Source of the DNA: an uncultured Bacillota bacterium
Lineage (GTDB): Bacteria; Bacillota_I; Bacilli_A; RF39; UBA660
DNA length: 22,483 bases
Assembly (NCBI GenBank): GCA_947246355.1
Contig: CAMXQX010000014.1
Coordinates: 1-22,483, forward strand
Direction: 5' to 3'
In this document: positions 1 to 22,483 of the stretch, in pieces
How the letters are laid out: the number at the start of each line of letters is the position of its first letter
Numbering within the stretch: the first letter of the stretch is position 1
Translations under genes and position numbers: made by a program
Notes under the pieces: generated by a model
What the model was told of the DNA's origin: nothing
The model's input: the letters and a program-made list of their open reading frames with translations, nothing else
The model's database searches: none

Positions 1-36
1 AAAAAAGGATTTCTAGCTTTTTTACTAAAAATCCCC
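1..36 (-). terminator. Intrinsic terminator after the 80..1360 gene
   Basis: Minus-strand RNA reads GGAUUUUUAG-UAAAAAAG-CUAGAAAUCC. This is a 10-bp stem with one G.U pair (+ coords 25-34 / 7-16). It is followed by UUUUUU (+ coords 1-6), about 45 nt after the stop at 80-82. Confidence 0.6.
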
Positions 37-79
37 AAATCTCTTTACACTAACTTATAACTTATAGAAAAAAACAAAG

Positions 80-1360
80 TTATTGAATAAACCTTGCTTT
101 TTTTCTCTTTAACTTTAAAGATAAAGCAATAATAATTGCTAGAAAAAATGCTATAACTACACTTACACCAATATAAATGTATTTACTATTTCCATCAAGA
201 AAAAATGTACTTTCTTTTTCTGCTTTCATAAATCTTTGTAATGTTTTTTCTTTCGTATCGTAAGAATACCAGCCCTTCTCGTCGGTTTCTATGTTGAGCC
301 CATACACCAAATAAAATTCACTATTTGGCCTCTTATATGCCTCTACTTTTTGGCTCCCAATTTCAATTTCTTCCTTTTCATACCCATTTGGAATTTCCTC
401 ACTTACCATATACACCAAATGAACAATACCACTTTCCATTTCATGATAAGGGGTATAATCCACTTTCGTTTCATCTTTATAAGAGTCAAATTTATATAAA
501 TTAACATTTCCTTCTTTATTTCGAAGTCCTACCAGTACATAATCAATTTTATCAATACGGTAAGCTTCTACTTCTTGGTCTTCTATATTTAATTTAATGG
601 TTTCGTGTTCTAAAGAGATTTCTGGCAAGTCTTCTGCTTTTTTTACCATTGTATATTCACTATTCTCTAATTTGACTTGAATGGGTTTGCTATCTACTAA
701 AATAGTAATAGAATATGTCTTTTTCTCTCCATTTTCAGCTGTGACTACAATATCAAATTTATTCTCGCCTTCCTTGATTTCTTTTTCCCCGTCTCCACTC
801 ATCACTGCCTTATCATGACTTTTTGTTGCATTGATTTTTATTTTTTCTGTACCATAAGGAACCGTCATAGAATAATTTGTCTTACTTTTATCAAAAGAAA
901 TTTCATATCCTTCTATACTTAGAGAAGATAAATCATTGTCTCCTGATTTTTTAGGTGTATTTGTATTATTTGTAGATGGTTTTTGTGTATTTGTTTGTTT
1001 TTGATTCACTGTAATCGTAACAGAATTACACCCTACATTTACAATTTCTCCATTACCATTAGATGCTCCTGGACTAAGCGCTACAGATACAACAGTTGTT
1101 CCTACTTCTGTTGCTCGTAAAGTAGCACTTACGGTATTGTTCTCAAGCCATGTATCAGTAAGTCCTGTAATACTTCCCTTGGATGCATTGATAGATGAAA
1201 TATTGGCTGTTAAATCACTTGCTTTGACATAAATGGTGACATTCTCTCCAACTGTAACATTTCTGGAAGAGGCACTGACACTACAACTGGAAGCTTCTAC
1301 CTTCCCTGTAAACATTAAAAATAAAGTGAATGTTAAAACACATAGACAACCCTTTTTCAT
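80..1360 (-). CDS. Membrane-anchored cell-surface protein with cadherin-like beta-sandwich domain
   Basis: ORF track gives 80..1456. I trimmed the start to ATG 1360 (MKKGCLCVLTF...), which has AAGGAGG 5 nt upstream and lies 10 nt after the upstream stop. It has a signal peptide (...FTGKVEASS). The segment DLSSLSIEGYEISFDKSKTNYSMTVPYGTEKIKINAT...KKTYSITI fits the cadherin-like beta-sandwich (PF12733-type) pattern. The C-terminus has a hydrophobic helix (IYIGVSVVIAFFLAIIIALSL) followed by KLKRKK. Confidence 0.75.
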   Translation of the reverse strand: MKKGCLCVLTFTLFLMFTGKVEASSCSVSASSRNVTVGENVTIYVKASDLTANISSINASKGSITGLTDTWLENNTVSATLRATEVGTTVVSVALSPGASNGNGEIVNVGCNSVTITVNQKQTNTQKPSTNNTNTPKKSGDNDLSSLSIEGYEISFDKSKTNYSMTVPYGTEKIKINATKSHDKAVMSGDGEKEIKEGENKFDIVVTAENGEKKTYSITILVDSKPIQVKLENSEYTMVKKAEDLPEISLEHETIKLNIEDQEVEAYRIDKIDYVLVGLRNKEGNVNLYKFDSYKDETKVDYTPYHEMESGIVHLVYMVSEEIPNGYEKEEIEIGSQKVEAYKRPNSEFYLVYGLNIETDEKGWYSYDTKEKTLQRFMKAEKESTFFLDGNSKYIYIGVSVVIAFFLAIIIALSLKLKRKKARFIQ

Positions 1361-1370
1361 AATATCCTCC

Positions 1371-2903
1371 TTATTGACTAATTTGACTTGTTCCTTTGAT
1401 ATGGTTTTTGATTTGTACATAATCTGTTGGCCATATATTGGAATCGTGATTGACATCCGCTGCTTCTTTGTAAGCTCCTTCTAATTTAAGCGTTCCCTTG
1501 ATTGCATTTTTAACTTGTACATAGTCTGTTGCCCAAATATTGGAGTCTCCATTCACATCTCCATAAATGACTACTTGGTACGTTACTTTTTGACTTCCTT
1601 TTTCTAAAGTGACTGTATCTCCTGTTGCTACTTTATCGGTAGTATTATTTGCATTTTTCTCTATCGTTACCGTTAATCCTTCCATATTGCCTTTTAGATT
1701 GTTACTAAATTCTTCATGACTCATTCCTATCTTTATACCACTAATATAATTGTCTTTTATTTTATAATTGGTAATTTTAATCTCTTCCTCCACTGGTGTA
1801 CTTGGTACACAACTTGTATTTTGGGTATTAGGGGCCCCCTCATAAATAGGAATATAGAAGACATAAGCATAATTTTTAAAATCAGCAAATGTTTGGTAAG
1901 ACTTATAGGTTGTTGTAGACTCGGATACGGGAGCTTGTATATTTTGCATATACTGATGTCCACCAAGGTTTGGTCCATAAGGGTCCCATTTTTGAAGATA
2001 CAAACTCATCTGTCCTTTTACATTGTATGTATCATTCACACCAACATACTTCTTATATACAAATTTAGCGCCTTCCACAATGGAAATATAGGGGCTTGTC
2101 CAGTTATTTCCTTCACAGACTAGTTTACCAGTTTTCTCATCCTTTAATATCCCCTTGGCACAAGCAAGCCCATTTTCAATTACTTTTTGGTCTGTTGTTC
2201 CACTCGCTTGAATATTAAAATAATTATAATAACCTTCATAACCTGCATAAGTTCCTGAAATCAAAGAAGAAGTACCTTTCCTTCCTTGTTCTTGAATTAA
2301 ACGAGAAGCCAACATATAAGGACTCACATTGTTTTTCTCTCCTGCCTCTAATAATACTTCTGCATACGTTTTTTCACTTCCTGGGCAGATTTTATTGGCC
2401 ATAAAAGAGCCTTTTAAAATCGATTCTACCCCTTCTTTGGTATGGTAAGATTTAGAATACAAAGATTCAAACATAAAAACATTCGTTTCATTTAAAAAAT
2501 TATAAGGGTTCATATAGTAAGTAATCGCTTCTTCTGATGCATGGTACCAACTGCATACATTGTTAGAACCCTTTTGCGCACAAATATCTGTTTTATAAGA
2601 GTCTTTCGCTGATGCAGAAATTAAACTTTTATTACTGAATTGTACTTTAAACATATCATCCCATGCGACAGGAATTTCTTTGTATTTTTTCCAATCAAAG
2701 AAATGGGTTTGTGCGACAAAAACAGCATTCGGATAAATCGTATGTAATTCTTTTATTTTTTCTTGGTAATCACATGGAAACTTTTTAAGTTCTTCTTCAT
2801 AACCCCCCACATAAGAATCATTATAAATCGCTTTTACAGAAGCAGTACTTATAAAAAGGGCAAAGAAGAAAAAGAATATTTTTTGCGTATGTAGTCGTTT
2901 CAT
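1371..2903 (-). CDS. Secreted peptidoglycan hydrolase-like protein (GH73 / LytD-type N-acetylglucosaminidase domain) with C-terminal dockerin-type repeat pair
   Basis: Start trimmed to ATG 2903 (MKRLHTQK...), with GGAGG 8 nt upstream, followed by a signal peptide. Glucosaminidase-family motifs are present: YYMNPYNFLNETNVFMFESL, NVSPYMLASRLIQEQG, YNYFNIQASG and SLYLQKWDP. The C-terminus carries two 22-residue Ca-binding dockerin-like segments, DVNGDSNIWATDYVQVKNAIKG and DVNHDSNIWPTDYVQIKNHIKG. Confidence 0.7.
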   Translation of the reverse strand: MKRLHTQKIFFFFFALFISTASVKAIYNDSYVGGYEEELKKFPCDYQEKIKELHTIYPNAVFVAQTHFFDWKKYKEIPVAWDDMFKVQFSNKSLISASAKDSYKTDICAQKGSNNVCSWYHASEEAITYYMNPYNFLNETNVFMFESLYSKSYHTKEGVESILKGSFMANKICPGSEKTYAEVLLEAGEKNNVSPYMLASRLIQEQGRKGTSSLISGTYAGYEGYYNYFNIQASGTTDQKVIENGLACAKGILKDEKTGKLVCEGNNWTSPYISIVEGAKFVYKKYVGVNDTYNVKGQMSLYLQKWDPYGPNLGGHQYMQNIQAPVSESTTTYKSYQTFADFKNYAYVFYIPIYEGAPNTQNTSCVPSTPVEEEIKITNYKIKDNYISGIKIGMSHEEFSNNLKGNMEGLTVTIEKNANNTTDKVATGDTVTLEKGSQKVTYQVVIYGDVNGDSNIWATDYVQVKNAIKGTLKLEGAYKEAADVNHDSNIWPTDYVQIKNHIKGTSQISQ

Positions 2904-2929
2904 ATCTACCGCCTCCATTATGTAACAAC

Positions 2930-2958
2930 ATTATACCAAAAATTGTGACAAAAAGAAA
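2930..2958 (-). promoter_or_regulatory. Candidate sigma-A promoter for the 2903..80 two-gene operon
   Basis: Minus strand has an extended -10, TGgTATAAT (-10 at 2935-2930, TG at 2938-2937). A weak -35 (TTTCTT, 2958-2953) sits at 17-nt spacing, about 25 nt upstream of the SD. Confidence 0.5.
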
Positions 2959-2998
2959 TGGAAATTTTTTCTTGTTTACATATTTTAAAAGTCGTGAG

Positions 2999-3032
2999 AA
3001 AAATACAAAAAACTGCTAACGCTTGTTAACAG
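2999..3032 (-). terminator. Intrinsic terminator after the small ORF / recD2 unit
   Basis: Minus-strand RNA reads CUGUUAAC-AAGC-GUUAGCAG, an 8-bp stem with one G.U pair. It is followed by UUUUUUGUAUUUUU. A second 8-bp hairpin (UAGUUCCC-AAAUA-GGGAACUA, 3037-3057) overlaps the stop codon just upstream. Confidence 0.7.
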
Positions 3033-3054
3033 TTTTTAGTTCCCTATTTGGGAA

Positions 3055-3204
3055 CTACATCATATCTTCTAGTTTGTTATTTGCTTTTTTCATCGCCTTA
3101 TCTGCGACTTGCTCCATTTTTTTCATTACGGGTTTATTATACTTTTGGTACGCAAGTACCGCACCCGCACCCATAGCCATAAATGCTATATTTTTCATTT
3201 TCAT
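3055..3204 (-). CDS. Small (49 aa) membrane-associated protein, below the ORF-track length cutoff
   Basis: My own translation of the minus strand gives ATG 3204 ... TAG 3057-3055: MKMKNIAFMAMGAGAVLAYQKYNKPVMKKMEQVADKAMKKANNKLEDMM. It has an N-terminal Gly/Ala-rich hydrophobic segment and a charged helical tail. The SD-like GGAAGATGGTG precedes it and a canonical terminator follows it. The two + strand ORFs listed here (3023..3223, 3109..3306) have no SD. Confidence 0.55.
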   Translation of the reverse strand: MKMKNIAFMAMGAGAVLAYQKYNKPVMKKMEQVADKAMKKANNKLEDMM

Positions 3205-3273
3205 AGTATCACCATCTTCCTAGAAAATATGTGCATATATCCGTATACAAAAATTGTATACATTTTTAGTTTC

Positions 3274-5502
3274 TCACTCTTTTATTTTTTTATACCTATT
3301 TTGTAATTTTTCTTTTAAAGATGTTTTTCTTTCTCTTTCCACTGCGCTAGAAACCGCGTAGACAAAAGCCTCTTTTTCTCCTACTAAAATTAATTTCTTT
3401 TTGGCTCTTGTTATCCCAGTATAAATCAGTTTTCGATGAAGCATACGAGAATAACGCATACAAATAGGCATAAGGACCAATTCAAATTCACTGCCTTGAC
3501 TTTTATGAATGGATAAAATAAATCCATGTTTTATCGTATCCATATCTTTCGGCAAATAACGAATTCGATTTCCATCAAAATTCACATAAATTTCATAGGA
3601 GGATGGATTCTCTGATTTTTGAATAATTGTATCAATAAACCCAATGTCCCCGTTAAAAACATTTTCTTCTGGGCGGTTTACTAATTGTAATATTTTATCA
3701 TTTTCACGGTAAATGACTTCCCCTACACTTATTTCTTTTTTTTCTAGGGACTTCGGATTAAATATTTCTTGCAACTCTTTATTTAAGCAATCAATTCCAA
3801 CAACACCTGCATACATCGGTGCAAGCAACGTCGTTCTCGATTCATCATACCCTTTTTCTCTTAACTGTATACATAATTTTTTTATATTAGAAACAATCGT
3901 ATCTTGGGAACACTCTAAAAACAAATAATCGTCTTTCTTATCTGTAAAATTTGTACTTAAATCATTATTTTTAATCTCCTCTGCCAAAACAGGAATATAC
4001 GATTCTTCACTTTGTCTATACAATAAATCCAAATAAATTGTATCAATAAGATCGCTTTCAATCAAATCTTTAAGTACATTACCAGGTGCTACACTAGGAA
4101 GTTGATGAACATCCCCAACCAGCACAAGCTTTATATTACGGTTAAGTCCTTTAAGTAAAGAGGCCATCAGTTCCGTATCCAACATACTTACCTCATCAAC
4201 AATCACCAAATGGACATTCGATTTATTTTCTTCGTTGACCATAAACGTATTTGCATCTTTATCCCATCTCAGAAAACGATGAATAGTGGACGCAGGAAGA
4301 AGAGTTGCCTCGCTCATCCGCTTACTTGCCCTTCCCGTAGGAGCAAGTAAAGCAAGCGATTCAGATAGAAAATCCCCCTCTTTTTGATAAACCTTAGCAT
4401 ACAATTGTACAATAGCTTTAATAATGGTTGTCTTGCCTGTTCCTGGCCCTCCTGTAATAATGGTAATATGGTTTTTTAAAGCTGACGCAATAGCTTGTTT
4501 TTGTTTATTATTATAGGCAATGGATAATTCCTTTTGCAATTCTTCTATTCTTTTATCTAAGTCTTTCATTTTATCTGTTTTTTGATTCAGTAAATCTTCC
4601 ACTCGATCAATAATATACTCTTCACTTTCATAGATTTTTTTTGGATAATAACGATTTTCTTCAAAAACGATTTTATCTTCTAAAATCAAAGCATCCAATA
4701 AATTTAGAAAAGATTCTATTTCTAGGTCCATATGCAAATACGCCTCTGTTCCTTTTTTTATCTCCTCCAAATTTAAATAAGTATCCCCACTTGCAAAAAG
4801 AAGTTGGTGCATTTGATAAACTATACAAGCCTTTACTCTTTCCTCATTTTCATCTTCAATATTCATCATTGCTCTTAACTTATCTACTTTCAAAAAGGTA
4901 ATTTCCTCCACATCCTCTATGACTTGGTAGAAATGATTTTGAATGGTAGCGATCGTTTTCGATTTATAAACATTATAAATGCTGAGTGCATCGCGCATCC
5001 CAAATCCTAAATCAGTGAGATAAACAATGACTTGGTGTGACTGGGAGTATTCTTCCAAAATACGCTTGATTTGCTGTTTTCTTTTTTCTGTTAATTTAGG
5101 AACCAAATCCAAGCAGGCAGGTTCTGTTAAAATACGATCAATACAATCTTTGCCCAATGTATCTACAATTCTTTGTGCGAGTTTTTCTCCTACTCCTGGA
5201 AACAAGTCACTCGATAAAAAAAGTATAAGACCATCCTTTGTATTCGGCATAAGCAACTCTGATTCTGTGACCGCAAACTGAATCCCATATTTAGGGTGAT
5301 CTACAAGATTGCCATAAAACAAATAATTTTCTTTTTCTTTTAATTCAGGAAAGTATCCAGTAAAAGTAATATTTTGGTCTAAAAAATCTTCTATCTCTTC
5401 GCTATTTGTTTCTTTTACTTGCATAATACCTATATTATATCCTTTATCAGAAGAGAATATACTTCTTATAAATTTTCCTTTTATATACTCTTTCATAGCC
5501 AT
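3274..5502 (-). CDS. recD2: RecD2-type SF1B ATP-dependent DNA helicase
   Basis: About 740 aa. Walker A is ITGGPGTGKTT and Walker B is LVIVDEVSMLD, with VLVGDVHQLPSV and SIHKSQGSEF...TRAKKKLILVG helicase motifs. The N-terminal OB/HhH-like region is typical of RecD2. The track start 5505 is a GTG; I chose ATG 5502, and ATG 5496 is also possible. Confidence 0.9.
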   Translation of the reverse strand: MAMKEYIKGKFIRSIFSSDKGYNIGIMQVKETNSEEIEDFLDQNITFTGYFPELKEKENYLFYGNLVDHPKYGIQFAVTESELLMPNTKDGLILFLSSDLFPGVGEKLAQRIVDTLGKDCIDRILTEPACLDLVPKLTEKRKQQIKRILEEYSQSHQVIVYLTDLGFGMRDALSIYNVYKSKTIATIQNHFYQVIEDVEEITFLKVDKLRAMMNIEDENEERVKACIVYQMHQLLFASGDTYLNLEEIKKGTEAYLHMDLEIESFLNLLDALILEDKIVFEENRYYPKKIYESEEYIIDRVEDLLNQKTDKMKDLDKRIEELQKELSIAYNNKQKQAIASALKNHITIITGGPGTGKTTIIKAIVQLYAKVYQKEGDFLSESLALLAPTGRASKRMSEATLLPASTIHRFLRWDKDANTFMVNEENKSNVHLVIVDEVSMLDTELMASLLKGLNRNIKLVLVGDVHQLPSVAPGNVLKDLIESDLIDTIYLDLLYRQSEESYIPVLAEEIKNNDLSTNFTDKKDDYLFLECSQDTIVSNIKKLCIQLREKGYDESRTTLLAPMYAGVVGIDCLNKELQEIFNPKSLEKKEISVGEVIYRENDKILQLVNRPEENVFNGDIGFIDTIIQKSENPSSYEIYVNFDGNRIRYLPKDMDTIKHGFILSIHKSQGSEFELVLMPICMRYSRMLHRKLIYTGITRAKKKLILVGEKEAFVYAVSSAVERERKTSLKEKLQNRYKKIKE

Positions 5503-5512
5503 CACTATTTCC

Positions 5513-5541
5513 AGTTTATCTTACTTACTAAAGAAAGTCAA
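5513..5541 (-). promoter_or_regulatory. Candidate promoter for recD2
   Basis: Minus strand reads TTGACT (5541-5536), a 17-nt spacer, then TAAACT (5518-5513). The predicted start site is about 5506, directly adjacent to the GTG/ATG. This implies a very short or absent leader, which fits the lack of a good SD. No experimental support. Confidence 0.35.
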
Positions 5542-5592
5542 CAAAAAAAGCGAACAAAAATTCACACAAAAAAAGAAAAAGAAATTTTTAAT

Positions 5593-7266
5593 TTAACTCG
5601 TGCTAACAAATACAGGTTTCCAATTTTTTGTACAAATTTGATTATCTGCATTGTCCACTGCACAAATTTGGTATAAAAATATAAATTCACCTGTTGGCGT
5701 AAATACCCAGTCTTCTTCACAAGTAAAAATATTTTCTTTACTCTTTTTGCAAATATATTCTTTGGTTTTTTCACATGTTCCACGGATGCATTTTTTTCCA
5801 AGCATGGTAACTTTACTGACTCCTGCTGTATCAACTACATTAGAAATAATTTCAATATGATGACGCGTATTCCTATCTAAAATTGGCTCTTTTTTTACAA
5901 AGACATCTTGTATAGAAATGGAGGGAGCTGTTTTATCGATCTTAATGATTTTCGTAAGCACTGGGCTGATATTCCCAACAAAATCAATCGCTCTAAAATA
6001 CCGTTTGCTTATTCCTTCTTTCTGTATATGGTACAATTCATTGGCAGAATGATAAGAAAAGTCAAACCAAGTTTTATTGTCCTTTGAGATTTGGTATTTC
6101 CATACCCCACTTCCATAATCCATCGAACCAACAGGATTTGGATTATCTTCCCTATTTGATAAAAATACTTCTTGTTTTGTCCATGTATCGTCTATGTACT
6201 TTGTTCCATCTTGAAGCAGAGCATTCATCGTCGGAACTGTTGGTGCTTTGTTGTCAATTTTTATTTCTGTACTTACACTTGTACTACAATTGGAAAAAAC
6301 ATCACAAGCTCTAATATATAGACGCTGATTTATATCTTCTTTAAAAGGAGGCGTTATGAAAAAACTTTCTTTTATACTAGGATACGCGAACCAATTTTTT
6401 TGATCATAACTATATTCAAAGTGATGCATACCACTACCATCGTCTTGCGCTTCTAATGTTAAACTGATACTTCCTTTCGTCCATTTTCCATTGGATGGAT
6501 TTTTAACTTGTAGCTTTGTTGGCGGCGTTTTATCAATTTTAAATAAGGTTTGTCTCGCCAATGTACTAAATTTTTTTCCATCAAAAGCGATAGCCAAAAA
6601 GGTGGTTTCTTCCTTCGTATCTTGTGCATAAGTAAAGACAACATCTCTATCTATTTTATACCACAAATTGGCAGTTATCTCTTTTGTACTAGTGCCCTTT
6701 ACACAATTTTTAGGCTTTACTGCACTTCCACAGGTCTCCTTTAAAAATACATCACTACTTCCATTTTTTTCTGCTTTAATATAGTAACTGCTATTTTGGT
6801 TATTTTCGCTTGGAAGTTGGACAGAAACAACCTGTTCTTTTAAATATCCTTTTTGCGGCTTGGCTTCGCTTAATAATGTAGGAGGAAGAAGTACAGCCTC
6901 TTCCTTTGTTGGTTTATCTTCCACTTTATCCTTGTTTTCTTGTTGTTCATCATTTTTTACTTTTTCGCTAGAAATTTTGTTGATTTCTGTAATAACGTTT
7001 TCATCTTGTTTTTGAACTCCCGTTTCATTCTCTTGTTTGAAGTCCGTTGTTTGCTTATTATCTTGCCCTTTTTTTACCAATTCTTTTTGCTTTTTATGAA
7101 TATAGGAATTGAAGGAAGAAAAAGAAAAAGAGGCACTATTTTTTAAACTTTCTCTATCTATTGTTTTGGTAAAGTAAAAAAAAGAAGGAATGGCCAAAAA
7201 TATAACCACACTAAAAAAGGTAATTTTCTTTAAAAGAACTTTCCACGTAAATCTCTTTCTATCCAT
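5593..7266 (-). CDS. Membrane-anchored modular surface protein of unknown function
   Basis: ATG 7266 has AGGAGG 7 nt upstream. There is an N-terminal TM helix (ITFFSVVIFLAIPSFFYF) and a low-complexity K/E/Q linker. Three modules of about 100 aa follow, each ending with a KID(K/N)xxP(T/S) boundary (KIDKTPPT, KIDNKAPT, KIDKTAPS), as seen between Ig-like domains. The tail is Cys-rich. I recognise no family. Confidence 0.6.
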   Translation of the reverse strand: MDRKRFTWKVLLKKITFFSVVIFLAIPSFFYFTKTIDRESLKNSASFSFSSFNSYIHKKQKELVKKGQDNKQTTDFKQENETGVQKQDENVITEINKISSEKVKNDEQQENKDKVEDKPTKEEAVLLPPTLLSEAKPQKGYLKEQVVSVQLPSENNQNSSYYIKAEKNGSSDVFLKETCGSAVKPKNCVKGTSTKEITANLWYKIDRDVVFTYAQDTKEETTFLAIAFDGKKFSTLARQTLFKIDKTPPTKLQVKNPSNGKWTKGSISLTLEAQDDGSGMHHFEYSYDQKNWFAYPSIKESFFITPPFKEDINQRLYIRACDVFSNCSTSVSTEIKIDNKAPTVPTMNALLQDGTKYIDDTWTKQEVFLSNREDNPNPVGSMDYGSGVWKYQISKDNKTWFDFSYHSANELYHIQKEGISKRYFRAIDFVGNISPVLTKIIKIDKTAPSISIQDVFVKKEPILDRNTRHHIEIISNVVDTAGVSKVTMLGKKCIRGTCEKTKEYICKKSKENIFTCEEDWVFTPTGEFIFLYQICAVDNADNQICTKNWKPVFVSTS

Positions 7267-7359
7267 TTTCCCGCCTCCTACTTTTCTTTTTTTATTTTAT
7301 CAAAGAAAAAATAGGAAGTCTATATGTGGAAAGCTATTTTTCTAAATATCCTTTTTTAG

Positions 7360-7385
7360 ATAATAAAAAGGAGTAAATTCTCCTT
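7360..7385 (-). terminator. Intrinsic terminator after secG
   Basis: Minus-strand RNA reads AAGGAG-AAUUUA-CUCCUU (6-bp stem) followed by UUUAUUAUC. It begins 21 nt after the secG stop. Confidence 0.5.
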
Positions 7386-7406
7386 ACCTTACAACATTTT
7401 AAACAA

Positions 7407-7616
7407 TTAAAATCCCTGTATAAAACAAATAATAAAATAAATACTTCCAAGAACAAAGGTTGCTCTTGTAATGAAAAGTTCTCCCCCACGTTCTTTTCGA
7501 TTTTTAAAAAGTTCACTATTTGCCCCTGTAAAAATATCTCCTTCTGCCACTTTTCCTGCTTGTAATAAAACAATGGCTATTAATAAAACACATACAACGA
7601 TAAGTACTGTCTCCAT
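7407..7616 (-). CDS. secG: Preprotein translocase subunit SecG
   Basis: 69 aa: METVLIVVCVLLIAIVLLQAGK...LFKNRKERGGE...TFVLGSIYFIICF. It has two TM helices and the VLLQ-GK signature of SecG. The track start 7625 is a GTG inside the SD; ATG 7616 has GAGGTG 6 nt upstream. Confidence 0.88.
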   Translation of the reverse strand: METVLIVVCVLLIAIVLLQAGKVAEGDIFTGANSELFKNRKERGGELFITRATFVLGSIYFIICFIQGF

Positions 7617-7635
7617 CTTATCCACCTCGCTTATT

Positions 7636-7664
7636 AAAATACCATATTTTTAAGTTCTTGTAAA
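7636..7664 (-). promoter_or_regulatory. Candidate promoter for secG
   Basis: Minus strand reads TTTACA (7664-7659), a 17-nt spacer ending in TGg, then TATTTT (7641-7636). It lies in the 76-nt gap between the VWA gene stop and secG. Confidence 0.45.
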
Positions 7665-7692
7665 GGGATATGGTCTTTATTTTCTAGATAAC

Positions 7693-9114
7693 TTATCTCG
7701 TTTTTCCCCTACTATTTAATTTTTCAAGTTGTTCTTGATTGATATAAATTACCCTTCCTCCTTTGGGACTGATTTTCGTATCACCAAATACAATCCATAA
7801 AACGTCTACTTCTTTACTGGGCATAGTAGAACAACCATCTGTAAAAATAATTTTATTTTCTACTCGATTTGTAAAAGCATTCACTGCTACATTAAAATCT
7901 GTTCCACCACCTCCATAGAAAGATAAATTATCAATGTCTGCTTCATTTTTTATTTCTGTAAAACCATAAAACATAGTATCAAAACACCCTACTTTTACCT
8001 TTGAAGTTTGTAAAATATTTTTACATTCTCTTAAAAAATTGCGAAGCAACACCTCATCAATGGAACCACTCGTATCTAGGACAATCTCTGTTTCTGGTCT
8101 TGGTATTTCTTCTAAATAGGTGGTGACAATTCCATCCTCAATCTCCACATTTTCATAAGACCAATCCACATCATACTTTACCGCTTCTTTGAGTAACATT
8201 CGCCAATCCAAAAGAGGTGTGGATGTTCCAATATTGGCTATGGTTCTTACATCACTGTTTGTACTATCACCATGCCCAAGGGCCTCTTTTGCTAGTTCAT
8301 TTTGTAACTCCTCTAATTGTCTTTTTCTCTCTATCCTGTTTTGTTTAAATACTTCTCTCTCTCCTACTTGTACTCGATTTTGCATCTCCTCTTGTTTTTT
8401 CTTTTTACTTTCTAATTCTTGCGTCTTTTCTGTTTTCTCTTCCTCGTGTAATGCTTGCCTCTCTTTTTTTCTAGAAAACATTCGTTTCATCTTATCAAAT
8501 AAATTATCTTGGTTTTCTATTTTTTCTTCCTCTAAACCATTGGTGGCATTTCCCTCTCCTTTTTCTTGTTCCTCTCTTTGTTTTTTTAAAGTTGCCTGCT
8601 TCCACATAGAATGCGTATCGTGCCCCACATCATGGTATTTTTCTGTGCTTTCTTCATCGCCCTTTTGTGAACTCTCCTTTTTCGTATTCCCTTTTTGCTC
8701 TTTTTTCGTATCACTTTGTTGTTCTTTCTTTTCTTCTAGTAGTTTTTGATAGAATCCTTCTGCGTCATAAGCGATGGCCTCGGGAATATCGACTCCTCCT
8801 TTTACTAAAGGGAGTCCATCCTGTTTTAATAAAGCATTAATCACTGCGTCGGTGGCTATATTCCATAATTCAGAATCTTTTCCTTCACTTCTAAATATAT
8901 GATGAAATGCAATATAACAAATCTCATGGGCAAGGATAAATACCTGCTCCTCCCGTGACAGAGAGGACAAAAAGAGAGGATTATAGTATATGATTTCTCC
9001 ATCGGTTCCTGCTGTTTCTACGGAAGCCTCACCCACAAATTGGGTATGCGCTACTATACTACCAAATAAAGGATACTTCACTAAAACTCTATTTATAATG
9101 GTCTCAATATGCAT
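7693..9114 (-). CDS. DUF2201-type protein: N-terminal putative metallopeptidase domain, long charged linker, C-terminal VWA domain
   Basis: Start trimmed to ATG 9114 (MHIETIINRV...), with AGGAG 5 nt upstream and 2 nt after the upstream stop. The N-terminal region YPLFGSIVAHTQF...TAGTDGEIIYYNPLFL...FILAHEICYIAFHHIFR...WNIATDAVIN fits the COG3864/PF13203 pattern. About 150 aa of E/K-rich linker follow. The C-terminus has the VWA MIDAS-like motif VLDTSGSI, plus GGGGTDF and IIFTDG. Confidence 0.8.
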   Translation of the reverse strand: MHIETIINRVLVKYPLFGSIVAHTQFVGEASVETAGTDGEIIYYNPLFLSSLSREEQVFILAHEICYIAFHHIFRSEGKDSELWNIATDAVINALLKQDGLPLVKGGVDIPEAIAYDAEGFYQKLLEEKKEQQSDTKKEQKGNTKKESSQKGDEESTEKYHDVGHDTHSMWKQATLKKQREEQEKGEGNATNGLEEEKIENQDNLFDKMKRMFSRKKERQALHEEEKTEKTQELESKKKKQEEMQNRVQVGEREVFKQNRIERKRQLEELQNELAKEALGHGDSTNSDVRTIANIGTSTPLLDWRMLLKEAVKYDVDWSYENVEIEDGIVTTYLEEIPRPETEIVLDTSGSIDEVLLRNFLRECKNILQTSKVKVGCFDTMFYGFTEIKNEADIDNLSFYGGGGTDFNVAVNAFTNRVENKIIFTDGCSTMPSKEVDVLWIVFGDTKISPKGGRVIYINQEQLEKLNSRGKTR

Positions 9115-9116
9115 AG

Positions 9117-9524
9117 TTACTCCTGCACGTGGGCACATAAGGAATATATTTCTTCATTGATTTTATGCCTATTTAAATCAGAATAAGTAACTATAGGGAA
9201 ACAATTTGTAGGTAAATCGAAGGTACTCACTTTTTTATACTTCAATATCTCAACAAACTTTGTTTGTTCTTCAAGTGCAATTTCATTTATATTTTCAATG
9301 AGTAAAATAACAGAACCCTTTTTACTTTTTTCTATTAATTCTTTATACCATGTTGGTGGACAAAATTCGACATTCTCATAATGTCCATTTAGCTCAAGTC
9401 GATCTATATTTGCACTTATTGCTACCACATTCGTAAAAACAGTCGCAGGAAGATTTTGAATTAATAAGGGAGAAATTCCACACTGTAAGTAGCTTTCTAA
9501 TAAATTAAATCTATCTTTATTCAT
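9117..9524 (-). CDS. Degenerate AAA+ core paralogue (no P-loop) of the upstream ATPase
   Basis: ATG 9524 overlaps the upstream stop as ATGA, with AAGGAGG 9 nt upstream. The 135-aa product aligns by eye with residues about 230-400 of the 9521..11266 product. CPPTWYKELIEKSKKGSVILLIENINE matches VPPTWYIKLKEKCEKEPNKIHIVFFDELTN, DLPTNCFPIV matches RLPANARIVA, and CAHV matches FAHV. The Walker A position reads QNLPATVF and Walker B DE is replaced by EN. Confidence 0.7.
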   Translation of the reverse strand: MNKDRFNLLESYLQCGISPLLIQNLPATVFTNVVAISANIDRLELNGHYENVEFCPPTWYKELIEKSKKGSVILLIENINEIALEEQTKFVEILKYKKVSTFDLPTNCFPIVTYSDLNRHKINEEIYSLCAHVQE

Positions 9525-11266
9525 TTTCTAATTCCTCCTTGGGTATTTTCCTCAGACATTTGTATTTCAAGTAAATACTCTAACCTAGACGTGTCTCCAT
9601 GAACCCACATTGATTCAAAGACAGCTCTTGGTTCTGCACCTAATTGTTTCATAAAATCTCTAACTACCTCAAAATGCTCTTCATCTACAGAAGACAAACC
9701 AGCAGCTGTTGTGAATTTTTGTGCAACATTCATTTCTAAATCCTTCTCTGTGTAATTGTGCTGCAGTACATCCTCAATACGTATAACTTGAAGACTGGAA
9801 AATGCAACAAAGTCTCTTGTTAACTCTTCTCCAATGAGGGCTCGAAGCATTTCTTGCTTTTTCGTTTTATATAATACTTTGGATGCCATCTCCCATTTTC
9901 TTGGGTCGGCATTTGGTTTTTCTCCTGTATAAGGTGTTCTTAATACATCTTGTCCACTATAAGACTTGTAAGCCACATAAGCATAAATGGATGGATGAAT
10001 TTTTGGTTCTACCTTTTCTTCTTGATAGTCCAATCTTTCATAATTTTCTCTTGGTGTAATAGCCCATTTTAACCAGCTATCAACAGTCGTTTGAATATAT
10101 ACATGCGCAAAACGATTAAATAATGGTTCTGCCATTTGATTGGCAGCAAGAGAATCATTCAAATCATTTCCAGCTGCCACAATTCTTGCATTGGCTGGTA
10201 GCCTCCATTTCCCATCCACTTCTCCGTCCAAGACAATGTTAAATGCCATTCCTTGAATACTTGGTAGTGCATTGGTGAGTTCATCAAAGAATACAATATG
10301 GATTTTGTTAGGCTCTTTTTCGCATTTTTCCTTTAGTTTTATGTACCACGTTGGTGGTACATCCATCATTTCTCCCGTTGCAGCATTATATACACTTTTT
10401 CCATTTAAACTGTTTGGTGTTGCATTTCTCATGTATATAATTTCACAGTCTGGATCCAATTGTTTTACTCTTGCGGATTTTCCCTCACTGGATCTACCAT
10501 GTAAAAATACAGAAACATTGCTTTCGATGGCCCCTTTAATGATATCCTCCTCAGAGACACAATTAAAATCAAAATCAAAATCATAAGGATTTTTCCTTTT
10601 TATTCCGCTATCTATATTATTTATTGGCTCTGTATTTTGTAAAATCCTATTAGATACAATCTCTTTAGCAAAACAAGTATCTATAAATTGCTTTATATCA
10701 GTTCTCTCAAAATCCCCTTGGTAATTGTTATTATTCTGAAATTTTACACCTGAGAAAATCAGTTTCTTAGAAAGCGCTATATTGGATACTCTATCTACTA
10801 GCCATGTGATAGGCTCAACCAAAACCCAATAAGCTTTTCCCTCTTCAATTTTTCTTCCATCGGATAGAGTCTGTCCACTACAATTTCCATCCGCTACAAA
10901 ACGAATACACTTCTTTCCATTATATTCGTATTCCATATGTTCTCTTGCCACAAACGAACGACTATACTCTTGATAATTTACAGAGTCCGTTGTATACTTT
11001 TTTCCTGTTCTATTTATCCTATCACTTTGAAATGCACGTTCAAAATCTGCTTCCTCACTGGCACGCAAAATAGACTGTGGATATTCACCATAGTCGACTT
11101 CTATTATTTGACCCCTGCCTCTCACTTCGTTCGAGGAGATGTTTTGGATTAAAGAGTAAGGTAAAGCTGGGCGTGCCCCAACATACCGTAAATTAACATT
11201 GTATAAGTAACCATTCCCATCATTGTCAACAGCGCGCGCGAGCACAAACGGGGCACAAGAGCGCAA
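9521..11266 (-). CDS. MoxR/AAA_5-class AAA+ ATPase with lectin-like N-terminal domain; 5' end uncertain
   Basis: Walker A is FLHGRSSEGKS, Walker B is IHIVFFDELT and sensor-1 is ARIVAAGN, with a helical lid/C-terminal domain. Residues about 55-215 (IIEVDYGEYPQ...YWVLVEPITWLVD...LSKKLIFSGVKF...DIKQFIDTCFAKE) resemble a Firmicutes lectin/FGE-like extracellular-type domain. The track start 11266 is a TTG with no SD. The first in-frame ATG is at 10936, and an SD-like GAGAGGCAGGGG lies at 11123-11112. Confidence 0.75.
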   Translation of the reverse strand: MRSCAPFVLARAVDNDGNGYLYNVNLRYVGARPALPYSLIQNISSNEVRGRGQIIEVDYGEYPQSILRASEEADFERAFQSDRINRTGKKYTTDSVNYQEYSRSFVAREHMEYEYNGKKCIRFVADGNCSGQTLSDGRKIEEGKAYWVLVEPITWLVDRVSNIALSKKLIFSGVKFQNNNNYQGDFERTDIKQFIDTCFAKEIVSNRILQNTEPINNIDSGIKRKNPYDFDFDFNCVSEEDIIKGAIESNVSVFLHGRSSEGKSARVKQLDPDCEIIYMRNATPNSLNGKSVYNAATGEMMDVPPTWYIKLKEKCEKEPNKIHIVFFDELTNALPSIQGMAFNIVLDGEVDGKWRLPANARIVAAGNDLNDSLAANQMAEPLFNRFAHVYIQTTVDSWLKWAITPRENYERLDYQEEKVEPKIHPSIYAYVAYKSYSGQDVLRTPYTGEKPNADPRKWEMASKVLYKTKKQEMLRALIGEELTRDFVAFSSLQVIRIEDVLQHNYTEKDLEMNVAQKFTTAAGLSSVDEEHFEVVRDFMKQLGAEPRAVFESMWVHGDTSRLEYLLEIQMSEENTQGGIRK

Positions 11267-11293
11267 ACACGCAAAAAATAAATTTTCTTCTTA
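11165..11293 (-). other. GC-rich, NNY-codon-rich segment resembling a DGR variable/template repeat (in frame with the AAA+ gene)
   Basis: The frame opens after TAA 11293-11291 and encodes EENLFFACLRSCAPFVLARAVDNDGNGYLYNVNLRYVGARPAL. Region 11231-11272 has 28/42 G+C, including the alternating run GCGCGCGCG. In 11227-11180, 12 of 16 codons are NNY (N/D/G/Y/V). A 14-nt G/C-rich block, GGGGCACGCCCAGC, follows at 11179-11166. There is no ATG or SD. Confidence 0.4.
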
Positions 11294-11318
11294 ATTAAAG
11301 GCTTTTCAACCTAAAATC

Positions 11319-11903
11319 CTATTTTTTCATTTTCCATCTTGCATCATCACTCTTTTTCCAAGCAACGATTAGATTAATTGCCTCTGCAAGTTGCATAGAA
11401 ATCTGTTTGTATTGCTTTTTCAAAATACAGTTGGAGTTGAAAGCAAGCAAGGCCATATACCCTAAAAGTTTTAAGTTAACAATTGCTTCTTTTTGATACT
11501 CTTCTCTTTTGGATTTGTTGTTAGAAGACTCCATTCGAATAAAATTAGCTTTTAATAAATACTCTATCGTATCTAGACAATAATTTTGCATCCGATTGAC
11601 GAAGACACCTCTAAATTTTTTAGGGGATTTTTCTGTTACTGCAATCACATAAGCTTTTAATTTTTTAGTAACGGTAATTACCATTAAATCATTAGCATTG
11701 AAAGGAATTTGGTCTATCACCTTTCTATCCTTGTCTTCTTCTATGAGTCCTATTTTTACTTTTGTTTCATCAAACTTTTCATCCTTAGCCATGGCAAGGC
11801 CTTTCTTTGTTGCAAGAACTTCTTCTATATTGTTTGCTCTTTGTGTTACAATTTCTATTTTTTTGGGGATTTTTAAATGATTCGATCTACTGACTTGATA
11901 CAT
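11319..11903 (-). CDS. Avd-like / 23S-rRNA-IVS-type four-helix-bundle protein with about 80-aa N-terminal extension
   Basis: ATG 11903 lies 16 nt after the fmt stop and is preceded by GAGGTAAGGA. An alternative start is MAKDEK at residue 38. The C-terminal 115 aa (KLKAYVIAVTEKSPKKFRGVFVNRMQNYCLDTIEYLLKAN...KEAIVNLKLLGYMALLAF...KKQYKQISMQLAEAINLIVAWKK) follow the helix pattern and the P-[KR]-K ... A-[NG] ... W landmarks I recall for Avd / PF05635-family proteins. Confidence 0.5.
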   Translation of the reverse strand: MYQVSRSNHLKIPKKIEIVTQRANNIEEVLATKKGLAMAKDEKFDETKVKIGLIEEDKDRKVIDQIPFNANDLMVITVTKKLKAYVIAVTEKSPKKFRGVFVNRMQNYCLDTIEYLLKANFIRMESSNNKSKREEYQKEAIVNLKLLGYMALLAFNSNCILKKQYKQISMQLAEAINLIVAWKKSDDARWKMKK

Positions 11904-11919
11904 TCCTTACCTCTATCAT

Positions 11920-12897
11920 CTATTCAAAAATATCTCCTAGCAAATCTTCTTTGTTTTGAATGCCATTCAAAAAATCACTTGCTTTCCTCTTTGGCTTTCC
12001 TTCCATTTGTATTTCGGTTAAAATAATTTCGCCATTTCCGCATTTCACACCTATTCCGTCCGAATATAAATTACAAATTGTCCCATCAATTTTATCAGGA
12101 TAATAGGCATCCCCTATTCTCACCTTCCAAATCTTCATTCGCCTTCCTCTTAAAATAGCATACGCTCCAGGATAACTATTTAACCCTCGAACTTGATTAT
12201 GAATAGCATATTTTGTTTTACTAAAATCAATTTTTTCTTCTTCTTTTTTGATTGTAAACGCGAATGTTGCCTCCTCATGATTTTGAGGGATGCGAGGAGC
12301 AGTTTTATTAATAATACTTGGAAGAGTCTCTAAAAGTAAATCACGACCAAGTATTTTTAACTTATCATGCACCATAGATGCTGTATCCTCTTCTCCAATG
12401 GCAATTTCTTTTTGTGCAATCATATCTCCCTCATCCAATTTCGAATTCATATGCATAATGGTAATCCCAGTTTTCGTCTCTCCATTCATCACAACTCTAT
12501 GAATAGGAGCCCCTCCTCTATATTTAGGAAGCAAGGAAGCATGAACATTAATACAACCATATTCTGGTAAAAATAATAGTTCATTTGGAACCAAATTTCC
12601 ATAGGCACACGTGATAATCAAGGTTGGTTTTAATGCATAAATTTCATCGAGTGCTTCACTTAATTTTTCTGGTTGTAAAACTAAAATTGTATGGTCATTC
12701 GCACACTGTTTGACAGGGGAAAACGTTACTTGTCCATTTCTACCATTGACCCTGTCTGGTTGGGTAATGACTGCTCTTACATCATAATTTTCAATGAGTC
12801 CTTCTAAGACAGGTACAGCAAATGCAGGCGTACCCATAAATAAAATACGTACCTTCTTCTCTATTTTTATTTGTTCAATATTCAGTTCTGTATCCAT
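11920..12897 (-). CDS. fmt: Methionyl-tRNA formyltransferase
   Basis: Motifs present: RILFMGTPAFAVPVLEGL, INVHASLLPKYRGGAPIHR and the C-terminal Fmt domain. Start trimmed to ATG 12897 (MDTELN...), with GAAAGGA 9 nt upstream. ATG 12933 lacks an SD. Confidence 0.92.
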   Translation of the reverse strand: MDTELNIEQIKIEKKVRILFMGTPAFAVPVLEGLIENYDVRAVITQPDRVNGRNGQVTFSPVKQCANDHTILVLQPEKLSEALDEIYALKPTLIITCAYGNLVPNELLFLPEYGCINVHASLLPKYRGGAPIHRVVMNGETKTGITIMHMNSKLDEGDMIAQKEIAIGEEDTASMVHDKLKILGRDLLLETLPSIINKTAPRIPQNHEEATFAFTIKKEEEKIDFSKTKYAIHNQVRGLNSYPGAYAILRGRRMKIWKVRIGDAYYPDKIDGTICNLYSDGIGVKCGNGEIILTEIQMEGKPKRKASDFLNGIQNKEDLLGDIFE

Positions 12898-13098
12898 ATT
12901 TCTTGATCCTTTCTTTTTACATTGTATTTTCATTTTCTAGCAATCTTTATACTACACTTATTTTAGATAAAATTCAAAATAATATTATAAAACTAGGATA
13001 TTTGTGCAGATGGCAGCCACATTTGTTCATTTTCTCCTCATTTTAATTTATTGTTTTTTAAATTTATATTTTCTATTATTTTTTTATCTAGAATTATT

Positions 13099-15255
13099 TT
13101 ATATCATAAGAGGATTGATATCAATATCTAGTAATATTTTTGTCTTAAAATACATTTTTTTTATTTCTTTAAGACCTTCATAAATTTCTTTGGAATTTTT
13201 ATATTTTAAGAGAATCTGCACCGAGAAAATATCATTCACTTTAGGAATTAACGATGCACTTGGACCTAGAATAAAGGTATCTTTATATTTCTTTTCCCTT
13301 AAATATGATGCTATTTTTTCCCCTTCTTTTAATAGTAAATTTAAATCTTTTCCTTTGAGTTTTAAGAGAGCTAAATTATAGTAAGGACTATATTTTAATA
13401 CTTTTCTAATTTTCATCTCTTCCTCATAAAAGGCTTCATAATTGTGTTCTTTTGCGTACACAATACTATAATGTTCAATATTGAACCCTTGTATCACAAC
13501 TTCTCCTAAAAGGGCACCTCTACCCGCTCTTCCAGAGGTTTGTGATAACAGTTGATAGGTTCGCTCGGCACTTCTAAAATCAGGAAGATTAAGACCTGCA
13601 TCCCCATTTAACACCCCTACCAAGGTCACATTTTTAAAGTCCAATCCTTTGGCAATCATTTGCGTACCAAGTAAAATATTAGCATTTCCTTTGGCAAAGG
13701 CTTCTATGATTTTTTCATGGGCTCCCTTTTTAGAAGTGGTATCGATATCCATACGAAGGACTTTGGCTCCTTCTATGTTTTCTCGTAAATACTCTTCCAG
13801 CTTTTCGGTCCCCATTCCTTGCTCTTTAAAATCATGACTCGCGCACTCTGGACAGACTGTATCTTTCCTCTTTCCATACCCACAATAGTGGCACCGCATC
13901 GTATTGGAAGACTTATGATAAGTTAGTGGAATATCACAGTGAGGACAGGTATCTTGGTAACCGCATTTTTGGCAAGTAATCACTCTAGTATAACCTCTTT
14001 TATTTAAAAGAAGAATCACTTGCTCTTTTTTTTGAATTCTATCTACTATTTTCTCTTTTAAACTTTCCGATAGAATAGGATTTCCTCTTTTGATTTCCTC
14101 TTTCATATCCACCAAATAAACAAAAGGAAGCGTTGCACCTACCCGCTTTTTTAAAGTTAATAGTGTAAATACACCCAGTTTGGCTTTCGTATACGTCTCA
14201 ATAGAGGGCGTTGCGCTTCCCAAAACAACAGGCGCATTATGGTATTTGCCTCGAAATAAAGCAATATCCGTTGCATGGTATTTCGGGGTATTTTCTTGTT
14301 TATAAGTACTTGAATGCTCCTCATCCAAAATAAGAATGCCAATATTTTTAAGGGGGGCGAATATTGCGCTTCTTGCCCCTATGACAATGGAAACTTCTCC
14401 CCTTTCAATCTTCCGCCACTCATCGTATTTCTCTCCATCACTTAACTTGGAATGGAGAATGGCAATTTTATCTCCAAACCGTTTTAAGAACTTTTCGGTC
14501 ACTTGTGGTGTTAGACTAATTTCAGGAACCAACAAAATCGCGGTCTTTCCCCTATTTACTTTTTCCTCAATCAAAGCCATATAGACTTCTGTTTTGCCAC
14601 TTCCTGTGACCCCATGAAGTAAAAAAGGCCTAAATGTATCTTCTTTTAAAACTTCTTCTACTACACCTTGTTGTTCTTCTGTCAAAGAAAGAGGTGCTTC
14701 TTTTTCTTGTTTTCTTTTTTGAAAACGGTATTTTTCTTTTTTGTCCTCTTTTATAATGTGTTTTTTTAGTAATGTTTGGTAAGCCGTTCCATGCAAACTT
14801 CCTTTTAAAACCTCTCCATTCTTTAGTAATGCAATTACTTCTTTTTGTTTTTGACTCGTACAAAGTTGTAATGCTTCTTCTGCTTTCATTGCAAGAGAAA
14901 GATAATTTTCGTATTGAATGGATATTTTCGTATTCTTCTTAGCTTTTAATGCCTTAGGTAACATGGTTTGGTAAGCTGCAATTAAACTCGATAGTGTTTT
15001 ATTTTTGATATACTCCCCCATCCGTAGTAATTCTTCTGTGAGGACGGGTTCTTTATCCACAACGTCAATGATATCTTTGAGGTTAAATTCTTTTTCTTCC
15101 TCACTTATTTTCAAAACAAATCCTTCTAATGTTTGCTTTCCAAAGGGGACAAGGACACGCATACCCACCACAACATGCATTTCTGTTGGTATACGATAAG
15201 AAAATGTTTGGTCCAACCCCGTTGCTTTGATTTCTACGAGCACTTCTGCAATCAT
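13099..15255 (-). CDS. priA: Primosomal protein N' (replication restart helicase PriA)
   Basis: Motifs present: LLHGVTGSGKTEVY, ILDEEHS and the zinc-binding cluster CQKCGYQDTCPHCDIPLTYH...CHYCGY...CPEC. Start trimmed to ATG 15255 (MIAEVLVE...), which has an AAGGGTGG SD. The upstream ATG 15273 overlaps the predicted -10 element. Confidence 0.93.
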   Translation of the reverse strand: MIAEVLVEIKATGLDQTFSYRIPTEMHVVVGMRVLVPFGKQTLEGFVLKISEEEKEFNLKDIIDVVDKEPVLTEELLRMGEYIKNKTLSSLIAAYQTMLPKALKAKKNTKISIQYENYLSLAMKAEEALQLCTSQKQKEVIALLKNGEVLKGSLHGTAYQTLLKKHIIKEDKKEKYRFQKRKQEKEAPLSLTEEQQGVVEEVLKEDTFRPFLLHGVTGSGKTEVYMALIEEKVNRGKTAILLVPEISLTPQVTEKFLKRFGDKIAILHSKLSDGEKYDEWRKIERGEVSIVIGARSAIFAPLKNIGILILDEEHSSTYKQENTPKYHATDIALFRGKYHNAPVVLGSATPSIETYTKAKLGVFTLLTLKKRVGATLPFVYLVDMKEEIKRGNPILSESLKEKIVDRIQKKEQVILLLNKRGYTRVITCQKCGYQDTCPHCDIPLTYHKSSNTMRCHYCGYGKRKDTVCPECASHDFKEQGMGTEKLEEYLRENIEGAKVLRMDIDTTSKKGAHEKIIEAFAKGNANILLGTQMIAKGLDFKNVTLVGVLNGDAGLNLPDFRSAERTYQLLSQTSGRAGRGALLGEVVIQGFNIEHYSIVYAKEHNYEAFYEEEMKIRKVLKYSPYYNLALLKLKGKDLNLLLKEGEKIASYLREKKYKDTFILGPSASLIPKVNDIFSVQILLKYKNSKEIYEGLKEIKKMYFKTKILLDIDINPLMI

Positions 15256-15271
15256 GTTACCACCCTTACTC

Positions 15272-15280
15272 ATTATAGCA
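15272..15280 (-). promoter_or_regulatory. Extended -10 element upstream of priA
   Basis: Minus strand reads TGcTATAAT (15280-15272). The -35 region is only T-rich. Confidence 0.4.
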
Positions 15281-15321
15281 TGGTTTTAAAAAAAGAAAAA
15301 AGAATTTATTCTAAACTCTTT

Positions 15322-17688
15322 TTAATTCTTCACAATCCGAATGGTTTTATCCATCTTGTGAAAAAGATAGGTAATAAAATAATCCAATTTTTTATAAACG
15401 TACAAAGAAGCAAGAGTTAAAACAAAAGCAATTAACGTACTTTCATAACTGATGGGCATTAAATTAAAGAACGAGTATTGAAAAATTAAACAATAGATAA
15501 AACCTCCTAGCATGACAAAGAATAATGTTCTTCTCAGCCAAGTAAACGGCTTACATATTTTAAATAAGTAAATGAAACCTGTAATAGCTGTTAAGATGAC
15601 ACATAAAGAACTTTGTAGCTCATATGTTAAATCAAAAACATTGGTGAACGCTGTAACCAAAGCAACATTAAAAAATACAGTCATCGCAACAGGTAAACTT
15701 CTACTTACTACTTTGAGTAAAAAGTTTCCCTCCACCAGTTCATTGTTGGGTTCAAGAGCTAAAATAAAGGATGGCGTTCCAATCGTAAACGTTGTAATGA
15801 GTGTTAATTGAATAGGAACAAAGAAATACTTATTGGATATTAAAACACTAAAGACAATGAGTAAAATTGTATAAATTGTTTTTACAAGTAAAAGGGACGC
15901 ACTTCTTTCAATATTGTTGATGGTTCTTCTTCCTTCCATCACAATTTGTGGTAGTGAATTGAAATTATCATTTAGTAAAACGAGTTGCGCCACATTACGA
16001 GCTGCATCACTTCCACTAGCCACCGAAATCGCACAATCGCTTTGTTTTAAAGCCAGTACATCGTTGACTCCATCCCCTGTCATCGCCACCGTTAAACCTT
16101 CTCTCTGTAAAATTTGAATGATTTTTTTCTTTTGTTCTGGTTTTACTCTTCCAAAAACATCGTACTTTAAAACCGCTTCCTCTAATTCTTTTTCGTCTAA
16201 GTCTCCCACATTCCTACCTGTTTGCTCCTTAAGTCCTACCCTTTTAGCAATATTTAAAACGGTTTTAATATTGTCTCCTGAGATAATTTTGACTTTCACA
16301 CCCTGCTTTTGAAAATAAGAAAGTGTATCTTTGGCTTCTTTTCTCACTACATCTTCTATTAAAACACATCCTAAAATAGATAACTCCTTTGGATATTGAC
16401 TTAGAGGTTCTGTGCTTTTTGTTAAAACCAAAACTCGATAATTTTCTTGATATTTATCTAGTATATCTTGAATTTTAAGCGTATCTTCTTTAAGTAAAAA
16501 TTCGGGGGCCCCTATATAGAAGGTTTCCTCCTCCAAGGAAATACCCGAAAATTTTCGCTCGGAAGAAAAAGCAAGTCTTTTCTGTACTGTCTTTTGTTCA
16601 TTGGTTGAAAATCGCTTTTTTAAAGCTTCCATTGTCTCGTTAGTATCCTCTGTATACGTTGCATAAAGGTTTAAAGCTCTCTCTAGTTCTTCTTTGGAAG
16701 TATCTTGGTAAGGAAGAATATCCACCACTTCCATTTTCCCTTCGGTAAGCGTTCCTGTTTTATCCAAACAAATAACATTCACACGGGCAAGTGTTTCAAT
16801 GCAGTATAATTGTTGCACCAATACTTTGTATTTCGATAGGCGAATGACACTGACAGCCATAACAGAACTCGTTAAAAGAACAAGTCCCTCTGGTATCATT
16901 CCAATTAAAGAAGCAACAGTTGTAAAAATCGCTTCTGCTTTGTTTCCATCGACAGCTTCCAATTGAGATACATACATGATAATACCTATGGGGATAATCA
17001 AAACAGAAATCACTTTTAAAAGTTTTTCAAACGACTGCATAATCACAGAACGTATTTTTTTATTGTATTTTGCTTCCTTGGAAATCTGCGATACATAATT
17101 GTCACTTCCAATGTGTTCTACTTTGGCATACCCCGTTCCACTTACAATAAACGAACCTGATAAGAGCATATCTCCCTTTTTCTTGACGATTGCATCTGGC
17201 TCCCCTGTTAAAAGAGATTCATTCACTTCTACTTCTCCATCCAACAAAACGGCATCACATACGACTTGTTTGCCGAGGGACAATTTTATCACATCATCTA
17301 AAACTAGTTCATCTACCTTCACGGTTTCTTCCCTGCCACCACGAATGACATCTAAACTCGACTCAGCTAAAATCGATAAGCGATCAATAATTTTTTTTGA
17401 TATGACCTCTTCTACAATACTGATAATGGAATTGACAATGATGACGCCCATAAATAGGCAATTTTTTACTCCTTCAAAAAGAGCATGGTTTACAATACCT
17501 GTAATGAGTACTGCAAGGCCTAAACCAATGTTTAAGAAATTAAAATACGTAAATAAATTTCCTAAAATAATTTGTTTGATTGTTTTGGTCTTTGGTTGTG
17601 CATCAAAGTTCACTAAATTTTCTTCTCTTCTTTGCAACACTTGTTCTAAAGAAAGACCAGTCTCTATATTTGGATTATATCTTTCCAT
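15322..17688 (-). CDS. Cation-transporting P-type ATPase (HAD-IC, P2-like; substrate not assignable)
   Basis: 788 aa with TGEP (actuator), CLDKTGTLT (phosphorylation site), MTGDGVNDVLALKQSD (hinge), and IPEGL in TM4, plus about 10 TM segments. ATG 17688 has GGAG 8 nt upstream. Confidence 0.9.
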   Translation of the reverse strand: MERYNPNIETGLSLEQVLQRREENLVNFDAQPKTKTIKQIILGNLFTYFNFLNIGLGLAVLITGIVNHALFEGVKNCLFMGVIIVNSIISIVEEVISKKIIDRLSILAESSLDVIRGGREETVKVDELVLDDVIKLSLGKQVVCDAVLLDGEVEVNESLLTGEPDAIVKKKGDMLLSGSFIVSGTGYAKVEHIGSDNYVSQISKEAKYNKKIRSVIMQSFEKLLKVISVLIIPIGIIMYVSQLEAVDGNKAEAIFTTVASLIGMIPEGLVLLTSSVMAVSVIRLSKYKVLVQQLYCIETLARVNVICLDKTGTLTEGKMEVVDILPYQDTSKEELERALNLYATYTEDTNETMEALKKRFSTNEQKTVQKRLAFSSERKFSGISLEEETFYIGAPEFLLKEDTLKIQDILDKYQENYRVLVLTKSTEPLSQYPKELSILGCVLIEDVVRKEAKDTLSYFQKQGVKVKIISGDNIKTVLNIAKRVGLKEQTGRNVGDLDEKELEEAVLKYDVFGRVKPEQKKKIIQILQREGLTVAMTGDGVNDVLALKQSDCAISVASGSDAARNVAQLVLLNDNFNSLPQIVMEGRRTINNIERSASLLLVKTIYTILLIVFSVLISNKYFFVPIQLTLITTFTIGTPSFILALEPNNELVEGNFLLKVVSRSLPVAMTVFFNVALVTAFTNVFDLTYELQSSLCVILTAITGFIYLFKICKPFTWLRRTLFFVMLGGFIYCLIFQYSFFNLMPISYESTLIAFVLTLASLYVYKKLDYFITYLFHKMDKTIRIVKN

Positions 17689-17706
17689 ACTTTCAACTCC
17701 ATAGGT

Positions 17707-17735
17707 ATTATAGCACTTCTTACGTCTTATGTGAA
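17707..17735 (-). promoter_or_regulatory. Sigma-A promoter of the P-type ATPase gene
   Basis: Minus strand reads TTCACA (17735-17730), a 17-nt spacer, then TGcTATAAT (-10 at 17712-17707). The SD and ATG begin about 10-20 nt downstream, so the leader is short and leaves no room for a riboswitch. Confidence 0.65.
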
Positions 17736-17932
17736 TGAACCAAGAATTTTTTTCTAAAAAACAGTGTATTTTTTTAGTTATTTTTCATCATTTTTTTATT
17801 TCATTTTTGTGACAGGAAAATAGGGTAAGTAGAGAAAAGGATATAAAAAAAATCACATTTCTGCGATGAATTCTATTACAAATCTTTAAAATTCGTAATG
17901 TTTGTTTTCCCTTTGTTTTAAAAGAAAAAATA

Positions 17933-17961
17933 TTTACTTATAGTCTAACAAATCGTATAAT
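17933..17961 (+). promoter_or_regulatory. Sigma-A promoter driving the small hydrophobic-peptide ORF
   Basis: Plus strand reads TTTACT (17933-17938), a 17-nt spacer, then TATAAT (17956-17961). The predicted start site is about 17968. Confidence 0.55.
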
Positions 17962-18034
17962 GCATATAGAGATATGTATAAACTGTTAAGCGTTCCTCAT
18001 GAAAGTGAAGTGATGTCTATGTGGAAAGGGAAAA

Positions 18035-18109
18035 ATGGAATATTTAGTAATTCTTGTTATCTTGATTTTACTTTTAGACCTCAAATTAAAAAAACAAAGA
18101 CTAAAATGA
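18035..18109 (+). CDS. 24-aa hydrophobic/basic peptide, type I toxin-like
   Basis: My own translation gives MEYLVILVILILLLDLKLKKQRLK, a single TM-like stretch with a Lys/Arg tail. GAAAGG lies 5 nt upstream of the ATG. A hairpin terminator starts at the stop codon. The ORF is below the track's length cutoff. Confidence 0.4.
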   Translation: MEYLVILVILILLLDLKLKKQRLK

Positions 18110-18220
18110 AAACGCTTGGCACCAAGTCATAGCGTTTTCTTTAACATAACAATTAGAGACAACGCTTAACACACGAAAGTTCTACGTATCTCTTTTTTAT
18201 TGTATGAAATAACTTCATCT
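18105..18220 (-). ncRNA. Predicted ~115-nt antisense/convergent small RNA (candidate antitoxin)
   Basis: The call is defined only by the minus-strand promoter at 18227-18255 and the shared terminator. The RNA would be complementary to the 3' end of the small-ORF transcript. It also contains UGUUAAGCGUU, identical to an 11-mer in the mRNA 5' leader (17984-17994). Confidence 0.3.
18109..18143. terminator. Bidirectional hairpin terminator
   Basis: AAAACGCT (18109-18116) pairs with AGCGTTTT (18131-18138), with inner TGG/CCA (or CTTGG/CCAAG) pairing. U-rich sequence follows on both strands: UUUUCUUU on +, UUUUCAUUUU on -. Confidence 0.55.
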
Positions 18221-18226
18221 ACATAC

Positions 18227-18255
18227 ATTATATTATAATATTTTCTTTTTGTAAA
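18227..18255 (-). promoter_or_regulatory. Near-consensus sigma-A promoter convergent on the small ORF
   Basis: Minus strand reads TTTACA (18255-18250), a 17-nt spacer, then TATAAT (18232-18227). No protein-coding ORF follows before the terminator at 18143-18109. Confidence 0.55.
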
Positions 18256-18340
18256 TCCTTTTTTAATGCAGTTTTTTATGTCATTAAGAAAGAAATTTTA
18301 GTGGAATTTACTATTTTTTAATAAAAACCAAAATTATTTC

Positions 18341-19786
18341 CTACTCTACTATAAATTCTACTGAAAAATATTTCTTATCATTTTCTATTACTGCTCTATC
18401 TAAATTAGGAAGAGCATATTTCAATATACGATACTCTCCTTTCTTTAACTCTCCGTATCGATAAGACCAATCCAGTTCTAATTCCAATTTTCCTCTTACA
18501 TCTACATGATAAGCTATATCATTAAAACAGGCATTTTTATGAATCACTTCTAAAGGAACCCACTCCCCTTCTTCTTTTTTCTCTACTTGAAATTCTTCTC
18601 CATAGCTATACTGATTTTTACCCAAATCCGTAATCACTATCGTCACACCACTATTGGTTAGAGTTCCCTCTTTTATTTGCATAGAGACACTTGGAATTTC
18701 ACTCAAATGTTCACTTGTACTTCTTTCATTGATAGCAATTGCGTCGTTTATCTGTTCTAATCCTACCTTATCTGTTTCTTTCGCTTTGAGTAAAGTAGCA
18801 TACGTAAATATGTTGGAAATGGTATCTTCAAAAGAATAAAAATTTAAGAATGTAAATTCATAGATTTTTCCAACCACCAAGTTAGTACTTTTATTGATTT
18901 TAACGATTGCTTCTTCTCCTTGGAATTGTTTTAGTGTAACATTTACAAAATCTTCATCATCGTCTTCTATTACACTTTTAATAGAGTAAGTTCTAGTAAA
19001 TGTTTTTTCTATATTCTTCTCACGCCCACAATATTCACCATTTAGTCTTTCTACCATATCACTGCTACCAATATAAATATCATGGTTTCCTTCTATCGTA
19101 TTGCAAAATAAAATAGAATAGGCTTTATTTTTATAAAACGTAGAACCCCCATCATACATCACATACCTCTCCATTTGGTCTAGTGCATTTTGTGAAGTAA
19201 GATATTTTTTTATTTTTTCCATATTGGTTTGTTTGAAATCTAATGCCTTTTTGAGTTCAAAACAATTTTCCCTGCTATCACAAAGATGCATTGCTTCTAT
19301 ACCATAATAATACACTTGGCTTATCCTCCCCTCTTCTATAGTAAACTTTTTTGTTAGTTGTAAATCTTTATCGGTATCGCTTGGAACGATATTCATATGA
19401 TAAATATCTATTTTTGGATAAGCTTTTTTATAAGTCATAACAAGAAATACAATAAGCAAAAAGAAAAGAAAAAGAAGAAAACAAATGGTATACTTGAATT
19501 TGATTTTATTTCTTTGATTGGCGTGAATAGTATCCATCAGTGTTTCCTCGGAAGTTTTCATGATGTTATCTTTTTCTATTCGCTCTCCATTTACCAGTTC
19601 ACTCATCGAAATATCCAAAATTTCACACAATGGTTTGAATAGAGAAACATCTGGCATTCGTCTGCCATTTTCCCAATTAGAAATAGCCCTATCTGTTACG
19701 TTTAATAAATCGGCAAGCTCTTGTTGTGTCATTCTTTTATCCTTTCTTACCTTGGCGATAAACTTTCCAATTTTGTTTTGGTTCAT
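18341..19786 (-). CDS. Membrane-bound XRE-family transcriptional regulator with large extracytoplasmic domain
   Basis: Start trimmed to ATG 19786 (MNQNKIGKFIAKVRKDKRMTQQELADLLNVTDRAISNWENGRRMP...), with GAGGG 5 nt upstream. It has an HTH_3-type N-terminus, one TM helix (ICFLLFLFFLLIVFLVMTY) and a C-terminal region of about 360 aa outside the membrane. Confidence 0.8.
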   Translation of the reverse strand: MNQNKIGKFIAKVRKDKRMTQQELADLLNVTDRAISNWENGRRMPDVSLFKPLCEILDISMSELVNGERIEKDNIMKTSEETLMDTIHANQRNKIKFKYTICFLLFLFFLLIVFLVMTYKKAYPKIDIYHMNIVPSDTDKDLQLTKKFTIEEGRISQVYYYGIEAMHLCDSRENCFELKKALDFKQTNMEKIKKYLTSQNALDQMERYVMYDGGSTFYKNKAYSILFCNTIEGNHDIYIGSSDMVERLNGEYCGREKNIEKTFTRTYSIKSVIEDDDEDFVNVTLKQFQGEEAIVKINKSTNLVVGKIYEFTFLNFYSFEDTISNIFTYATLLKAKETDKVGLEQINDAIAINERSTSEHLSEIPSVSMQIKEGTLTNSGVTIVITDLGKNQYSYGEEFQVEKKEEGEWVPLEVIHKNACFNDIAYHVDVRGKLELELDWSYRYGELKKGEYRILKYALPNLDRAVIENDKKYFSVEFIVE

Positions 19787-19889
19787 AGTTTCCCTCTTTT
19801 CAAAACTATTATAAAAGAAAAAAAGAAAAAAGTATCCAAACAAAACGTGGAGTTTTCCTTTCTTCTAGTGTTTAATTGGTTACTACAAA

Positions 19890-20075
19890 TTACCTACTCT
19901 TATTATTTTTCTCTTTATCAAAATGAGTAAATGCTAAACACAAAAAAGAAAAGCCTAAACATAAGAACATTCCTGCTGTCCCAGTATTTTTATCTATAAA
20001 ATTCAATAGAGCACCAATAAAATAACATATAGAAGCAGTTAAAAATCCTACAAAACTTATTTCTTCTTTTGACAC
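19890..20075 (-). CDS. Small two-TM membrane protein (61 aa)
   Basis: GTG 20075 has AAGGAGG 7 nt upstream. The product is (M)SKEEISFVGFLTASICYFIGALLNFIDKNTGTAGMFLCLGFSFLCLAFTHFDKEKNNKSR. The track's longer N-terminus (from 20138) has no SD. Confidence 0.55.
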   Translation of the reverse strand: MSKEEISFVGFLTASICYFIGALLNFIDKNTGTAGMFLCLGFSFLCLAFTHFDKEKNNKSR

Positions 20076-20163
20076 ACTCTCACCTCCTTTACTATCGAGG
20101 AAAAAGAAGAATTCCTTCCTGCAACAACACTTCATCATCTCATTGGTTATTTTATAGTAATCC

Positions 20164-21174
20164 TTATTTTTTTATAAATACATTAGGATACTCACTAGCC
20201 ACTTTTTCGGCTGGAATATATTTATTTTCTAAAGCATATTTTAAAGACATAGTTTGATGATTTAACAGAAATTGAATGGCGATCTCATTCGTATCAACAC
20301 TTTTTACATAATAGCTATTTTTATCATCTTTATAAATGAGTTGTTCTTTTTGATTATTGTTATCTCTATAATCTAAAAGAGTATAAAATACATATTCTGT
20401 TTCTTCTTCTATCATTTTTCTTAAATCCATATCATTAGAAATAGAGTAATGACAACCATTTATACTTTTGGGAATGAGTCTTGTTCCATCACTCCAAACA
20501 TAAATCGTATCAATGAATTTATTATCATTATCATACATTTGTAAATCAAAAGCATGGCCATCAGATAAGCAAATCTCTCCGTATTTTTTGCTACTTGAAA
20601 CAGCAGTTAAAATTTCTGTTAATTTGTCTTTATCAGTTATTGTTCCTAATTCTTTTTGGTCTACTTTTATAACTATTTTTGTAGTATCCTTCATTTTATC
20701 TAATGTATCCGTTGGAATCGATTTACCCTCTTTCGCAGTATCTTTAACGACACACTTATTTATAATTTCGTTAAAATCAACGTCACTATCTTGATTATGA
20801 ATATAAATGGTAGGAGTAAAAGCACTTTCATACATTTGGTATACCGAAAATTTCTCATAAAAATACTTATCAAAGTCTTTCATTACACTAGAATCATATG
20901 TTCCGCCTTTCGGATAAACAATCACATATTTATTATTAGGATGATGACTCGCATATACTCCTTTATAATAAGCAATTTTTTCTTTATCACCACTTTTTAT
21001 TTCACTGAAAGGTATTTCAATTAAGTCATCTACCTCCGTTACAAGATAACCCCCTAACCCGCTTTCCAAACACTGCATAAGTGTTTTATCATAATCTTCT
21101 ACTACTTGCTTATTTTTACCACAGCCTGTAGTAAGACATAATCCAATCAAGGATAAAACAACGATTTTTTTCAT
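20164..21174 (-). CDS. Lipoprotein of unknown function
   Basis: The N-terminus MKKIVVLSLIGLCLTTGC contains a lipobox. AAAGGAG lies 7 nt upstream of ATG 21174. The protein is 336 aa and hydrophilic. Confidence 0.75.
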   Translation of the reverse strand: MKKIVVLSLIGLCLTTGCGKNKQVVEDYDKTLMQCLESGLGGYLVTEVDDLIEIPFSEIKSGDKEKIAYYKGVYASHHPNNKYVIVYPKGGTYDSSVMKDFDKYFYEKFSVYQMYESAFTPTIYIHNQDSDVDFNEIINKCVVKDTAKEGKSIPTDTLDKMKDTTKIVIKVDQKELGTITDKDKLTEILTAVSSSKKYGEICLSDGHAFDLQMYDNDNKFIDTIYVWSDGTRLIPKSINGCHYSISNDMDLRKMIEEETEYVFYTLLDYRDNNNQKEQLIYKDDKNSYYVKSVDTNEIAIQFLLNHQTMSLKYALENKYIPAEKVASEYPNVFIKK

Positions 21175-21194
21175 ACCAGCACTCCTTTACCGTC

Positions 21195-21203
21195 ATTATA
21201 TCA
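21195..21203 (-). promoter_or_regulatory. Extended -10 element upstream of the lipoprotein gene
   Basis: Minus strand reads TGaTATAAT (21203-21195). TTGATT is nearby but at sub-optimal spacing. Confidence 0.45.
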
Positions 21204-21288
21204 TGTGTTTTTAAAATCAAAACTATTTTTTAAAAGAAAAGGATATTGGTTATTTATTTCGTATGTCAAATACAAAGGGTGATGATTT

Positions 21289-21573
21289 ATGAATTATTAT
21301 GCTTCTATCAAAGAAGAATTTGTAAATAATGAAATATATAAAAAGGTAAAAGATTACAGTAAAAATAAAAATGATTTAGATACATATTACAAGGTAGGAA
21401 AATTACTTTCACAAGCAGGTAAACATTATGGAGAAGGTATTATCCTATGTAGACGTGATCATAAATTTATAATGGAATACTGTAGCGATAAAAGAGTATT
21501 ATCAAGAGAGTATAGGTTAATCAACACAAAGTGGGAAAAAAATAAAAGAACCTTACGTCCTTTTATTTCTTAA
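21289..21573 (+). pseudogene. Truncated YhcG/DUF1016-like N-terminal fragment
   Basis: NYYASIKEEFVNNEIYKKVKDYSKNKNDLDTYYKVGKLLSQAGKHYGEGII matches the N-terminal helical domain pattern of Firmicutes YhcG-type (PDDEXK) proteins as I recall it. The remaining 40 aa diverge and the ORF stops at 94 aa, against about 340 aa for intact members. It overlaps the convergent gene by 11 nt. Confidence 0.4.
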
Positions 21574-22483
21574 GAGAAGATACAGTATAAATAAAGTTTG
21601 TTACTTCACTATTATTAGAAGCATATCCATTATATTTTTTGCTTAAATCCATAAGAGCATCTACTTTGTTCGTATAGCTTTGGAGGTGATTTTTGTAACT
21701 TATTAATTTAGAAATTCCTTCTTCATTGAATTGATGTACCCCTTGGTTTACTTCTTTGGTTCCTTCTTTTAATGTATTGGTTCCTTCTTTTAGGGTAAGA
21801 GAGCCGGTATAGATTTGAGAGATACCTTCCTTTAAAGCTCCTATGCCACTACCTACTTGGTTGGAACCTTGGTAAAGTGTACTCGCTCCATTTTCTAACT
21901 GTGTGACTAAAGTGATAATTTGACTTTGTAAACTCGAGAATGTCGAAAGAGTCGTTGCAATGGCTGTATTATTGGCTTCTAATAAGGCAATTAAATTTAA
22001 ATTAGCTTCATAGGTTTGCTTTACCGTAAGTAAAGACTTTATTGTTGCTTCATCGTATCCTAAAGTAACCAATTGTTCTTTTGTTACACTTTCTAAATGA
22101 TTGGTTGTATAAATTGTTTCTAAAGAGGTATTGGCTGTCTTTAAAGAGGTAATGGCAACATCATTTTTTTCTTTTAACGCATTCATACTTGATAAATCAA
22201 CACCTGCACTTAACTGTTCCTCTGCCTTTTTTAAACTAGCAAGTAGTGTCGCAAGCCCATTCGTAACAGAAGTAGAACCATTTTGTAAAGTAGTAATGGA
22301 TGTTAAAACGGTTTGTAGAGAAGAAGATAAAGTACCTGCTCCTTCATTTAATGTACTCGCTCCATTTTCTAGCTTCCCTGTTCCCTCTTCAATTGCATTG
22401 ATACTCTGTTTTAATGTATCAAGATTTGCATACACTTTCTTCAAATCGTCAAAAAGAGTAATATCACTTTCTTCAATCAATTT
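21563..22483 (-). CDS. X-X-X-Leu-X-X-Gly heptad-repeat protein (YhgE/Pip-like N-domain type), 5'-partial
   Basis: The frame is open to the window edge. Repeats include KLENGASTLNEGAGTLSS, LQNGSTSVTNGLATL, LENGASTLYQGSNQVGSGIGALKEGISQIYTGSLTLKEGTNTLKEGTKEVNQG. No C-terminal TM block is present in the part seen. Confidence 0.65.
   Translation of the reverse strand, partial: KLIEESDITLFDDLKKVYANLDTLKQSINAIEEGTGKLENGASTLNEGAGTLSSSLQTVLTSITTLQNGSTSVTNGLATLLASLKKAEEQLSAGVDLSSMNALKEKNDVAITSLKTANTSLETIYTTNHLESVTKEQLVTLGYDEATIKSLLTVKQTYEANLNLIALLEANNTAIATTLSTFSSLQSQIITLVTQLENGASTLYQGSNQVGSGIGALKEGISQIYTGSLTLKEGTNTLKEGTKEVNQGVHQFNEEGISKLISYKNHLQSYTNKVDALMDLSKKYNGYASNNSEVTNFIYTVSSLKK

What the first reader, a model, noticed from the sequence alone, without database searches (positions are those of the whole stretch)
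7693..11903. Four-gene, translationally coupled cassette (Avd-like, lectin-AAA+, pseudo-AAA+, metallopeptidase-VWA) embedded in a housekeeping gene array
Seen: four same-strand genes are packed between fmt and secG with almost no spacers. The first starts 16 nt after the fmt stop. The AAA+ stop overlaps the next start as ATGA (9521-9524). Only 2 nt separate the pseudo-AAA+ stop from the VWA-gene ATG, and I see no internal terminator. Established: MoxR-class AAA+ ATPases are classically paired with VWA proteins (RavA-ViaA, NorQ-NorD, CbbQ-CbbO). The COG0714/COG3864 (DUF2201 peptidase-VWA) pair is widespread but has no known function. Comparative genomics has proposed vWA-MoxR modules as cores of NTP-dependent conflict systems. 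Unusual here: (1) a lectin-like putative ligand-binding domain is fused to the ATPase; (2) a separately encoded P-loop-less copy of the ATPase core is present; (3) an Avd-like four-helix protein sits in front; (4) a DGR-repeat-like segment sits at the junction. Inference: this may be a sensor (lectin domain), motor (AAA+ plus pseudo-subunit) and effector/adaptor (peptidase-VWA) system, possibly a defence or surveillance module whose sensor is or was diversified. I do not recognise this gene combination as a described system.
Basis: partly seen in the sequence, partly recalled or inferred. Interest (0 to 1): 0.85.

Follow-up and report, generated by a model that had tools for sequence, protein, structure and literature searches.

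The report
Decayed retroelement-diversified ATPase–VWA gene cassette
These four genes are the remnant of a cassette in which a mutagenic retroelement (DGR) rewrites the binding tip of an ATPase that is paired with a protease-VWA protein; this copy has lost the reverse transcriptase and the front of the ATPase gene, but it points to a large family in gut Bacilli that I did not find described.

Summary
The four tightly packed minus-strand genes are real. They are an Avd homologue (11319-11903), an AAA+ ATPase ORF (9521-11266), a P-loop-less fragment of the same ATPase core (9117-9524) and a DUF2201 peptidase-VWA protein (7693-9114).

Relatives show the intact layout: avd, TR, reverse transcriptase, target (VR about 70 codons in), small protein, DUF2201. 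At least 15 of these loci carry adenine-only TR/VR mismatches.

In the window, a TR/VR chimera (11167-11243) joins the avd-side spacer directly to the target. The RT and about 70 N-terminal codons are gone, and no credible start codon remains. Three alleles of this stretch in the species differ only at TR-adenine positions (11 of 11, twice).

The peptidase motif is damaged three different ways among strains: HEICY in the window, HAICH in another allele, and an in-frame stop in a third.

So this copy is a decaying, RT-less relic of a DGR-diversified AAA+/VWA-peptidase system. The three-gene core is complete in 65 of 68 informative genome loci, in varied housekeeping contexts. A defence role is inferred, not shown: there are no PADLOC hits and no defence-island enrichment. 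The lectin fold was not confirmed by Foldseek; the only support is a weak DUF6273 link.

Verdict: a new variant of a known kind.

The parts
11319..11903 (-). Avd-like accessory protein (194 aa). The four-helix-bundle part is residues ~75-185, preceded by a family-specific N-terminal extension of about 75 aa.
   Evidence: phrog_3206 'Avd protein of DGR' E=3.8e-15; NF033474 E=6.7e-8; PF22296 E=1.2e-4. Orthologues sit directly upstream of TR and RT in L012, L100 and 15 genome loci.
11293..11318 (-). Conserved GAAA-tetraloop hairpin immediately 3' of the avd stop codon. It is presumably part of the DGR template RNA.
   Evidence: RNAalifold on 13 loci predicts 9 pairs. Three stem pairs show compensatory changes: GC/AU in 6 and in 4 sequences, UA/CG in 4.
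11227..11278 (-). Adenine-free 52-nt G/C/T tract, the spacer upstream of TR. Its 3' part is read as the first codons of the 581-aa ORF.
   Evidence: 0 A in 52 nt. It is homologous to the avd-to-TR spacer of intact loci L012 and L100, not to target coding sequence. The tract is also A-poor in the relatives.
11167..11243 (-). TR/VR chimeric repeat. The 5' flank is TR-type, the variable stretch is 11185-11227, and the 3' end is the G/C-rich GGGGCACGCCCAG.
   Evidence: Alignments A2 and A6. The window differs from allele L005 at 11 sites and allele L095 differs from L005 at 11 sites. All 22 are A in L005, which nearly equals the TR of L100.
11158..11166 (-). VR-type 3' boundary CTTTACCTT. TRs of intact relatives read ATTCACTTT here, so this behaves like an IMH versus IMH* distinction.
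11118..11136 (-). Small hairpin CCTC-N11-GAGG about 30 nt 3' of the VR, inside coding sequence. It is a candidate homing cis-element.
   Evidence: RNAalifold on 15 loci: the UA pair is replaced by CG in 4 sequences, and a CG pair by UA in 1.
9521..11266 (-). 5'-truncated DGR target gene. It contains the remnant of the VR-bearing N-terminal module (DUF6273-related) fused to an AAA+ ATPase (core ~9599-10546; Walker A 10475-10498; Walker B 10280-10294) and a C-terminal helical region.
   Evidence: Full-length homologues are ~645 aa with ~70 extra N-terminal residues. phrog_1297 E=7e-41. AAA_5 is found in 45 of 65 diverse family members. The ORF has no ATG or SD at its 5' end.
9117..9524 (-). Small protein (135 aa): a degenerate AAA+ core fragment without Walker A. 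Its start overlaps the AAA+ stop as ATGA.
   Evidence: BLASTP to AAA+ residues 304-389, E=1e-5. DNA repeat D11 covers the shared PPTWY motif. It is present downstream of the ATPase in 65 of 68 informative loci.
7693..9114 (-). DUF2201_N zincin-like peptidase plus VWA-like domain (473 aa from ATG 9114). The active-site motif is degenerate, HEICY at 8914-8928. MIDAS-like DTSGS lies at 8062-8076.
   Evidence: PF13203 E=1.3e-31 and PF09967 E=2e-12. The family consensus is HE[VI]CH. Other strain alleles read HAICH or carry an in-frame stop.
11920..12933 (-). fmt, the upstream housekeeping flank.
   Evidence: PF00551 and PF02911.
7407..7625 (-). secG, the downstream housekeeping flank, followed by a terminator-like site at 7368-7385.
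   Evidence: PF03840.

Best explanation
**What it is.** The cassette is a chromosomal, RT-less relic of a diversity-generating retroelement (DGR) cassette.

**Intact form (shown in relatives).** The order is avd, GAAA hairpin, A-poor spacer, TR, reverse transcriptase, target gene, small protein, DUF2201 gene. The target has a VR of about 30 codons roughly 70 codons from its start. That VR lies inside a DUF6273-related N-terminal module fused to an AAA_5/MoxR-related ATPase. The small protein is a P-loop-less paralogue of the ATPase core. The DUF2201 protein combines a zincin-like peptidase with a VWA domain.

**Window copy (shown).** A fusion between TR and VR has removed the RT, the Sp-type region between TR and RT, and the first ~70 codons of the target. 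What remains is avd, spacer, chimeric repeat and truncated target. The peptidase motif is HEICY.

**How the intact system probably works (inferred).**
- Avd and RT copy TR RNA with adenine-specific errors into the VR.
- This creates variants of a cytoplasmic binding surface on the ATPase.
- Ligand binding is coupled through the AAA+ ring, possibly a mixed ring with the inactive paralogue, to the VWA-peptidase partner.
- This resembles what has been proposed for MoxR-vWA conflict systems.
- In-frame TAA or TGA codons in the TR would make unmutated copies null alleles, acting as an on/off switch.

**Status of this copy (inferred).** It is probably non-functional or only partly functional, and it is decaying.
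For: **Intact architecture in relatives.**
- L012 reads Mob_Pre, HTH, 163 aa, avd, TR (3493-3576), RVT_1 reverse transcriptase, 644-aa target with VR (5214-5297), 133 aa, DUF2201. All 14 of its TR/VR mismatches are at TR adenines.
- At least 15 further genome loci show TR/VR pairs whose mismatches are all or nearly all at TR adenines.
- An RT lies immediately upstream of the target in 20 of 51 informative loci. Avd without an RT occurs in 0 of 51.

**Deletion in the window.**
- The 5' side of the window junction aligns to the avd-3'/TR-upstream spacer of L012 and L100. The 3' side aligns to VR-downstream target sequence.
- The ORF lacks the family's first ~70 residues.
- The same junction is present in at least 9 independent assemblies.
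- TR and VR share only about 17 nt on the 5' side. That is too short for a k=31 assembler to cross (inference).

**DGR signature at the junction.** There are three alleles. All 11 window-versus-L005 differences and all 11 L095-versus-L005 differences fall on L005 adenines (chance about 1.6e-4 each). L005 nearly equals the TR of the intact sister lineage L100.

**Decay.**
- The peptidase motif is HEICY in the window and HAICH in L003 and L008.
- L089 keeps HEICH but carries an in-frame stop, and a serine-recombinase element cuts its ATPase gene to 457 aa.
- The sister lineage L093 has an intact HEICH.

**Component identities.**

**Mobility.** The three-gene core is complete in 65 of 68 informative loci but sits in unrelated contexts. 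A few loci carry a Mob relaxase or an IS605 TnpB.
Against: - Avd, the small protein and the DUF2201 gene are still full-length ORFs in the window.
- dN/dS between the window and strain L089 is 0.12-0.21. However, dS there is about 4 times that of fmt and priA, which indicates imported alleles rather than constraint acting in this locus.
- The three A-site alleles could mean that the chimeric repeat is still being rewritten by an RT encoded elsewhere in the genome. In that case the locus would not be dead.
- Allele L005 rests on a single 5-kb contig.
- The sensor/defence mechanism is untested: no PADLOC hit, no defence-island context, and no lectin fold match.
- The AAA+ part of the structure model was poor.
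Confidence: 0.8

Rival explanations
1. The locus is alive. A second DGR in the same genome supplies RT and a matching TR in trans and keeps rewriting the chimeric repeat. A truncated ATPase made from an internal start (GTG at 11125 or a downstream ATG) still works with the small protein and the VWA protein.
For: Three alleles in one species differ only at TR-adenine positions while sharing the same deletion. The VR-type 3' end and the downstream hairpin are retained. Avd is intact and 99-100% conserved. Some genomes hold more than one cassette; Coprobacillus sp. CAG:605 has L023 and L087.
Against: No RT was seen in 22 kb of window or on any contig of this species that I fetched. Two of the three alleles carry in-frame stops, TAA and TAG. 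About 70 N-terminal residues of a compact, confidently modelled domain are missing. There are three independent lesions of the peptidase. Independent deletions or recombination with other cassette copies can also produce the alleles; mosaic SNP tracts are present.
Confidence: 0.17
2. The avd-to-target junction is an assembly artefact caused by collapse of the TR and VR repeats. The real genome carries an intact DGR.
For: TR and VR are near-repeats, and metagenome assemblers can mis-join repeats. Allele L005 (TR-like throughout) could be a chimera if its VR matched the TR over 31 nt or more at the 3' end.
Against: The same junction occurs in two NCBI MAGs and at least 7 Logan contigs from different runs. 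For the window and L095 alleles the join would have to fall within about 17 nt of shared sequence. No contig carrying this species' Avd continues into an RT.
Confidence: 0.03
3. At family level the three-gene core is not an immune sensor. It is a maintenance, replication or assembly module of mobile elements, like the phage N4 gp24/gp25 ATPase-vWFA pair. The DGR tunes binding to a host or element factor.
For: The ATPase and the DUF2201 protein match phage families phrog_1297 (E=7e-41) and phrog_1314 (E=3.8e-60). There are 557 phage records with a homologous ATPase. LUZ7 encodes ATPase, a 153-aa protein and a DUF2201 homologue in a row. gp24 and gp25 are core N4-like genes of unknown function (PMC4193335). 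A Mob_Pre relaxase lies next to the cassette in L012, L018 and L077. No defence-island signal was found.
Against: Only 1 of 2.9 million viral contigs carries a close relative, and there it lies outside the phage genes. Most copies are chromosomal and have no relaxase. Hypervariable cytoplasmic binding domains on NTPases are otherwise linked to conflict systems (PMC7159879, PMC10907252).
Confidence: 0.2
4. The cassette is core housekeeping chaperone machinery (a MoxR-VWA pair) that belongs to the fmt...secG operon.
For: It is tightly packed between housekeeping genes with no internal terminator.
Against: None of 76 related loci has fmt or secG nearby. Neighbours differ in every genome. The cassette carries DGR parts. 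It is being inactivated in several strains.
Confidence: 0.01

Closest known systems
Canonical DGRs (Bordetella phage BPP-1: mtd-avd-TR-brt)
   Same: An Avd homologue is present. TR lies between avd and RT in relatives. TR-to-VR differences are adenine-specific. The 3' end of the repeat is G/C-rich, with distinct TR-type and VR-type boundaries. A hairpin lies 3' of the VR.
   Different: The VR lies about 70 codons from the 5' end of a ~645-codon gene, so the cis-elements sit inside coding sequence. Roux et al. 2021 (PMC8144416) describe C-terminal VRs as near-universal. The target lies downstream of the RT. Avd has a ~75-aa N-terminal extension. Several TRs carry in-frame stop codons. The window copy has no RT and no separate TR.
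Tentaclins: phage DGR targets with an N-terminal DUF6273 domain (PMC10743442)
   Same: [quoted passage not shown] PF19789 hits occur in homologues.
   Different: Tentaclins continue into Ig-like domains and are phage receptor-binding proteins. Here the module is fused to a cytoplasmic AAA+ ATPase and encoded in bacterial chromosomes or mobilisable elements.
DGR-associated vWA-MoxR 'VMAP ternary' conflict systems (Kaur et al. 2020, PMC7159879; Dore et al. 2024, PMC10907252)
   Same: A MoxR-related AAA+ ATPase, a vWA protein, a third protein and a DGR-diversified binding domain. Proposed logic: sensor, then NTPase, then effector.
   Different: In those systems the variable FGS/CLec domain is C-terminal and fused to the vWA protein, and the third component is a VMAP. 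The hosts are mainly multicellular cyanobacteria, actinobacteria and gammaproteobacteria. Here the variable module is N-terminal on the ATPase, the third component is an inactive ATPase fragment, the vWA is fused to a DUF2201_N zincin, and the hosts are gut Bacilli with small genomes.
[quoted passage not shown]
   Same: A DGR-diversified binding domain on the same polypeptide as an AAA ATPase.
   Different: I could not read the primary paper. The citing paper describes the sensing region as C-terminal. No DUF2201-VWA partner is mentioned there.
COG0714/COG3864 pairs and phage N4 gp24/gp25 (ATPase plus vWFA)
   Same: Homologous ATPase and DUF2201 peptidase-VWA genes lie adjacent, with a small gene between them in LUZ7.
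   Different: The phage and plasmid versions have no N-terminal variable module and no DGR. The LUZ7 middle protein shows no detectable similarity to the window's small protein.
RavA-ViaA, CbbQ-CbbO, NorQ-NorD
   Same: An AAA+ ATPase of the AAA_5/MoxR group paired with a VWA/MIDAS protein.
   Different: Similarity is only remote: CbbQ/NorQ E=0.09-1 in a profile search, and 24-26% identity to plasmid 'MoxR family ATPases'. The partners, substrates and fusions all differ.

Membership tests
Diversity-generating retroelement (DGR) | DGR-type reverse transcriptase encoded at the locus | tested here: not met
   No RVT_1 ORF in the 22.5-kb window. Orthologous cassettes have one between TR and the target.
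Diversity-generating retroelement (DGR) | TR/VR repeat pair whose differences fall at TR adenines | tested here: inconclusive
   The window holds only one copy, a TR/VR chimera. Its three alleles differ only at adenines of the TR-like allele. Intact relatives meet the criterion fully.
Diversity-generating retroelement (DGR) | Avd accessory protein | tested here: met
   phrog_3206 E=3.8e-15, NF033474 E=6.7e-8, PF22296 E=1.2e-4 (the NF033474 and PF22296 scores are below their curated cut-offs). Orthologues are positioned directly before TR and RT.
Diversity-generating retroelement (DGR) | VR-specific 3' element (IMH) and nearby hairpin | tested here: inconclusive
   The boundary reads CTTTACC in VRs and ATTCAC in TRs. 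A small hairpin shows a few compensatory changes. Function was not tested.
C-type lectin / FGE-like DGR variable domain | CLec fold of the VR-bearing domain | tested here: inconclusive
MoxR / AAA_5-group AAA+ ATPases | Walker A, Walker B and a significant profile match | tested here: inconclusive
   Walker A GRSSEGKS and Walker B VFFDE are present. The window protein scores below threshold for PF07728 (E=0.068). Among 65 diverse family members, 45 match AAA_5 (best 5.4e-15), 13 match AAA_3 and 7 match bpMoxR. The LUZ7 homologue hits midasin at E=1.8e-4.
MoxR / AAA_5-group AAA+ ATPases | Helix-2 insert and pre-sensor-1 hairpin that define the clade | not testable with these tools
   The AAA+ part of the AF2 model has pLDDT mostly below 55. 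Foldseek hits to dynein, MCM, McrB and CHU_0153 are all non-significant.
DUF2201 / COG3864 peptidase-VWA | DUF2201_N and DUF2201 (VWA-like) domains | tested here: met
   PF13203 110.7 bits (cut-off 23.2); PF09967 47.7 bits (cut-off 26.4).
DUF2201 / COG3864 peptidase-VWA | Intact HExxH zinc-binding motif | tested here: not met
   The window has HEICY at 8914-8928. The family consensus is HE[VI]CH.
DUF2201 / COG3864 peptidase-VWA | MIDAS-type DxSxS motif in the VWA domain | tested here: met
   DTSGS at 8062-8076, with downstream GGGGTD and FTDG. This is based on sequence only.
VMAP ternary vWA-MoxR conflict system (Kaur et al. 2020) | [quoted passage not shown] | tested here: not met
   The third gene is an ATPase-core fragment. 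The variable module is on the ATPase. The vWA is fused to DUF2201_N.
Known anti-phage defence systems (PADLOC-DB 2.0) | Match of any component to a catalogued defence protein | tested here: not met
   No hit at E<=0.1 for any of the four proteins.

The most novel reading that the evidence does not exclude
The family would be an undescribed class of DGR-programmed intracellular sensor, found in small-genome gut Bacilli. A hypervariable N-terminal module sits on an AAA+ ATPase that partners with an inactive paralogue and a VWA-zincin effector. Stop codons written into the TR would give a built-in on/off switch. In addition, the RT-less chimeric repeat in this species would either still be rewritten in trans, or would have arisen when long mutagenised cDNAs recombined with the avd-side spacer. 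The second route would be a DGR-driven self-deletion, a way in which DGRs destroy themselves.
Probability: 0.3. Interest if true: 0.8.

Novelty: new variant of a known kind. Interest (0 to 1): 0.6.

Why it matters
- **Size and tractability.** The family is large. There are 439 clusters at 50% identity with E<=1e-30 and 147 matching stretches in species-representative genomes. It is naturally hypervariable and cytoplasmic, and the cassette is compact (six genes, about 6 kb). This would let one test what DGR-diversified NTPase 'sensors' actually recognise. That question is raised but unresolved in Kaur et al. 2020 and Dore et al. 2024.
- **A functional handle on an orphan pair.** It gives a lead on the uncharacterised ATPase/DUF2201-VWA pair, which is a core gene pair of N4-like phages.
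- **DGR mechanism.** It adds a cellular example to the rare cases of a VR near the 5' end of a gene. This bears on the idea that homing cis-elements must be intergenic (PMC8144416).
- **How DGRs die.** The window copy documents a TR/VR fusion followed by independent inactivation of the effector.

Tried and rejected
- **Circularly permuted lectin domain.** I first read the N-terminal 'GARPAL' segment this way. I dropped it once homologue alignment showed ~70 missing N-terminal residues and the junction aligned to the TR-upstream spacer.
- **Genetic code 4 (TGA=Trp).** I considered this to explain in-frame TGA in some VRs and TRs. I rejected it because TGA ends the ATPase gene (the ATGA overlap) and all housekeeping ORFs are intact under code 11.
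- **Search for a separate TR and RT of this lineage.** An exact scan of genome contigs for the A-free tract gave 0 hits. A scan of metagenome contigs for the TR-like 40-mer gave 0 hits. No direct repeat of the segment exists in the window.
- **PDB sequence and profile searches.** The family, the N-module and a diverse-family profile gave nothing significant.
- **Foldseek.** The full-length model gave no usable result because the ATPase part was poorly modelled. The confident N-module model found no significant match in PDB or BFVD.
- **Rfam.** No family matched.
- **PADLOC.** No hit on the four proteins. Among 140 neighbours there were only 3 cytosine methylases and a few generic mad3/mad8 hits.
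- **Phage carriage.** One IMG/VR contig carries a relative, and the cassette there lies beyond the prophage tail genes, next to an ABC transporter.
- **dN/dS as a test of current function.** Uninformative, because cassette alleles are about 4 times more diverged than the flanks, i.e. mosaic.

Full report
**Observation.** The region 7693-11903 holds four minus-strand ORFs between fmt (11920-12933) and secG (7407-7625).
There are 16 nt between the fmt stop and the first ATG. ATGA overlaps at 9521-9524. An ATG at 9114 lies 2 nt after the third gene's stop.
- Homologue N-termini show that 9114, not the 9138 ATG chosen by gene callers, is the real start of the last gene.
- No convincing minus-strand terminator lies inside the cassette. 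One follows secG.
- GC content is about 33% throughout, with no compositional break.

**Component identities.**
- *Gene 1 (194 aa).* It matches Avd profiles: phrog_3206 E=3.8e-15, NF033474 E=6.7e-8, PF22296 E=1.2e-4. The matches cover residues ~75-185, and the NF033474 and PF22296 scores are below their curated cut-offs.
- *Gene 4.* It passes Pfam thresholds for DUF2201_N (E=1.3e-31) and the VWA-like DUF2201 domain (E=2e-12).
- *Gene 2.* It has an AAA+ core at residues ~241-556 (phrog_1297 E=7e-41), with Walker A GRSSEGKS and Walker B VFFDE. Its own Pfam AAA_5 score is sub-threshold (E=0.068). Among 65 diverse family members, 45 match AAA_5 (best 5.4e-15), 13 match AAA_3 and 7 match bpMoxR. 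A phage homologue hits midasin. PGAP names remote plasmid homologues 'MoxR family ATPase'.
- *Gene 3 (135 aa).* It aligns to residues 304-389 of gene 2 (BLASTP E=1e-5; DNA repeat D11) and has no P-loop. The 'pseudo-AAA+' call is therefore supported.
- None of the four proteins matches PADLOC.

**The junction is a DGR repeat.** Comparing the window with contigs that encode the identical small protein gave the first clue. One strain, L005, differs from the window at 11 sites within 11185-11227. At every one of them L005 has A and the window has G or T. In L005 the stretch reads as a run of AAY codons with an in-frame TAA.

**The intact layout in relatives.**
- Homologues of gene 2 number in the thousands. 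They are typically ~645 aa and carry ~70 N-terminal residues (MNNFTFLTDEQIFG...GWWWTKS) that the window ORF lacks. A hypervariable block lies just before a conserved GGARPALPYS.
- One homologue's contig, L012, shows the full arrangement: Mob_Pre relaxase, HTH, a 163-aa protein, a 195-aa Avd, TR, RVT_1 reverse transcriptase, the 644-aa target, a 133-aa protein and DUF2201.
- Its TR (3493-3576) and VR (5214-5297, about 205 nt into the target) differ at 14 positions, all TR adenines.
- I fetched 76 loci from species-representative genomes, almost all gut Bacilli MAGs. The three-gene core is complete in 65 of 68 informative loci. An RT lies directly upstream in 20 of 51. At least 15 loci have TR/VR pairs whose mismatches are all or nearly all at TR adenines. 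Avd without an RT occurs in 0 of 51.

**What happened in the window.**
- Alignment of the junction with intact loci (A2; A6) shows two parts. Window 11244-11318 corresponds to the avd-3'/TR-upstream spacer. Sequence from the repeat's 3' end onward (CTTTACCTTACTC..) corresponds to VR-downstream target sequence. TRs end in ATTCAC instead.
- The single repeat in the window is therefore a TR(5')/VR(3') chimera. The RT, the region between TR and RT, and the target's first ~70 codons are deleted.
- The 581-aa ORF has no ATG and no Shine-Dalgarno sequence. Its first codons translate an adenine-free 52-nt spacer.
- The closest lineage outside this species is intact. L100 has 161 aa, avd, TR and RT. 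L093 has a complete 5' target, although its VR holds a TGA.

**Three alleles of the chimeric repeat.**
- The species shows three alleles: window-type (window, L001-L004), L095-type (four runs) and L005-type (one contig).
- Both the window allele and the L095 allele differ from L005 at 11 sites. All 22 are L005 adenines (chance about 1.6e-4 each).
- L005 differs from the L100 TR at only 3 of 51 core positions.
- So either adenine mutagenesis acted on this segment after the deletion, with an RT supplied in trans, or the deletion arose more than once. One possible route is long mutagenised cDNAs recombining with the avd-side spacer. I cannot tell these apart with the data at hand.

**Why an assembly artefact is unlikely.** The same junction recurs in at least 9 independent assemblies. 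TR and VR share only about 17 nt 5' of the first variable site. L005 alone could be a chimera.

**Signs of decay.**
- The family's peptidase motif is HE[VI]CHIAF[ND]H. The window has HEICY. Strains L003 and L008 have HAICH.
- Strain L089 keeps HEICH but has an in-frame stop that splits the gene. It also carries a serine-recombinase element that cuts the ATPase gene to 457 aa.
- The intact sister lineage keeps HEICH.
- Three independent lesions in one species argue for relaxed selection, or selection against the peptidase, after loss of the DGR and the sensor's N-terminus.
- dN/dS of 0.12-0.21 between strains is not informative. Cassette dS is about 4 times that of fmt and priA, and SNPs come in tracts (10301-10841 in L005; 8281-8924 in L003 and L008). 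This indicates allele import by recombination.

**The 'lectin' question.**
- AF2 models the N-terminal module confidently (pLDDT 92.6, pTM 0.90). Foldseek found nothing significant in PDB or BFVD and no C-type lectin protein among the top hits. Profile searches of PDB sequences also failed.
- I therefore call it a DUF6273-related variable module with an unconfirmed fold.
- Some family members carry LRR_5 or WG_beta_rep regions instead. This fits an exchangeable binding module.

**Context and mobility.**
- Outside this species the cassette is never next to fmt or secG.
- The three nearest large genes on each side in about 25 loci are mostly housekeeping: FtsW, TsaD, SRP54, RuvB, tRNA synthetases, RNase J. 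Only 3 of 140 are cytosine methylases. So there is no defence-island signal.
- A few copies lie next to a Mob_Pre relaxase, or to IS605 TnpB and RhuM. Some genomes have tandem arrays of ATPase paralogues (L048, L069, L070).
- Only one IMG/VR contig holds a close relative, and there the cassette lies outside the phage genes.
- More distant ATPase/DUF2201 pairs without the variable module are common in phages: 557 records, and LUZ7 gp037-gp039. They correspond to the N4 gp24/gp25 core genes of unknown function (PMC4193335).

**Mechanism.**
- *Shown:* the DGR parts and adenine-specific diversification in relatives, the chimeric deletion in the window, and the domain identities.
- *Inferred:* the intact target has no signal peptide or hydrophobic N-terminus, so it is a cytoplasmic protein whose variable surface binds an unknown ligand. 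The AAA+ ring, perhaps mixed with the inactive paralogue, transmits this to the VWA-zincin protein. This parallels what Kaur et al. (PMC7159879) and Dore et al. (PMC10907252) propose for DGR-linked MoxR-vWA systems.
- I put about 0.4 on a conflict or immune-sensor role for the family, and about 0.2 on a mobile-element maintenance role like the phage pair.
- For the window copy I put 0.8 on 'RT-less decaying relic'.

**Comparison with what is known.**
- DGR links to MoxR-vWA systems, and to CLec-AAA fusions in CPR bacteria, are published.
- This architecture differs in several ways. The VR-bearing module is N-terminal on the ATPase. The third protein is an ATPase fragment, not a VMAP. The vWA is fused to DUF2201_N. 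The hosts are gut Bacilli.
- C-terminal VRs are described as near-universal (PMC8144416). N-terminal ones are called rare (PMC10743442).
- I found no paper in the searchable library that describes this cassette.
- Verdict: a new variant of a known kind. The window itself holds a fossil copy.

Noticed in passing
L005 2721-2800; L095 6706-6785; L100 ~1165-1240; L093 ~395-470; L017 and L025 TRs: Several TRs of this family carry an in-frame stop codon (TAA or TGA) at the codon that is Trp (TGG) in other members. An unmutated copy therefore gives a null allele, and adenine mutagenesis opens the frame (window TTA; L095 TAG; L093 TGA). This also explains the 530-537-aa 'short forms' in the protein database. 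It may act as a built-in on/off switch.
   Followed up: partly
window 11293-11318 (-): A GAAA-tetraloop hairpin directly after the avd stop codon is conserved across 13 loci, with compensatory changes in three stem pairs. It is followed by the conserved motif TTAATTAAGGAG. No Rfam family matches.
   Followed up: partly
window 11227-11278 (-): There is a 52-nt tract with no adenine in a 33% GC genome. The equivalent avd-to-TR spacer is A-poor (0-3 A in ~45 nt) in all relatives I looked at, although it has no homology to sequence upstream of the VR. The reason for the adenine avoidance is unexplained.
   Followed up: partly
window 11118-11136 (-): A small hairpin CCTC-N11-GAGG lies about 30 nt 3' of the VR, inside the conserved ISSNxVRG coding stretch. 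It shows compensatory changes in 5 of 15 sequences and recalls the cruciform downstream of the BPP-1 VR.
   Followed up: partly
window 10301-10841 versus L005; window 8281-8924 versus L003 and L008: Strain differences come in dense tracts (46 and 25 differences) between stretches of 100% identity. The cassette's dS against L089 is about 4 times that of the flanking fmt and priA. Together these indicate a mosaic built by recombination with other cassette copies.
   Followed up: partly
L089 808-2544 and L095 6600-7523: In a strain with 95% identity, a large serine recombinase (Resolvase, Recombinase and Zn_ribbon domains) abuts the ATPase gene, which is cut to 457 aa. The fmt-avd side ends on a different contig from the same run. 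This suggests that a mobile element has inserted into the target gene.
   Followed up: partly
L048, L069, L070, L038, L032: Some genomes carry tandem arrays of two to six ATPase paralogues, with or without repeated small and DUF2201 genes. Many stand-alone ~300-aa copies of the N-terminal module also exist; several sit on one 75.7-kb contig.
   Followed up: no
L094 4507-5712 (Pseudomonas phage LUZ7 gp039); phrog_1314: The phage DUF2201 peptidase-VWA homologue is annotated 'HNH endonuclease', and so is its PHROG family. The alignment covers the HExxH region and the VWA domain, so the label looks like a misannotation.
   Followed up: partly
L012 2214-2705 and homologues in L018, L054, L062, L063, L077, L080: A conserved ~163-aa protein of unknown function (weak DUF4298 match, E=0.007) precedes avd in many intact cassettes. 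It is absent from the window.
   Followed up: no
window 80-2918 (-), repeats 1390-1457 and 1492-1559: Two overlapping ORFs encode a dockerin-type protein and a cadherin-like protein. A 68-nt direct repeat (78% identity) spans their junction. Together with the 557-aa protein at 5593-7266, this suggests a cellulosome-like surface apparatus in the host.
   Followed up: no

Follow-up and report, generated by a model that had tools for sequence, protein, structure and literature searches.

What constitutes the start of an AAA+ ATPase gene that has no recognizable start codon is the question raised by a short segment on the minus strand of a 22,483-nucleotide stretch of DNA from an uncultured Bacillota bacterium (the window, 22.5 kb). 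The frame joined to this gene opens past the stop codon TAA at positions 11293-11291 and translates as EENLFFACLRSCAPFVLARAVDNDGNGYLYNVNLRYVGARPALPYSL. As the initial annotation had described, it contains no ATG, and its only possible starts are TTG 11266 and GTG 11245, neither of which has a purine-rich Shine-Dalgarno sequence upstream. The G+C content of positions 11231-11272 is 66.7%, compared to 32.7% for the window, and the top-ranked 42-nt G+C windows in the entire 22.5 kb all start at 11216-11234, in line with the annotation of this patch as the most GC-rich one at 67% G+C. Positions 11180-11227 read, exactly as annotated, GAC AAT GAT GGG AAT GGT TAC TTA TAC AAT GTT AAT TTA CGG TAT GTT. 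A GC block, GGGGCACGCCCAGC at 11166-11179, follows these codons as had been noted, and its core GGGGCACGCCCAG occurs only once in the window even with 2 mismatches permitted (0.01 occurrences expected by chance).

The segment is very probably a fused remnant of the template repeat (TR) and the variable repeat (VR) of a DGR, left by a deletion in an element that lost its reverse transcriptase (RT). A TR or relic of a decayed DGR was among the readings of the initial annotation, and the evidence agrees with it: an avd-TR leader lies on the 5' side, a VR-type flank lies on the 3' side, and the RT, the spacer and the target N terminus are missing from the window. That the repeat is a chimera of TR and VR is a refinement beyond the earlier reading. 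The decay itself is ordinary, while the element family behind the relic is of real interest.

The avd-like gene and its leader

The segment lies next to an avd-like gene of 194 codons (11322-11903, stop codon 11319-11321, minus strand), assigned by profile matches and by synteny in relatives. The encoded protein contains the Avd four-helix-bundle domain at residues ~74-185 and an N-terminal extension of ~70 residues. It matches Pfam bAvd (E=1.2e-4) and NCBIfam DivGenRetAVD (E=6.7e-8, profile positions 2-103 of 104), with both matches under the curated cutoffs yet spanning the whole profile. Homologues of this protein number 826; in relatives, the homologue is encoded directly upstream of a TR and a DGR RT, and the window Avd is orthologous to the avd products of intact cassettes, with 55-80% identity. 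The earlier assignment of this gene as Avd-like, with the segment at the site of a TR, is upheld by these profile matches and by the position of the repeat, which begins 79 nt past the avd stop, the exact TR start site in intact relatives.

The 78 nt between the avd stop and the repeat (11241-11318, minus strand) correspond to the avd-TR leader, which is noncoding in intact elements. The window leader aligns base for base with the leaders of the intact loci L013, L011, L012 and L008 and not with the 5' coding sequence of the target. This leader is the source of the GC-rich patch, of the apparent TTG and GTG starts and of the "EENLFFACLRSCAPFVL" stretch within the open frame. Just 3' of the avd stop, the leader forms a GNRA-tetraloop hairpin (AGGTT GAAA AGCCT, 11299-11312, minus strand), followed directly by the invariant box TTAATTAAG (11290-11298, minus strand). 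Across 29 distinct relatives, 97.9% of the cells in the hairpin alignment are paired, with compensatory changes in 3 of the 5 pairs, and none of 500 shuffles attains the observed value.

The chimeric repeat

The repeat itself comprises 74 nt (11167-11240, minus strand) and has homology to the TR as well as to the VR of intact relatives. It is built from a 5' constant block (11228-11240, CGCGCGCGCTGTT), the 16 variable codons (11180-11227) and the GC block (11167-11179). The variable codons are in the adenine-mutated VR state. Compared with the nearest intact TR, that of L013, the window repeat shows 14 departures, 11 of them at TR adenines, and its adenine fraction is 0.222, compared to 0.28-0.375 for TRs and 0.10-0.26 for VRs. 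On the 3' side, the block is continued by the VR-type CTTTACC.. and not by the TR-type ATTCAC... This target-type flank, CTTTACCTTACTCTTTAATC (11147-11166, minus strand), was aligned with the TR and VR flanks of L011, L012, L013 and L008 and occupies the position where an IMH would lie; TRs have ATTCACTTT.. there. The flanks of the window repeat are hence hybrid, with the avd-TR leader on the 5' side and the VR-type sequence plus the rest of the target on the 3' side.

The fusion of leader and VR accounts for the frame opening without ATG or Shine-Dalgarno sequence, the GC-rich patch, the codons of adenine-mutagenized appearance and the GC block. The apparent gene start is a noncoding DGR leader joined to a frozen VR. 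The GC block is also a small palindrome and is flagged as terminator-like. A search for a hairpin or cruciform 3' of the VR and for structure in the GC-rich leader shows DNA that folds no better than shuffled sequences (z=0.0 to 1.4), and an Rfam scan of the window returns no family.

Genome inspection covered the 22.5-kb window, to which the following absences apply. The near-repeat and the RT whose search had been proposed were both sought there and not found: neither the repeat search nor the search with the GC block at 2 mismatches reveals a second TR/VR copy, tblastn with the family RT yields no DGR RT, and no open reading frame contains RT motifs. The target N terminus likewise gives no tblastn match in the window. 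Of the hallmarks of a functional DGR, the locus retains avd, the GC-rich VR end and the target-specific flank and is devoid of the RT and a TR/VR pair. Because RT and intact TR are missing, the locus cannot diversify itself, and its allele is frozen.

A DGR family in gut Bacilli

The relatives constitute a large, coherent and apparently undescribed DGR family in gut Bacilli. Their hosts are at least 50 species-level gut and rumen MAGs labelled Bacilli, "Tenericutes" or "Clostridium." The intact architecture consists of avd, the 78-nt leader, a TR of 74-96 nt, a spacer, a DGR-type RT, an AAA+ target of ~645 aa, a small protein and a DUF2201 protein, with the VR located in the N-terminal domain of the AAA+ protein. 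The complete order of avd, RT, target N terminus and AAA+ domain is present in approximately 50 of 70 species-level loci, and in most of these the small gene and the DUF2201 gene come next. In several relatives, one TR serves two targets.

The intact loci tested as DGRs are L008, L011-L013, L014-L083 and L169. Of the 404 mismatches counted across 34 ungapped TR/VR pairs, 371 fall at TR adenines, which bears out the adenine mutagenesis suspected from the window codons; 44% of the TR adenines are changed, compared to 2% of the other positions (Fisher p=3e-160). In L008, TR and VR are identical at 61 of 74 positions, and all 13 mismatches are at TR adenines. Each of the four RTs read carries LPLGNQSSQ and YVRYMDD, in keeping with the DGR-clade signature of (I/L/V)GxxxSQ in motif 4 and YxDD. 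Compared with solved structures, the RT finds its best match in the reverse transcriptase of 8ub7-8ube (E=1e-37); the match names no organism, and we take these entries to be the BPP-1 DGR RT complex. On this sequence evidence, the DGR of the family appears to hypermutate the sensor tip of an AAA+ ATPase.

A phage origin of the cassette is unlikely judging from the RT relatives in IMG/VR. Among the best 80 of these, the cassette is found in one (L088), and the rest are RTs of ordinary phage DGRs with 28-41% identity. Two mapped phage RT relatives, L089 and L090, have none of the cassette genes.

Probable origin of the scar by deletion between TR and VR

The ancestral locus would have had the order avd, 78-nt leader, TR, spacer of ~230 nt, RT and target, with the small gene and the DUF2201 VWA gene downstream. 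The ancestral target would have consisted of an N-terminal module ending in the VR, a beta-rich domain and the AAA+ ATPase. TR and VR would thus have formed direct repeats of ~74 nt at a distance of ~1.6 kb. A deletion between them, with the crossover in the first 13-30 nt of the repeat (the constant 5' block), would have taken out the RT gene together with the spacer, the TR sequence 3' of the crossover and the first ~85 target codons, so that the avd leader came to abut the last VR allele, followed by what is left of the target. This deletion was probably mediated by recombination between the repeats, either homologous or over short homology. Such a route is open only to elements with the TR upstream of the VR in direct orientation. 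The literature searched makes no mention of it as a form of DGR decay and holds nothing specific on TR-VR deletion scars, stop codons in TRs or AAA+ targets with an N-terminal VR.

An identical junction is found in at least nine contigs from independent samples and assemblers and is therefore no assembly chimera. The same junction of avd leader, VR-state repeat and AAA+ gene is seen in L028, a distant MAG whose AAA+ protein belongs to another subfamily; there, the scar arose independently. Deletion between TR and VR has occurred at least twice independently and probably three or four times. The intact ancestral locus of the window species was not found; the nearest intact TR remains that of L013, whose Avd is 80% identical.

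Alleles across strains and lineages

Strains were compared over the variable codons, as proposed with the initial annotation. Within the window lineage (A), the segment is invariant: L005, diverged by 0.7% over 11.7 kb, carries the same allele as the window, as do three further samples, and the allele is frozen within this lineage. L087 differs from the window at 3 of 1952 bases, two of them at 11227 and 11221, where L087 has A and the window has G. These adenines represent the TR state in the two 5'-most informative codons, and this polarity is the one expected for a chimera with TR sequence on the 5' side and VR sequence on the 3' side in which the crossover lies slightly further in. At its 5' end, the L087 contig has 56 nt that are unlike the window and without a match among the loci compared.

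Sister lineage B carries the same scar with an allele that is identical in five samples. Of its 48 variable positions, 16 differ from the window, and the nearest TR has adenine at every one of these 16 (P~9e-7); the next ~125 nt contain one further difference. A and B are ~99% identical across priA-fmt-avd; L171 is 98.3% identical overall, with ~40 of 110 mismatches falling in the ~450 nt past the avd stop. Since B has a different allele, either the deletion recurred or, for some time, an orphan VR underwent rewriting in trans. JGI metagenome contigs were scanned once for the scar alleles and once for the species-specific VR 3' flank, with 0 matches.

Alternative explanations

The second of these options, in line with the VR served by a DGR elsewhere that the initial annotation had considered, supposes a single deletion in the ancestor of A and B, after which the scar, as an orphan but live VR, was rewritten by a second DGR with RT and TR elsewhere in the genome. 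The scar retains its constant 5' block and its GC block as well as the VR-type flank on the 3' side. The confinement of all 16 differences between A and B to TR adenines, in a shared scar next to a nearly identical priA-fmt-avd region, speaks for it, as do the relatives with two targets on one TR and the lack of an intact cassette of the species among the contigs read with its Avd. Against it, the constancy of the A allele in L005 and three samples and of the B allele in five indicates that nothing is varying now, no Avd paralogue at 80%-99% identity exists in a collection of 5.8 billion proteins, and the window holds neither an RT nor a second repeat. In addition, L087 and the window differ at the 5' end of the repeat, whereas partial retrohoming is reportedly expected, from BPP-1 marker-transfer work, to replace the 3' end. 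Rewriting in trans is on balance unlikely.

Aberrant retrohoming leads to the same end product as the deletion model by another cause. Here, an adenine-mutagenized read-through cDNA of leader and TR would pair with the VR 3' end and with the chromosomal leader and, in the manner of a bridging oligonucleotide, delete what lies between. This explanation draws on the three or four scars, in which the crossover is always at the extreme 5' end: the window, lineage B and L028 are mutated up to the first variable codon, placing the junctions in the 13-nt 5' block, although the identical block at the 3' end is no shorter. Such a bias is not a prediction of plain recombination, and a retrohoming origin would also account for the recurrence in sister lineages. 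Three or four events make the positional bias statistically weak, L087 shares 13 mutated codons with the window behind a TR-state 5' end and is better fitted by recombination or heteroduplex resolution, and the literature searched offers no experimental precedent, so that this cause is as doubtful as rewriting in trans. The possibility that an assembler jumped from TR to VR via shared k-mers deserves mention since the data are all metagenome assemblies and the two repeats share short identical blocks; it is highly improbable, as the VR-state codons leave a jump block of 13 nt, shorter than any assembler k-mer, and several Logan and ENA assemblies, made from different samples, show a junction identical to that of an NCBI MAG. 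A segment without any relation to DGRs, be it an ordinary N-terminal loop that evolves fast or a lectin strand displaced by circular permutation, in either case rich in Asn, Asp, Tyr and Gly codons by chance, was a fair null hypothesis before the homologues were examined. Its likelihood is now negligible: no support is left for it after testing, the relatives have adenine-specific TR/VR pairs, a DGR RT and Avd, and the window 5' flank is homologous to a noncoding TR leader.

The target gene module

In the preferred reading of a deletion between TR and VR, the sequence 3' of the scar (9521-11146, minus strand) is the remainder of the DGR target gene. It encodes the rest of the beta-rich N-terminal domain and the MoxR/dynein-class AAA+ ATPase and lacks the first ~85 codons of the full-length homologues. 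Homologues number 3,390 and are mostly 640-650 aa long, and one cluster at 90% contains 818 member sequences. The VR is the most variable, highest-entropy stretch of the whole 644-aa protein family. In view of the fusion of leader and VR, gene models of 574-581 aa for the AAA+ protein represent truncated relics. The dN/dS ratio of the target remainder is 0.16 relative to the sister lineage.

AF2 modelling with Foldseek places the target closest to NorQ (E~1e-6), with dynein and McrB among the best matches, and weak Pfam matches are obtained to AAA_5 and Sigma54_activat. In a search for a C-type-lectin or FGE-type fold, the model of residues 1-230 of a full-length homologue is confident, while Foldseek with the whole model is dominated by the AAA+ part and matches only AAA+ proteins. 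The scar peptide of the truncated protein, at residues 1-39, is modelled with a pLDDT of <50, compared to 66-84 for the equivalent stretch in a full-length homologue, and the modelled N terminus has no PDB match at E<0.1. The truncated sensor domain probably no longer folds. The AAA+/small protein/VWA module may still be made from a noncanonical or downstream start.

The initial annotation had recognized a lectin-like signature, LRS...GARPAL, in the open frame. Weak matches of homologues to Pfam PF19789 (DUF6273; 6 of 44, best E=1.5e-5) give it weak support, whereas its "LRS" part is translated noncoding leader. The proposed capture of a strand from a permuted lectin domain is contradicted by the full-length homologues, in which the stretch is the end of an N-terminal module of ~110 residues that is lost in the window copy.

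Two further genes complete the module. A conserved 135-aa protein (9117-9524, minus strand) is syntenic in nearly all related loci and has no Pfam, NCBIfam or PADLOC match. The third gene (7693-9138, minus strand), assigned by Pfam and by synteny in relatives, encodes a DUF2201 protein with a putative metallopeptidase N-domain and a VWA-like domain (DUF2201_N, E=1.3e-31; DUF2201, E=2e-12). The AAA+ and DUF2201 proteins are also without PADLOC and NCBIfam matches, and apart from the metallopeptidase-like N-domain of DUF2201, no effector domain is recognized in the module.

Stop codons in template repeats

Two thirds of the TRs contain in-frame stop codons, and one third of the representative genomes carry an OFF allele. 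These stop-bearing TRs are contrary to the usual view that AAY-rich TRs shun nonsense codons, and together with the OFF alleles they make DGR-driven phase variation directly testable. A code with TGA as Trp was rejected as the cause of the stops in TRs and VRs: TAA and TAG are present too, and all three codons are stops in the window.

A tentative reading, rather less probable than not, sees these elements as uncharacterized DGR-driven intracellular sensors. The N-terminal ligand-binding tip of a MoxR-like AAA+ protein with a VWA/metallopeptidase partner would be varied, and the TR stops would serve as an ON/OFF switch. Suicide by TR-VR deletion, through the element's own read-through cDNA or through repeat recombination, would recurrently lock the system for good in the OFF state, as in the window. 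The direct orientation of the two repeats, with the TR upstream, would make this suicide route a built-in feature.

Comparison with known systems

The BPP-1 DGR (mtd-VR, avd, TR and brt) resembles the relatives in its Avd, its TR and an RT with the (I/L)GxxxSQ and YMDD motifs, in a VR changed at TR adenines only and in a GC-rich block closing the repeat. BPP-1 has IMH or IMH* just past the repeat, and the flanks of the relatives diverge at the same position. In contrast to BPP-1, the relatives show the order avd-TR-RT-target, a VR near the 5' end of the target instead of the 3' end, in-frame stops in most TRs and a cytoplasmic-looking target fused to an AAA+ ATPase in place of a phage tail fibre. 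The window copy differs further by the loss of RT and spacer and by its one chimeric repeat.

NorQ/NorD and other MoxR-VWA chaperone pairs share the NorQ-like AAA+ core paired with a VWA protein but have no hypervariable domain, retroelement or small third protein. Phage "tentaclins" possess an N-terminal DUF6273 (C-type-lectin-like) domain as the DGR target (PMC10743442). Shared features are the VR in the 5' part of the target and a weak DUF6273 signature, WWW(T/L)(K/R)S...G(A/V)RPAL, around the VR. Tentaclins are receptor-binding tail proteins with Ig-like domains, whereas here the domain order looks permuted compared to Pfam DUF6273 and is followed by an ATPase.

The VMAP ternary MoxR-vWA conflict systems of cyanobacteria and gammaproteobacteria are DGR associated, and it has been proposed that an NTP-dependent conflict system senses invaders there through a hypervariable lectin-type domain (Kaur et al. 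2020, PMC7159879; Dore et al. 2024, PMC10907252). They share with the present family the combination of a DGR, a MoxR-class AAA+ ATPase and a separate vWA protein encoded in one operon, the latter represented in the window by the DUF2201 VWA gene two genes downstream of the AAA+ gene. No VMAP, TIR, trypsin or adaptor gene is seen in the module, whose remaining gene encodes the 135-aa protein, and no PADLOC model matches the module. The VR-bearing CLec/FGS domain of the ternary systems is C terminal and usually carried by the vWA protein, in contrast to the N-terminal VR-bearing domain fused to the AAA+ ATPase here, and the part of the vWA partner is taken here by a DUF2201 protein whose N-domain is metallopeptidase-like. 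The present family is hosted by gut Bacilli with small genomes and not by multicellular bacteria. DGRs have so far been linked to NTPase conflict systems in multicellular cyanobacteria and proteobacteria; the present family extends this link to small-genome host-associated bacteria, with another fusion partner, the AAA+ ATPase, and at the other end of the protein, the N terminus.

The start-less AAA+ frame and its repeat-like segment

On the minus strand, the AAA+ frame of the window opens past TAA 11293-11291, and its sole possible starts, TTG 11266 and GTG 11245, both lack a Shine-Dalgarno sequence, as the initial annotation had described. Its other sequence observations hold as well. The GC-rich patch at 11231-11272 has 66.7% G+C compared to 32.7% for the window and is the top-ranked 42-nt stretch of the 22.5 kb. 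The codon run at 11227-11180 (minus strand) reads GAC AAT GAT GGG AAT GGT TAC TTA TAC AAT GTT AAT TTA CGG TAT GTT and is followed at 11179-11166 by the G/C-rich block GGGGCACGCCCAGC, which has no further copy in the window when up to two mismatches are tolerated. The upstream gene (194 aa, 11322-11903), taken for an avd-like accessory gene of a diversity-generating retroelement (DGR), matches two independent Avd models over their full length, though below threshold (Pfam bAvd, E=1.2e-4; NCBIfam DivGenRetAVD, E=6.7e-8). A repeat search of the window returns no second copy of the segment. The GC block at 11166-11182 (minus strand) forms a short palindrome, GTTGGG GCACG CCCAGC, with a T-rich run behind it, and a simple scan classes it as terminator-like. 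Since this block is common to template repeats (TRs) and variable repeats (VRs), a role as a structural signal in homing or in the priming of cDNA is conceivable.

The intact DGR family in relatives

The AAA+ protein has thousands of homologues, nearly all of ∼645 aa, with one 90%-identity cluster comprising 818 member sequences. The homologues start MNNFTFLTDEQIFG...TGWWWTKS..NDA, and ∼70 to 85 residues are absent from the window copy. A stretch of ∼17 residues between the conserved motifs ..DAR.V and GARPALPYS is wildly different among proteins that are otherwise 70 to 90% identical; when 44 sequences are aligned, the ten 10-residue windows of highest variability in the 644-aa protein all begin at residues 71 to 80. 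The Avd-like protein has 826 homologues in a constant gene arrangement. The avd gene comes first and is separated by a non-coding gap of ∼380 nt, which holds the TR, from an RVT_1 reverse transcriptase (RT) of 340 aa. The AAA+ protein (∼640 aa), a ∼134-aa protein and a DUF2201 protein with a metallopeptidase-like N-domain and a VWA-like domain follow in this order. A scan of one genome per species gives 70 loci, nearly all from gut or rumen MAGs labelled Bacilli, "Tenericutes" or "Clostridium". The order avd-RT-Nterm-AAA is found in about 50 of these 70, with the small gene and DUF2201 next in most.

The DGR signature LGNQSSQ and YMDD is present in the RT, and the solved structure that it matches best is the reverse transcriptase of 328 residues in 8ub7-8ube (E=1e-37). 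In the intact locus L008, the TR of 74 nt begins 79 nt past the avd stop and is identical at 61 of 74 positions to a stretch within the target gene; all 13 mismatches fall at TR adenines. The same holds for 371 of 404 mismatches over 34 ungapped TR/VR pairs, in which 44% of TR adenines are changed compared to 2% of other positions (Fisher p=3e-160). The avd-RT-AAA+ loci are a bona fide DGR family, with the VR near the 5' end of the target gene. Six loci (L020, L039, L042, L044, L048 and L069) contain a second copy of the N-terminal module and AAA+ protein downstream. In the first four, the VR of the second target also matches the single TR, so that one TR serves two targets. At the P0018 locus (L001-L003), a full-length target of 650 aa is accompanied by both the small and the DUF2201 genes but by no avd or RT within 10 kb. 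Directly upstream of this target are a tnpB gene of the IS605 type and a RhuM gene. The target may be an orphan or may be served from another locus.

A chimera of template and variable repeat

The window was aligned from the avd stop onward with the intact relatives. Over the first 78 nt (11318-11241), its sequence follows the non-coding avd-TR leader base for base, with a GNRA-tetraloop hairpin, a TTAATTAAG box and a GC-rich run, and does not match the 5' coding sequence of the target. The following 74 nt (11240-11167) match TR and VR alike. From 11166 on (CTTTACCTTACTC...), the flank is of the VR type, continuous with the remaining target gene and different from the TR-type flank (ATTCACTTT...). 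A tblastn search of the window finds neither an RT nor the target N-terminus. By this alignment, the segment is best read as a TR::VR chimera from which the spacer, the RT and the first ∼85 target codons are missing.

The A fraction of the repeat is 0.222, compared to 0.28 to 0.375 in TRs and 0.10 to 0.26 in VRs, and 11 of its 14 departures from the nearest intact TR (L013, Avd 80% identical) lie at TR adenines. The variable codons are in the mutated state, which places the junction within the first 13 to 30 nt of the repeat (the CGCGCGCGCTGTT block). The translated leader explains the LRSCAPFVL peptide, the TTG/GTG "starts" and the GC-rich patch, the VR allele explains the codons rich in N/D/G/Y, the 3' end of the repeat explains the GC block, and the TR position explains why the segment lies 79 nt past avd. 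The earlier DGR reading is thus supported and can be sharpened to the TR::VR junction of a decayed DGR that has lost its RT.

A chimeric assembly is very unlikely, since the sole possible jump point is a 13-nt block and the junction is found in nine or more contigs that come from independent samples and independent assemblers (NCBI MAG GCA_964018065.1, Logan, ENA). The distant MAG locus L028 (66% identity to the window in Avd, 32% in AAA+) shows the same junction of avd leader, VR-state repeat and AAA+ gene without RT and N-terminus. This scar carries a 1-nt insertion and stop codons and is an independent event. Other decay in the family comprises loss of the TR (L041), fragmentation of the RT (L019, L056, L057, L082) and a frameshifted VR (L011).

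Alleles of the scar and origin of the deletion

L004, L006 and L007 are identical to the window, and L005 has the same allele despite 0.7% divergence across 11.7 kb, which indicates an allele frozen within this lineage. Strain L087 shows three differences in 1952 bases, among them A instead of G at 11227 and 11221 (GAC and GAT to AAC and AAT). Its 5'-most codons are in the TR state and the remainder in the VR state, a polarity as expected for a TR(5')::VR(3') chimera with a slightly shifted crossover or for heteroduplex resolution. Upstream of window 11294, with the break inside the TTAATTAAG box, an unusually GC-rich sequence (L087:1-56) replaces the avd/hairpin sequence; it matches none of the loci retrieved and may stem from an insertion or from chimerism at the contig end.

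The sister lineage (L171-L175; five samples, clonal) is 98.3% identical to the window across 6.9 kb. About 40 of the 110 mismatches sit in the ∼450 nt past the avd stop, leaving the priA-fmt-avd side ∼99% identical. It shares the RT-less scar with another allele, CAC TCT AGT GGA AAT AGA GAC TAG ATC TAT GTT AAT GGA CGG TAT GTT, which includes an in-frame TAG. All 16 differences between the two alleles within the 48 nt of 11180-11227 lie at an A of the L013 TR (chance ∼9e-7), compared to a single difference over the ∼125 nt that follow. The two lineages have in common the three departures from the L013 TR that are not at adenines, so that one TR, the species' own, must have been the source of both alleles. 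A second divergent patch at 10949-10988 (minus strand; TTDSVNYQEYSRSFVA in the window, TTDTISNRGYSLSFAA in the sister lineage) has ∼14 differences in 40 nt that are not adenine-specific. It falls in a loop of the beta-rich domain that varies across homologues too; recombination over this tract or diversifying selection on the loop may account for it.

Independent deletions in the two lineages are favored, since L028 and L087 show that the deletion recurs, no Avd paralogue is on record between 80% and 99% identity, and neither lineage varies internally. A less favored possibility is one ancestral deletion, after which the orphan VR was rewritten by an RT acting in trans; the window covers only 22.5 kb of the genome that could encode such an enzyme, and two metagenome scans gave no hits. 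The simplest cause of each deletion would be recombination or replication slippage between direct repeats ∼1.6 kb apart. Alternatively, in aberrant retrohoming, a read-through, mutagenised cDNA of leader and TR would bridge the chromosomal leader and the 3' end of the VR. Such a process would give junctions at the extreme 5' end, which is where each of the three or four scars has its junction even though the identical block at the 3' end is equally long. This number is too small to decide the mechanism, and L087 fits recombination better.

In-frame stops and the leader hairpin

In-frame stop codons (L008-L083; L168:400-420; L169:3900-3920) occur in 23 of 34 TRs (TAA 18, TGA 6, TAG 2) and are still present in 12 of 34 VRs from species-representative genomes. 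The "short" homologues of 530 to 537 aa (P0006, P0083) are stop-containing OFF alleles. A genetic-code effect is rejected, as the window's genome uses all three stop codons. This suggests that diversification also switches the N-terminal module of the target ON and OFF. The GNRA hairpin lies directly past the avd stop (11299-11312, minus strand; TTAATTAAG box at 11290-11298) and is still present in the relic. It is kept with compensatory changes, being 97.9% paired in 29 distinct relatives, a value reached by 0 of 500 shuffles, and is presumably part of the DGR RNA or a processing signal for the avd 3' end.

The remaining module

The sister lineage (95% identical; L084) has an element that codes for a serine recombinase (Resolvase/Recombinase/Zn_ribbon_recom; L084:808-2544) in the AAA+ gene at window ∼10873, and its DUF2201 gene is split into pieces of 310 and 168 aa (L084:4245-5687; window equivalent, 7693-9138). 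Both are further decay of the module. The dN/dS values between the lineages, 0.16 for the AAA+ protein and 0.12 for the small protein, indicate that purifying selection acted on the module during most of the time since the two diverged. AF2 models residues 1 to 230 of a full-length homologue confidently (pLDDT mostly 80 to 94). In the truncated protein of the window, the scar peptide (residues 1 to 39) has a pLDDT of <50, and residues 40 to 178 are still confident. The sensor tip is probably non-functional. Unrelated to these findings, window 80-2918 (minus strand) encodes two large secreted proteins whose repeats are dockerin-like and cadherin-like (the L004 counterparts match Pfam Dockerin_1 and Cadherin-like), with a 68-nt internal direct repeat at 1390-1457 and 1492-1559.

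Comparison with known systems

MoxR-vWA "VMAP ternary" conflict systems with DGRs are described from cyanobacteria and gammaproteobacteria, with the VR in a lectin/FGS domain at the C-terminus, in the usual case that of the vWA protein (PMC7159879, PMC10907252). In contrast, the VR described here is N-terminal and on the AAA+ ATPase, whose partner is a DUF2201 protein. The module contains no recognisable VMAP or effector domain and matches none of the PADLOC models. The AAA+ core has structural matches to NorQ/MoxR, dynein and McrB. Phage tentaclins have an N-terminal DUF6273 lectin-like DGR target (PMC10743442), whereas DUF6273 matches here are weak and limited to 6 of 44 homologues; these lend weak support to the lectin/FGE-type signature noted initially, and the lectin fold itself is not confirmed. 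In the DGR surveys consulted, no mention was found of deletion scars between TR and VR or of in-frame stops in TRs; DGR catalogues may nevertheless contain such loci without comment. Taken alone, the relic is an ordinary case of genome decay, and it reveals the DGR family behind it and a recurrent route of self-deletion.

Follow-up and report, generated by a model that had tools for sequence, protein, structure and literature searches.

The avd gene (accessory variability determinant) described here is most probably an orphan of a decayed chromosomal diversity-generating retroelement (DGR). A deletion between the repeats TR and VR would have stripped it of its reverse transcriptase (RT), and we read it as a recent leftover rather than as a new partner of the ATPase encoded next to it, with a probability of roughly 0.87. 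The gene lies in a 22,483-nt stretch of DNA, hereafter the window, with priA and fmt on its upstream flank and the gene for an AAA+ ATPase downstream (Table 1). A preliminary description of this DNA had offered two alternatives: an orphaned DGR component, or an Avd-fold protein recruited as a nucleic-acid-binding or adaptor subunit of the ATPase-VWA module. The first of these is borne out, as orthologues of the gene sit in complete cassettes and the window carries a deletion scar.

Table 1. Features of the avd locus, in window coordinates.
Feature	Position	Strand	Remarks
DUF2201 protein, 481 aa	7693..9138	-	metallopeptidase-like N-domain (PF13203, 1.3e-31), VWA-like C-domain (PF09967, 2e-12)
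Small partner ORF, 135 aa	9117..9524	-	conserved in part of the family; strong RBS AAGGAGGAA; ATG overlaps the ATPase stop
Target gene, 581 aa, 5'-truncated	9521..11266	-	remnant of the VR-bearing lectin-like N-domain, beta-rich domain, MoxR-like AAA+ ATPase, helical C-domain
Single fused TR/VR repeat, putative deletion scar	11158..11240	-	diversified (VR-like) A-sites
avd-TR spacer (TR-upstream flank) homologue	11241..11318	-	alignment to L037, L091, L118
avd, 194 aa	11319..11903	-	DGR accessory variability determinant; profiles, fold, charge
fmt	11920..12933	-	upstream flank; synteny anchor common to the sister species with avd-TR-RT

Profile matches, fold and charge identify the 194-aa ORF as a genuine DGR Avd. 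Its ATG start is preceded by an SD-like GAGGTAAGGA. The protein matches NCBIfam NF033474 (DivGenRetAVD; E 6.7e-8, 32.8 bits, residues 74-183 on profile positions 2-103 of 104) and Pfam PF22296 (bAvd; E 1.2e-4, 23 bits, profile positions 4-106 of 107), such that residues 74-185 cover essentially the whole profile length. Both scores fall below the curated cut-offs, 80 bits for NF033474 and 40 bits for PF22296, which marks a divergent subfamily. Among 12 family members tested, NF033474 matches all and PF22296 matches 10, and some homologues carry a precomputed PF22296 assignment. The protein is also basic, with a pI of 9.7 overall and 9.84 for the bundle; the mean for DGR Avds is 9.5 +/- 0.7 (Wu et al., PMC5758913).

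Structure prediction gives a consistent picture. An AlphaFold2 monomer model built on a 12-sequence alignment (mean pLDDT 69, and 70-85 across the bundle) contains four long helices at residues 72-91, 95-121, 127-156 and 162-193, the bundle that the preliminary description had read in the C-terminal part of the ORF. The best PDB fold matches are 2RLD and 2GSC of the 23S-IVS family (probability 1.0, TM-score 0.62-0.71 on the target), and the best viral matches are proteins annotated as Avd-like. Because the Foldseek E-values are weak (0.02-0.3; about 0.3 for 2RLD and 2GSC), we base the fold assignment on rank, probability and TM-score and on the profile matches as well. A PDB sequence search with the Avd family profile returned nothing relevant, its sole match being an enterocin (E 0.098). 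The likeness to Avd and to 23S rRNA IVS proteins proposed earlier thus stands for the Avd profiles and for the IVS-family folds but not for IVS sequence: neither PF05635 nor TIGR02436 matches at E <= 0.1. The resemblance to IVS proteins is one of bundle fold only, and the gene lies between fmt and the ATPase gene, outside any rRNA IVS.

The N-terminal extension beyond the bundle, also claimed earlier, is real. It spans residues 1-70, ahead of the basic four-helix bundle at about 72-193, and forms two shorter helices in the model. It is conserved throughout the RT-associated family, with Q3, R6, L10, K11, P13 and K14 invariant in RT-bearing orthologues as well. Compared with bAvd of the Bordetella phage BPP-1 DGR, the window protein shares the basic four-helix bundle and the full-length profile match, and its orthologues are likewise encoded directly upstream of a TR and a DGR-type RT. 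It differs in its sub-cut-off scores, in the conserved extension of about 70 aa and in having lost TR and RT.

The avd family is large, with 826 matches of about 193-195 aa, the best 120 of them at 65-80% identity. Within the window's own order it is patchy, occurring in 11 of 151 sampled genomes (the window's included), all of 0.8-1.4 Mb. A scan of species-representative genomes found 199 relatives with the family, and we surveyed the loci of the best 80, classing them by the sequence downstream of avd. These 80 are mostly animal-gut MAGs labelled uncultured Bacilli, Tenericutes or Clostridia, with a few labelled Alphaproteobacteria. Downstream of avd, 64 loci have a full-length RT, 4 an RT cut by the contig end and 5 a broken RT; another 4 are too short to judge and 3 have no RT. 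An RT therefore adjoins avd in 73 of the 76 informative loci.

Intact loci share one gene order: avd, TR, RT, target, often a small ORF, and a DUF2201-VWA gene. The RT is 340 aa long, matches RVT_1 at 5.9e-20 and carries the motif LGNQSSQ. The target is a 640-750-aa homologue of the window's 581-aa ORF. The preliminary description had proposed surveying homologues for their neighbours, and these prove to include both RT and AAA+/VWA genes, as parts of one DGR cassette.

Repeat comparisons carry the adenine signature of a DGR. The TR, about 80 nt long, lies between avd and RT and recurs within the target gene, in the 5' portion. Ungapped alignment of TR/VR pairs from more than 55 loci gave 630 mismatches at TR adenines against 84 elsewhere, and much of the non-adenine mismatch comes from the 3' end, where TR consistently has GATTCAC and VR has GCTTTAC, analogous to IMH*/IMH. 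The relatives thus have an RT, separate TR and VR copies that differ at TR adenines, and an intact target. We conclude that loci with the avd-TR-RT-target order are a bona fide DGR family and that the MoxR-like ATPase next to avd is its target.

In an AlphaFold2 model of an intact target orthologue, from L048 (656 aa; mean pLDDT 77), the VR (about 74-100) falls within a confidently predicted N-terminal domain, residues 8-110. A beta-rich domain (about 117-260), an AAA+ core and a helical C-terminal region come after it. The model matches the folds of MoxR-type NorQ, also in NorQ-NorD(VWA) complexes, and of CbbQ; MCM and McrB are further matches. AAA_5 is matched in 15 of 21 target homologues (best 1.2e-6) and weakly in the window's own ATPase; with the NorQ and CbbQ fold matches, this upholds the earlier reading of the downstream gene as an AAA+ ATPase. 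DUF6273 and Fib_succ_major are matched weakly, in 4 and 2 of the 21 homologues. The DUF2201 gene is conserved 3' of the target in relatives and encodes the VWA partner of the MoxR-like ATPase, so the window too has a MoxR-like AAA+ core with an adjoining VWA-domain partner. No PADLOC model matched Avd, the ATPase, the small ORF or DUF2201. The window's 135-aa ORF has weak similarity (29% over about 90 aa) to the AAA+ core of the L019 ATPase.

At the window, the same cassette is reduced to fragments that align to its two ends. The 78 nt past the avd stop correspond to the flank upstream of TR in relatives; the alignment is close for the first ~50 nt and loosens toward the repeat. A single repeat follows, with a 5' GC block CGCGCGCGCTGTT and a VR-type 3' end, CCCAGCTTTACCTT where TR has CCCAGATTCACTTT; it terminates in the VR-type GCTTTACC and not in the TR-type GATTCAC. 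Sequence past the repeat aligns to the VR-downstream coding sequence of relatives. By protein alignment the target ORF is short of its first ~75-90 residues, and the TTG listed as its start lacks an SD and falls within what was once non-coding TR flank. In the sister species, locus L118 occupies the same genomic position and still carries fmt (88% aa), avd (80% aa), TR and RT. The structure of the scar, the missing pieces and the sister locus together point to excision of the ~1.6 kb between TR and VR. Judged from these alignments, a TR x VR deletion most probably removed TR, RT and about 75 target codons.

The missing pieces are absent from the rest of the genome as well. Neither RVT_1 nor the sister-species RT as a query found an RT in the window or in its 1.34-Mb, 92.7%-complete assembly, which extends the earlier remark that no RT adjoins avd. 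The same assembly also lacks a second repeat copy, a TR-type 3' end and any N-terminal fragment of the target. The species-specific TR flank had no match in a scan of JGI metagenomes.

Alleles within the species preserve a record of recent DGR activity. We examined 9 of the 14 contigs on record for the P0001 avd and 5 of the 7 for the P0002 avd, each from a different sample, and RT is absent from all of them. Seven P0001 contigs from other samples are letter-identical to the window across the repeat while their flanks differ by 0.3-0.7%, and this invariance beside diverged flanks fits a frozen VR. Another allele, L026, differs from the window repeat at 11 positions (11227, 11221, 11216, 11212, 11210, 11209, 11205, 11203, 11191, 11190 and 11185), where L026 always has A and the window has G or T. 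The repeat content of L026, AAC AAT AAT GGA AAT AGA AAC TAA AAC AAT ..., is nearly that of the sister-species TR in L118, in-frame TAA included. The P0002 strains carry a third set of A-to-N changes in the repeat, with an in-frame TAG, and their flanking genes are ~1% diverged from the window's. The three fused-repeat alleles thus differ from one another at TR-adenine positions only. A background of ~1% predicts fewer than one difference in 83 nt, and the repeat differences are therefore DGR footprints.

Between alleles avd has 3 synonymous and 2 non-synonymous substitutions, too few for a selection test, and it carries no disabling mutation in any of them. With only these 5 substitutions, the gene would be intact here because RT loss was recent; we infer that Avd is functionless at this locus and persists for that reason alone. 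Without an RT, the alleles are most simply explained by three excisions that arose separately in ancestors intact until recently; the crossover would lie in the 5' GC block for the window and P0002 alleles or in the 3' block for L026. The deletion would then have occurred more than once in the species. A fused repeat is also found in L051, from another genus, where it carries a stop; this is an independent excision of the same kind.

Two further features of these alleles concern the ATPase gene. About 45 of the 73 differences between L026 and the window cluster in ~320 nt of its beta-rich domain (window 10520-10841, minus strand), and avd and the small ORF are identical between the two. This patch in L026 looks like an import by recombination. 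In P0002 the ATPase gene turns into unrelated sequence ~500 nt in. The contigs L113 and L114 both end 899 nt past avd, L115 and L116 end sooner, and the P0002 contig ends fall shortly past the switch to the unrelated, AT-rich sequence, which suggests that a repeated or mobile element is inserted in the gene.

Combining these observations, we propose the following course of events. The ancestral cassette would have had the order avd, TR, RT, target, (small ORF), DUF2201-VWA that is still intact in most related gut Bacilli. In it, Avd and RT would copy TR RNA into adenine-mutagenised cDNA, which would replace the ~80-nt VR in the lectin-like N-terminal domain of the MoxR-like AAA+ ATPase. Deletion between the direct repeats TR and VR, ~1.6 kb apart, would have taken TR, RT and the first ~75 target codons. 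This would leave avd, the avd-TR spacer, a single fused repeat whose 3' end is of the VR type, and a target gene that has lost its 5' end and has no ribosome-binding site of its own. The route may have been homologous recombination or slippage between the short identical GC-rich blocks at either end of the repeats. Alternatively, aberrant retrohoming with cDNA running into the avd-TR spacer may have given a product that is indistinguishable by sequence alone.

Some observations count against reading avd as an orphan. An assembly that is 92.7% complete leaves room for an RT on an unassembled piece or a co-resident phage. The Avd profile scores below the curated cut-offs and the freedom of avd from disabling mutations weigh on the same side. 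No intact allele was seen among the same-species contigs examined, so that the three RT-less ones call either for as many independent deletions or for some diversification once the deletion had occurred. The cassette might accordingly still be active, with an RT located elsewhere (in the unassembled 7%, on a phage or in a second cassette) acting in trans on the fused repeat. Such rewriting of an RT-less satellite target would, if true, explain three alleles that differ at TR adenines only; it would also suit the unmutated TR content of L026 and the VR-type (IMH-like) 3' end kept by the fused repeat, and one related MAG does have two cassettes of this family (L064 and L096). Yet the window's own genome has no RT, second repeat or TR-type 3' end, its target is short of both ~75 N-terminal codons and start signals, and its allele is identical in seven contigs despite the divergence of their flanks, the pattern of a frozen rather than an active VR. 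We regard an RT acting in trans as improbable.

The second alternative of the preliminary description, that Avd serves the AAA+/VWA module without RT as a nucleic-acid-binding or adaptor subunit, appealed to the extra N-terminal extension and gains from the intact avd with good SD in all RT-less alleles and from the constant linkage of avd to ATPase-VWA genes in its family. That linkage exists because the ATPase is the DGR target, and the extension is a trait of RT-associated orthologues too. Avd and ATPase also come apart: in other lineages with a broken or missing RT, avd is sometimes broken too. G085/L019 has pseudogenes for both avd and RT but an intact ATPase (628 aa), small ORF and DUF2201, and avd is likewise broken in L107 and L110; in the P0002 allele, avd persists although the ATPase gene is cut ~500 nt in. 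Intactness of avd in the alleles carries little weight, as the ~1% divergence since the loss is too little to expect decay. This alternative is unsupported, and we hold it to be very unlikely. Scarcely credible, finally, is an RT-less layout produced by the assembler through collapse of TR and VR. Repeats can be collapsed in MAG and metagenome assemblies, and the TR/VR direct repeats are ~80% identical. Their exactly shared blocks, however, are about 13-17 nt, below usual assembly k-mers; the same junction recurs in independent assemblies of at least 14 samples from three sources (MAG, Logan and ENA); and RT and the N-terminal part of the target are missing from the entire bin. A recent orphan of a TR x VR deletion thus remains our reading of the avd gene.

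Elsewhere in the family, several loci depart from the standard cassette. In L064 (7001-8625) 15 nt separate avd from a full RT, which leaves no space for a TR, and a target gene is missing downstream; this MAG also contains a complete cassette, L096, on a different contig. Six loci (L039, L062, L065, L067, L072 and L106) have a second copy of the lectin-like-domain/AAA+ target gene downstream and appear to be multi-target DGRs. Four loci from MAGs labelled Alphaproteobacteria (L109-L112) carry the avd family at ~50% identity, three of them with the full avd-RT-target-DUF2201 order, and L110 is visibly GC-rich; they reflect either cross-phylum transfer or mislabelled bins. In L047 (5270-8713) an insertion with three consecutive ORFs (436, 315 and 326 aa) cuts the TR after ~37 nt, and RT and target are absent downstream of it. 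Read by eye, at least the last of these ORFs looks like a tyrosine recombinase, and the insertion is possibly a recombinase-in-trio element.

Stop codons form a further peculiarity of the family's repeats. Stop-prone codons are avoided in canonical TRs. Here, the TRs of 24 of 50 loci (L036, L037, L042, L048, L050 and L053 among them) contain, at recurrent positions, one or two stops (TAA, TAG or TGA) that are in frame in the VR register. Such a stop persists in the VR of 12 of 50 species representatives, so that the target ORF ends after about 75-96 aa. Adenine mutagenesis, which turns these codons into Y, W, L, C or S, is thus needed to open the target frame. The pattern suggests that the DGR doubles as an on/off switch.

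Two sets of published systems bear comparison with this family. Inactivated DGRs have been described in which RT is lost to nonsense mutation, frameshift or IS insertion with TR and VR intact (Schillinger et al. 2012, PMC3521204). The window's DGR is likewise disabled and recently active, with A-type differences only, but here the TR-RT segment and the 5' end of the target appear to have been excised to leave one fused repeat, a route not listed among those classes. Ternary vWA-MoxR-VMAP conflict systems linked to DGRs are known from cyanobacteria and gammaproteobacteria (Kaur et al. 2020, PMC7159879), and they too combine a DGR with a MoxR-type AAA+ ATPase/VWA pair and a lectin-like hypervariable domain. 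Those systems occur in multicellular bacteria and carry the VR on the vWA protein, in a fused C-terminal FGS domain. In the avd family, by contrast, it is the ATPase that carries the VR, in a fused N-terminal DUF6273/Fib_succ_major-like domain; the metallopeptidase-like DUF2201 protein serves as the VWA partner, no VMAP was seen, and the hosts are gut Bacilli with small genomes (0.8-1.4 Mb). An N-terminal VR is rare among catalogued DGRs, at 3 of 372 (Wu et al., PMC5758913). The avd family is thus a variant of the DGR-plus-MoxR/VWA theme. Our literature search found no published description of an avd-MoxR-DUF2201 DGR family and no paper joining a DGR with DUF2201 or with RF39.

By itself, the orphan avd is a case of ordinary gene decay and not evidence of a new Avd function. 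It led us to a large DGR family that spans ~200 species-level genomes of gut Bacilli with small genomes. This family carries the DGR-plus-MoxR/VWA theme of multicellular cyanobacteria over to reduced, unicellular bacteria of the gut. It also documents a clean route of DGR death, TR x VR excision, which we place at least twice across genera and probably three times in one species, and the adenine footprint dates the RT loss as recent. We consider the family and its decay route to be of moderate interest. With low probability, TR x VR excision might also be a frequent, built-in exit route that repeatedly freezes or kills cassettes of this family. For annotation, the lesson is to look for a fused repeat wherever an Avd-like gene lacks an RT.
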